Origin: a virus | Lineage: Duplodnaviria; Caudoviricetes | Virus record (IMG/VR): IMGVR_UViG_3300049042_000216 | Location: 1-40,464 of that record | DNA length: 40,464 bases | Direction: 5' to 3' (one strand) | Part shown: piece by piece, positions 1 to 40,464 of the stretch | Layout: each line of letters opens with the position of its first letter | How positions within the stretch are numbered: position 1 is the first letter of the stretch | Notes under the pieces: generated by a model | The model's input: only the letters and a program-made list of their open reading frames with translations | Databases searched by the model: none | What the model was told of the DNA's origin: nothing | Position numbers and translations under genes: made by a program

Positions 1-58
1 GATGAACTGTGGATGAAGATCCTTTAGGTTGCCACCATCAGGAGTGTGGATTGTGAAT
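1..58. repeat. 58-bp terminal direct repeat (copy 1), probably circular-assembly overlap
   Basis: Bases 1-58 are identical to 40407-40464. Confidence 0.95.
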
Positions 59-108
59 CCATGAACAGGACCTAAGTTGCTGTGTTTTGAAAATCTGTAT
101 CGGCTCAC
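1..108 (-). CDS. 5' half of a 78-aa hypothetical protein spanning the circular junction (continues 40406..40278)
   Basis: GTG at 108 overlaps the stop of 105..443 (GTGA). 36 codons to base 1, then in frame to TGA at 40278: MSRYRFSK...HPQFI|VRELNRLNNRIKRLES...KTKEAKL. Confidence 0.8.
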   Translation of the reverse strand, partial: MSRYRFSKHSNLGPVHGFTIHTPDGGNLKDLHPQFI

Positions 109-443
109 GGCTTGGCCTCCTTGGCTTCCGGTGGCTCTGGAAGCGGCATCCAATGCGTCGGATTCCACGTCCTCATACCATCCGTCCACTCGTAGTGGAC
201 ATCCTCGTCGTCCACGTCGCCAGTCAGGTCAAAGATGATTGTGCCAACCTCTCCATCCTTAGCGTCGTACCCAATCACCCATGTCATGTCAGTGGGTGCT
301 GTTTCAATGGGTTGCCACACTACCGCCTCCTCCAGCCGCTTGATGCGTTCGATCAGATCTTCAAGTTCGTCGAAGGCTTCATCTGCCGATATTTCCTGGA
401 CGTAAACTCGGCACAGTAGATTGAGTAAATAATCTTTAGTCAT
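105..443 (-). CDS. DUF551-like small phage protein
   Basis: WQPIETAP...PTHWMPLPEPP signature; N-terminus duplicated in 1629..1823. Confidence 0.8.
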   Translation of the reverse strand: MTKDYLLNLLCRVYVQEISADEAFDELEDLIERIKRLEEAVVWQPIETAPTDMTWVIGYDAKDGEVGTIIFDLTGDVDDEDVHYEWTDGMRTWNPTHWMPLPEPPEAKEAKP

Positions 444-446
444 GGT

Positions 447-647
447 TTAGTTTAATTCAGGGAGATTTACTTCTATTTTTTCCGGCATAAACTCGTCAGC
501 TTCCGGTCCAGGCAATAGATACCACAAGTCTGCATGGCCCATTCCATAGGATGCTCCGGTTTTTTTCCACCCAACACGGGTTAGTGCATCTTCTACTGCC
601 CACCTAAATTGTGGGGGTGTAACTTTGATATTTATTTCACTTTTCAT
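447..647 (-). CDS. hypothetical protein (AT-rich)
   Basis: ORF 447..695; ATG at 647 (MKSEINIK) directly follows the upstream TAA and is the likelier start. Confidence 0.6.
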   Translation of the reverse strand: MKSEINIKVTPPQFRWAVEDALTRVGWKKTGASYGMGHADLWYLLPGPEADEFMPEKIEVNLPELN

Positions 648-648
648 A

Positions 649-870
649 TTATTCAACATCAACTCTTTCTCCCAACATAGAAACAAATTGATCAAAACTG
701 CCTTGAACTAACTCCTCCAGCCGCTTGATTCTGGCGTTGGCTGCTTCGAGATTCCTCTTGAAGCACTCCTTGGTTCTCCACGTTGAGTCGTTGAATCGTA
801 CTCCACAGGACCAAGTGGTATCTTTCAGGACTGGATCGTTGCCAGAGTGGCAATGTGGGCAAAAGTTCAC
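649..870 (-). CDS. hypothetical protein with CPHC..C..C zinc-ribbon-like N-terminus and coiled coil
   Basis: GTGA overlap with upstream gene, AGGAGG RBS, RIKRLEE motif. Confidence 0.7.
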   Translation of the reverse strand: MNFCPHCHSGNDPVLKDTTWSCGVRFNDSTWRTKECFKRNLEAANARIKRLEELVQGSFDQFVSMLGERVDVE

Positions 871-1121
871 GGCTTAACCTCCTCCTTCCTGACAAGATCG
901 AGCCACTCCTTGATTGCCCCGCGCTTCCACATCTCGGTGGCTTGGTAGACCACGTTCTGACCTGCTACCTCCAGCGACAGGATTCGCATATTCAAGCGGT
1001 CGATGTCCCGCTCAAGCTCCTCGATGTACTGCTCCTGCAATAGGTAGTGTTCCTTCCACGCCTCCTCGGTTGATTTAGGCGGCGGTGTTCCGCGCATGGA
1101 TTCTATGAGTTTTGGGTTCAT
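867..1121 (-). CDS. hypothetical coiled-coil protein
   Basis: ATG at 1121 (MNPKLIES) overlaps the upstream TGA, GGAG RBS. Confidence 0.7.
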   Translation of the reverse strand: MNPKLIESMRGTPPPKSTEEAWKEHYLLQEQYIEELERDIDRLNMRILSLEVAGQNVVYQATEMWKRGAIKEWLDLVRKEEVKP

Positions 1122-1306
1122 TTGCACTCCTTCCATTTGAACTCTGCTTCTCCACGTTCGTTCGCAACCCATTGAGCATGGCCCATCTTCACCGCTGATG
1201 TTTTCCATGAGCTGCTGGTTGACATCGCTCCGATCAACATTCCGATAACAAACCCAAGAGATAGAGAACCTATCAGGATTGGCCACGGGAAATCATTGTC
1301 TCTCAC
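1118..1306 (-). CDS. small membrane protein
   Basis: GTG start after AAGGAGG; one hydrophobic helix (ILIGSLSLGFVIGMLIGAM). Confidence 0.7.
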   Translation of the reverse strand: MRDNDFPWPILIGSLSLGFVIGMLIGAMSTSSSWKTSAVKMGHAQWVANERGEAEFKWKECK

Positions 1307-1632
1307 GGCTTCACCTCCTTCTCGTTCCACAGCAGCAGATCCGCGCGGAGAGCGTCGTTCTCTCGCTCTAGTTGGGTGATGCGCTCACGCTGAGATGCGA
1401 TGACCCGTGCAGCCACTTCAGGCCATTCGTTTGGATTGTTCTCATGCCAGCATTTGAAGTCGCTCGGCATGAGCGGCGTAAGAGCGTCGTGCCATTGCTT
1501 GATGCGCATATGCTGCTCCGCTAGTCGCTCCGCTGCTTCAGCGATTGCTGAGTTGGCCACGCCATCGTCGGATTGGATTTCTGTTGCCAATATGTGCATG
1601 GCCGCGATCAGTGTTTCGGTTGAGGTTTTCAC
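1303..1632 (-). CDS. hypothetical protein
   Basis: GTG start in junction motif (VKTSTETLIAAM...IAEAAERL); coupled at both ends. Confidence 0.7.
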   Translation of the reverse strand: MKTSTETLIAAMHILATEIQSDDGVANSAIAEAAERLAEQHMRIKQWHDALTPLMPSDFKCWHENNPNEWPEVAARVIASQRERITQLERENDALRADLLLWNEKEVKP

Positions 1633-1823
1633 AGCTTGGCCTCCTTGGCTTTGTGCCACCTGTCTGCGTCGATTGTGATGCAGGTGTGAGACATCTCATC
1701 CCCCGCCTCCTCCAGCCGCTTGATGCGGTCGATCAAATCTTCCAATTCATCGAACGCTTCATCCGCCGAAATTTCCTGAACGTAAACTCGGCACAGTAGA
1801 TTGAGCAGGTGTTCTTTGCTCAC
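1629..1823 (-). CDS. hypothetical protein, paralogous N-terminus to 105..443
   Basis: LLNLLCRVYVQEISADEAFDELEDLI[DE]RIKRLEEA shared. Confidence 0.75.
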   Translation of the reverse strand: MSKEHLLNLLCRVYVQEISADEAFDELEDLIDRIKRLEEAGDEMSHTCITIDADRWHKAKEAKL

Positions 1824-2071
1824 AGCTTGGCCTTTCTCGCTTTGAGCATTGCGTCGGCTGCTTTGTATGCGTCGGTTGCCGCTTTATTCCATGAATCTTC
1901 TCCATCGTAATAACCAACATCAATCGATTGTGATGCAAGATTACCCTGCAACGCCGCCGCTGCGAAGTAGTCGCGGAGGGTCATGCCGGTTGAGTAGAGT
2001 TGGAAATCAGCCGGATACGCCGGTCCTCCGTCGTTGATCATTTTCGTGGGGTCAGGAATATGATGGTTCAT
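1820..2071 (-). CDS. conserved small phage protein
   Basis: NDGGPAYP...GMTLRDYFAAAALQG...AYKAADAMLKAR, a motif typical of a common phage family. Confidence 0.8.
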   Translation of the reverse strand: MNHHIPDPTKMINDGGPAYPADFQLYSTGMTLRDYFAAAALQGNLASQSIDVGYYDGEDSWNKAATDAYKAADAMLKARKAKL

Positions 2072-2328
2072 TTCGATTCCTTATTTTGCCTCTGAAACTT
2101 TCGTGCATTTGCAGCGCATTCGGCTGGAGTCATCACAGGTGCGTCTAAAGGTATGCCAACCTTTTTGCGGTAGTAGTTTCGGTGCAGTAGTGCATACTGC
2201 TCCCTGTTCTCAATCTGGTATGCTCTTGCCTTCCGCTTTCGGTCTTCCTTCTTGGCTTCATCAATCTTTGAGCGCATCGCATGAATTTGTTTAACGCGCT
2301 TTCGTGCTTCGATTTGTTTCTGAGTCAT
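2068..2328 (-). CDS. hypothetical basic protein
   Basis: ATGA overlaps at both ends, GGAGG RBS. Confidence 0.65.
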   Translation of the reverse strand: MTQKQIEARKRVKQIHAMRSKIDEAKKEDRKRKARAYQIENREQYALLHRNYYRKKVGIPLDAPVMTPAECAANARKFQRQNKESK

Positions 2329-2561
2329 CGGTTCCTCCCACCATGCTCAATCACAGCCTGCACACCGCGCCGGCTGCATCCTACAGCCCGTGCGATCTGC
2401 TCCCGGCTGGCTCCGTTGTCCCACATTCGCCACGCTAGACCGCTGTCGAAGGCTTCGACCGCCTGCGCTAGGTTGCGCGACATCATCCGCGGTTTCACAT
2501 CGGCCTGCTCCGGGTACGTCAGCCAGCCAGCGGCCACAGCCTTTCCCATGTCGATCTTCAC
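2325..2561 (-). CDS. HTH DNA-binding protein
   Basis: GTG overlapping resolvase stop; GASREQIARAVGCSRRGVQAVI helix-turn-helix. Confidence 0.65.
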   Translation of the reverse strand: MKIDMGKAVAAGWLTYPEQADVKPRMMSRNLAQAVEAFDSGLAWRMWDNGASREQIARAVGCSRRGVQAVIEHGGRNR

Positions 2562-3013
2562 TTGAGGCCCTCCGCAATCATGGCGTGTTCCAAGATCAAG
2601 ATGGCATCGGCAGTCTTCAGCGTGATCCCTAGCGCCGGCTGTCGCTGCTGGGCCAGTTGCTTCAGGTGGGCTTTCCAGCGCGTCCCGTGGGTAGCCTTGG
2701 TGCCTGCCCCGATAGTTTTCTGCCACCGCTGCGGGGTCACCTCGATCATCCTGAGGTTCATGGATGCAATCAGGCCGTGCAGGTATCCGACGTTGTATCC
2801 AAAGTTAAACATCGCTGACCCGGGGGCTCCCTTGCCGCCCACGTAGCCTCCGACCTTTTCGAGGTAGACCACGTCGGACTGCGCCAACCAGTTGATCATC
2901 ACATCCCTGATGTCTCCGTAGGTATCAGGCATCGGCTCGACGATAACTCGACCATTGGCGAAGTGCGCTATGCCGCCGCTTGCACCGGGGTCGATTGCTA
3001 GGATGCGCTTCAC
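2558..3013 (-). CDS. RuvC-like Holliday junction resolvase
   Basis: ILAIDPG, VYLEKV, FNFGYNVG, VTPQRWQK, ADAILI acidic catalytic pattern. Confidence 0.85.
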   Translation of the reverse strand: MKRILAIDPGASGGIAHFANGRVIVEPMPDTYGDIRDVMINWLAQSDVVYLEKVGGYVGGKGAPGSAMFNFGYNVGYLHGLIASMNLRMIEVTPQRWQKTIGAGTKATHGTRWKAHLKQLAQQRQPALGITLKTADAILILEHAMIAEGLK

Positions 3014-3144
3014 TTCGCCACCTTTCTCAGCCAGGACAGGATCGCCTTGTCGGCAATCGCCTGGAGCTTAGAGCCGGTCTGCAGGCAGTAGTCGCGCAGC
3101 GCCTTATGGGTGGTTGGTGTCACGTTTATGGTTTTGGGTTTCAT
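3010..3144 (-). CDS. ribbon-helix-helix-like DNA-binding protein (44 aa)
   Basis: MKPKTINVTPTTHKALRDYC...LQAIADKAILSWL; overlapping start and stop both sides. Confidence 0.65.
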   Translation of the reverse strand: MKPKTINVTPTTHKALRDYCLQTGSKLQAIADKAILSWLRKVAK

Positions 3145-3473
3145 TTGAGATGCTTCTTCACCTTGGCCCAGTACGCCTCGGTGGCAGGCTTGCGGTCCCC
3201 GGTGGGACCCCCATTCCAACGCCGGGCGAGCTGCTCGGTGGTGGCTCCCTTGCCGTAGGCCTTTAGGTAGGCCTCGCACACAGCTCTGGCTGCCACGCGG
3301 TTGGTCATCTCGGAGTGCTTGTAGTGAGAGCCGGTGATCCGGTTCACGTCCTGCACCACCCCGCGGTGGATCTGGAGGGGGCCTACAGCGCGTCCGTTGT
3401 CGCCGATGGCCTGATCATTGCCCGAGGACTCTACTGCGATCAGGGCGGTGATTAAGTTGGAAAGATTGCTCAT
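3141..3473 (-). CDS. lysozyme-like / lytic transglycosylase (destabilase-like) protein, candidate endolysin
   Basis: ALIAVESSG..GDNGRAVGPLQI..LARRWNGGP..YWAKV (catalytic Glu-Ser, GxxQ, WNxG). Confidence 0.8.
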   Translation of the reverse strand: MSNLSNLITALIAVESSGNDQAIGDNGRAVGPLQIHRGVVQDVNRITGSHYKHSEMTNRVAARAVCEAYLKAYGKGATTEQLARRWNGGPTGDRKPATEAYWAKVKKHLK

Positions 3474-3490
3474 GGCGTGAAGTTGGACTT

Positions 3491-3515
3491 GCGCGTTGGC
3501 CAGTCGCGCCCCTGG
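3491..3515 (-). promoter_or_regulatory. putative H-type RNA pseudoknot in leader of lysozyme-like gene
   Basis: CCAG-GG-GCGCG-A-CTGG-CCAA-CGCGC, both stems fully paired. Confidence 0.55.
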
Positions 3516-3570
3516 TTGCCTCGGATTCCTCCCGGGCCGGATGTGGCGATTACGGTCGCCAGGCCGTAAA

Positions 3571-3858
3571 TTACTTTTTGAAAATGTGCTCACCCAACAA
3601 GTTCAACCTTCCACACCGTGGGCACTTGCGGTAATGCCACTTTTTATTTTCAACCTTAACTCCATGATTATGGTTGAGAACCATTGCAACGCCTTTTGCA
3701 ATCATTCCGCAGTATACGCATTTAATTTTGGGAGCGTTGATCAATGTTGCCAAGTCGTAGCCCGGGAAGTCGCTGTCAGCTCTGGTGGGTTGAAGATCAT
3801 CGGTGTACTGCAGGCATTTGGTATCGGCTGCGATGTTTAGGAGGTCGCTGTCGGTCAT
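3571..3858 (-). CDS. hypothetical zinc-finger protein
   Basis: CVYC and CPRC pairs; first gene after putative promoter. Confidence 0.6.
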   Translation of the reverse strand: MTDSDLLNIAADTKCLQYTDDLQPTRADSDFPGYDLATLINAPKIKCVYCGMIAKGVAMVLNHNHGVKVENKKWHYRKCPRCGRLNLLGEHIFKK

Positions 3859-3864
3859 GGGTTG

Positions 3865-3893
3865 AAGATGACCCAGACCATCCTTACCGTCTA
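3865..3893 (-). promoter_or_regulatory. putative sigma70-type early promoter (leaderless)
   Basis: TAGACG-17 nt-CATCTT-6 nt-ATG in the AT-rich gap between late and early genes. Confidence 0.45.
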
Positions 3894-3917
3894 CAGAGAA
3901 AACGGTTTTTCTGTAGA
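3890..3917. repeat. 28-bp imperfect palindrome (operator or terminator)
   Basis: TCTACAGAGAAAACGGTTTTTCTGTAGA. Confidence 0.65.
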
Positions 3918-3957
3918 TTTTGAAGAAAACCCAATGTTTATGCGGGTCAAACAGGGG

Positions 3958-4131
3958 TCACTCCGCGGCGAACTTGGCGTCGAACTCGGCCCGCGGGCGC
4001 ACGTAGATGGTGCCGTTGTCGATGCGGCGGTAGACCACCACGGGCCACCGGATCTCGCCCAGGCGCAACTCGGCGCTCTCTGCGACAACCTCGACCACGA
4101 GACTCGGCTTGGTACGGCAGGAATACTTCAC
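3958..4131 (-). CDS. DUF1653-like protein (57 aa, absent from ORF track)
   Basis: GTG overlapping upstream TGA; VVVYRRIDNGTIYVRPRAEFDAKF. Confidence 0.7.
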   Translation of the reverse strand: MKYSCRTKPSLVVEVVAESAELRLGEIRWPVVVYRRIDNGTIYVRPRAEFDAKFAAE

Positions 4132-4388
4132 GGCCAGCTCGTGTAGACCACCGTGCCCTGGCCGTTTGCGTCGACCAGCTCGACGGCATTCACGCCCTTC
4201 AGCTTGGCCAGTGCGGCCAGGAGCTGAGTGTCGTTGGTTGCCTGCGCGATGCAGGTCGACACGATGTCCGCGTCGTCGTAGGAGGCTGACAGGTTCTCCT
4301 TGCTACGGTCGCGCCAGACGCGCACCACGCGCCCGTTGGAGAGGTTCACGCGCCGCATTGATTCGACGCAGGGGAATGAGTGTTTCAT
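4128..4388 (-). CDS. hypothetical protein
   Basis: ATG at 4388 (MKHSFPCVES) just after the tail fibre stop; 3' part of track ORF 4128..5453. Confidence 0.7.
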   Translation of the reverse strand: MKHSFPCVESMRRVNLSNGRVVRVWRDRSKENLSASYDDADIVSTCIAQATNDTQLLAALAKLKGVNAVELVDANGQGTVVYTSWP

Positions 4389-4402
4389 CGGGGAACTCGA
4401 CT

Positions 4403-6868
4403 CTAGGTCAGCGTCACTGATTTCCAAGTTGTTCCGTTGTGAATATGCAGCGTGTTGCTGTTTGTGTTGAAGAACATCGGCACATTGGACCCGGTGACAT
4501 TGGTCGGCGTGCTGGACGGGTTGCTGCTTGATGCCGGGATGTAAACGAACCCATCGCCCATCGACGAGAAGCCGGCAGGCCCAATGAAGTCGCCGCCGTC
4601 CTGTATCCAGGAGGCCTCCTTGATCAGCTTTCCGGTCGAGCCGTCGAACAGCGCGAAGGTGTTGCTGGTGCTGCTGCTTGGGCCCACCACGTCGCCGCTG
4701 CCACCTCCGGTCGCTGCGATGGTGATCGAGCCGGCCCCATTGGTGATCGTGATGCCGGTGCCCGCCGTCAGCGTAGCCTTGTTGAGCGTGCCTCCGGTGG
4801 TGTTGCCGATGAGGATCTGGCCATTGGTAAACGAGTTGCTTTGCCCAGTGCCGCCGTTGATCACACCGAGCGTGCCCGTGATCCCGCTTGAAAGCGAGAT
4901 CAGCGGAAGGTCGACGCCCTGAATCGTGGACATGACCACGTTGCTGCCGTCGCCTCGGAGGTACTGACCATTGGTTGCCGACCCTGCAAGATTTGTGATG
5001 GCCGCGGAAGCAGTGGTCGCTCCGGTGCCGCCATTGGCGATGGCCAGAGTGCCGGTCATCGTCACCGAGCCCGATGTGGTGATCGGTCCTCCGGTGAATG
5101 ACATCCCGGTGGTTCCGCCGTTCACGCCCACCGACGACACGCTCGCGCCCGACGTCATGCTGTCCAGCTTGGCCGCGTAGGTGCTGGTCATGTAGCCGTT
5201 CTGCGTGCTGCTCGCCGCGTTCTGGCTGATGACTGGCGTGGTGCTGCCTGTAGCCACGCTGATGTTTGCACCGCCCGAGGCCGACACATTGGTCACCGTA
5301 CCGGTGTTGCTGGTGTAGCCTGCCGGGTTGCTTGCTGCGTAGGCCCCGAGGTTGGTGAGTGCGCCCGCAGCCGTGGTGGCCCCGGTGCCGCCCTTGTTGA
5401 TGGGCAGCGTGCTGGTGATCGTACCGGCGGAGCCCAGCACGTCGATGTTCCACGTGCCGGTCGCCCCGGTGCCATCCAAGGCCGGAATGTCGGTGCCGAT
5501 GGCTAGGCCGAGGTTTGTGCGGGCTCCCGATGCCGACGTAGCGCCAGTGCCTCCGGAGGCCACAACCAGTGTGCCGGTCATCGACAGTGTGCCAGCGGAT
5601 GTCACAGGGCCGCCTGTGAAGCTGAACCCGCTGGTTCCGCCGTCGGCATTGACGCTCGTCACACTGCCAGATGCCACCGCAGCATTCAGCGTGGAGCCGG
5701 ACATGGACAGGTTGGTGCCGAGCGTGATCTCGCCCAGGGCAGTGCCCGAGGCATTCGATCCGATCAACTTCGCCACCGCGGAGGCCGCCTGCATCTTAGC
5801 GTAGGTCACCGCGTTGTTGGCAATGGTAGCCGCAAATGACCCTGTGCCAGTGCCTGTCACATCCCCGGTGAGCGTGATGGTCTGGTCGCCGGTGTTGCTG
5901 CCCGAGAGGTTTGACCCTGTGACATTGCCTGTCGCAGCCACCAAGGTCGGCGTGATGGCGCCCAAAGCCAGACTGATGGCCGGGGTGGTCGTCGGGTTGG
6001 TGACCGTGCCGCTGACGCCGTTGGCCGTGGTGACCGAGACCGAGGTGACCGTTCCACCATTGCTCGTGTAGTTGTTGGGATTCGACGCAGGATAGGCGCC
6101 CAGGCTTGTCAGGGCCCCGGCCTCGGTGGTTGCACCTGTTCCGCCCGAGGCAACGGCTAGGACGCCGCCCAGCGTGATGGTGCCGCTGCTGGTGATGGGC
6201 CCGCCCGAGGTGGTCAGGCCTGTCGTGCCGCCCGAGACGTTGACGCTTGTGACGCCGCCGCCGGTAGGTCCCGGAGGGCCGGAAGGCCCGGTGGGTCCAG
6301 CAGGCCCCTGGGGACCTTGCAGACCGCCGGCACCGAGGGGCTTGGTGGCTCCGGTGTCGAGCCGGGTGATCTCCAGCGTGGTGTAGATCTCGGGCTGCCC
6401 GATATTAGAGGCAATGCCAAGGCCGTCTGCATGGCCGCCGCGCTCGCAGTAGTACTCCAGCCGGTAGACGTTGTCCTTGTGCGGCGTGATGCGCAAATTC
6501 AGGGACACTTCCATGTCCACGCCGTTGTTGATGTAGAGCGATGGGCCGTACCCGATGACCACCGAGTTGGTCACGTCGTAGATCCGCAGCCTAGTTCCGC
6601 GGGTGAAGTGGAACGGTGCCAGCACCTTCACCTGGTAATCGCCGGCAGCCACCTTCCACTCATTGGACGCAAGGTCGATGATCAGGCCATTCGGATCGCT
6701 GCTGATGGTGTTGAGCGTCCGGGTTGTCCACACAGCAGTCACCGCGGTTCCGCCTGCGACGTTGTTGTTCTTCACGTCCTGCAGCACCGCGATCTTCAGG
6801 GTCAGGCTGTCGACGTCCTTCCTCAACTTGTTGATGAGGATCGTGCTGGTCTGGCTATCGTAGCTCAT
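4403..6868 (-). CDS. tail fibre protein with short collagen-like segment
   Basis: GxY run (GLQGPQGPAGPTGPSGPPGPTG), repeated GGTGAT units, G/T/S-rich, ends IHNGTTWKS. Confidence 0.85.
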   Translation of the reverse strand: MSYDSQTSTILINKLRKDVDSLTLKIAVLQDVKNNNVAGGTAVTAVWTTRTLNTISSDPNGLIIDLASNEWKVAAGDYQVKVLAPFHFTRGTRLRIYDVTNSVVIGYGPSLYINNGVDMEVSLNLRITPHKDNVYRLEYYCERGGHADGLGIASNIGQPEIYTTLEITRLDTGATKPLGAGGLQGPQGPAGPTGPSGPPGPTGGGVTSVNVSGGTTGLTTSGGPITSSGTITLGGVLAVASGGTGATTEAGALTSLGAYPASNPNNYTSNGGTVTSVSVTTANGVSGTVTNPTTTPAISLALGAITPTLVAATGNVTGSNLSGSNTGDQTITLTGDVTGTGTGSFAATIANNAVTYAKMQAASAVAKLIGSNASGTALGEITLGTNLSMSGSTLNAAVASGSVTSVNADGGTSGFSFTGGPVTSAGTLSMTGTLVVASGGTGATSASGARTNLGLAIGTDIPALDGTGATGTWNIDVLGSAGTITSTLPINKGGTGATTAAGALTNLGAYAASNPAGYTSNTGTVTNVSASGGANISVATGSTTPVISQNAASSTQNGYMTSTYAAKLDSMTSGASVSSVGVNGGTTGMSFTGGPITTSGSVTMTGTLAIANGGTGATTASAAITNLAGSATNGQYLRGDGSNVVMSTIQGVDLPLISLSSGITGTLGVINGGTGQSNSFTNGQILIGNTTGGTLNKATLTAGTGITITNGAGSITIAATGGGSGDVVGPSSSTSNTFALFDGSTGKLIKEASWIQDGGDFIGPAGFSSMGDGFVYIPASSSNPSSTPTNVTGSNVPMFFNTNSNTLHIHNGTTWKSVTLT

Positions 6869-9800
6869 TGCTTGGCCTTACGTCGGAGGATTCTCTGCGC
6901 CTCGTCAAGGCTGCTGGCGATGCCTATCAGGCTTCCTGCGGGGCCGTAGAGGCGAAGGGAGCCTTTGGCCTTACCCGGGAGCGCACGGTAGCCCCCGGTG
7001 AATGTGTAGGCACCGGGCATAGCGGAGTCGGGGGAGGGCATATACCGGAAGTCCTGAGGCTTGCCGTACACCGGGTCCTTTACAAACACCGTGTTGCCGA
7101 CGCTGAAAGACTCGGAGCCACCAGTGACGGGCTGATCGGTGCGCTTGTCGTAGAAGTAGGAGTGCTTTTTTGGGTCCATTCCAACCGGGGTCCACGTTTC
7201 AATATCCGATGGGATTGACCTGTCTTTGATTAGCCTTCCTTCAACTGTAGCAATCGGATGTTTTGCAGCCCTACCTTCCTTGATCGCAACCGCACCCAGT
7301 TTGGATTCCTCGCTTCCTTCTTTTACGAAGAATCTTACCGGACCAGAAAGGCGGACATTGGTGTCGTAGCCAATCCTGTCGCCTACATTTCCGGGGGTTG
7401 CAGGTTCGTGAATCGTTTGAACATATGTGCCCCTGTTCAGGAATGCAGGGATGTCGATGCGGACGCCAACAGGAGATCCTTCTGGAAGCGATTCGTGTTC
7501 ACGCCAGAACGGCTGCTTTGATGAAGATAGGGCAGCTTTAGCTTTTTCCTCGGTAGGCGGGTTGGCGAAGTCAAGGTTGCGACCCACCTCACGCTGGATG
7601 CCGGCGGGCATATAGCGCTGGGCGCCTACTTCGCCCTGGGGCGTGGTAGCCTCATCCGCAGCACGTCCCTCGGTCCAAGTCCATTCGGGCATAAGCCCGG
7701 TTTTCTGATCAGCAAATACGGTGTCCTCTGTCTTAGCGGTGCGGTTGCGCTCGCCGTAGGGACCGTAGTTCAGCCAACTGTTTTGACCTCGAGTCTCAGT
7801 GGTGATGGCGCCACGAGCAGGCCCCGTGAAGAGTCGAATGTGCGCCTGCCAGGCGTTCTCCTCGCCCTGAGCCCGAAAACCGGAACCCTCAATGCCGTGA
7901 CCGAAAGCGTCATGCACGGCGCGGAATAGGTCGTTGGCATAAACGGTTCTCAATTCACCGTTGGGTCCACCGAACGGCCAACGCAAACCAGTCTCGGCAA
8001 GCATTGGGTTGGAATCTGGATTGAAGTCCTCCTTGGTTCCAAACCCAGAGTCTGTTGGGAAAACTCCCATCGACTTGTTTGCGCGGAGGTCGCGCATGGC
8101 GTTGAACGGAGATGATGCGTACTGCTGCCCCGCATCCGAATTAATATCAATAAACCAGAACTTGTATCCCGCTGAATCAAGTGCTCGATACTGATCCGTG
8201 GTTTGACGGATCAGGTCCTGGTAGGCCTCGCGCACCGCAGGATCTTGCGGTGCATGAGGCATCTCATCGTAAGCCTGAGCAATCCTGCGGGCACGGTCCT
8301 CGTCTACCTCAACGTATTCTGATTGGCGACGGAGATTGATTCCGTTGTCCTTGGCGTACTGCTCTGCGACGCCAACCAAGCTCTGGTCTGGGCCACTAGC
8401 GCCTTTGACCTGTGGAGCGCCTGCAAGCGGCGCAAGGTTCCCAGACGAATACCGTCCTTCTCCTCGGTCTCCACGTCTTCCTGATTGTTCTGCGGTTTGT
8501 TCATAAAGTTTTTCTCCTCCGGCAGGCATGAAATACGCTAGACGAGAAGGTGAGTCAATTTGCCTTCTCTTCCATTTCTCACCTGCCTCCGGCGTGGTTC
8601 CATATCCGGCTGCCTTGTTGGCTTTTTGCGCTTCACCCAACTGGCGGTCATTCAGGGCCGGTAGTTTTTCAAGACCAGGGAACATCACCTCATGCGGTTC
8701 AACACGTCCCCGAATGCGATCCCACAGGGTCCATTGAGCCGGGAAGACAGCAACACCAAGTTCGTTCGCCCGGCGCTCGTTAATCTCAAGTGCTGAACGG
8801 TAGGAATCCGACATGACCTGGAAGTCCTTGGGAGTTTCCACCCAATCGACCGATTTGATGTATTCCGGGGCATTCGGGTTGATCCCACCCTTCTTCGCAA
8901 GAAGCGTTGCCTTGCGGCTTCCCATGGCAGCAAACACGGCCTCGTTGACGAACTTTTGAACACGGTCTGCACCGTAGATCTGTGCTTGTCCTAGGACGTC
9001 ATCAATGGTTTTCGCCCGGGTTGCCGTTGGGTCTGGTAGCGAATCCAAGGTAGATGCCATTTCAGCCTTGATGCTCTTGATGCGTTTATCGTTTTTGGCC
9101 TTTAGCTTCTTGAGTGTTTGCTCATCGTTTTTGTTGAGCTCTACAATCCGTTTTCCTTTTTCCTCGGCATTTTTCAGGCGGCGATTGAATGCCGACGTGG
9201 CTTCCTTGGACTTCTTGAGCATTGAGTTGAAACGGTCGACAACAATGCCTTCAAACCGTTTGCGCAACTCCGGGTTACCCAGCAACTCCTGGCCAAAGAT
9301 GCGGGCCATGTGGCGGTCCATGGCCGAGATGGATGCCTTGAGCGGATCTTGCCACACAGATCCAAATGAGCCTGTCTTGGTGCCAAACCCTTTGACTTGA
9401 GTTGTCAGCTTGTCGACGAAGTCTGCCCAGGATTCGTTGGCCTTCTTGACGAAGAAGTCTGGGTTCTTGGTGAACAACCGAGCGGCATTTACGATGTTCG
9501 AGATGTCTGCGGTGATCGCAATACCAAGGCCGCCCTTGCCTGCGGAGATGAACCCTAACTCCTTTTTCAGTCGTTGGTTCAGCTCCTTCAGATTTTCTTT
9601 GGTCGGGTTCTCTGGGTATAGATCTGCAAACTTGCGCACATCTTCCATCGAACCGAATCGGAGTCTGGACTGCCCCATTTCATTGGGCAGCAGCGGTGCG
9701 TTTGGTGAGAGCATACCAAACACAATCGAGTTAAAACTTGAGACCTTCTCCCCAGGTGTCGGGGCCATGGTTGACGCCAGCTTTGCCGTCAGTTTGGCGT

Positions 9801-12800
9801 GCGTCGTCTCAGGAAGGTTTGCTACGTCGACTGGGTTGGCTTTAAGCCAGAGGAGGTCGTAGTACGTGAACTTGCCCTCAAGGCCGCCGGGTATTCTCGC
9901 AGGATTTCCAGCCACGTCCGAGGGGATGTTTGCGATTTCTGAAAGAGGTCCAAGGTTTGGGACGCCGAATGCTTTGCCGTATTCCTCAAACTCCGTTGGA
10001 GTCCAGTCTTTCGGTTCTTTGCCTTTGAAGAATATGTTGCCGCTTTCATCTCTTGTAACTCCCTGAGCCTCAAAGGATGCACGTCGTGGCAAAGATTCTG
10101 CAACCTGTTTTCTAGCTGCGTCCTCTTCAGCCGGCATGAACCTCACATCCCCCTCTTGTCGAACCGCCCCGCCTTGGCCTTGGCCTTCTTGGCCACCGAC
10201 AGCGCGATTGCGACCGCCTGCTTCTGCGGTTTGCCGGACTTCATCTCGCGCCGGATATTGCTGCTTACGGACTTCTGGCTGTAGCCTTGTTTGAGTGGCA
10301 TAATCTTTTTCTGCTTTGAGTTTTGCTTGTCCTTCGGTGTCGAAGATCCCGGCGGTTGATCCATCGGGGCCATACAGGCGGAACTTCCCGCCCTTCGACA
10401 AGATCCGGTAGCCGCCCACCAGGTCGCTCTGGACGCTGGTCTCACCAACCTGCTCGGCAGGCTGGAAGTTGAGCTGCGTGCGGCGGTAGCTTGACTGCTC
10501 TCCCATGTCACCGGACCACGGGATTTCCGTGCCGGTGGTGTTGGTGTTCTGGATGCGCTCAATGCGCAGGTCCTGGTAGACCGACCCGCCCTTGCGGCTG
10601 GCCTCGTAGCCAGCGGTCGGCAGGTTGATCATAGTGTCGCCCTTCTTGGGAACGGCGCCCATCACCTCGTTGAAGAAGTTGCGCTTCTTGGCGCCTTCAA
10701 TACCGCCACCGAGAGCCTCAGCGGAAGGCGCGGCGTTCTGCTCCGCAATGTTCTTCAGGTACACGTCCTTCAGCGTGGACATGGCCTGGTCGTAGTTGCC
10801 GAACAGGTTCTTGTAGGCGGGCTTGGTCAGGGCCTTGTACATCCGGGCCTGCACCTTGCCCCAGTCGACAGCCTTGATGTTCACACCACCCTTGCTGTTG
10901 ATCGAGATCCCGTAGGGCAGGAACAGCTTCTCGGACTCTCCGAACACGCCAGACTTGCCCGTGGAACCGTAAACCTTCCAGTACCTTCCCTCCATCAGCG
11001 TGCCGTCGCGGATGGCTGTGGCGATGTCGATCAGGCTGCGCGATGTGGACGGGCTGAAGATACCGCTCTTCGATACTGCATCAGCCTCGGCAAGGCTCAG
11101 TCGGCCTTCGATGATCGGGTTACCCTTGGCATCAAGCCCGCTGACGCTGCCACGCTCGTTCTGGGGCACCGTCTCGATGACCTGCATCGTGCGGTTGGCC
11201 ACGTTTGCGGTCTTGGCGGCTAGCTCTGCCTTTGAGAGCGGTCGGATAATGCTGCCATCCGGACCCGTCATAAACAGGTCCGAGTAGCCACGGGCCATGA
11301 TGACAGCATTCTGCTGCGCCTGCGTCATCTTGTTGATGTCCACCTTCTGCTCGGTAGGCTCGTAGCCTTCCTTGGGAGTCACCAGGTTCTTGATGGCATC
11401 TTCCATCCAGTCGAGCTTGATGCGCCGTCCGTTGGCATCGTAGAAGGTACGGGCAACAGGGTCGAAACCAGCCTGCAATGCACGCCGAGTGAAACGCTCC
11501 GAGACAGCCTCCTTGGCGTTGTTCAAGGCCATCTCAATGAACGAAGGAATCCGACCCGGCAGCATCGTCTTCGGGTCTTTGCCTTTGAGCATTTCCTGCG
11601 TGTAGTACGCGGAGAACTCATCGGTGATGCGCTTGAGAGCTTCGACCTGCTGTGCGCGTTGGAGATTCGGGTCAAACGAGTCGCGCAATTCGGTGCGTAC
11701 ACGGTCGGCAATAACACGCCCACCACTCGCTTCAATCTTGTCAGCGTAACGATTGGCGAAGTCGGAGAACTGCTGTTTGAAAGCGGGATCGGTTGAAGCC
11801 GCATCAATCACTCGTCCACCAAGCTGACTGACCATGTCCTGCGTAATACGTGCGTGCAGGATCTCGTGCGGAATAGCTTCAGGTTTCGCACGGTCGACAT
11901 TGATCAGGATCGTCGGCTTGCCGCTCTTGATGTTGTCGGGACCGATTGCAACACCGGCATAGTTCACCGTCTGCAGAGCAGCAGGAACCGTGTCTGCGTC
12001 GGTGTGGAAGATGACATCGACGCCAGCACCTTCAGCACCGGCAACCTCGGACAGAGCCTTGGTGAGCTGCTTGTTGTTGAGACTGGCGTACAGTTGAGCG
12101 CGAGCATCGGCATCCTTGATCGTCGCAGTCTGCTCACCGGCCACTGGGTCAACGTAGGTGAACTGCACCTCGGTAGGCCGAGTGTTCAGGTCATCGACCG
12201 CGGTCTGTCGGACACGTCGGCCATTGAAGACGTTTGCCTCAACGGCTTTTCCAAGCCTAAATCCGCCATCAAAAACACCAAATGCAGCGCCACTACCAAT
12301 AGCGGCTGAAATTGCGTCTGCCTCCTCTCCGCTCATTGCCGCAAGCAATCCACCACCAGCGGCAGCGCCTGTCATTGGAACAAGGATATTTGCGGCCAGC
12401 TTGACTGGTGTTTCAAGTCCGCTTCTTGCAAGAGCGGTTCCTAGCGCACGAGCTTTTGAAGAAGCGCCTTCAGCAGCAGCAATGCGTTCCCCTGCGCCTA
12501 GAAGGCCGCGCTGGACAGGAGTAAGCGCGGGACCACGTGATGCCGCACCGGCCTCTCCAACGGTCTCCATGGTGGCTCCTAGGCCTTTGGTTGCACCAAT
12601 TACTTGTGATGCAGTTCCTAGGACAGGAACATTCATCGTAATTGGAATGCCGGCAGCTTCACCAACTGCAATCGTGGTCGTCCCTTTGGAGACGCCCTCC
12701 TGCACAGCCTGACCCATCTGCGGAGATCCGGTGACTTTAGCGGTGAGGCTTCCAGCCAAATTCTCAGGAACACGCCCAAGCTGACTTACACGTTCTCCTG

Positions 12801-13578
12801 CCCCCCTAAGCATTTCGGCTGCACGCGGAATCTGAGCAACAGCTTGTTGAGCCATTACGGAAGCCAGCTTTCCACCTCCGGCAAATGCAATGGATGACGG
12901 GTCAGCAAGGAATCCACCGACCTCAAGGCCAGCCTGACCAATGGCTTCCTGCGGAATGTTGTAGGTTTGCAGGAACTCTTGAGAAGCTGGAACGCGCTGA
13001 TCTTGAGGTGCATTGGCTAGCGCCAATTTTCGATCAATGTCTGCTTTCTCAAGAAAGTCTACATACTTGATGTCATCAAGCATGGATTCCATACGAGCGC
13101 GATCCTCTTTGCTTTGGATGAGAAGAGGAAGTTGATCGAGTTTGTCTACTATGGAAGCTGAGATTCCTCGGTATAGGCTTTGAGCCTTCAGCTTTGCTTG
13201 AATCGCTGTTTCGGCAAAAGTTGCTGCGGCAACGTCGCCCTTAGTGGCTCCTTCAGGAGGCTGATAAATGTCGCCAATGGATTCTCCAAGCCTGTACGGA
13301 AGCGCTGCAATGTGGGCAAGTCCCGGTCCAATTGCAGCGGCGGCTCCCTTCAGGTCGATTGACTTTTCCTTTCCAACCTTCAGGTAGTCGAGGAACTCCT
13401 GCTTGCTCGGAGTGTAGTCGGTCTGCGCTGCCTTGTACTGCAGCACCTTATTGTAGGAGTCCTCTGGGGTGGGATCAACCTCGATGCCTCCCTGCACAAA
13501 ACCGCCTTGCGCCATTGGAGGCGCGGCCTGTTGCTGCGGCTCTGCGTCGACAACAATTCCGCCTTCAACGAATGGCAT
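6865..13578 (-). CDS. giant internal virion / ejection protein, large polyvalent-protein type (2237 aa)
   Basis: Third of three ejection-like genes; HEILH and HDAFGH metal-binding motifs; HhH-like module; recurring FMP/YMP junctions. Confidence 0.75.
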   Translation of the reverse strand: MPFVEGGIVVDAEPQQQAAPPMAQGGFVQGGIEVDPTPEDSYNKVLQYKAAQTDYTPSKQEFLDYLKVGKEKSIDLKGAAAAIGPGLAHIAALPYRLGESIGDIYQPPEGATKGDVAAATFAETAIQAKLKAQSLYRGISASIVDKLDQLPLLIQSKEDRARMESMLDDIKYVDFLEKADIDRKLALANAPQDQRVPASQEFLQTYNIPQEAIGQAGLEVGGFLADPSSIAFAGGGKLASVMAQQAVAQIPRAAEMLRGAGERVSQLGRVPENLAGSLTAKVTGSPQMGQAVQEGVSKGTTTIAVGEAAGIPITMNVPVLGTASQVIGATKGLGATMETVGEAGAASRGPALTPVQRGLLGAGERIAAAEGASSKARALGTALARSGLETPVKLAANILVPMTGAAAGGGLLAAMSGEEADAISAAIGSGAAFGVFDGGFRLGKAVEANVFNGRRVRQTAVDDLNTRPTEVQFTYVDPVAGEQTATIKDADARAQLYASLNNKQLTKALSEVAGAEGAGVDVIFHTDADTVPAALQTVNYAGVAIGPDNIKSGKPTILINVDRAKPEAIPHEILHARITQDMVSQLGGRVIDAASTDPAFKQQFSDFANRYADKIEASGGRVIADRVRTELRDSFDPNLQRAQQVEALKRITDEFSAYYTQEMLKGKDPKTMLPGRIPSFIEMALNNAKEAVSERFTRRALQAGFDPVARTFYDANGRRIKLDWMEDAIKNLVTPKEGYEPTEQKVDINKMTQAQQNAVIMARGYSDLFMTGPDGSIIRPLSKAELAAKTANVANRTMQVIETVPQNERGSVSGLDAKGNPIIEGRLSLAEADAVSKSGIFSPSTSRSLIDIATAIRDGTLMEGRYWKVYGSTGKSGVFGESEKLFLPYGISINSKGGVNIKAVDWGKVQARMYKALTKPAYKNLFGNYDQAMSTLKDVYLKNIAEQNAAPSAEALGGGIEGAKKRNFFNEVMGAVPKKGDTMINLPTAGYEASRKGGSVYQDLRIERIQNTNTTGTEIPWSGDMGEQSSYRRTQLNFQPAEQVGETSVQSDLVGGYRILSKGGKFRLYGPDGSTAGIFDTEGQAKLKAEKDYATQTRLQPEVRKQQYPARDEVRQTAEAGGRNRAVGGQEGQGQGGAVRQEGDVRFMPAEEDAARKQVAESLPRRASFEAQGVTRDESGNIFFKGKEPKDWTPTEFEEYGKAFGVPNLGPLSEIANIPSDVAGNPARIPGGLEGKFTYYDLLWLKANPVDVANLPETTHAKLTAKLASTMAPTPGEKVSSFNSIVFGMLSPNAPLLPNEMGQSRLRFGSMEDVRKFADLYPENPTKENLKELNQRLKKELGFISAGKGGLGIAITADISNIVNAARLFTKNPDFFVKKANESWADFVDKLTTQVKGFGTKTGSFGSVWQDPLKASISAMDRHMARIFGQELLGNPELRKRFEGIVVDRFNSMLKKSKEATSAFNRRLKNAEEKGKRIVELNKNDEQTLKKLKAKNDKRIKSIKAEMASTLDSLPDPTATRAKTIDDVLGQAQIYGADRVQKFVNEAVFAAMGSRKATLLAKKGGINPNAPEYIKSVDWVETPKDFQVMSDSYRSALEINERRANELGVAVFPAQWTLWDRIRGRVEPHEVMFPGLEKLPALNDRQLGEAQKANKAAGYGTTPEAGEKWKRRQIDSPSRLAYFMPAGGEKLYEQTAEQSGRRGDRGEGRYSSGNLAPLAGAPQVKGASGPDQSLVGVAEQYAKDNGINLRRQSEYVEVDEDRARRIAQAYDEMPHAPQDPAVREAYQDLIRQTTDQYRALDSAGYKFWFIDINSDAGQQYASSPFNAMRDLRANKSMGVFPTDSGFGTKEDFNPDSNPMLAETGLRWPFGGPNGELRTVYANDLFRAVHDAFGHGIEGSGFRAQGEENAWQAHIRLFTGPARGAITTETRGQNSWLNYGPYGERNRTAKTEDTVFADQKTGLMPEWTWTEGRAADEATTPQGEVGAQRYMPAGIQREVGRNLDFANPPTEEKAKAALSSSKQPFWREHESLPEGSPVGVRIDIPAFLNRGTYVQTIHEPATPGNVGDRIGYDTNVRLSGPVRFFVKEGSEESKLGAVAIKEGRAAKHPIATVEGRLIKDRSIPSDIETWTPVGMDPKKHSYFYDKRTDQPVTGGSESFSVGNTVFVKDPVYGKPQDFRYMPSPDSAMPGAYTFTGGYRALPGKAKGSLRLYGPAGSLIGIASSLDEAQRILRRKAKQ
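8304..8504 (-). CDS. candidate nested out-of-frame gene (66 aa)
   Basis: GGAGGAG 9 nt upstream of ATG, inside a low-complexity linker of the giant ORF. Confidence 0.4.
   Translation of the reverse strand: MNKPQNNQEDVETEEKDGIRLGTLRRLQALHRSKALVAQTRAWLASQSSTPRTTESISVANQNTLR
10143..10301 (-). CDS. nested small basic phage protein (52 aa) in alternate frame
   Basis: MPLKQGYSQKSVSSNIRREMKSGKPQKQAVAIALSVAKKAK resembles a small protein I recall as a standalone gene in other phages. Confidence 0.7.
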   Translation of the reverse strand: MPLKQGYSQKSVSSNIRREMKSGKPQKQAVAIALSVAKKAKAKAGRFDKRGM

Positions 13579-13581
13579 AGG

Positions 13582-14994
13582 TCAGTCTTGGAACTCTTGG
13601 TATTTTCCGGTGGCAGGATTGAAAACAAGGCCGCGCTTGATTCCGCGGGCACGCATATCTTCGGGAGATTGGAAGCGCTCAAGGTTTTGAGCCTGACTCT
13701 TGGCCTCAAACTGCTTCACCTGCTCAAACATATTGGACGGCACGACCAGGTTCTCCGGGATGCCGCGGTCCTTAGCCATTGATCGGTATCGGCTCGCAAC
13801 CGTTTCGGCCTCCTTGGCAATGCCGGAGTAGCTCTTGCGGGCGGTCTCAATGAAGTTCTTGCGCTGGTCGTCGTTCAAGAACTTGCCGCTCAGGATTTGG
13901 TTATAGGTGTTGACCACCGACTCAGGAACGCTGCCAGCATTCTTGGCCGTGGCATACTCGCCCTCCCGCACAGTGCTGCCAGGGTCGAGCGTTTTCATAA
14001 ACGAGAAGATCAGCGCGATGTCGTCACTCGGCTTGTACTGCGCAGTGCCGATAGAAGCCCCGAAACTGTTCATCTGGTTCAGGTAAGAACCAGCCACGCT
14101 AAGGTTCTGAATCGTCTTCTCGTTCCCAAAGTCGGTAATGAACTTGTCCGCAGCCTTCTGCTGAGGTTCTTCAAGATTCAGATATGCGTTTGTCCCTTGA
14201 ATATCCGCTTTTTGAGGAGCGCCAAAAGGCTTTCCACCAACGGTAGGTTGAACCATGCGAGTGTTAGGAATCGCAGTTGACCCGATTGTGGGCGGCGCTC
14301 CGTATTCGGTCTCCAAACCGGACGGACCCATCTTGGCACCAACAGGAACCAAACCTGCGGGAAGCGTCTGCCCCATCCTGCGCATCATCGGGATCAACGC
14401 CTGCATCTGGGTCGGAGTCAGCTTGTCTCCGTACTTACCAAGCATCTCCTGCGTCACGTTGGAGTACGGAACGGAAGGAGCCTGACCGGGCTGCATCGAC
14501 ATGACGTCAGAAAGCGCCTGTGTGAAGTACGGTGCAGCGGCGGCCTCGCGCTGGGCTTGGCCCAACTGCAACGCACCGAGAGCCAACTGCTGGCGGGTAG
14601 CCTCATCGGTAAGTTCCCGAGCCCGCTGTTTATCAGCCCGATCAAGGAAGAACTCGGCATTGAGCAATGCAGCCTTCTTCTGCGGTGTCGACATCGAACC
14701 AAACTTCTTGATGTCGCCTAGGATCTTCGACTCAGGGCTGCGCTCGTCCATCACATTGCCGGACTGGGCCATGCTCTGCAGGTACGGAGCCAGCGATTCC
14801 AAGCGCTGCGTGAGGAACTCGTTCTCGGCCTTGTTCTGCCCGTACCGAGCCAGCGACTCGCCGATGGCATTGCCGATCTGCTGCATACCGGCACCGATGT
14901 TGCGCCCGGCCTGCGAGTAGGCCTCGATGTAGCCGGAAGGAACGGCCTGTGGGCCTCCACCTTGGTAGCCTGCTGAGTAGCCGTAGGTTGCCAT
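13582..14994 (-). CDS. putative internal virion / ejection protein
   Basis: Position; Q/A/G-rich helical N-terminus; DIALIFSFMKTLDPGSTVREGEY motif. Confidence 0.65.
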   Translation of the reverse strand: MATYGYSAGYQGGGPQAVPSGYIEAYSQAGRNIGAGMQQIGNAIGESLARYGQNKAENEFLTQRLESLAPYLQSMAQSGNVMDERSPESKILGDIKKFGSMSTPQKKAALLNAEFFLDRADKQRARELTDEATRQQLALGALQLGQAQREAAAAPYFTQALSDVMSMQPGQAPSVPYSNVTQEMLGKYGDKLTPTQMQALIPMMRRMGQTLPAGLVPVGAKMGPSGLETEYGAPPTIGSTAIPNTRMVQPTVGGKPFGAPQKADIQGTNAYLNLEEPQQKAADKFITDFGNEKTIQNLSVAGSYLNQMNSFGASIGTAQYKPSDDIALIFSFMKTLDPGSTVREGEYATAKNAGSVPESVVNTYNQILSGKFLNDDQRKNFIETARKSYSGIAKEAETVASRYRSMAKDRGIPENLVVPSNMFEQVKQFEAKSQAQNLERFQSPEDMRARGIKRGLVFNPATGKYQEFQD

Positions 14995-14997
14995 AGA

Positions 14998-15849
14998 TTA
15001 GCCTCCGAAGAGTTTCCCGAAACCGCCGGCAGAGCCGGCACCACTGAACAATCCTCCACCGATGCTTCCCAAAGCACCGAGGCCGCCACCGATGAGTCCT
15101 GACGTGGCGGATGCGCCGGCAGCCCGGGCGGCACCGAGCGACTGCTGGTTGCCTGCGTAAATGTTGGATGCGTAGGCGCTCTCGGGGTTGAAGAGCTGGC
15201 CAGGGTTGAAGCCCGAGGCCTGGCCTACGAAGCCCTGGGAGCCTGCAAAGGCCTGCGACGGGCGTCCCAAGACCTGCTGGAACACGTCGCCATAGACTCC
15301 CTGACCTGCCTGCAGTGCGCCCATGGCCTGCTGCTGGCGTTGCTGCTGGAGCCCGGCACCGATCATCTGGGAGCGGAGGGCCTCCTGCAGCGCGGCATTG
15401 GGGCCTTGAGCCATACCGCGGGCGGAAGAGGCAATGCGGGCTTGCTGCTGGGCCATGCGCTGTTGTTCCGGTGTCAGCCGGGAGCCGGCAAGGAGATTGG
15501 ATGTCGCGTTCTGGGCGAGGATGTCGGCAATGCGGGTCTGCTCAGGGGCAAAACCTTGGATGGCTGCACGGGCTTGCGGCCCGAGCTTGGCGATGTCGGC
15601 AATGTCACCGGCGCGGGATGAGGCACGGCTTGCGGCCTCGGTGCGACCCATTGCTGGCGCAATCTGCTCCTCGTACAGCTTCAGCAGCTCCGGGGTCGCC
15701 TGCTTCAGCATATCAATGGTCAGCGCCTGATACTTGGGCGCAAACTGGGCCTCGGCGGCGTACTTCTCCGGCGCCAAATCAATTTGGCTGCGGAGTGTGT
15801 CCCGGGTTTCCTGGGCGTAGTTGCGTGCTGGAGGTGCTTCGACTGTCAT
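14998..15849 (-). CDS. putative DNA pilot / ejection protein
   Basis: Q/A-rich with Gly-rich hydrophobic C-terminus (GLIGGGLGALGSIGGGLF). Confidence 0.65.
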   Translation of the reverse strand: MTVEAPPARNYAQETRDTLRSQIDLAPEKYAAEAQFAPKYQALTIDMLKQATPELLKLYEEQIAPAMGRTEAASRASSRAGDIADIAKLGPQARAAIQGFAPEQTRIADILAQNATSNLLAGSRLTPEQQRMAQQQARIASSARGMAQGPNAALQEALRSQMIGAGLQQQRQQQAMGALQAGQGVYGDVFQQVLGRPSQAFAGSQGFVGQASGFNPGQLFNPESAYASNIYAGNQQSLGAARAAGASATSGLIGGGLGALGSIGGGLFSGAGSAGGFGKLFGG

Positions 15850-16250
15850 ATCATTTTGGAGGCCACCCTATAGATCGGCATCGAGCCTTTCTTGTAGGTG
15901 GTCAGTTTGCCGTTGCGATAGCCGATGGCCGGGAGGATTGCAGCCTCCGGTCGGTCGTGGAAGAACTTAGCCGCTACAGCCATCGCAAATACCGCGCTGT
16001 CGGCAGCGAACTGGTGCCAGTACCAATGGTCGCCATTGGGGTCGTTGGGCTGCCAGGACCAGGCCTGGGGCTCCGGGCCCGTCTGGCGCCAGCCTACAAG
16101 CACGGCCACCACGTGGTCGTCCTGGCAGGCGATCTTGAGCGTGCCCTGCTCCGCGTGGAACATCACGTAATCCTCGACTGCCTCGCGGGTCCAGCCATTG
16201 AAGGAATCCGGGAGCTTGTGCAGCAGGTAGTCTGTGGTCTGCGAGATCAT
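15846..16250 (-). CDS. hypothetical protein, possibly GNAT-fold virion assembly protein
   Basis: Size and position just before ejection genes; VVAVLVGW strand; coupled starts and stops. Confidence 0.5.
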   Translation of the reverse strand: MISQTTDYLLHKLPDSFNGWTREAVEDYVMFHAEQGTLKIACQDDHVVAVLVGWRQTGPEPQAWSWQPNDPNGDHWYWHQFAADSAVFAMAVAAKFFHDRPEAAILPAIGYRNGKLTTYKKGSMPIYRVASKMI

Positions 16251-16663
16251 TACTCAGGATTGTTTGGGACGGTGTTCCACAAGTCAGGTGTCGGGGTCTG
16301 GATACCGTCTCCGGTCACCGTATCAAAAGCTCGACTTGCCATGTAATAAGAAGGACCAACCGTCGCGCTGGGTAGCGCTTGAATTAGCGTGAATGGACCA
16401 GTGTAGGTGTAGAAGTTAGGAGTGTTTGTGATTGGGTTGGCAATGATGTAACCAGGGGTGTTCTCAACCACCTGAATCTTCAGCGTAGTCGTCGCAGGTA
16501 TTGTTCGACCAGGAGCTTGTGCAGTGAATAACGTTGATGACGGGTTGATGATGTACGCATCATCCGCATTCGGATCTGTCTGCGTGTTGGCAGGCACAGT
16601 GAAAATACACTGAACCGTTCCTGTTGGAACTGATGCTCCAGTAGTGAACCAAGAGTCGTGCAT
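16250..16663 (-). CDS. hypothetical T/P-rich beta-strand protein
   Basis: TAATG overlaps at both ends. Confidence 0.6.
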   Translation of the reverse strand: MHDSWFTTGASVPTGTVQCIFTVPANTQTDPNADDAYIINPSSTLFTAQAPGRTIPATTTLKIQVVENTPGYIIANPITNTPNFYTYTGPFTLIQALPSATVGPSYYMASRAFDTVTGDGIQTPTPDLWNTVPNNPE

Positions 16664-17388
16664 TAGGCGTCAAAGTTGGCGATCTGCTTCGCGTATACGT
16701 TGGTGCCGATGCTAGTGAATACAAACAAGTCGGCTTTGTTGGCTCCGGTCGTCATCGTCGGTGTAATACCGCCCTGCCAGCGGACAGTCTTTCCTGTCGC
16801 AGTGAACGACGCTGTCAGCGCACCGCCTGCATTCTGCTTCACCTTCACCAGCACGGTCTTGCCGTCGTCATTGGCGCCAAAGAGGATGTCAGCGGTGACA
16901 TTGGCTGTCGGTGTCAGGTTCCAAGTCAGACTGGTTCCGACATTGACGGTGGGTGCGGGCAAGCTACTGGCCTGCGGGGCCGTGGAGAGCTTGGCCGAGG
17001 TGATGGAGTTGTCCTTCACCCGGATGTCGGTGCCGCTGGTCTCAATCGTGGTGCCGTCCGGGTTCAAGGACAGCATCGTCTTCACGTTGGCCACCGTCAG
17101 ATCAAGTGGCACTGCAGCCGACCCGGTGTTGTTGCCCTTGATCGTGTTGGCCGGCATATTCGCCAGCTTGATGTTTGTGACATTACCGTCGGCGATCTTG
17201 GCGGTGGTAACTGCTAGATTCTGAATGGCATCAGAATTCACTGAGTTGGTGCCAAGAGTCAGCGTGCCGCCGTCGATGGTGCCGGTGATGTTGACCGTGG
17301 GCGTGCCAAGGAGGTTGAGCGTCGAGGCCGACAGCGTGGTCGTCGGGCTGATCGTGGTGCCTGGGGTGACGTTTACGAAGAGTGGCAT
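16663..17388 (-). CDS. short tail fibre / tail appendage protein
   Basis: [18 protein letters not shown] repeats; C-terminal [16 protein letters not shown] domain. Confidence 0.7.
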
Positions 17389-17394
17389 GGTGTT

Positions 17395-20217
17395 TTAGAC
17401 GTCGTTCTTGCCGTAGAGGCGGAATGCTATTCCGATGACCTTGGCGCTATAGATGTCGAGGGAGCCCTGGTCGGTGGTGATCAGGGGCTGCACTGAGGCC
17501 GAGTGCTTGCGCAGGCGGGCCTTGTGGCTGAAGAACTGGTGCAGGCCGGCCTTCCACCCGTTGTTGCCGCAGCGGAACTGGGTGGTCACCGAGTAGTCCT
17601 CGCGGTACGGGGCCAGGAAGTTGTCGGCGGTGTTGTTGGTGTTGTAGGTGCCGCTGCCGTAGGTGTAGTAGACCGTGCGGTCCTTGGTCTGGTTGGTGGC
17701 CACCACGTAGGACTCGTTCACACCGTCGAACTGCGCGGTGATGGAGTACCGGGTGTTCCAGTTGCCCAACTCAAACTGGATGTCGGTCCATTGCTTGTGG
17801 TCGACGTTGTCCTCCCCGGTGTAGCCGCGGAAGCGAACCTCGGTGCTGATCTGGGTCAGCACTCCGGTGCGGTCGACGTCAACGAGGCCAAGCGGGTCGA
17901 ACTGATGGATCAGACCGCTCTGGTCGGCCCAGCACAGCGTGTCGGTGCCTGCCACGATCACGCGGCACCAGTACTTCGGAACGAGCAGCGAGCCTTCCCA
18001 GTAGCCTTCCCAAGCCTTGTTCAGGAAGTTGTAGCAGAGCGTGCGTTGGTTGGTGCCGTCACCGCCCTCGACCGGCACGCTCAGGATGTAGCGGTTGGCG
18101 AAGTAGGCGGCGCAGGCGTTGCCCCAGTAGGCCTGGTCGATGTCGTCGACGATGTTCTGGATCTGGTCGGACAACGGCACCACCACCGACTGGCTGATGC
18201 CGAACTCGGTCTGGCGCAGGCTGATGATGCCGCGCTGGGATAAAAAGATGACGTCGGAGCCAGTGCCCGCAATGGATGACTGCGAGACGCAGCCGAACTC
18301 CCGGGTGATCTCGGTCAGGCGGGTGGTCGACAGGTCGCCGTAGAGGTTCTCCACAGCCAGCACCGAGCGCTCCTTGAAGACCAGCAGCGTGGTAGCGTTG
18401 AACGGGTATAGGGCCACCACCCGGTCATTGCTTCCGGTGTTGAGCTTAAACTCATTCAGGATCGGGCTGTAGTGCAGCGGGTCCAGCACGTCGGACACGG
18501 CCAGGTAGTCGTTGCCGTAGAGCAGCAGTAGGCGGTTCTGGAAGTACAGGCCCTCGCGGCCCGGGGGCACCGAGGAACCGGATGCACTCGAGCGCTTGAT
18601 GCTGCCGGTGACGTTGGACGTGGTGACATCCACCAAGGTCGAAGGCATGGCCACCGAGGCAGCGGGTGTCGTTGAGTAGACGCCCGCATTGACGATGGTG
18701 ACCTCACTGACTTTACCGTCGGTCAGTGTGGCGGTAAGGCTGGCGGCCACACTGGATGTGCCAGTGACCGTGATCACCGGGGCCGAGAGGTAACCGGATC
18801 CTTGGTTGAGGATCGTGACCGAGTTGATCGTGATGTTGGGCGACGTTCCGGCGGTCGTGAGCTGGATAACTGCCCGACTGGCGTCGTTCAGCGAGTCGGT
18901 CTCCTCGGTCGTCCCTGAGAACAGGCGCAGCGTGTTGTTATCGACCGGGTAGGCGTAGTAGATCTTGTTGGTGACGTTGGCTCCACCGTTTTGAATGTTG
19001 GTCAGCGTGACCTGATCGCCCGGGATGAAGTTATGGTTGAAGACCGAGATCGTGTCCGCGGTGGGCTCCGAGCTGTTGATGGACAGCGTGGACGGGATGC
19101 GGTCGAAGCCGGCGTCGAGCGCAGACGGGTTGGCAGCCGTGCTCTGCATCAGGATCGGCATCCCGTCGTTCAGGTTGTTGACGATGTCCTGAGCTAGATC
19201 ATAGCCGGTCGTGTTGCTGGCCAGCTCGATGTAGTAGCGGGCACTGTTCTCCGGAGACAGGTTGAGCCGGTTGGTGCCGGCCTGCGCGTCCAGCAGGGTC
19301 AGGTGCAACGAGATCTCGGTGTTGACCACGTTGACGTAAAGCTGGAAGGCCTGCCCGGCGCCCGGACTACCTGTCCACAGCGGCTGCGCTGTCCCGATCT
19401 GACCGAGGTTGACGATGTCGCCCGTGGCAAGGTCGGGCAGCACGTTGAGATTGATCTGGGTCGAGTCCTCGTCGGACAGGATGGAGCCGTCCTCGCATAG
19501 GATATCAAAGCCATCCTCAAGCAGGATCGAATCGTAGATGCCGGAGGTCGAGTCGAAGTAGTAGCGGGCGTTGCCCGGGCGCAGCATGACCACGCCATTG
19601 GTGGCCTGAATGAGCCGCACCGGCAGGTAGATGTCGTGCCCGTTCATGGGTACCTCGACGGGCGACTGGTTGGGCCGGATGCACCAGACCTTGCCCTGGC
19701 CGCCGTCGGATGAGCGCTCCTCGTTGACCGCCACCAGGAGTGCGTTGGCACCGGTGTCGGGGTCGCGGTACTGCAGGACGCCCAGGATGTCCTCAAATGG
19801 AGCGGTCGATGCGTAGAACTGCACCGTCTTGTTGGCCGGTGACGGGCTGAAGCTGAATGATGCAGTGCTGAAGGCAGCGTTGGCGTTGTCGTCCAGCGTA
19901 CAGAGTGTGCCGTTGGAGAAGATCTGGGTGTTGGCGTCGACGTCGCAAACCACCTGCGAGTTGGCCGGGATCTGAGTGCCGGAGACGGGCACACCCACCG
20001 AGGAGCCGGCGGTCAGCGTGACGATGCGCGATCCGACTGACCAGCGACCGCCCCACTTGGGCTGCACGATGCCCCAGCGGTTCTTGATGACCTGATCCTC
20101 GAAGCGGCGATTGACGGCGTTGGATACGTAGGAGGCCGGGATCAGCGCCGGGTCGATGCGCGATACCACTCCAACGAATCCATCGTCAATTCCACCGATT
20201 TGAGGCAGGTCAGGCAT
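17395..20217 (-). CDS. tail nozzle / tail tubular protein B-like
   Basis: 940 aa, beta-propeller-like (FQNRLL, LLVFKERSV, FGCVSQSSI, VIFLSQRGI, RYILSVP, YNFLNKAW); follows adaptor. Confidence 0.8.
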   Translation of the reverse strand: MPDLPQIGGIDDGFVGVVSRIDPALIPASYVSNAVNRRFEDQVIKNRWGIVQPKWGGRWSVGSRIVTLTAGSSVGVPVSGTQIPANSQVVCDVDANTQIFSNGTLCTLDDNANAAFSTASFSFSPSPANKTVQFYASTAPFEDILGVLQYRDPDTGANALLVAVNEERSSDGGQGKVWCIRPNQSPVEVPMNGHDIYLPVRLIQATNGVVMLRPGNARYYFDSTSGIYDSILLEDGFDILCEDGSILSDEDSTQINLNVLPDLATGDIVNLGQIGTAQPLWTGSPGAGQAFQLYVNVVNTEISLHLTLLDAQAGTNRLNLSPENSARYYIELASNTTGYDLAQDIVNNLNDGMPILMQSTAANPSALDAGFDRIPSTLSINSSEPTADTISVFNHNFIPGDQVTLTNIQNGGANVTNKIYYAYPVDNNTLRLFSGTTEETDSLNDASRAVIQLTTAGTSPNITINSVTILNQGSGYLSAPVITVTGTSSVAASLTATLTDGKVSEVTIVNAGVYSTTPAASVAMPSTLVDVTTSNVTGSIKRSSASGSSVPPGREGLYFQNRLLLLYGNDYLAVSDVLDPLHYSPILNEFKLNTGSNDRVVALYPFNATTLLVFKERSVLAVENLYGDLSTTRLTEITREFGCVSQSSIAGTGSDVIFLSQRGIISLRQTEFGISQSVVVPLSDQIQNIVDDIDQAYWGNACAAYFANRYILSVPVEGGDGTNQRTLCYNFLNKAWEGYWEGSLLVPKYWCRVIVAGTDTLCWADQSGLIHQFDPLGLVDVDRTGVLTQISTEVRFRGYTGEDNVDHKQWTDIQFELGNWNTRYSITAQFDGVNESYVVATNQTKDRTVYYTYGSGTYNTNNTADNFLAPYREDYSVTTQFRCGNNGWKAGLHQFFSHKARLRKHSASVQPLITTDQGSLDIYSAKVIGIAFRLYGKNDV

Positions 20218-20218
20218 A

Positions 20219-21148
20219 TCACCGGGAGGGCACGATTATCTGGCGCACATATTTCTCCTGGAGCGCCACCTTGTCGATCTCCTTGGTGAGTTCAACCTCG
20301 CCTAACTCCAAGAACTGGTTGCCCAGGTCGATCTTGCCGTCGACACGCAGCATCTGGCCCGCGGCCTTGAGTGCGCAGATCTCACAGAAGCGGTACGGGA
20401 AAGCGTAGGCGGTGGCCTCGGCGGAACTGGACAGGAGCGGCGGTGTCTTGCGGAACTCGAGCCAGACGTAGGGCAGCTCGGCTGTGACAAGGATGCCGTT
20501 GTCGGTGAAGGTGTAGGGGGCTTCCTGCTGGCGCCAGGACACGCGGGGGTCGCCCGGCCACACCGAGAAGGTCTCGCCGATGGGGATGGCCCGGGTGGTG
20601 CCGTTGGGGTTGTTGGTCTGCGATATGTTGCGCAGGAACTTGTTCAGGATGCCCCAGTAGGCGGTGTTGGTGGGCGCGGTGCCAACCGGGGGCACTGCGG
20701 TTGCCTGGTAGTGCTCCTGCGTCACCGGGTACAACACGATCTGGCCTAGCGTATAGGCCGTGGTGCTGTCCCAGTCGCCGTCATTGTTGCCGTAGCTAGG
20801 TAGCGCCTCGGACCAATAGATTGAATTGATTGCTCCACCTGGGCCACCGCTGGTCGGTGTCTGGCCAACACCAGGGTTTACGTTGACCCACTGGTAGTAC
20901 TTCTCCTCGACCGGGTAGTACACCACGTCACCGGCGTTGTAGGTCGCGGTGTAGGTGTAGGTCTGTGCGAAGAACTCTTGCTGGTAGACCGTCTGCTCGG
21001 GCCAGTCAAAGCACTCCCAGGCGCTCCGCAGGCTCATTGAGATGAACGTGCGGAAAAAATTGGACTCCTCGGTGGTCAGCGTTGAGAAAACGCGCCCAGT
21101 GAGCTCACAGGCGCGTTGCAGAACGTAGTCGTAGGTGACGGTTCTCAT
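20219..21148 (-). CDS. head-tail adaptor (tail tubular protein A-like) with two CBM5/12-like inserts
   Basis: Helical N- and C-termini; TYNAGDVVYY and WDSTTAYTLGQIVLY repeats; ATG 21148 overlaps upstream TGA. Confidence 0.7.
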   Translation of the reverse strand: MRTVTYDYVLQRACELTGRVFSTLTTEESNFFRTFISMSLRSAWECFDWPEQTVYQQEFFAQTYTYTATYNAGDVVYYPVEEKYYQWVNVNPGVGQTPTSGGPGGAINSIYWSEALPSYGNNDGDWDSTTAYTLGQIVLYPVTQEHYQATAVPPVGTAPTNTAYWGILNKFLRNISQTNNPNGTTRAIPIGETFSVWPGDPRVSWRQQEAPYTFTDNGILVTAELPYVWLEFRKTPPLLSSSAEATAYAFPYRFCEICALKAAGQMLRVDGKIDLGNQFLELGEVELTKEIDKVALQEKYVRQIIVPSR

Positions 21149-21339
21149 TGCTTTGGAAGTACATACCAACCCGCAGGAAGAACCACGGTCGACGGCCCTA
21201 CCAGCTTCTTGTTTGAATCGAATCCGTACACGCTGGCCTTGGTGGGCTTGGCGAGCATCACCGGATCACCGGAAGGGACCAGGACCACCTTGGTCATCTG
21301 GCAACCCAGGCAGATCGGCAATGCGAGCAGCCATATCAT
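21145..21339 (-). CDS. lipoprotein, o-spanin candidate
   Basis: MIWLLALPICLGC lipobox-like signal; start lies within upstream ORF (alternative starts 21360, 21375). Confidence 0.55.
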   Translation of the reverse strand: MIWLLALPICLGCQMTKVVLVPSGDPVMLAKPTKASVYGFDSNKKLVGPSTVVLPAGWYVLPKQ

Positions 21340-21439
21340 CCTTGAGAGGTTTGGGTGCATTGCCGTGTTGGACATCGGTGGGTGGTGTTTCTCGGAACCA
21401 GTCGAGCAGGGCCCGCAGGATCTGATAGATCCAGTTCAC
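21266..21439 (-). CDS. small protein, i-spanin-position (57 aa, absent from ORF track)
   Basis: GTG overlapping holin stop; MNWIYQILRALLDWFRE amphipathic N-terminus; overlaps lipoprotein gene. Confidence 0.55.
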   Translation of the reverse strand: MNWIYQILRALLDWFRETPPTDVQHGNAPKPLKDDMAARIADLPGLPDDQGGPGPFR

Positions 21440-21633
21440 TCGGGCTTCTTGATCTCCAGCTTCTCGCTGGCGTCCTTGGCCATGACCAAGCCGATGCCGG
21501 CGGAGATGGCGGCGATAGTGGAGGTGACGTCAACCGAGGTGGTCGGGTCACCGTCGAATATGGCTTTCAGCGTGCCGCCAACAGCGACGAGGATGGCTCC
21601 GATACCGGCCAATGTGGTCTTGGTGTTTCTCAT
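21436..21633 (-). CDS. holin-like membrane protein
   Basis: Two hydrophobic helices, KTTLAG...LVMAKD, charged tail. Confidence 0.7.
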   Translation of the reverse strand: MRNTKTTLAGIGAILVAVGGTLKAIFDGDPTTSVDVTSTIAAISAGIGLVMAKDASEKLEIKKPE

Positions 21634-21803
21634 TTTTTCCAGGCTTTGTAGAGCGCAATGCAGGCCGCAATGAGGCCGACCACGGCGGAGATGAAGCGGA
21701 TGCCGTCGGTAAGCTGGGGAAGCAGCGAGGCTGCTGTGGCTGCTGCCGCGGTGCCCAATGAGATCGCTAGGCCGTTCGTTCCGCCGTGGTTGGTTGCGTC
21801 CAT
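21630..21803 (-). CDS. small membrane protein (holin/antiholin-like)
   Basis: Two hydrophobic segments, basic C-terminus YKAWKK. Confidence 0.6.
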   Translation of the reverse strand: MDATNHGGTNGLAISLGTAAAATAASLLPQLTDGIRFISAVVGLIAACIALYKAWKK

Positions 21804-21804
21804 G

Positions 21805-21960
21805 TTACTCTGAGGCTTTGGGGTTTTCGGCTTGTGCAATCAACACTTCAACAATCGGAACGGCAACCTTTGCGTTCTGGAAGCCGCCGGCTTTGATGGC
21901 GATGTCGATGAGTTGCAGCACGGTGTTGAACTGCTCCTGAGTTAATTCGATCTTGATCAT
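21805..21960 (-). CDS. hypothetical protein (51 aa, absent from ORF track)
   Basis: MIKIELTQEQFNTVLQLIDIAIKAGG; ATGA overlap; fills the gap exactly. Confidence 0.7.
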   Translation of the reverse strand: MIKIELTQEQFNTVLQLIDIAIKAGGFQNAKVAVPIVEVLIAQAENPKASE

Positions 21961-22349
21961 ACGGTCGGATCATCGACAACGGTCGCAGGCTCGGCAACAA
22001 CAACCGGCACCGGCGGCACCCACGGCAGCGGCAGCACCAAAACCGGCGGGTTGATCTGGTTCTGGATTTGGAGCGAGACGTTCGCTTCGATGGCAGCTTG
22101 ATCGACTCCGTTGGCGTAGCACCAGCTCAAGACCTGATCCTGCGTGAGGTCTTCGTAAGGAGTGAACGAGCCACTCGGCGGAGCAAATGAGCAGCTACCG
22201 TAGCAGGTGCCGCTGTAGCTCTTCTCGGTGTCGACAGAGCCGGTGGTTTCGGTGCCGTTGCAACGCCAATCGGCGGTGATTACGACATCGGTGAGAGAGC
22301 CTTCGGTGGGTTTGACGAGAAGGCGTTCGATGAGCCAGAGGATGGTCAT
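21957..22349 (-). CDS. fibre-associated protein (assembly chaperone-like)
   Basis: FTPYEDLTQDQVLSW...LPLPW motifs, typical of genes following fibres. Confidence 0.65.
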   Translation of the reverse strand: MTILWLIERLLVKPTEGSLTDVVITADWRCNGTETTGSVDTEKSYSGTCYGSCSFAPPSGSFTPYEDLTQDQVLSWCYANGVDQAAIEANVSLQIQNQINPPVLVLPLPWVPPVPVVVAEPATVVDDPTV

Positions 22350-22360
22350 GGTGGTATGAA

Positions 22361-23275
22361 TTAGGCGTTGGCGATGGTAGTGACAGTGCCAGAACTTCCA
22401 CGGTACTTCAGCGCACCGGATTCGACGTAAAGCTGACCCATTCCAGCGGGAGAAGTGCTTGGAGCGGTAGCGTTGGCAAGACCGAGAACCTTAGCGGCAG
22501 ATGTTCCAAACGCGCTAACTCCGATGCCGACGTTGCCGGAGGTGTCCAGATTGAGATAGTTATTCGTTCCAGTACGAAGGAACAGCGATTGAGCATCAGC
22601 AACGATGTCCAATCTAGCACTGTTCGTGTAAATTAGGTTCTGATTGGCTCCAATTCCAAGATAGCTGTAAGCAGAACCAGTTTGATAAATACCAATAGAT
22701 CGAGTTGTATCTGTAACGCGAATGCCATCTGACGTTGTTGTTCCCGGAGCAACCGTAACCGTCATCTTGTTAACAACACTTCCCCCCACCCCAAGTCCGG
22801 TGGAGTTCAAAAGCATCCGAGTGCCGCCTGAGCCGTCGCCGAAGGTGAAAACACCAGCTTGAGTGGCAACCACTAAATCCTGCACCGATGCGTTCAGTAC
22901 ACGAAAGTTTCCAGTGTCTGTCCCAATGTAGTTGGAACTGCTGGAGTCTTGAATACGAAGAAAAGTTGCAGCGCTTCCTTTCGAAATATGCAAAGTCTCG
23001 CTAGGACTCGCCGTCCCAATACCCACCCGATTGTTCGTCGAATCCACCTTCAGCGTCGAGGTATCCACCGTCAGATCGCCGGTGATGGTGGCGGAGGCGA
23101 GGGTGGCGGTGCCGCCTGCGCCGAGGATTTGGTTCACGGTCACCTTCTTCGTGGTGCCGCTCGCCGCCATGCTGTTGTCCAGCAGGTCGACCATTGGGAT
23201 AGGGAAGGTTGCGACATTGATCGGGTTTGCACCGATGGCCGCTAGGGCTGTGATTTTCGTGTCTTGTGCTGGCAT
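22361..23275 (-). CDS. fibre-like virion protein
   Basis: KITAL..TKKVTV N-terminus; NRVGIGTASP, SGNVGIG repeats; LYVESGALKYRGSSGT end. Confidence 0.75.
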   Translation of the reverse strand: MPAQDTKITALAAIGANPINVATFPIPMVDLLDNSMAASGTTKKVTVNQILGAGGTATLASATITGDLTVDTSTLKVDSTNNRVGIGTASPSETLHISKGSAATFLRIQDSSSSNYIGTDTGNFRVLNASVQDLVVATQAGVFTFGDGSGGTRMLLNSTGLGVGGSVVNKMTVTVAPGTTTSDGIRVTDTTRSIGIYQTGSAYSYLGIGANQNLIYTNSARLDIVADAQSLFLRTGTNNYLNLDTSGNVGIGVSAFGTSAAKVLGLANATAPSTSPAGMGQLYVESGALKYRGSSGTVTTIANA

Positions 23276-23278
23276 AAA

Positions 23279-23515
23279 TTACTCGTTTTCGATGATTAGT
23301 TTGCCGTTGTCCTCCTGGAGGAGGAACTTGTCGTCCTCCAGCAGCAGGAAATAGCTGACGCCTGTAGTGATGACTAACTTGTACCCGTCCTCCAAGAGGA
23401 GGAAGTACCCGTCCTCAAGCAATACGTCGCGCCGGATCGCAGGCAGGTCGGCGCCGCCGCCAGCCCCACCCAGGGCTTGCTGCACGCCGAGTCCTAGACC
23501 TAGTCCGAGACGCAT
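23279..23515 (-). CDS. small virion protein with LLxED repeats
   Basis: MRLGLGLGL start; four LL[LQ]ED-type units. Confidence 0.7.
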   Translation of the reverse strand: MRLGLGLGLGVQQALGGAGGGADLPAIRRDVLLEDGYFLLLEDGYKLVITTGVSYFLLLEDDKFLLQEDNGKLIIENE

Positions 23516-23516
23516 T

Positions 23517-23771
23517 TTAGACCCACTTGCGGTTGTAGGCGATGATCGCCCCGGAGGACACAGCCACCGAGGTGAAGACGCCCGAGATCGAGTCGCCGGC
23601 CTGAATGGTCACGCCGGAGGGAAAGTTGGTGATGTTGGACGAGACGGCGCCGAGGATGGACGTGGCGACGGCATGGATCTCCATGTAGTTGCCGGTCACG
23701 GTGCCCGCGGAGGCGTCGATGTACCGGCCACCGTATTCGCCGGCCAGTTGGCGGTTTGATCCGACATTCAT
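23517..23771 (-). CDS. small virion (decoration-like) protein
   Basis: ATG 23771; ends GVFTSVAVSSGAIIAYN. Confidence 0.7.
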   Translation of the reverse strand: MNVGSNRQLAGEYGGRYIDASAGTVTGNYMEIHAVATSILGAVSSNITNFPSGVTIQAGDSISGVFTSVAVSSGAIIAYNRKWV

Positions 23772-23779
23772 AGGGAGAA

Positions 23780-24163
23780 CTATAGGGAGAACTTCTGACT
23801 GCTTCGTTTTGTGCCACCGCTCCATCCAACCTGCAAGCGTGTAGCCCCGCAGCGCACTCGCACCTCGGGGTTATCGCGCTCTACTTCTTTGAGAAACTGG
23901 GAATCCTTCCAGCAATCGTACCCGAGTTTATGCCCCCAGGCATGGTAAAGAGTAGGGTCGATACGCATCCGCAGGCGTCCGATACCGTCAACGGAACGAA
24001 TATCGCGCTCCGAGTCCTTGGCGATGCGCTTCTGGTCAATGCCGGCCTTGACCCAGTCCTTCTGGATGCCGGATTGGAACTCCTTGATGACGGCGCGGCG
24101 CAATTCGCCGGGCAGGTCGTCGAGAGCGTTGGCGATGACGGAGGATGCGGAATTGTGAGCCAT
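23780..24163 (-). CDS. hypothetical protein downstream of capsid
   Basis: CWKDSQFLKEVERDNPE; position. Confidence 0.7.
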   Translation of the reverse strand: MAHNSASSVIANALDDLPGELRRAVIKEFQSGIQKDWVKAGIDQKRIAKDSERDIRSVDGIGRLRMRIDPTLYHAWGHKLGYDCWKDSQFLKEVERDNPEVRVRCGATRLQVGWSGGTKRSSQKFSL

Positions 24164-24165
24164 GA

Positions 24166-24203
24166 GAAAGGAAAGAGGGGGAGGCCCGGAATGGACCTCC
24201 CCC
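24166..24203 (-). terminator. intrinsic terminator after major capsid gene
   Basis: GGGGGAGGTCC-ATTCC-GGGCCTCCCCC followed by TCTTTCCTTT. Confidence 0.7.
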
Positions 24204-24216
24204 GTTGAAACTAAGA

Positions 24217-25278
24217 CTAGCTGGCGCCGTTGAACATACCAAAGCCGCTCGGGTTTTTGACCACCAAGCCGGCAATGGCCTCAACGAGGCGGGCAGGGCC
24301 GCCGCCGGCGTCGGGCAGGTCCTTGACCTGGGGCAGTTTGGCGTAGCGCACCTCGACCATGTCCATGGGAATGACGTAGCCCTTGTAGGCCAGGGCGGTC
24401 AGCGCGGTGCTGGTCTTTCCGCCGACAAAGGTCGAAGGGTGCAGGATCAAGCGACCGAAGTCGCCCTCGAAGATGTCGATGGAGGCCTTGAACGTGTCGG
24501 CAGACAGGTCCTGGTTGAAGGTGCGGACGCTGGTAGCAGCGATAGCATTCGTATTGACCACCTGAGTAGTGCCGGAGGCGGTCAGGTTGGTGAACGCACG
24601 CTTGAGCGTGGTGCCCAGGATACAATCGTAGTCGCGGAAGGTGCCGGTGGCGCTGTAGATAGCGGTCAGCACGTTCTGGGCGGTGGCCTCAGTGAAGGAT
24701 GCGCTGGCGGTGGTATCGACCGCGCCGGAGGCAGGGAGGAACGGAGAACCGGAAGCGCACGCGCCGATGTTGGAGGCGTTGGTGCTGTTCAACCAGTTAC
24801 CCATTGAGCCGGTCAGGTAGGCGTTGGTCGAACCGTTGTCGGCCTGAGCAGCTTGGTTGGTGCACATGAAGGTCGACTCCATGTCGCGCTTGATCTCAAC
24901 GAGCTTCTTGGCGATGCCGTTGGCCAACTCATCGGTCACACCGGCGACGTCCTGAGTCTCGGCGATGAAACCGATGCGCAGATCCCGGCGGAAGGCCTGG
25001 CCGTAGTTGTTCAGACGGGTCCGGTTGACCACCGGGTTCGAGGCACTGGACACGGTCACGTCGGTGCCGTCGACCACGCCGGCAAGCACGGGGGCACCGT
25101 AATTGTCGACCTGCCACGAGAACTGCATATTGCCGATGTCACGGCCCTTCGGGGCCATGGACACGAACGGGGTCGACTTGGCGTCGACGATGGCGATGTA
25201 GTCCGCCAGATCTTCACGGGCGGACGAGGTTGAAGCGAGCGGCACAGAGCCGCCCTGGTTGGGCTGGAGTAGGGGCAT
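24217..25278 (-). CDS. major capsid protein (DUF5309/SU10-like)
   Basis: REDLADYI..TPF, NYGQAFRR, KKLVEIKRDME, DFGRL; strong codon bias; follows scaffold. Confidence 0.9.
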   Translation of the reverse strand: MPLLQPNQGGSVPLASTSSAREDLADYIAIVDAKSTPFVSMAPKGRDIGNMQFSWQVDNYGAPVLAGVVDGTDVTVSSASNPVVNRTRLNNYGQAFRRDLRIGFIAETQDVAGVTDELANGIAKKLVEIKRDMESTFMCTNQAAQADNGSTNAYLTGSMGNWLNSTNASNIGACASGSPFLPASGAVDTTASASFTEATAQNVLTAIYSATGTFRDYDCILGTTLKRAFTNLTASGTTQVVNTNAIAATSVRTFNQDLSADTFKASIDIFEGDFGRLILHPSTFVGGKTSTALTALAYKGYVIPMDMVEVRYAKLPQVKDLPDAGGGPARLVEAIAGLVVKNPSGFGMFNGAS

Positions 25279-25281
25279 GAC

Positions 25282-26289
25282 TTAGAGCATCCTTTTGAGT
25301 ACTTGGGCTAATTCGGTGGTCGTCCCGGACTTTCGGAACTTCGACTTGGCGTTGTCCAGGCCGACCTTGGCCGCATCCTTCTTTGCAGGGATTGCGGTGG
25401 GTCGACCGGGCTGACTGGGTGCCTTGACCAGTGGGCGGGTGGCAGATGGCTTGCCCTTGGCGGACTCCTGAGCCAGACGCAATTTGCGCCCGGCAATGAA
25501 GTCACCGACCAGCACCTGGTACTCCGGCAGTGAGGCAATCTGCGGCAGTTGCCGCAGGACGGCCTGCGCCTCGGTGTACTCGGCAGCCGAACGGTCTTTC
25601 CACCATGGGTAGAGCTGCTCGGCGATGGGCTTGATCTGCTGGTAGTTCTGCAGGAAGCGGGCTCTGGAGGGGATGTGCAGGTCGATGGCGTCTTCTACAC
25701 GCCGCTTGATCTGCTTCACATCCTCCGAGCTGTACTCCTTGCCCTCTACTTCACAGCCATCGATGTTGTCCTCGCACCACCGTTTAAGATTCCGGGCCTT
25801 GCTCCACTCATCGTTGAGTTTGGACACTTCCCAGACATCGGCAAACGGGTCTGCAGCGGACTGCACCGCGGCGGGCCTCTCGACACTCTGCTCCAGCTTG
25901 GTCTTGGCGTCGTTGAGCTCACGCTCGAGCGCCTCGGCCTTCTCCAGCGCCTCTTTCTTCTGGCGCGTGAGCTTGTCGATCCGCTTGCGGTAACCCAGCG
26001 AATCCTCGTCGCTGTTCTCTTCGGTCTCGGAAAGAACCTCCTGCTCAGGCGACTCGGCCTGAGCGTCCGTTTGTTCTGCGGTCGGATCCGCATCCTCGGC
26101 CTGATCGTCCACGGAAGTGGATTCCGGCTCCGGCGCTTGTCGCTCGACTGCTGATGCCTTCTCTTCCTCCCCGCTGAATCGTGACTTCAGTAGCTTGGCC
26201 AACGCCGATTCGTCGAACTGCATCGGGTTGATTGGGGGCTGTGCCGTGTTTTGGGCAGGTGTCGCTTCCTGTGTCGTCGGGATGTCCAT
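25282..26289 (-). CDS. capsid scaffolding protein
   Basis: Acidic N-terminus, KRIDKLTRQKKEA coiled coil, position before capsid. Confidence 0.8.
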   Translation of the reverse strand: MDIPTTQEATPAQNTAQPPINPMQFDESALAKLLKSRFSGEEEKASAVERQAPEPESTSVDDQAEDADPTAEQTDAQAESPEQEVLSETEENSDEDSLGYRKRIDKLTRQKKEALEKAEALERELNDAKTKLEQSVERPAAVQSAADPFADVWEVSKLNDEWSKARNLKRWCEDNIDGCEVEGKEYSSEDVKQIKRRVEDAIDLHIPSRARFLQNYQQIKPIAEQLYPWWKDRSAAEYTEAQAVLRQLPQIASLPEYQVLVGDFIAGRKLRLAQESAKGKPSATRPLVKAPSQPGRPTAIPAKKDAAKVGLDNAKSKFRKSGTTTELAQVLKRML

Positions 26290-26313
26290 GCTTTTAGACC
26301 CTGCAAGCCGGGT
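26287..26313 (-). promoter_or_regulatory. putative pseudoknot overlapping scaffold start codon
   Basis: ACCC-GG-CTTGC-A-GGGT-CTAAAA-GCATG. Confidence 0.45.
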
Positions 26314-26368
26314 ATTCTGCGCCATGGTTGTTGAAGGCCAACCAAGAAGCCGTTGTGTGAGTGAGAGC

Positions 26369-26611
26369 CTAGAATTGACCGGAAGTCAACTCCCTCCCGT
26401 TTCTTAACGCACTGATTTGTGCGATGAGATCCTTGATTGCGGCTGCCCGGCCTGCGTTGTAGGCACGGTCCTCCGCGGAAAGCGATGGGATGATGGCGTT
26501 GTGCACCTCATCCCGGAGTGTGTCGTCGATGAGCTGGCCCATGGCCTTGAGCACGGGGTGCTCCTCGGACACGGACAGGGACTCGGAGAGCTGTTCGTCG
26601 GTCAGTTTCAT
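26369..26611 (-). CDS. small conserved protein between portal and scaffold
   Basis: RAYNAGRAAAIKDL; ATGA overlap with portal. Confidence 0.75.
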   Translation of the reverse strand: MKLTDEQLSESLSVSEEHPVLKAMGQLIDDTLRDEVHNAIIPSLSAEDRAYNAGRAAAIKDLIAQISALRNGRELTSGQF

Positions 26612-28695
26612 TGGACTCCGAGGCGGCCAGTGACGGCGTTCTGCTGCTGTTGGACGCTGAACTGCAGGTTCTCAATGTACTTCTGCAGGTTGGCTTGGAA
26701 GAGCGGGTCCTGCTGAAGCTGGGCCTGATATTTGGGGTTGGACTGCAGCACCTGCTGGCTGAACTGGAGGCGCATGGGCGCGGTGGGGTCGTTCTCCCGG
26801 AGCTGCGGCGGGTTGCCGAGGGACATGAGCGCGATCTCGTCGTTGGTCTCGTTGAACATCTTCTGCGCGGCGGGGCCCTGCTGCATGACCAGCTCGCTGG
26901 CCAGGGTCGGGTCGATGGCCCGGAGGGCAACGGAGATGAGCTTGGCGCGGTCGATGACGCCGGCAGTGTCGAGGGGGAGCACCAGGGTGCTGATGGCCTT
27001 GAGCTTCTCGGTCACGAGGTCGGTGGAGAGCTCGCGGATGTCGAACTTGAGCATCACGTCGAAGTCCTGCACGTCCTGCGGGAGCGGGGTGGCCGAGGCC
27101 GTGATGCGCTGGATCTCGGCGGGCCCGATGTACTGGAGGGTCAGGGCCAGGACCTGGCGGAAGGCCTCGGTCCAGCCGTGCAGCCAGTTGTTGATCAGGC
27201 GCTGCTGGCGCATCTGGGTGATCACCGGGGGGACCTTCTCGGTCGGGCGCCCGAAGTAGCGGTCGGTCTGGGCCTCGATGGCTGCGATGAGTTGGAAGGC
27301 AACGCCGGGCTCGCGTGCGGGCGGTGCCAGGAAGCCGATCTCGCCGCGGCGCAGGACCGGGATCTGGATGGCGGGACCGATCTTGAGGTTGCCACCACGG
27401 GTCTTGGGGACCTCGATGGGGGGCAGGGTGGCGAGGGACGTGTAGTCGAAGATGGAGTCGCGCTGCGCCTTGACCTCGTGCTGCCAGGTGGAGCAGACCT
27501 CGGGCACGCCGCGGCTCTCGGTGATCTGGCGGTGGATAAGCTCGGATCGCCAGACAACGAAGGGATACTGGCCGTGCGCGTAGTCGAGGGCCTCGAAGTA
27601 GCCCCACTTGTCGCCGACTTGGGGGGAGAAGACCGTGTAGAACACGCCGGGAATACCGTCGGAGTCGACGGCTTTTTGATAGGCGTAGCAGACCTCGATG
27701 AGGTTCTCGCGGTCGAGGATCGAGTTCTCGGCAAGGCCGACGGCGCCGTACTGGAAGGCAGCGTAGTCCGAGAAACGGCCCATCGTGTTGATGGCTTCCT
27801 GCGCCCATTCGGCGTCCCACTCCTCGGTCTCGACCTTGTTCAGGAGCTGGGCCTCGGTCATGTAGAACCGGCGGAAGACTACCCGGGCGGACTGGATGTC
27901 GGTGGTCTCGGGCGGAAACACCAGCTCGTCCCAGGGTGCGAGGGCTGCGACCATGGGCTTGTTGGTGACCATGGTCGGGATGGGGAAGTCGCACTCGCCC
28001 TCGTCGCGCAGTTCGCGGATGGCCTTGAGGGCCCGGCGCTTGCGCAAGTTGGGGAAGGCAGCGATGAGGAGCTCCGCGGATTGGTCGTCGGCCTCGGGGT
28101 TGGCGATGAGATTGGGCAGGTCGGCCAGAATGGAGTCCGCGGGCGATTGGGCGGCCAGTGCCATGATCTGGTCCATGGTCAGGTACTGCTCCTTCTGCCC
28201 GAGTTCTTGCTGCCAGGTGACATGGACGCCGGCCCAGCCGTAGGTCCAGAGGTACTGGGAGAGCAGCTCGACCTCGCGGGTGAGGTCGTTGTACATCCGG
28301 GCGTTAACCGTCCAGTCCATCAGGTTGTGCGCGGTGACCGCTTGGTCGAGCTGGCTGATGTTGGTGGGCGAGACGCGGAGCATTGAGCGCCAGAAGGAGG
28401 TGCTGCAGAGGTCGACGAGGCCGTTGATCACCTCGTCGGCAAGCGGGATACGGGTGTCGGAGGCGCCGTCCCAGGGGAAGGCCGGCTTGTTGCGGTTGGA
28501 ATCATTCCACTTCTTTCCGTCGTCGGTCTGACCCGGCCAGCGGCAGTAGCGCACGCTCTCCACATTGTCGACACGGGCGTAGACGCCGTAGTCGGTGGCC
28601 GAGCGCCGCAGCTCCTCGGTCAGTGCGCTGACATTGGGCTCGTCGCCGACCCGTGCCATCACGTCGGTCGCTTGCTTGTATGAATCGCCTTGCAT
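26608..28695 (-). CDS. portal protein
   Basis: About 695 aa after TerL; FPWDGASD, HGQYPFV, SRGVPE motifs, Q-rich tail. Confidence 0.85.
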   Translation of the reverse strand: MQGDSYKQATDVMARVGDEPNVSALTEELRRSATDYGVYARVDNVESVRYCRWPGQTDDGKKWNDSNRNKPAFPWDGASDTRIPLADEVINGLVDLCSTSFWRSMLRVSPTNISQLDQAVTAHNLMDWTVNARMYNDLTREVELLSQYLWTYGWAGVHVTWQQELGQKEQYLTMDQIMALAAQSPADSILADLPNLIANPEADDQSAELLIAAFPNLRKRRALKAIRELRDEGECDFPIPTMVTNKPMVAALAPWDELVFPPETTDIQSARVVFRRFYMTEAQLLNKVETEEWDAEWAQEAINTMGRFSDYAAFQYGAVGLAENSILDRENLIEVCYAYQKAVDSDGIPGVFYTVFSPQVGDKWGYFEALDYAHGQYPFVVWRSELIHRQITESRGVPEVCSTWQHEVKAQRDSIFDYTSLATLPPIEVPKTRGGNLKIGPAIQIPVLRRGEIGFLAPPAREPGVAFQLIAAIEAQTDRYFGRPTEKVPPVITQMRQQRLINNWLHGWTEAFRQVLALTLQYIGPAEIQRITASATPLPQDVQDFDVMLKFDIRELSTDLVTEKLKAISTLVLPLDTAGVIDRAKLISVALRAIDPTLASELVMQQGPAAQKMFNETNDEIALMSLGNPPQLRENDPTAPMRLQFSQQVLQSNPKYQAQLQQDPLFQANLQKYIENLQFSVQQQQNAVTGRLGVQ

Positions 28696-28706
28696 GGTCG
28701 TTTCTT

Positions 28707-30413
28707 TTAGTATCCACCGCCGCCGCGACAATCAAAGCCCCCGCGGCCTACGAAGGCAAGACCTGAGACCAAAAGCATACCCAGGCAGTCGATGGGATCC
28801 TTGGTCGCGCCCTTCTGCCCGTCGCGTCCGGTGTGCTCGGAGAGTGCGTAGACCAAGTTGGCGCAGTTGTCGGTGATGTAGAGCGAGGGTTCGTTCAGGG
28901 GGGTGAGGGGTTGGGTGGCGTCGTAGGAGAGGAGGCTGTTGATGGCGGAGGTGCGCTGGTCGACGGGCACGCCGGGTGCGGGTACGAAGGCCATGGGCTC
29001 GTCCCGAGGGTCGTCGGATTCGGCCAGGAGGTCGATGAGCGTGGTGCCGCCGGCCTCGGAGAGTGCGGGGGAACCGCCGGCTTTGGGGTCGATCAGGCGC
29101 ATCACGGGCTCGCCGTAGCCGAGCTCGGACTCAATCTGGCGGAAGAGGTTGCGGTACTCGGAGATTGAACGCCCGGCGTCGAGGGTTTGGGCTGGACCGA
29201 GCTTGCCGTCGGGCTTTTCGGAGGGCAGGGCCCACTCGCCGTAGTTGCTGAAGTCCGGGAACTCGCGGACAACGATGCGTGACCCGTCTTCGTAGACGAG
29301 CAGCCAGAGGCAGAACCAATTCCGGGCGCCGGCGGGGTCGCAGACCATGTACAGGGTGCCGCCCGGGGGTACTTTGGATGACGGGATGCAGTGGATATCC
29401 GGGCGGAAACGGGCGAAAGCCTTCCCGATGTTGTCCGAGGCCCAGCCGTAGGCCCGGGTCAGGATCTGGCCCATGGGCGAGGTGACGAGTTTGGACTTCA
29501 TCTCGTCGAAGGGGTTGTACGGGTTGTCCTCGGAGAAGAAGAACACGGTGCGCCGGTTGGTCTGGGGCTGCACCATCGTGCGGGCGGCCTTACCAAGGGG
29601 CCAAGTGGGGAGCGCTTGCTTGCCCTTAATGAGCTCGGCGTCGTCGAAACGGGTGATGGCAGAGCCAGCGGTGAATTCCTTGTAGACGCTGGCTACGCCC
29701 TCGAGGGGTGTCTGGGTGACCAGGAGCTTGCCGCGGCGGGTGATCAGGCGGTAGCGCAGTGTGTCCACCCAGGACTGAGGAACGAGCTCGTCGCACCAGA
29801 TCAGGTCGGCCTCGCGGCCCTCGATGGTGTTCTCGGACTGGGTGTAGTTCAGGAAGTCGCAGCGGGAGCCGTTGGGTAGGATGAAACTGCCGTCGGTGAA
29901 GCCGTTCTTGCGGCTGTAGTTTAGATAGTGGATGCGGCCCTTCTTGGTGGCCCGGAGGGCTACGGGGAGGTAATTGTAGATTGCGGGCTGTTGGACGGTG
30001 ACCGAGGTGGCGTGGGAGGTGTGGCAGCAGAGTACGCTGGCGTTCTCCTTCTCTAGGAGGGTTTGAACGACGCGGCGTGCGGCCCAGAGGGTTTTACCTG
30101 CGCGGTTGCCGCCGGAGATCAGGAGCTCCTGGGTGGCCTGGATCTCGGTGTTGGCGATCTCCCAGTGGTCGGGGATGTAGCCGTAGGTGTAGGGGTCGGC
30201 TTTTTCGAGCAGCACGAGCTGGGTGCGCTTCTGCTTGAGCTCGAGTGCGCGGGGGTGCGAGGCGTCTACCCGGGGGATGACGGGGTGCAGGGGTTGCTCG
30301 TTCCACCAGCCGGTGTTGCAGGCGTCGGAGCAGAAGCGTTTCTGCTTGGGGCCTTCGCGCTGCTTGATGATCTCGAAGGGCTTGGAGCAGGTGAGGCAGA
30401 GTGGTTGGCTCAT
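28707..30413 (-). CDS. terL: terminase large subunit
   Basis: Walker A GGNRAGKT, Walker B LIWCDE, TQTP coupling motif, nuclease CDPAG...KDPIDC. Confidence 0.92.
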   Translation of the reverse strand: MSQPLCLTCSKPFEIIKQREGPKQKRFCSDACNTGWWNEQPLHPVIPRVDASHPRALELKQKRTQLVLLEKADPYTYGYIPDHWEIANTEIQATQELLISGGNRAGKTLWAARRVVQTLLEKENASVLCCHTSHATSVTVQQPAIYNYLPVALRATKKGRIHYLNYSRKNGFTDGSFILPNGSRCDFLNYTQSENTIEGREADLIWCDELVPQSWVDTLRYRLITRRGKLLVTQTPLEGVASVYKEFTAGSAITRFDDAELIKGKQALPTWPLGKAARTMVQPQTNRRTVFFFSEDNPYNPFDEMKSKLVTSPMGQILTRAYGWASDNIGKAFARFRPDIHCIPSSKVPPGGTLYMVCDPAGARNWFCLWLLVYEDGSRIVVREFPDFSNYGEWALPSEKPDGKLGPAQTLDAGRSISEYRNLFRQIESELGYGEPVMRLIDPKAGGSPALSEAGGTTLIDLLAESDDPRDEPMAFVPAPGVPVDQRTSAINSLLSYDATQPLTPLNEPSLYITDNCANLVYALSEHTGRDGQKGATKDPIDCLGMLLVSGLAFVGRGGFDCRGGGGY

Positions 30414-30522
30414 TTATCAATATTTTTCGTTTTGGGGAACCCGTCGACTTTTACCGTCGCCGCGGAATGCCCGACCCCCTCCCCCCGGGGGCCCGGGCGG
30501 CCTGGTGTCTGCCTTGTGTAAC

Positions 30523-30699
30523 GGGGTAGGACATTGGGCCTGCCGAGGTGTGCTGACGTGCGTTTCGATCAATGTTTGCAGGGGTTTGCTGCGTGTTTGA
30601 GCGTCGAAGTGAATATAACTGCTATTGTAGGCATGAGTGGTGAAAACAGGCCTAAAAGCGTGGTTTTCAGTGGGTCAGCGGGTGGAGGGGTAGGACATT
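30523..30699 (+). repeat. 13-bp direct repeat GGGGTAGGACATT (30523-30535 and 30687-30699)
   Basis: Exact copies in the TerS-TerL gap, each followed closely by GGGCC. Confidence 0.7.
30608..30635 (-). other. dif-like XerCD recombination site candidate
   Basis: CATGCCTACAA-TAGCAG-TTATATTCACT versus E. coli dif GGTGCGCATAA-TGTATA-TTATGTTAAAT (6/11 and 8/11). Confidence 0.45.
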
Positions 30700-30711
30700 T
30701 CGGGCCATTAC

Positions 30712-31329
30712 CTAAACCAAGTCGGGCGTCTGCTCGTCGTTCACGGGCGTCACGTCGCGCTCTTTCAGGTCCTTCATCAGGTCGCGGTGGTTCACGGAGG
30801 CTGTCATGGCGAGGTGAATTGAGGTAGGTTGCCCCTTAATTACAGCGAGTTTGTCGGTAAGCACAGCGACCGCTACGGGAAGTCCCCTATCATCGATCAA
30901 GTTAATAGAGGATTCGGCCAATCTCTTGGTGCCTTTCCAGATTGCGACCTCCAAAAATCCGGTGACATCGCGTCTCCAGTCTTCCTCGTTCTCAGGGTAG
31001 TCGACCGGGACCTTAACGCCGCGAACCAGCTTAAACGCAGTCGTAGGGCTTAGTCCGGTGGCTTCAGCGATCTTCTCAAGCGACTTGTTCTCCAGGATAC
31101 CAGCGACGACAGCGTCCGCTTTCTCCTGGGTCAGCTTGTTGTTGAAGTGTTGGTTGGGGTGATGGCTTTTGACGTACCCGAGCTCTTTGACTGCGTTGAA
31201 GACCTTCTCTTGCGTTGCCTGGGGGATCTCGGTGTTACCTGCCAGCACTCGTTGGGTGTACAGGTAATTGACTCCGGCTGCCTTGGCGACGTCCTCGATA
31301 CTTGGCTTCTTGTCTTTCTTACCCGGCAT
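30712..31329 (-). CDS. LacI-type HTH protein, terminase small subunit candidate
   Basis: SIEDVAKAAGV...KVFNAVKELGY, second HTH, VAVLTDK..GQPT tail; immediately upstream of TerL. Confidence 0.6.
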   Translation of the reverse strand: MPGKKDKKPSIEDVAKAAGVNYLYTQRVLAGNTEIPQATQEKVFNAVKELGYVKSHHPNQHFNNKLTQEKADAVVAGILENKSLEKIAEATGLSPTTAFKLVRGVKVPVDYPENEEDWRRDVTGFLEVAIWKGTKRLAESSINLIDDRGLPVAVAVLTDKLAVIKGQPTSIHLAMTASVNHRDLMKDLKERDVTPVNDEQTPDLV

Positions 31330-32137
31330 AAGGCGCAAAGCTATAGGGGAACTCTCCCCAATGGTTGAGCTGTTTCTGGGGCTTCATCGAGTAGTGCTTC
31401 ACGCCTGCCAGGGTCATCCTAACGGCTGCAGCGTAATCCTCACTGAGATACTCGAGTTTGCCGGGCATGGATTCCATGGCTAGTGGCATCCACAGGGTCG
31501 GGAAGCGCTCGACACGCACATCCTCGCACCAGTCGATCCTGTATGGATTCTGCACTCCTGACCCTCCCAGCGCATCAAGTGTCGCCATAAGGCATTTGCG
31601 GGGGATTGCGAGGCATCCGGACGCGAACATCGTAATAGGCACCAGTTCCGCTGCGCACTCCGCGCTATTGACTTGGTGCTTGAGGGCCTGCAGGTGCTCC
31701 ACCTTCGGGCGCAGGGCCGGCCTGGGTGGAAGTGAGCGACAGGGGTAGGGGATGCAGACCGTTGCTTGATGCTCATGGGCCAGGGACGCCATGCGGATGA
31801 TATCGGCTGCAGTGAACTCGATGTCGTGGTCGAGCTGGATCCAGACGTCTTTGCCCGAGTCAAGGAACCATTTGGTCGCACGGCACCGGGACCGGCTGAT
31901 GAGGGCATCCTCCCGGATGGTGCGTAAATCGGTCTGGCGGTCCGATCGGGCGAACGTGGCCGTCAGATCGACCCAGGACATCATGCACGCGGCACTGATG
32001 CCACCGTAGGCGTACAGGCTGACGTGTATGGACGGGCGGGCGCCTGCCTGGGTTAATTCCTGCGGCTTGCTGGTCGGCTGCTCTGCGTAAATGAATGGAT
32101 CTGCCATCTGCGGGGATGATGCCTTGGTTGCTGTCAT
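31319..32137 (-). CDS. GT-A fold glycosyltransferase-like protein
   Basis: LISRSR..FL, QLDHDIEF (DxD), SGCLAIPR, LSEDY, LNHWG. Confidence 0.75.
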   Translation of the reverse strand: MTATKASSPQMADPFIYAEQPTSKPQELTQAGARPSIHVSLYAYGGISAACMMSWVDLTATFARSDRQTDLRTIREDALISRSRCRATKWFLDSGKDVWIQLDHDIEFTAADIIRMASLAHEHQATVCIPYPCRSLPPRPALRPKVEHLQALKHQVNSAECAAELVPITMFASGCLAIPRKCLMATLDALGGSGVQNPYRIDWCEDVRVERFPTLWMPLAMESMPGKLEYLSEDYAAAVRMTLAGVKHYSMKPQKQLNHWGEFPYSFAPYAG

Positions 32138-32460
32138 GGTACAATGTCCTTTCGTTGGCTTGCGAGGTACAGCTCGTGCCCCTTGCTGATCAGGTACACC
32201 ACGCTGCCGCGGGGCACTTGGCAGGCCGCGGCCACCTCGTTGAGCGAGAGGCCACGGTCGCGCAGGATGTAGGCCTTGCGGGCCAGGTCCGGTGTGTGGC
32301 GCTGCTCGGTCACCTCATCAAACTCTGCCATGGCTGGTGTTGGTGTACCGTCGTCCTTGAATGTCATGTCCTTGGGGTACGATAGCCAGCCACGCTGCAC
32401 GCCTATCTTAACAAGGTGCGGTGCTTCCATCAGTAGTTTCGTTGTATTTGTTACTATCAT
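32134..32460 (-). CDS. HTH DNA-binding protein
   Basis: LRDRGLSLNEVAAACQVPRGSVVYLI. Confidence 0.65.
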   Translation of the reverse strand: MIVTNTTKLLMEAPHLVKIGVQRGWLSYPKDMTFKDDGTPTPAMAEFDEVTEQRHTPDLARKAYILRDRGLSLNEVAAACQVPRGSVVYLISKGHELYLASQRKDIVP

Positions 32461-32852
32461 AACAGTGAGATATCTAGTGGTGTAGCGGGCAAGTGCTGCC
32501 TACCCTTGCCGCTTTTGTCTCCTATAAGCTGGAATATGCGTTGCCTATGTGCCTTGCCTTGGGCGCCGGGGTGGATAACGCAACCAAACCTCCCGTCTGG
32601 CTGGATGACTAGGTGGTTGCGTTGTTTGTCCCCTCCTTCCTCGGCACAGGCTGGGCATTGCCCGATCAATTTCGAGCCAATTTTACGCAGGCCTACCGCT
32701 GTCAAGCACTGTCTAGTGTTTGGGACGGATGGGACGGCATTTCCCAACTCCATTCCTACTCTGAACACATTTTTGCCTCCTTTACTCATCTTGCACCGAG
32801 TTGAAAGTTGCCGTCCTCCGTCCCAAACGCTTGACAACGCTTGACAGCTCAA
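32457..32852 (-). CDS. standalone primase-type zinc-binding domain protein (start uncertain)
   Basis: GQCPAC..GGD..NHL..FGCVIH; ATGA overlap with primase stop. Confidence 0.6.
   Translation of the reverse strand: MSCQALSSVWDGGRQLSTRCKMSKGGKNVFRVGMELGNAVPSVPNTRQCLTAVGLRKIGSKLIGQCPACAEEGGDKQRNHLVIQPDGRFGCVIHPGAQGKAHRQRIFQLIGDKSGKGRQHLPATPLDISLL
32698..32848. repeat. long imperfect inverted repeat, candidate replication origin
   Basis: Arms 32698-32739 and 32809-32848 with tandem GGACGG and TTGACA-type units. Confidence 0.7.
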
Positions 32853-34831
32853 GCCATTTCCGACGAGGTCAAGACCACTTTCATGTAGCCTCGCGTCTGC
32901 TGTTGTTGACCGTCACTGCGGTGAATGTGGTTCGACGGGATGGCCTGGTGGATCTCCAGCATGAGTTCCGCTGCCCTACGCTGGAAGCGTTTCTCCGGTT
33001 CAGGCCCCCATTCCTTGTTGTTGCACATCGTCATGTAGGCAGCATACAGCTCCTCGCTTGTGATACTATCCGACGACATACTGCTTGCCCGGATGTGATT
33101 GACTACAAAGTATCTCACACTGTCGCTTTCGCTCAACAAGTTGTCTATCATAGCCCGCTGCCTCTCGGTAACCGGGAACGGCCTGCCGGCCTGCATGACC
33201 CTGCACAAGTCCTCCGCGCCCTCCAGAAACCAGTTCAATATCCCACTACCCTCCCGCTCTATCATCACATCGTGATAATTCGGGATCACCTTCTCCGGCT
33301 TGGGCTGGCTGAAGTCGAGCAGCAGCAACCGCCGGGACCACGCCCCCAAGTCTCCCTGCACGTTCACCTTGAGCCGGCTATTGGCCGTCACGATCACGTT
33401 CCAGTCGCCCACCACGGCCTTGGCACCGCTCTTCCCCTTGAACTCCACAGCCAGCCTGTCGCCGCCGGTCAGCGCCTTGAGGAACTGGCTCTCCTCGCAG
33501 TTCAGGAAGTCCGGCGGCACATCGCTGCCGATCAGCAGCGTCCGATCATGGAAGTTTCCCAGCTCGAACCGGCTGCCCAGGTGATTCGTTCTGAGCTCGC
33601 TGCAGTTCTCATCCCCGACCAGTCTCCTGACCAATCCCGCCACCGTTGACTTCCCGCCACCGCCCGTTCCCGTCAGCAGCAGGATCACCTGCGGCCTGTT
33701 CCGCTGCAGCAGCGCCAGTCCGCCCCATCTCTGCAGCAGCACCTGATCCTCCCGCTCGGGCAGCGCATGATCCAGGAATGCCTGCCACATCCCGCTGCCG
33801 GCGCCCTGCACGTACCGCACCGGCGTCTGGTTCCTTGACATCCACTCCGGGCCGAACCCGTGCATGGCATATGGCACGCTCCTCAGGTCCACCATCACAT
33901 TGCTGCAGTGCACCACGCTGTCGGGCCGTGAGAACGGATTGCGCTCGACCTGCAGCGCCCCGATCAGGTCGACCACCTGATCCGCAAAGCTCACTGTCAG
34001 CCGCGTCAGGAGCGCCGGCAGCCGCGGATCCTCTGTCGATGCCATCTGATCCAACAGAACGCGCCTTGCGGTCTCCAGGACGCGCTGCTGCATCTCCTCG
34101 CGGCTCATGGATATCCAGATCCCCCTGTCCGCGGCATACCAATAGTGCTGCCCGGTCTGGGCATCAAAGAGCAGCCGCTCCTTGTGCGCCATGTACCCGG
34201 CAAAGAATGTCGGGTGTAAATTACCCGTCCCGCTCCTCCCGAACGTCCACGGCACCCCATGCAGCCGGAGCAACTGCGCCATCTCATCCCTGCTGCCCGG
34301 CACCGGCCAGCCCTCGGGCCACCGGATCTGGCTGAACTCCAACGCCACCGGCGGCCTGTCCACCAGCACGCTGTACTCGCACCCGCTCGGGTGCACGCCC
34401 TTGACCGTGCTCAGGTTCCCGGTGCTCCGCCACTCGTAGAGCGGCTTGCCCATCACCCGCCCATTGACCTCGACCATCTCCGTGGTACTCCGCTCCGCGC
34501 ACGGCTTGGGGTAGGCCCCCGTGATCCTGACGCCCACCTGTGCGCCCCTTTTACCCTTCCACCTCGCACTGCCCTGCAGCACCGGGTTCACCTTCAGGAA
34601 CGCCTCCAAACTCCCCTCATCATCGAAGTCAATCGCGCACAGCCCGCCGGAGAACTCCCCCAGCCTCACCGCCACGTTCCCGTGCTCCAGCATGACCCGG
34701 TACACATCCCTCTTGGTACTCTCCATGGTCTCCTGGGTGTACTTGACCATCGGAATCTTGGTCCCCGGGCTCTGCGGCACCAGGAACAGCGGTTCGCCTA
34801 GCCAGGCCTCGATCTCTTGCGTCGTCATCAT
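32849..34831 (-). CDS. primase-polymerase / SF3 (D5/P4-type) helicase fusion
   Basis: GNVAVRLG..AIDFD prim-pol motif; Walker A GTGGGGKST; KALTGGD; TAN; AWSRR. Confidence 0.88.
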   Translation of the reverse strand: MMTTQEIEAWLGEPLFLVPQSPGTKIPMVKYTQETMESTKRDVYRVMLEHGNVAVRLGEFSGGLCAIDFDDEGSLEAFLKVNPVLQGSARWKGKRGAQVGVRITGAYPKPCAERSTTEMVEVNGRVMGKPLYEWRSTGNLSTVKGVHPSGCEYSVLVDRPPVALEFSQIRWPEGWPVPGSRDEMAQLLRLHGVPWTFGRSGTGNLHPTFFAGYMAHKERLLFDAQTGQHYWYAADRGIWISMSREEMQQRVLETARRVLLDQMASTEDPRLPALLTRLTVSFADQVVDLIGALQVERNPFSRPDSVVHCSNVMVDLRSVPYAMHGFGPEWMSRNQTPVRYVQGAGSGMWQAFLDHALPEREDQVLLQRWGGLALLQRNRPQVILLLTGTGGGGKSTVAGLVRRLVGDENCSELRTNHLGSRFELGNFHDRTLLIGSDVPPDFLNCEESQFLKALTGGDRLAVEFKGKSGAKAVVGDWNVIVTANSRLKVNVQGDLGAWSRRLLLLDFSQPKPEKVIPNYHDVMIEREGSGILNWFLEGAEDLCRVMQAGRPFPVTERQRAMIDNLLSESDSVRYFVVNHIRASSMSSDSITSEELYAAYMTMCNNKEWGPEPEKRFQRRAAELMLEIHQAIPSNHIHRSDGQQQQTRGYMKVVLTSSEMA

Positions 34832-36030
34832 AGCAGTTCCTTGATCAGCACTCGGAAGGCCCGTTCTGCGGTGGCTGGCACAACTCCATTCCCGAGCAGT
34901 CGGAGCTCGTCCGTTCGATTGTCACAGGTGACGCACAGCTCGGCATAGTCCATCCCACCGGCAGCCCCATCAGCGTCTCCACCCAGCGCGGGTTGAGTTT
35001 GCCTTGAGTCTGATTGCTCAGACCAACCTGACGGCAGTTGTCGCTCCTCCTGTCGCTCGCATCCGGCGTTGCCCAGCTCTTCACCTGCTGGTCCAGCTTG
35101 TCGATCATGCTCCCGTCTTTCTGCCTGTGCGCTCCAGTCGAAACGGTGGCTGTCTGCCAACTCTTCTCCACTACATGGACCTGAGTCGTTAGCTGTGTCG
35201 CCCTCTCCAATGGCCTTCCGCTGGTTGTCGCTGTCATCCCGCAAGCACCGCTCTTTGGTGTCATCCAGAGTCTGCCTTCCTGAGACAACCCTTGGCGGCT
35301 CCCATCCGTACTGCTGCTCGCCGGGACGGGATGGCCATGCTTCACGACCACCGTGCTGAGTGATTCCTGACTGCCTTTCATACCTCGACTCCTGTCCTGA
35401 AAGCCCTGCCGGGCTTCGCTGGCTTGAACTGTTGGCCAGTAGCACAAACGTCCCGAGGGGGGGGGTGTTCGATTGAGCTGAGACTTGCCTTGCGAGTTCT
35501 TGGCTTCGTTCGCTGTCATTGTGGGCCAGGATGAAGACCCGCTTTCTCTGGTGTGGCGCTCCGCATTCAGACGCGCTGAATATGCCCCACGTCGTTCTGT
35601 AACCCATTCCAGCCAGGTCTTCGATGACGTCGGACAGCCCCAGGCTGATATGTCCTTCGACGTTTTCAAAGAAGCAGCACCGGGGTCTGAGAAGTCGAAT
35701 GCCGTCTGCGATGTAGGGCCACAGGTGCCTCGGGTCGTCTTTGCCTCGGCGTTGCCCGGCTGCACTGAACGGTTGGCAGGGGTAACCACCAGTGAGGATG
35801 TCCACTCGGTCGCGAAACGCTGCCCAAGGGAAGGTCTTAAGATCCGGCCATATAGGTGCTGGGTCCATGAGTCCCGCTTCCATTTTGCTGACCAGGTTCG
35901 CAATGGCGAAGGCTTCGATCTCACAAAGAGCGACCGTGCGCATATTTCCGATTGCTCGGTGCAACCCAAGCTCAATGCCTCCGTATCCAGCGCACAGGCC
36001 GATGTGTGTAACTGCTTTGGAAGTATCCAT
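34828..36030 (-). CDS. C5 cytosine DNA methyltransferase, catalytic (alpha-like) chain
   Basis: Motif I LCAGYGG, IV GYPCQPFS, VI FENV, VIII HQRKRVF, X LGNGV; motif IX absent. Confidence 0.9.
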   Translation of the reverse strand: MDTSKAVTHIGLCAGYGGIELGLHRAIGNMRTVALCEIEAFAIANLVSKMEAGLMDPAPIWPDLKTFPWAAFRDRVDILTGGYPCQPFSAAGQRRGKDDPRHLWPYIADGIRLLRPRCCFFENVEGHISLGLSDVIEDLAGMGYRTTWGIFSASECGAPHQRKRVFILAHNDSERSQELARQVSAQSNTPPLGTFVLLANSSSQRSPAGLSGQESRYERQSGITQHGGREAWPSRPGEQQYGWEPPRVVSGRQTLDDTKERCLRDDSDNQRKAIGEGDTANDSGPCSGEELADSHRFDWSAQAERREHDRQAGPAGEELGNAGCERQEERQLPSGWSEQSDSRQTQPALGGDADGAAGGMDYAELCVTCDNRTDELRLLGNGVVPATAERAFRVLIKELL

Positions 36031-36035
36031 GTCAT
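34845..36035 (-). CDS. overlapping-frame methyltransferase partner (beta-like chain)
   Basis: 396 codons open; five W-x-T repeats; LNPRWVETLMGLPVGWT motif IX; ATG coupled to helicase stop. Confidence 0.75.
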   Translation of the reverse strand: MTWILPKQLHTSACALDTEALSLGCTEQSEICARSLFVRSKPSPLRTWSAKWKRDSWTQHLYGRILRPSLGQRFATEWTSSLVVTPANRSVQPGNAEAKTTRGTCGPTSQTAFDFSDPGAASLKTSKDISAWGCPTSSKTWLEWVTERRGAYSARLNAERHTRESGSSSWPTMTANEAKNSQGKSQLNRTPPPSGRLCYWPTVQASEARQGFQDRSRGMKGSQESLSTVVVKHGHPVPASSSTDGSRQGLSQEGRLWMTPKSGACGMTATTSGRPLERATQLTTQVHVVEKSWQTATVSTGAHRQKDGSMIDKLDQQVKSWATPDASDRRSDNCRQVGLSNQTQGKLNPRWVETLMGLPVGWTMPSCASPVTIERTSSDCSGMELCQPPQNGPSEC

Positions 36036-37297
36036 TCCGCCCTCCTCTCAAATGCCAACGCCTCCTCCGATATAAACCATCCCTTCGGCCACTCGGTCAG
36101 GTAGATTCCGCCTAGTGTCCGCACCCGGCTCAGGGCCACGTAGGCCTGCCCGGGCTCACGGGCCGCCCTGATGTCAATCCTCGCGGCATCCAGGGTCAGT
36201 CCCTGCGCCCGGTGTATTGTCATCGCGTAGGCCAATCGGAGCGGGTATTGTTGGACGGTTACCCCCAGCGACTCAAAGAACCATTTGCGCCGGCCCAGTG
36301 AAATCTTTGCCCCGCGGCTCTCGACCAAGATGTCGCTGCCCCGGAACTCCACCACTCGGCCCACCTGCCCGTTGTAGAATCCCTGCTCCGCATCATTAGC
36401 TGTGAACATGACCGCTGCTCCGGGCTTCAACTGCAGCACCCGCGGCGTGCTCATGTTCTTGGTGGCAAACTCCACCGCCTGATCCACGCCCTTGACCTCG
36501 GCATCGAACACGGCAATCGGGCCATCAATGCTGCTCAAGCGGTAGTTGTTCCACTTGTCCACCTGCACGTTGTGCGTCATCAGCCGGGTGATGTGCTCCG
36601 GCGGGTTCATCTTCAGCGCACTACGCAGCAACTGGTTGTCCCGCGGCTTCATCCTACCCACCCGGAACCCACTCAGCATCTCAATGAACGGCACATCATT
36701 CTGCCGCCGCACCTTCTCCAGCTTGATCGTCTTGAAGTCGGCCTCCTCCCAGGCCTTGCTCAGGAACGCCCAGTCGTATGGCTTGCTCTGGTCTGTCCTG
36801 ACCGGTGGCAACTGCAGGAAGTCGCCCAGGAAGATCACCTGTAACCCGCCAAAGGGCCGGCTGTCTTCTCTGATCCGCTGCACCCAGTAGTTCAGGAAGT
36901 CGAGGTGCCGGCCCGCCATCATGCTGATCTCGTCGACCACGAGCACCTCGGTGCCCCGCACGCGCTTGCGGGCGCCATGGATCGACGGCTGCTCCTCCAG
37001 CCGCTCGGCAGCCTGCAGGAAGTCCTCGCCATCCTGCGGCCCCAACTGCATCCCGCACCAGCGGTGCACGGTGGTCCCGCCCACATTCAGCGCTGCAATA
37101 CCTGTCGGGGCCGTGATGGCCACGTCCCGAACTCCTTCTACCCTGCTCAGGAACTCCCGCAGCAGCGTGCTCTTGCCGGTGCCCGCCTGCCCCGTGAGGA
37201 AGACGTTCCCGAACGATGTTGCCCAGACCATGAAACGGTCCTCGGGCGTCGGATCGAAGTCGTCCCCGATCACATGGACAGACGGGCTGGCAATCAT
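36032..37297 (-). CDS. PIF1/RecD-like SF1B helicase
   Basis: GQAGTGKS, APTGIAA, VDEISM, GDFLQLPPV, YAMTIHRAQG, YVALSR. Confidence 0.92.
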   Translation of the reverse strand: MIASPSVHVIGDDFDPTPEDRFMVWATSFGNVFLTGQAGTGKSTLLREFLSRVEGVRDVAITAPTGIAALNVGGTTVHRWCGMQLGPQDGEDFLQAAERLEEQPSIHGARKRVRGTEVLVVDEISMMAGRHLDFLNYWVQRIREDSRPFGGLQVIFLGDFLQLPPVRTDQSKPYDWAFLSKAWEEADFKTIKLEKVRRQNDVPFIEMLSGFRVGRMKPRDNQLLRSALKMNPPEHITRLMTHNVQVDKWNNYRLSSIDGPIAVFDAEVKGVDQAVEFATKNMSTPRVLQLKPGAAVMFTANDAEQGFYNGQVGRVVEFRGSDILVESRGAKISLGRRKWFFESLGVTVQQYPLRLAYAMTIHRAQGLTLDAARIDIRAAREPGQAYVALSRVRTLGGIYLTEWPKGWFISEEALAFERRAE

Positions 37298-37301
37298 TGG
37301 A

Positions 37302-37964
37302 TCAGTAGGTAGGGATCAGGATGTCGGCCACCTTCTGCGTGAGCTGCACGTCCCTCAGGCAATAGTTGATCGCTGCCTCGCGGTCGGTTTTGAAGAGCTC
37401 GCTGAACATCGCCCCGTTGCCGGCCTTGTCGCCCAGCCCGAGGTGCCTGGAGATCGCGGCCAGACTACCGTGCGCCCGGTTGTCCCCGAGCTGCCATGAC
37501 TCCCGCAGGTCGACGATCAGGTCGTTCCAGTACCTGCCATTCCTCAGCCAGTACGGCACCGTCACCCGGTGCTTCCAGCTCCTCTTGATCATGAACGGCA
37601 AGTCGAACGGCTTGGTATTGAACCCGATCAACTGCGGCTTGCGCTCGAAGCTGTCCAGCAGCGCCCAGAACTGCACCAGCATGGCCTTCTCGCCATCGGT
37701 GTCGGCGCACAGCACCGCGGGCTGCTCATGCTCAATCCGGTAGCCGATGCACAGCACCTGGCCGCTGATGGCATCCAGTGCTGCATTGCGGATGTAGTCG
37801 CTGACGTGGTTCTCCTCGGCACGCTGGATCTTCTCCGCGATGATGTCCGGGTTTTTGATGTTGCCCAACTTGACCTGGCTCGGGTCAAACGGCGGGATGA
37901 CGAGCTCGCTCAACGGGAGCGGCCCTGTCTCGATGTCAAAGTAGATACGTGGATTTGCTGGCAT
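37302..37964 (-). CDS. DEDD 3'-5' exonuclease (PolB-exo-like)
   Basis: FDIET, GFNTKPFDLPF, NYCLRDV; ATG 37964. Confidence 0.85.
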   Translation of the reverse strand: MPANPRIYFDIETGPLPLSELVIPPFDPSQVKLGNIKNPDIIAEKIQRAEENHVSDYIRNAALDAISGQVLCIGYRIEHEQPAVLCADTDGEKAMLVQFWALLDSFERKPQLIGFNTKPFDLPFMIKRSWKHRVTVPYWLRNGRYWNDLIVDLRESWQLGDNRAHGSLAAISRHLGLGDKAGNGAMFSELFKTDREAAINYCLRDVQLTQKVADILIPTY

Positions 37965-37992
37965 AATGGTAAAACGAGTTGAATTGGTAGTT

Positions 37993-38023
37993 GTGCGTTT
38001 GTCCGCGGATGCGCACCCCCCGC
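37993..38023 (-). promoter_or_regulatory. putative H-type RNA pseudoknot in exonuclease leader
   Basis: GCGG-GGG-GTGCG-CAT-CCGC-GGACAAA-CGCAC. Confidence 0.55.
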
Positions 38024-38067
38024 TGCTTAACCATGAGTCCCCAGCAGCAACAGGCTGCCGGAAGGTG

Positions 38068-38469
38068 TTAGATAGGCTTGCCGCAGTGCGGGCAGAGCTT
38101 CTGCTGCTTGGGCTGCTTGAGCATGACGCCCACACCCAGCCACTCGCAGATCTCCGAATAGCTCTTCCATCCGAACCCAGTCACTGAATTCGGGTGGAGG
38201 TGGCCCGACAAGTATAGGCTCATCGCCTCGTCCCTGTTCTTCACCGCCATCCGGTTGAGAACATTGAATGTCCGGGTGCTGAACGGCCAGCCCCACTGCG
38301 CCTGAATGGCTTCCTTGGCCTTGGCAGCCATTGAGATCTGGCTGACCCGCTGCTTGCTCAGGCCGAGCACCTCGCCGATGCGTGTGATCGACTTGCCCTC
38401 GGCCCGCATCTGCATGACCTCGGGGATGAGGTGCGCGATCTTGGAGTACTTCTTCTTCGGGGCTGTCAT
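38068..38469 (-). CDS. transcription regulator: sigma70 region 4-like HTH plus RNAP alpha-CTD-like domain plus CPHC
   Basis: IGEVLGLSKQRVSQI; FSTRTFNVLNR..GFGWKSYSEICEWL. Confidence 0.65.
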   Translation of the reverse strand: MTAPKKKYSKIAHLIPEVMQMRAEGKSITRIGEVLGLSKQRVSQISMAAKAKEAIQAQWGWPFSTRTFNVLNRMAVKNRDEAMSLYLSGHLHPNSVTGFGWKSYSEICEWLGVGVMLKQPKQQKLCPHCGKPI

Positions 38470-38473
38470 GGCA

Positions 38474-39253
38474 TCAGTAGTTGAGGTCATCCTCTTCCTG
38501 CTTGATCTGGGCCTCCTCGTCGGCCTTGAACTTGGCCTGATACCAAACCAGGGCATTGATCAGCCGCTTGTCGTCCGCGCTCTGCTTAACCTCGGCACGG
38601 GCCTTGGGCAGCCAGTGCTCGATCAGGCTCGTGATGCTCTCCTCGGTCAGCTCCCGGAGCTCGATTCCTTTGTGCTTCCCGACGTGCACCTTGACCTTGG
38701 ACGCATCGTCCGCTGGGGGCTGCCCGCCGCCCGTGGTCTTGCGGAAGCTCGAGTCGCCTCCCGCCGCAGCCTTGCCCTCCGCTCCCTCCTTCGCGGGCCG
38801 GTCCTGCAACCGCACCCACAGCCCGCTCGGGGCCAACGCCTCGCCGCTCTTGTGCGGCATGATCAATTTGATGTTCGCGTAGGTCTTGCTGCCGTCCTCG
38901 CTCTGCTCGTGCCCGATGACGAGGCTAGCCGGGCGCCCGAGGAGGCTCTCCAGATCCAAACTTTTGTTCTCGGTGTCGGTCAACTTACGCCCGAACCAAT
39001 CCTTGAGGAACTTGGTGAGCGCAGCCTTCTCATGCAGGCTCGGGACCATCGGCTTGGTCATCACCACCCAGGGCTGCACTGGGTCGCGTGAGTCGTCCGG
39101 GAGGTCGATCTCGAACACGAACTTGAATTTCTGCTTCACTCCGTATTGCGTTTCGTACTCCTTGAGGGGAGACACGTCCACACAGACCGCCCGGCCCGAG
39201 AACTCGGGGCACGGCGCGAAGTCCTTCTTACCGCCTGTTGCACTGATTATCAT
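38474..39253 (-). CDS. putative single-stranded DNA-binding / replication protein (NGO0469-like)
   Basis: AVCVDV, SLHEKAAL..L..WFG, DLESLLGRP, YANI; acidic tail EEDDLNY. Confidence 0.65.
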   Translation of the reverse strand: MIISATGGKKDFAPCPEFSGRAVCVDVSPLKEYETQYGVKQKFKFVFEIDLPDDSRDPVQPWVVMTKPMVPSLHEKAALTKFLKDWFGRKLTDTENKSLDLESLLGRPASLVIGHEQSEDGSKTYANIKLIMPHKSGEALAPSGLWVRLQDRPAKEGAEGKAAAGGDSSFRKTTGGGQPPADDASKVKVHVGKHKGIELRELTEESITSLIEHWLPKARAEVKQSADDKRLINALVWYQAKFKADEEAQIKQEEDDLNY

Positions 39254-39262
39254 GTTATCGTC

Positions 39263-39475
39263 TTACTTTGTGTTTTTGTTGTGTTGAGCCGAGGCCTGTT
39301 TTTCGACCTCGGAAAGTTGCTTCGCCATCCTGGCGTACTGTTCCCAGTACTCCGGCCAGGTTGACTTGATCCTGCGCAGGTTCTGCTCGTCGGCCACGAG
39401 TGCCGCAGCACCCAGTTTCCGCACAAAGCTCCCGCCGTACTCCATCATCGTCTCAATGGTTTTCTTGTCGGTCAC
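39263..39475 (-). CDS. hypothetical protein
   Basis: GTG 39475; YGGSFVRKLGAA..AD..N..RIK..WPEY. Confidence 0.7.
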   Translation of the reverse strand: MTDKKTIETMMEYGGSFVRKLGAAALVADEQNLRRIKSTWPEYWEQYARMAKQLSEVEKQASAQHNKNTK

Positions 39476-39621
39476 TTGCTTCCCTTCCCCTTTTTGCGTG
39501 TCCAAAAGGACGTGAACTCCATTTTCTTGGCCCGCGCTGCCCGGAAGGCTGCACCGACTTCGCCGCGGGCGAGCACTCGGAGACCGTCCCCCTCGCGCTG
39601 AATCTCTTTGGCCGATTTCAT
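39472..39621 (-). CDS. hypothetical basic protein (49 aa, absent from ORF track)
   Basis: MKSAKEIQREG...TRKKGKGSK; 4-nt overlaps at both ends. Confidence 0.65.
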   Translation of the reverse strand: MKSAKEIQREGDGLRVLARGEVGAAFRAARAKKMEFTSFWTRKKGKGSK

Positions 39622-39809
39622 TGCATTATAAAGTCGAAGTTGTTCCGCCAGCTATCGTTCAGCCGGTTGTAGGTATCGGCCTTGATCTTCCATGTCCTCG
39701 GGTCCCGGGTGCTCCCGGTATGCCGGCACTTGATGCGCACATCCAGATCCTTGATGGCGATGTTCCTGAGCCGGTGATCGACCGGCAGCTCGTGAAGTCT
39801 GGTGCTCAT
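39618..39809 (-). CDS. hypothetical protein
   Basis: ATGA coupling both ends. Confidence 0.65.
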   Translation of the reverse strand: MSTRLHELPVDHRLRNIAIKDLDVRIKCRHTGSTRDPRTWKIKADTYNRLNDSWRNNFDFIMQ

Positions 39810-40051
39810 GCTCGGAACTTCAGTCCCTCGACCAGGCCAATGCAGGTGTCCAGGATCTCCCGCTGCTGCTGCAGTGCCTGCAGCTTCTGCGCCCGCAGCT
39901 CCTCGATCTGCCGCAGCGCCTCGGCCAGACCGGCCTCCAGCCCTCTTGCAAACTGCGCCGGGCAGACCTCGTTCGCCGGGTAGGTGTGCACAACCTCGTC
40001 CCGGTTGATAATGAATGCGACGGCGTCGACCATCGGTGTGGGTGTTCTCAT
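39806..40051 (-). CDS. hypothetical coiled-coil protein
   Basis: TPMVDA..VCPAQFARGLE; coupled. Confidence 0.65.
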   Translation of the reverse strand: MRTPTPMVDAVAFIINRDEVVHTYPANEVCPAQFARGLEAGLAEALRQIEELRAQKLQALQQQREILDTCIGLVEGLKFRA

Positions 40052-40281
40052 GGTTTCTCAGTCTCTCTGCATTGTTTGATTGCCATGTCTATGGCCAGTC
40101 GCAGTGACGGCCATTCTGACGGTTCGATGCCGATTTTTCCGTAGCCGTCCAAGTGCTGCAGTACCTCTACAAACTCGCCACCAGATTCATCGACGATCTC
40201 AATTTCAATGACTCCTTCGCAGAATAAGGTCTCACCTTCAGGGGTGATGGCCCACTTGGTTGGTCGGGTGATGAGTTTCAC
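40048..40281 (-). CDS. hypothetical protein
   Basis: EIEIVDESGGEFVEV..IEPSEWP; GTG in junction motif. Confidence 0.7.
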   Translation of the reverse strand: MKLITRPTKWAITPEGETLFCEGVIEIEIVDESGGEFVEVLQHLDGYGKIGIEPSEWPSLRLAIDMAIKQCRETEKP

Positions 40282-40464
40282 AGCTTGGCCTCCTTGGTTT
40301 TGTGTTGCTGCATCCAGTTATCAATCGCTTTCAGGATATCGGAATGGCTGTTCTCGACGCTCTCCAGACGTTTAATCCTGTTATTCAAACGATTCAGTTC
40401 TCGGACGATGAACTGTGGATGAAGATCCTTTAGGTTGCCACCATCAGGAGTGTGGATTGTGAAT
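40278..40464 (-). CDS. 3' half of junction-spanning hypothetical protein
   Basis: In frame with 108..1; ends KTKEAKL in the junction motif. Confidence 0.8.
   Translation of the reverse strand, partial: FTIHTPDGGNLKDLHPQFIVRELNRLNNRIKRLESVENSHSDILKAIDNWMQQHKTKEAKL
40407..40464. repeat. 58-bp terminal direct repeat (copy 2)
   Basis: Identical to 1-58. Confidence 0.95.

Follow-up and report, generated by a model that had tools for sequence, protein, structure and literature searches.

A recurring four-residue tag joins exchangeable cargo modules in a giant phage polyvalent protein and is a likely cut signal of its zincin-like domain

Phage polyvalent proteins were defined as a class in Iyer 2017 (PMC5512222), in which the release of their domains by embedded peptidases was predicted. 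The available text of that paper describes P1 DdrB, an MPTase-bearing virion protein, as reported to be proteolytically processed, and the virion RNA polymerase of N4, which has an HExxH domain, as packaged unprocessed. In the accessible part of another account of the N4 enzyme (gp50; PMC13434306), HExxH belongs to a subdomain and the purified protein undergoes no degradation. A role on peptidoglycan or in activation is proposed, in the portions at hand, for the zincins of both phi24B gp47 (bioRxiv 10.64898/2026.04.10.717836) and phi14:2 gp65 (bioRxiv 10.1101/2020.03.07.982082). Lastly, the CapP and IrrE/PprI zincins are activated by ssDNA, and WYL domains (CapW/BrxR) sense ssDNA, according to the available sections of PMC13228613.

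The window, by which we mean the whole stretch of DNA analysed, is a 40,464-bp phage record and a complete genome with direct terminal repeats. Its genes include matches to terminase, head-tail adaptor, an SU10-type capsid protein, tail-fibre-like proteins, primase, helicase and methylase. The gene of the giant protein studied here, which has 2237 aa (6865..13578; it lies on the minus strand, as do all features below), ends a run of virion genes, directly ahead of a tail-fibre-like gene, and shares its cluster with the terminase, head-tail adaptor, SU10-type capsid and tail-fibre matches. The capsid protein matched 145 phage records, each at <60% identity; no cultured phage with a match to the core of the giant protein was found among the phage records, and one close-range query of assembled genome contigs returned no prophage copy. 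The sequencing runs in which the greater part of the stretch is present bear the labels freshwater, lake, marine, algae or aquatic metagenome, and the source is an uncultured freshwater phage.

By its sequence, the 2237-aa protein is a phage polyvalent protein in the sense of Iyer 2017, the class to which the first-pass annotation had assigned it, because its relatives carry ART-PolyVal, PBECR5, GNAT and LPD domains. Two features of this class are present, namely a large multidomain protein encoded among portal-terminase virion genes, as the cluster matches indicate, and a variable mix of family-typical domains, which is found in the orthologues (ART-PolyVal, PBECR5, GNAT, LPD23, LPD37), the window's own modules giving no match to these Pfam families. 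Compared with viral models, the core matches LPD- and ART-PolyVal-named proteins with E down to 1e-18. Gene position and family make packaging in the virion and delivery to the host likely.

The protein opens with a constant N-terminal region (aa 1-479; 12142..13578) that is Gly/Ala-rich and contains one mildly hydrophobic stretch (aa 394-416). It is followed by a zincin metallopeptidase-like domain (about aa 480-737; 11368..12141), assigned from its model, zincin-fold matches and conservation. The HEILH metal motif occupies aa 571-575 (11854..11868), and E654 (11617-11619) is the predicted third ligand. Used as a query against cluster representatives, the core gave 81 matches, down to 22% identity. 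In the profile alignment, E572 is kept in 73/73 rows, H575 in 72/73 and E654 in 73/74, and position 571 is H in 62/73 rows and E in 10; few core columns are as well kept as the active-site residues and a tag at the core end described below. Two domains make up the model of aa 480-1045 (pLDDT 83.6, pTM 0.62), and alignment and model together display the HExxH helix, the downstream Glu ligand and a preceding three-stranded sheet. Fold matches of the zincin domain are weak (Z 4.2-6.2) and comprise LF-type, PPEP, ArdC, PprI and CapP zincins. Conservation and fold agree with the zincin that had been suspected in the N-terminal part from the HEILH motif; its predicted activity would be zinc-dependent proteolysis.

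The second core domain is a predicted WYL-like (SH3/Sm) barrel (about aa 784-1036; 10471..11229). Its nine best VIA matches are WYL proteins (CapW, BrxR, PafBC and DriD; a Cas-unrelated WYL regulator set), with Z 6.6-7.6, under the tool's caution line of Z 8, and rmsd 2.1-4.4 over 81-98 residues. The Pfam WYL model PF13280 has no candidate anywhere in the genome, and the same model matches in 9/14 control genomes. We use the name 'WYL-like' only, since the Z values are middling and Pfam WYL is without a match. The conserved barrel residues R966, R1005, R1008 and Y940 would be compatible with nucleic-acid binding. Searches of the core against Pfam and PHROGs returned nothing named, PDB sequence searches gave nothing useful, and Foldseek against the PDB found no match at E <= 0.001 for either model (core or module 1).

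From the core end onward, the protein is punctuated by a four-residue tag, Arg-Phe/Tyr-Met-Pro, or R/N-F/Y-M/Q-P when the core-end form is included. Tag 0, NFQP at aa 1037 (10459..10470), is the conserved core end. Tag 1, RFMP at aa 1146 (10132..10143), has any of 16 module clusters after it in relatives, and tag 2, YFMP at aa 1682 (8524..8535), is followed by an ART module instead in P0156-P0161. Tags 3 and 4, both RYMP, lie at aa 1988 (7606..7617) and aa 2178 (7036..7047), as located by motif scan, and are the two sides of a contig joint described below. The first-pass annotation had placed the open reading frame (6865-13578, minus strand), the five tags and HEILH (11854-11868) correctly, and its HDxxGH module reads HDAFGH at 7897-7914.

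From composition alone, 0.016 copies of [RY][FY]MP are expected in the window protein. This single-sequence statistic is weak, the pattern having been picked afterwards, and 14 other equally degenerate patterns, among the 15 best, reach 4-5 copies; it is the homologue counts that settle the reality of the tag. When the core was used as query, 70 proteins were retrieved. Identity is 55-94% for 68 of them, and HExxH is at the same place in 70/70. The close family used for counting comprises 69 proteins, the window included and two distant matches left out. In these proteins, [FY]MP is absent from the 70,699 core residues and present 235 times in the 63,454 variable residues, and 4,653 of 8,000 BLAST alignment ends (58%; the pairs are not independent) fall <=15 aa from a tag, as compared with 11% of positions. 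The earlier suggestion that the tags stand at module boundaries is thereby borne out. Elsewhere in the genome, the 38 other ORFs scanned (10,131 aa) contain a single [FY][MQ]P.

At the core end, the profile alignment reads N (76/82 rows), F/Y/W (78/82), any residue and P (77/80), and this N-[FYW]-x-P persists even in relatives with an identity of about 22%. Among the 69 close members it takes the form NFQP in 45, NFMP in 22 and NWQP in 2. Tag 0 is thus where the conserved core terminates, and the internal tags resemble copies of this first one. With the pattern [RKN][FYW][MLQS]P, chosen after the data were seen, 54 distant HExxH+E relatives contain 90 tags in 45,676 post-core residues vs 9 in 56,726 core residues (1.97 vs 0.16 per 1000 aa, a 12-fold higher density after the core), and 10 EExxH+E relatives contain 6 in 6,016 vs 1 in 10,895. 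The third residue of the distant tags is Q in 56, S in 21, M in 19 and L in 9. It is the same in internal and core-end tag in 65/117 cases, vs 37.8 +/- 5.4 in shuffles, and [FY]KP is found internally in three lineages whose core ends in N[FY]KP. Independent pairs on a tree of 53 proteins lean the same way (K 3/3, S about 4:0, Q 3.8:1.0, M/L 1.4:0.5), but with relatedness handled 0/4 tests of this concordance are significant (median p 0.125-1). A core-end Q is paired with an internal M in 45/69 close members. Some relatives keep the core-end tag almost without cargo (2 residues behind it in P0137, 15 in P0133), and some long relatives show few tags (P0108, P0126).

The first tag-bounded unit, present as such in 66/69 proteins, consists of a linker and a first mini-domain (10297..10458) that resembles the terminal mini-domain in a 34-column pairwise BLAST match. 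Cargo 1 (aa 1147-1682; 8533..10140) has a predicted HhH-GPD / OGG-type DNA glycosylase fold with a coiled-coil insert. From tag to tag it is modelled as a single folded unit (pLDDT 93), which matches T. maritima OGG 3n0u with Z 12.9 and rmsd 3.1 over 194/209 residues, and human OGG1 with Z 9.3. The HhH Lys K1401 and the downstream Asp D1421, which we take to be the catalytic residues, are invariant in 50 rows. By its modelled OGG-type fold with these two residues, module 1 is a putative HhH-GPD glycosylase/AP lyase; here structure prediction has upheld the glycosylase-like module first noticed in the letters. Cargo 2 (aa 1683-1988; 7615..8532) is an HDxxGH...GEE domain that matches phrog_3170, with its HDAFGH motif at 7897-7914. 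Among 120 homologues listed out of 322, 115 contain HDxxGH, and in none of these 115 does HE take the place of HD. Module 2 is at most a tentative candidate for an HExxxH-type MPTase, and its Atlas matches are unnamed viral clusters. It is likely a metal-dependent enzyme. Cargo 3 (aa 1989-2178; 7045..7614) shows weak Phage_L5_gp82 and phrog_586 matches, and an Atlas search with it gave no usable match. The protein ends in a constant, separate terminal mini-domain (aa 2179-2237; 6868..7044), which measures 55-64 residues across the family and is the last module in 66/69 proteins.

The constant core opens every close-family protein, and loose clustering of the tag-bounded pieces yields 26 module clusters and 49 architectures. 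Stricter clustering, together with the degenerate RNMP tag, yields 42 module clusters and 58 architectures, many of the extra clusters being length variants of one ART module. Cargo named in relatives (18 close or near and 27 distant proteins scanned) comprises ART-PolyVal, PBECR5, GNAT, DUF7178, a ParB-C-like PHROG, LPD23, LPD37 and methyltransferase, classes from which an anti-host role of the cargo may be surmised. Modules 1 and 2 recur in short proteins and in other giant proteins, with the junction words YFSK, RFSR and LFSR there; L-A-Y-F is the native end of the module 1 homologues, and the change lies only in what comes after. The modules (GC 0.525, 0.571 and 0.537) are more AT-rich than 10340-11500 (0.606), as the first-pass annotation had remarked, but the difference does not hold against the rest of the constant core (0.553), so that composition does not single them out.

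At the DNA level, we compared the window with 29 loci. Arg codons in tags vary (CGC, CGG, AGG, CGA or AGA), as do Pro codons (CCC 26, CCT 21, CCG 21 and CCA 6 in 76 contexts); the third tag residue is Met in 66/76 junction contexts of the close family. This synonymous variation indicates that selection acts on the peptide. Among 97 unique junctions, 61 pairs with a common upstream module are alike through ATG CC and divergent beyond, and 61 pairs with a common downstream module are alike from ATG CC onward, neither set consisting of independent pairs. Both break at ATG CC, which places the exchange within the Met-Pro codons, and only about 5 bases (ATGCC) are nearly invariant at the junction. 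A contig joint from 7035 to 7606 removes exactly module 3, in frame (570 nt, 9 shared bases); it occurs in contigs of two runs, one of them possibly the window's source, with 30 letters on the short side. Two other contig joints (558 and 2,524 nt) were left unused, their 21 letters on the short side being too short. Family comparison, junction breaks and the module-3 joint all agree that the tag is the point where related phages exchange cargo modules, which had been proposed from the single sequence. A bias of the DNA itself is also present: Tyr codons in tags are TAT in 16 cases vs TAC in 4, against a background of 19 TAT vs 183 TAC, and CGT is absent from the tag Arg codons; the tags behind both counts go back to few independent origins. 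The ORFs scanned in the genome gave no recognisable site-specific recombinase, and we therefore infer microhomology recombination as the route. A shufflon- or integron-type system was considered and rejected, as there is neither a dedicated recombinase among the scanned ORFs nor an invariant DNA site.

The first linker also contains a nested 52-codon basic gene in its +1 frame (10143..10301; phrog_2423, E 1.8e-20), whose stop lies 2 nt ahead of the Phe codon of tag 1. Its ORF is intact in 29/30 sequences, the remaining locus being cut off. Over the first 45 nested codons conservation is 86%, vs 66% for the host frame, and changes fall mostly at nested third positions. It is because the stop codon of the nested gene overlaps there that the Arg of tag 1 is AGG in 16/16 junctions of the commonest upstream class. 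A second +1 ORF (8304-8504) is not claimed as a gene; it has no PHROG match and differs between relatives.

From sequence comparison and structural models, we propose that the tag is the cut signal of the zincin and also a recombination joint, with a probability of roughly 55%. In this mechanism, the protein would be packed in the virion and ejected with the DNA, as gene position and family suggest. The zincin would then be activated, possibly via nucleic-acid binding by the adjoining WYL-like barrel, and would cut the core-end tag first and the internal copies next, each R/N-F/Y-M/Q-P tag being a candidate cut site. The released modules would be separate enzymes acting on DNA, nucleotides or host proteins early in infection. 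Recombination at the tag codons would shuffle whole modules and preserve both frame and cut sites; since every module must start and end in a tag, the tag codons offer 5-11 bases of in-frame microhomology. That the barrel gates the zincin through nucleic acid would be a guess by analogy. A fuller version, in which the WYL-like barrel would sense phage nucleic acid on ejection and switch on the zincin, all tags would be cut to set free a group of enzymes, and the same 12-base element would be both protease code and cloning site of a cargo library common to a phage population, appears decidedly unlikely as a whole.

Several observations argue for a cut signal. The tag is confined to the variable part of the close family (0 vs 235) and is 12-fold denser there in distant relatives, its codons vary synonymously, the active site and the core-end tag are among the best-kept columns, and the third internal residue tends to match that of the core-end tag (65/117). 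Moreover, module 1 is modelled as one unit between tags, modules 1 and 2 have homologues both in short proteins and within other giant proteins whose junction words differ, and domain release by embedded peptidases is what the available text of Iyer 2017 (PMC5512222) predicts. The swap points at ATGCC and the joint that drops module 3 exactly in frame speak for the combined reading as well. Against a cut signal, the concordance of tags is not significant once relatedness is handled, with 45/69 members pairing a core-end Q with an internal M; in the model of the core, the core-end tag is of low confidence and undocked; the core-end tag is kept with almost nothing behind it and tags are few in some long relatives; the preference for TAT over TAC is a DNA-level signal; and the N4 virion RNAP with its HExxH domain is, in the accounts at hand, packaged unprocessed and undegraded when purified. 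A complex prediction that combined Zn, a tag peptide of 34 residues and the core (aa 480-1030) scored 0.01 (mark 0.32) and counts neither way. Among the relatives, no cargo-bearing lineage turned up whose protease is clearly dead, and the 10 EExxH variants keep the E, the H and the third ligand.

The tag could instead be bound and left uncut, with the barrel, the core or the ejection channel gripping it to pack, unfold or feed the modules, and the zincin directed at the host or at peptidoglycan. SH3-like barrels bind Pro peptides, and the tag ends the barrel domain and is retained where little comes after it. Such docking would also agree with the N4 vRNAP remaining whole despite its HExxH domain (PMC5512222, PMC13434306) and with the peptidoglycan or activation roles proposed for the phi24B gp47 and phi14:2 gp65 zincins, as far as the accessible texts go. 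However, it leaves unexplained both the tags on the two sides of every module and the occurrence of modules as separate proteins, and we consider it rather unlikely. More improbable still is a mere recombination scar, that is, a short DNA word for in-frame swaps with the peptide as a by-product. Crossovers at ATGCC, the 9 shared bases at the module-3 joint and the codon bias in the tags (TAT over TAC, no CGT) would suit a scar, but synonymous positions vary while R/K, the aromatic residue and Pro stay, the core-end tag is conserved at 22-35% identity, and the ORFs scanned include no recognised site-specific recombinase.

Two further explanations fare worse. Cutting of the tags by another protease, either of the host or an unrecognised phage maturation protease, would draw on the same junction evidence as our preferred reading; yet each family has its own tag word, which tends to agree with the tag at the core end, no head protease is recognised, and the other ORFs of the genome are without the tag (1 [FY][MQ]P in 38 scanned), so that this route seems highly improbable. 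The first-pass annotation had also offered the tag Met as an internal translation start, which would give nested shorter proteins. The frequency of Met in close-family contexts (66/76) and the TAT/AAT ahead of the ATG could accommodate such starts, as could the frequent lack of a Shine-Dalgarno word at real starts of this genome (7/22 have one). Shine-Dalgarno words at 18/78 tag ATGs, the 78 including many copies of one junction, vs 55/561 other ATGs, speak neither for nor against. However, the Met is replaced by Q, S, L or K in many tags, and in most of the distant ones, a restart gives no C-terminal release, and the conserved upstream Arg and aromatic residue would go unexplained; we give this idea hardly any credence.

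The modular system is real and well supported, the tag is where modules are swapped, and sequence and models make a cleavage function of the tag likely. The 2017 prediction of self-processing (PMC5512222) comes without a named cut site in the text available, and the tag family supplies a candidate. In addition, the family provides a candidate enzyme in which one residue is the knock-out target, and its at least 26 module types form a natural library, which makes the prediction directly testable. It also gives a base-level view of how polyvalent proteins diversify, with whole modules swapped at the tag. Should the WYL-like barrel gate the protease, cargo release at infection would have a trigger of a new kind. 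Both a compact protease specific for the tag and a cargo slot delivered by the virion would be useful tools.

With respect to known systems, the new elements are the WYL-like barrel, the tag at the end of the core, the swap point located at base level and the conserved nested gene in the first linker. The first-pass annotation had overlooked the barrel, the nested gene and the status of the first tag as the conserved core end. The zincin-MPTase polyvalent proteins of Iyer 2017 resemble the present one as large virion-cluster proteins with HExxH and a downstream Glu, variable cargo and predicted self-processing, whereas the available text (PMC5512222) names no junction peptide, base-level swap point or WYL-like domain, and the core described here matches no Pfam or PHROG family. 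P1 DdrB, as presented in the same text, differs from our reading of the tags in being cut once before packaging, with no tag array described and the enzyme not shown. N4 gp50, phi24B gp47 and phi14:2 gp65-67 are likewise giant ejection proteins with a zincin-like motif, but their accessible descriptions mention no repeated tags or swappable cargo, and N4 gp50 is packaged uncut. The core model resembles both the zincin and the WYL folds of CapP, IrrE/PprI and CapW/BrxR, which are, in the available part of PMC13228613, bacterial regulators with HTH/GAF domains that cut a separate repressor. In open-licence papers and bioRxiv, neither junction tags nor WYL-bearing ejection proteins were found described; the external alignment files of Iyer 2017 may hold junction motifs. 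The same papers and preprints yielded no virion protein in which a zincin is fused to a WYL domain. Polymorphic toxin cassettes, shufflons and integrons also exchange modules at a short fixed sequence. Unlike these, the present system has neither silent cassettes nor a recognised recombinase. The cassette analogy for polyvalent proteins is also drawn in the available text of PMC5512222; in the family described here, the exchange takes place within one reading frame, at several internal points and between phage genomes.

Within the first linker of the polyprotein lies a nested basic gene of 52 codons (10143-10301, minus strand, +1 frame), which matches phrog_2423. Its reading frame is intact in 29 of the 30 sequences compared, the sole exception being a cut-off locus, and it is better conserved than the overlapping polyprotein frame. 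A 66-codon +1 ORF on the same strand (8304-8504), beneath the low-complexity start of module 2, has no match in the PHROG search and varies among relatives. Comparable +1 ORFs are seen beneath the linkers of other modules in the related loci L005, L007, and L015.

The cargo array is flanked by two similar mini-domains (10297-10458 and 6868-7044, both minus strand), each composed of an R-L-Y-G-P-x-G hairpin and a helix. Many distant relatives have an end resembling them, and the mini-domains are a possible packaging or ejection handle. Within the constant core, EExxH replaces the zincin HExxH motif in ten relatives (P0076, P0100, P0107, P0124, P0125, P0129, P0130, P0135, P0139, and P0141), with the third ligand retained. 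Elsewhere in the 40,464-bp genome, a C5 cytosine methylase adjoins a Pif1/Dda-like helicase (34828-37297, minus strand); neither a DNA polymerase nor a head protease was recognised in this genome.

At the junction tags of L001-L029, the Tyr codon preceding the ATG is TAT in 16 of 20 cases, against a background that strongly uses TAC, and the corresponding Asn codon is always AAT (9/9); the T-ending preference is common to both.

Several alternative modules of the first cargo slot (P0009, P0014, P0034, and P0058) match DUF7178 and contain HhH-glycosylase-like words, which suggests that this slot may favour DNA glycosylase-type cargo. In the short homologues of module 1 (among P0164-P0232), the ending consists of Y-F-[S/T/G], then a hydrophobic tail rich in Gly and Ala, plus acidic residues, and it may represent a shared packaging or processing signal.

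Follow-up and report, generated by a model that had tools for sequence, protein, structure and literature searches.

The locus described here raises the question of whether a 52-codon open reading frame lying out of frame within a giant phage gene is a gene in its own right, and, if so, which of the two readings is the older and how they came to share the same DNA. The window (the whole stretch of DNA analyzed, 40,464 bases) is a complete phage record with direct terminal repeats at positions 1 to 58 and 40407 to 40464. The phage genes, among them those for an SU10-type capsid, a terminase, and a tail-fiber-like protein, read from the minus strand. The features discussed below are collected in Table 1.

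Table 1. Positions of the nested gene, the giant gene, and their landmarks in the window
Feature	Position	Strand	Remarks
Nested small basic gene	10301-10143	minus	+1 frame of giant gene; 52 aa, PHROG 2423
Start region of nested gene	10302..10323	minus	A-rich (59% A), unstructured (-3.0 kcal/mol), no Shine-Dalgarno motif
Giant-frame linker	10141..10302	minus	Residues 1093-1146, Q/G/R-rich; apparent by-product reading of the small gene in the -1 frame
Giant gene	6865..13578	minus	2237 aa, polyvalent type, likely internal virion (ejection) protein; conserved N-half, variable cassette C-half
HEILH (HExxH metallopeptidase motif)	11854..11868	minus	Residue 571, giant core
Module 1	10303..10470	minus	Internal copy of a ca. 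55-aa module, following the NFQP joint; homologue of module 2
Module 2	6868..7047	minus	Terminal copy; predicted three strands plus helix, pLDDT 84
RFMP joint motif	10132..10143	minus	Opens the first variable cassette
Further joint motifs	10470 (NFQP), 8535 (YFMP), 7617 and 7047 (RYMP)	minus	

The small gene, its family, and its giant host

The initial annotation, which gave no strand, described a small basic ORF nested out of frame in the giant gene, which reads through it without a stop, and both points were borne out: the ORF is complete, and the giant frame is open across it. The minus-strand peptide reads MPLKQGYSQK...RFDKRGM, followed by the stop, while the plus-strand translation of the same interval is an unrelated peptide. 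The TGA (10145-10143) does overlap the Arg codon of RFMP, as had been noted, but it also overlaps the preceding Val (DV-RFMP), and the Met codon (ATG at 10137) follows after 5 intervening bases. With 14 Lys or Arg residues against 2 Asp or Glu, the peptide has a pI of 11.2. It matches PHROG 2423 with an E value of 1.8e-20 over residues 1 to 44 (a profile match over the conserved 44-aa core), which excludes an ORF open by chance, and it is the only PHROG 2423 copy in the complete genome. Helices are predicted at residues 9 to 21 and 25 to 51, giving a two-helix model with a pLDDT of 74. The peptide found no real match in Pfam and no match in a sequence search of the PDB; a fold search with the model returned family members alone, at E values above 0.3, and no significant solved or predicted structural match.

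The initial annotation had this family as one that normally stands alone, and the viral matches agree: among the best 80, 71 are not nested, 8 are nested in this giant family, and 1 is nested in an unrelated protein. The family is very widespread, with at least 590 relatives among the 600 stretches listed in the viral scan and 341 GenBank phage records matching the nested peptide. Pbunaviruses carry the gene between the head morphogenesis and head protease genes, and in BcepB1A the PHROG 2423 sequence forms the N terminus of the head maturation protease. Neighbors of the stand-alone copies (91 extracted, 59 submitted, 17 unmatched) are head, packaging, or connector genes in 28 of the 42 cases with a PHROG match, at loci that are related to each other. 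S1_022 (ORF22) of Pbunavirus SCUT-S1, 51% identical to the nested peptide over 43 aa, was detected by mass spectrometry of virion ghosts (DNA released), where 7 peptides gave a coverage of 77% (PMC6521218). By analogy, the nested basic protein is likely packed in the phage head, and it may be a minor but abundant component of the head that binds DNA or the inner wall of the capsid, DNA binding being suggested from charge only.

Junction scans fetched 173 loci, with repeats. The junction was present in 171, as an intact 52- or 56-aa +1 ORF in 167, in shortened form in 3, and cut by the contig end in 1; removal of duplicates and of one cut locus left 115 distinct junctions, including the window. 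The start codon is ATG in all 115, the nested ORFs differ in length only in frame, and the stop stays in one position while being spelled in each of the three possible ways (TAA in 42, TGA in 41, and TAG in 32). In two controls the nested DNA was not part of the bait. A C-terminus bait recovered the nested gene in 41 of 41 giants complete at the 5′ end (of the incomplete giants, 11 truncated ones hold the gene and 11 others end before the site), and a core bait recovered the by-product linker in 68 of 71 proteins. The AT-rich distant relative L448 has kept the nested peptide, its giant frame being rewritten. L249 to L251 share one in-frame shortened nested ORF of 45 aa that is missing part of the conserved core, with both frames open. 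P0217 and P0222, at 82 to 83% core identity, have a different, shorter linker after module 1 (giant residues ca. 1087 to 1115). Given these two kinds of exception, the nested gene is not indispensable at this site. The P0217 linker begins YAIQKQST and, from the protein sequence only, could be an off-frame reading of another small gene. Two matches lay in binned genomes (L252 and L253, contigs binned into Verrucomicrobiota and Gammaproteobacteria genomes); none of the GenBank phages has this junction, and thus no cultured nested example was found.

The giant itself has a conserved N-half of 993 to 1123 codons (n = 89) and a C-half that ranges from 234 to 1567 codons (n = 93, the frameshifted L205 left out). 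Judged by the motif only, HExxH is present in 69 of 71 core-selected relatives, the two misses being short records. Cassettes of the C-half are shuffled among relatives and joined at R/K-F/Y-M-P motifs (RFMP 110 times, RYMP 76, and KFMP 20). A Pfam search of the window's giant gave no real match, its own cassettes being without any Pfam family, ART-PolyVal included; among relatives, ART-PolyVal is found above the cut-off in P0041 and below it in P0016, and PF18760 is listed for many. For the ca. 55-aa module, Pfam gave no real match, a PDB sequence search gave matches at E values above 0.4 only, and Foldseek with the module model gave nothing at E ≤ 0.001, the fold-search matches being generic. 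Its topology fits an AP2/IBD-like DNA-binding fold (a three-stranded sheet plus helix); the AP2 chains, with Z values of 4.1 (rmsd 3.3, 51 residues aligned) and 3.8, ranked behind unrelated entries. From gene position and the account of polyvalent proteins in PMC5512222, we infer that the giant is likely a polyvalent ejection protein, packaged and injected. Its own HExxH peptidase would likely cleave it at the R[FY][MQ]P joints or close to them.

Possibly a second nested gene, a further +1 ORF at 8304-8504 on the minus strand (66 aa, MNKPQNN...) has its start in the linker that follows the YFMP joint. Its start and length are kept in 16 distinct relatives. Over its first 30 codons, one subgroup shows six changes that are silent for the ORF and no change of the opposite type; in the other subgroup the picture is mixed. 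The stop of this ORF may be forced by a giant-frame Val-Asp.

Origin and recurrence of the nesting

The initial annotation proposed that the giant had engulfed a neighbor by read-through. The neighbor part of that proposal stands: in a sister clade the small gene is stand-alone and immediately downstream, 4 to 31 nt after the giant's stop, at 9 of 9 loci. The implied fusion to a separate downstream gene is not supported: in all 8 of the sister giants that were tested (L382 being too short for this), the internal module, cassettes, and terminal module already form one ORF. Since the sister giants already hold the full array, the small gene appears to have moved from behind module 2 to behind module 1, and we consider relocation or insertion into the linker of an existing giant to be the probable origin. 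In the window, module 2 is followed on its 3′ side by the tail-fiber-like gene, with no small gene there.

The small gene could have come to lie behind the internal copy by a recombination event involving both copies of the module in the giant, or by inserting where a short match, ATGCC, is present; loss of the stop and removal of stop codons from the -1 frame would then have followed. Against the 3′ half of nested module 1, the sister terminal module scores above the sister internal one (28.4 versus 21.2 and 24.0 versus 17.2), which would suit a crossover between module copies. The 5′ part and DYA tail of nested module 1 are closer to the sister internal copy, and the tail would suit insertion at the ATGCC match. 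A tree of the modules leaves the identity of the copy unsettled (bootstrap 52). A core tree (quick search) places 17 of 18 nested rows on one side with a support of 99, with L448 among the stand-alone rows on a long branch.

Plain read-through would have the giant end at module 1, lose its stop, run through the small gene, and fuse with a gene beginning at MPAEED. Module 1 is indeed a homologue of the module with which the giant ends, just ahead of the stand-alone gene, in the sister phages, its 3′ half has the resemblance just described, and the small gene is already in the +1 frame at 5 of the 9 sister loci, 4 of them with a 4-nt spacer. We nevertheless regard this course as unlikely, given that in all eight sister giants tested the cassette half belongs to the giant itself. 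Module 1 was for the same reason dropped as proof that the giant formerly ended there. A further argument against read-through comes from the L073 lineage, which has an unrelated HExxH giant: among its 10 loci, 6 have PHROG 2423 nested in the same frame (3 of these do not differ over the stretch displayed) and the other 4 lack it at that one mid-protein site, a pattern of insertion or deletion.

The nesting may also have recurred elsewhere. A search with a profile of the by-product frame matched 636 representatives, of which most short ones look like off-frame gene calls. Among the top 150 matches, 22 are of at least 500 aa: 16 belong to this family, 1 is spurious, and 5 are unrelated large proteins in which, at the protein level, the Met-Pro position is precisely where the linker begins. 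P0067, partial and unlike the linker, was not retained among the independent matches; P0097 was not accepted as a DNA-confirmed nesting, its 35% relative L450 being without a nested gene, nor was L261, a single contig that may contain a frameshift error. In L261:1-1660, a terminase-like frame appears to run through the PHROG 2423 gene into the next gene.

Two DNA-confirmed lineages, five unrelated giants with the linker, and a stand-alone sister state lead us to suggest that small basic head-protein genes may be mobile, self-starting cassettes that have repeatedly settled off-frame in the linkers of giant polyvalent proteins, a generalization that we rate as an even bet. If it is true, many “disordered linkers” of giants would be by-product readings of hidden essential genes missed by gene callers, and overprinting in reverse would have arisen many times.

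Expression and selection

For its start, the nested ATG ranks first among the 50 out-of-frame ATGs in the giant, both for A content and for weakest local fold. The family mean for A content upstream of it is 53%. Giant codons over the nested start are near-fixed as AAA, GCA, GAA, and CAA in relatives, against an overall preference of the giant for AAG and CAG, and a Shine-Dalgarno motif is found in 7 of the 27 listed genes of the phage, the majority being without one. By these sequence measures the start context resembles that of real genes, and the 52-aa protein is likely translated from its own A-rich start. Ribosomes starting internally on the giant's mRNA would yield it as a separate protein, and the giant would be made full length, the same DNA supplying it with a tolerant linker that joins module 1 to the first cassette. 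A search for sigma-70 promoters and terminators over 9700 to 11000 found none. Contigs from RNA runs cover much of the giant; strand, level, and a separate transcript are not readable from them.

It had also been suggested that termination at the nested stop could reinitiate translation at MPAEED, so that restart at the Met of RFMP would give the cassette half as a separate protein. A Met does lie 2 codons past the nested stop in 65 junctions, and in L247 and L248 (L247:1406-1564 and L248:7161-7319, from two assemblies, without difference in the 555 bases compared) the giant frame has gained a TAA within the overlap through a change that leaves the small protein unaltered, splitting the giant into 1038 plus 594 codons; the intact 594-codon downstream frame would need a restart or be dispensable. 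However, the Met is missing within 7 codons of the nested stop in 31 of the 115 junctions, the R/K-F/Y-M-P motif recurs at all cassette joints, and the sister clade has FQP there without a Met. The post-stop Met moreover has an upstream A content at background (23%) and average structure (-9.5 kcal/mol). RFMP thus looks like a repeated domain-joint motif, and we found the suggestion of reinitiation unsupported and rather improbable.

Conservation in the two frames was compared by codon position across relatives, as the initial annotation had advised; both frames are kept open, with purifying selection on the small one. For codons 1 to 37 of 98 distinct cores, the small frame had a pN/pS of 0.18 and the giant frame one of 2.5 (pairwise values, not independent counts), against 0.15 to 0.29 for the giant frame in the 25 codons upstream of the overlap. 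Of the 341 changes counted over a 103-sequence tree, 216 affect the giant while leaving the small protein as it was (72 expected), and 31 affect the small protein while leaving the giant as it was (90 expected). The difference between 0.18 and 2.5 leads us to conclude that the inner gene is old and selected and that the giant's linker is a tolerant by-product frame, as the substitutions indicate. An open -1 frame would by itself be weak evidence, since 28 of 70 non-family copies (including the nested L073) are also stop-free over codons 1 to 37, as are 14% of -1 frames under random synonymous coding.

These same data bear on whether the small ORF is a dead relic, conserved through the giant's need for a linker or because its capture is recent. 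The last 7 nested codons are constrained in both frames (pN/pS 0.43 and 0.56), and the shortened form and alternative linker exist, as such a relic might allow. Against it, the small frame has accumulated silent divergence (pS 0.37) with its protein kept, the stop has been maintained by way of all three codons, and the giant-frame residues vary freely; given the selection data, a relic is very unlikely. The tail itself (10143-10170, minus strand), RFDKRGM plus stop in one frame and VRQ[AE]GDV in the other, is conserved in both frames even in the AT-rich L448. It marks the swap point of the downstream cassettes, and a recombination or RNA signal is possible there.

An assembly or sequencing artifact joining two genes, of which a frame break just 3′ of the nested stop in L205 might be taken as a hint, deserves practically no credence, as it is refuted by the relatives, in which the giant frame is open over the overlap and 50 codons on either side in 113 of 115 distinct junctions (viral and metagenome contigs; the exceptions are L205 and L247). 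This is stronger proof than the runs, which agree with it: one contig of DNA run X1 (possibly the source run) covers 9300 to 11300 with 0 differences and 0 gaps, and no indel is listed for any of 4 DNA runs, with no listed piece of X2 to X4 spanning the whole stretch.

Taken together, we put at roughly 0.75 the probability of the overall reading, namely, that this is a complete PHROG 2423 gene under selection, likely self-started, whose product is likely packed in the head and which likely moved here from behind the giant's stop.

Comparison with known nested genes and polyvalent proteins

Rz1 within Rz of phage lambda is a known nested gene pair. The present pair is like it, and like E within D of phiX174, in being a complete same-strand gene inside another, in a shifted frame, with asymmetric selection. 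In one review, which includes phiX174 E within D as a nested overlapping gene, overlaps are described as arising when a new frame is created by point mutation in an old gene, mostly at +1 and usually without remote homologues (PMC8227390). Here, in contrast, the inner +1 gene would be the old and widespread one and the outer giant linker the new one. Classical de novo overprinting, with a young inner frame of narrow distribution, does not fit, the inner frame having widespread stand-alone homologues and the outer frame being unconstrained. Overlap by loss of a stop codon between neighbors, in which an old gene is overlapped by extension of another frame, is described in PMC2268670. The present overlap differs from that class in being complete and mid-protein, ca. 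1090 codons from either end, and in the apparent repositioning of the small gene.

The giant resembles the polyvalent proteins of Iyer et al. (2017) in its very large size, multiple domains, HExxH zincin-like motif, shuffled cassettes that in relatives include ART-PolyVal, and position in the virion module; for those proteins, self-processing by the peptidase has been proposed, and the accessible part of that account describes no nested genes, overlaps, or linkers (PMC5512222). A literature search, with subscription papers largely outside it, found none that describes a small gene nested within the gene of a giant virion protein.

With the small virion protein of Pbunaviruses (SCUT-S1 ORF22, Ab28 gp35) and the N terminus of the BcepB1A protease, the nested peptide shares its family and its basic two-helix character. 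Those copies are stand-alone or in-frame fusions in head modules, whereas this one is out of frame and has a conserved RFDKRGM tail. The locus points to a small head protein, PHROG 2423, that is uncharacterized although very widespread and that can be tested as a stand-alone gene in cultured Pbunaviruses. It also means that a gene that is conserved and probably structural can go unannotated throughout a clade of freshwater phages. It would show a large protein gaining linker sequence from the off-frame of an old gene. Compared with the gene-in-gene pairs named above, the usual genealogy appears reversed, and with the states before (the sister clade) and after both known, it is possible to study directly how a full overlap is born.
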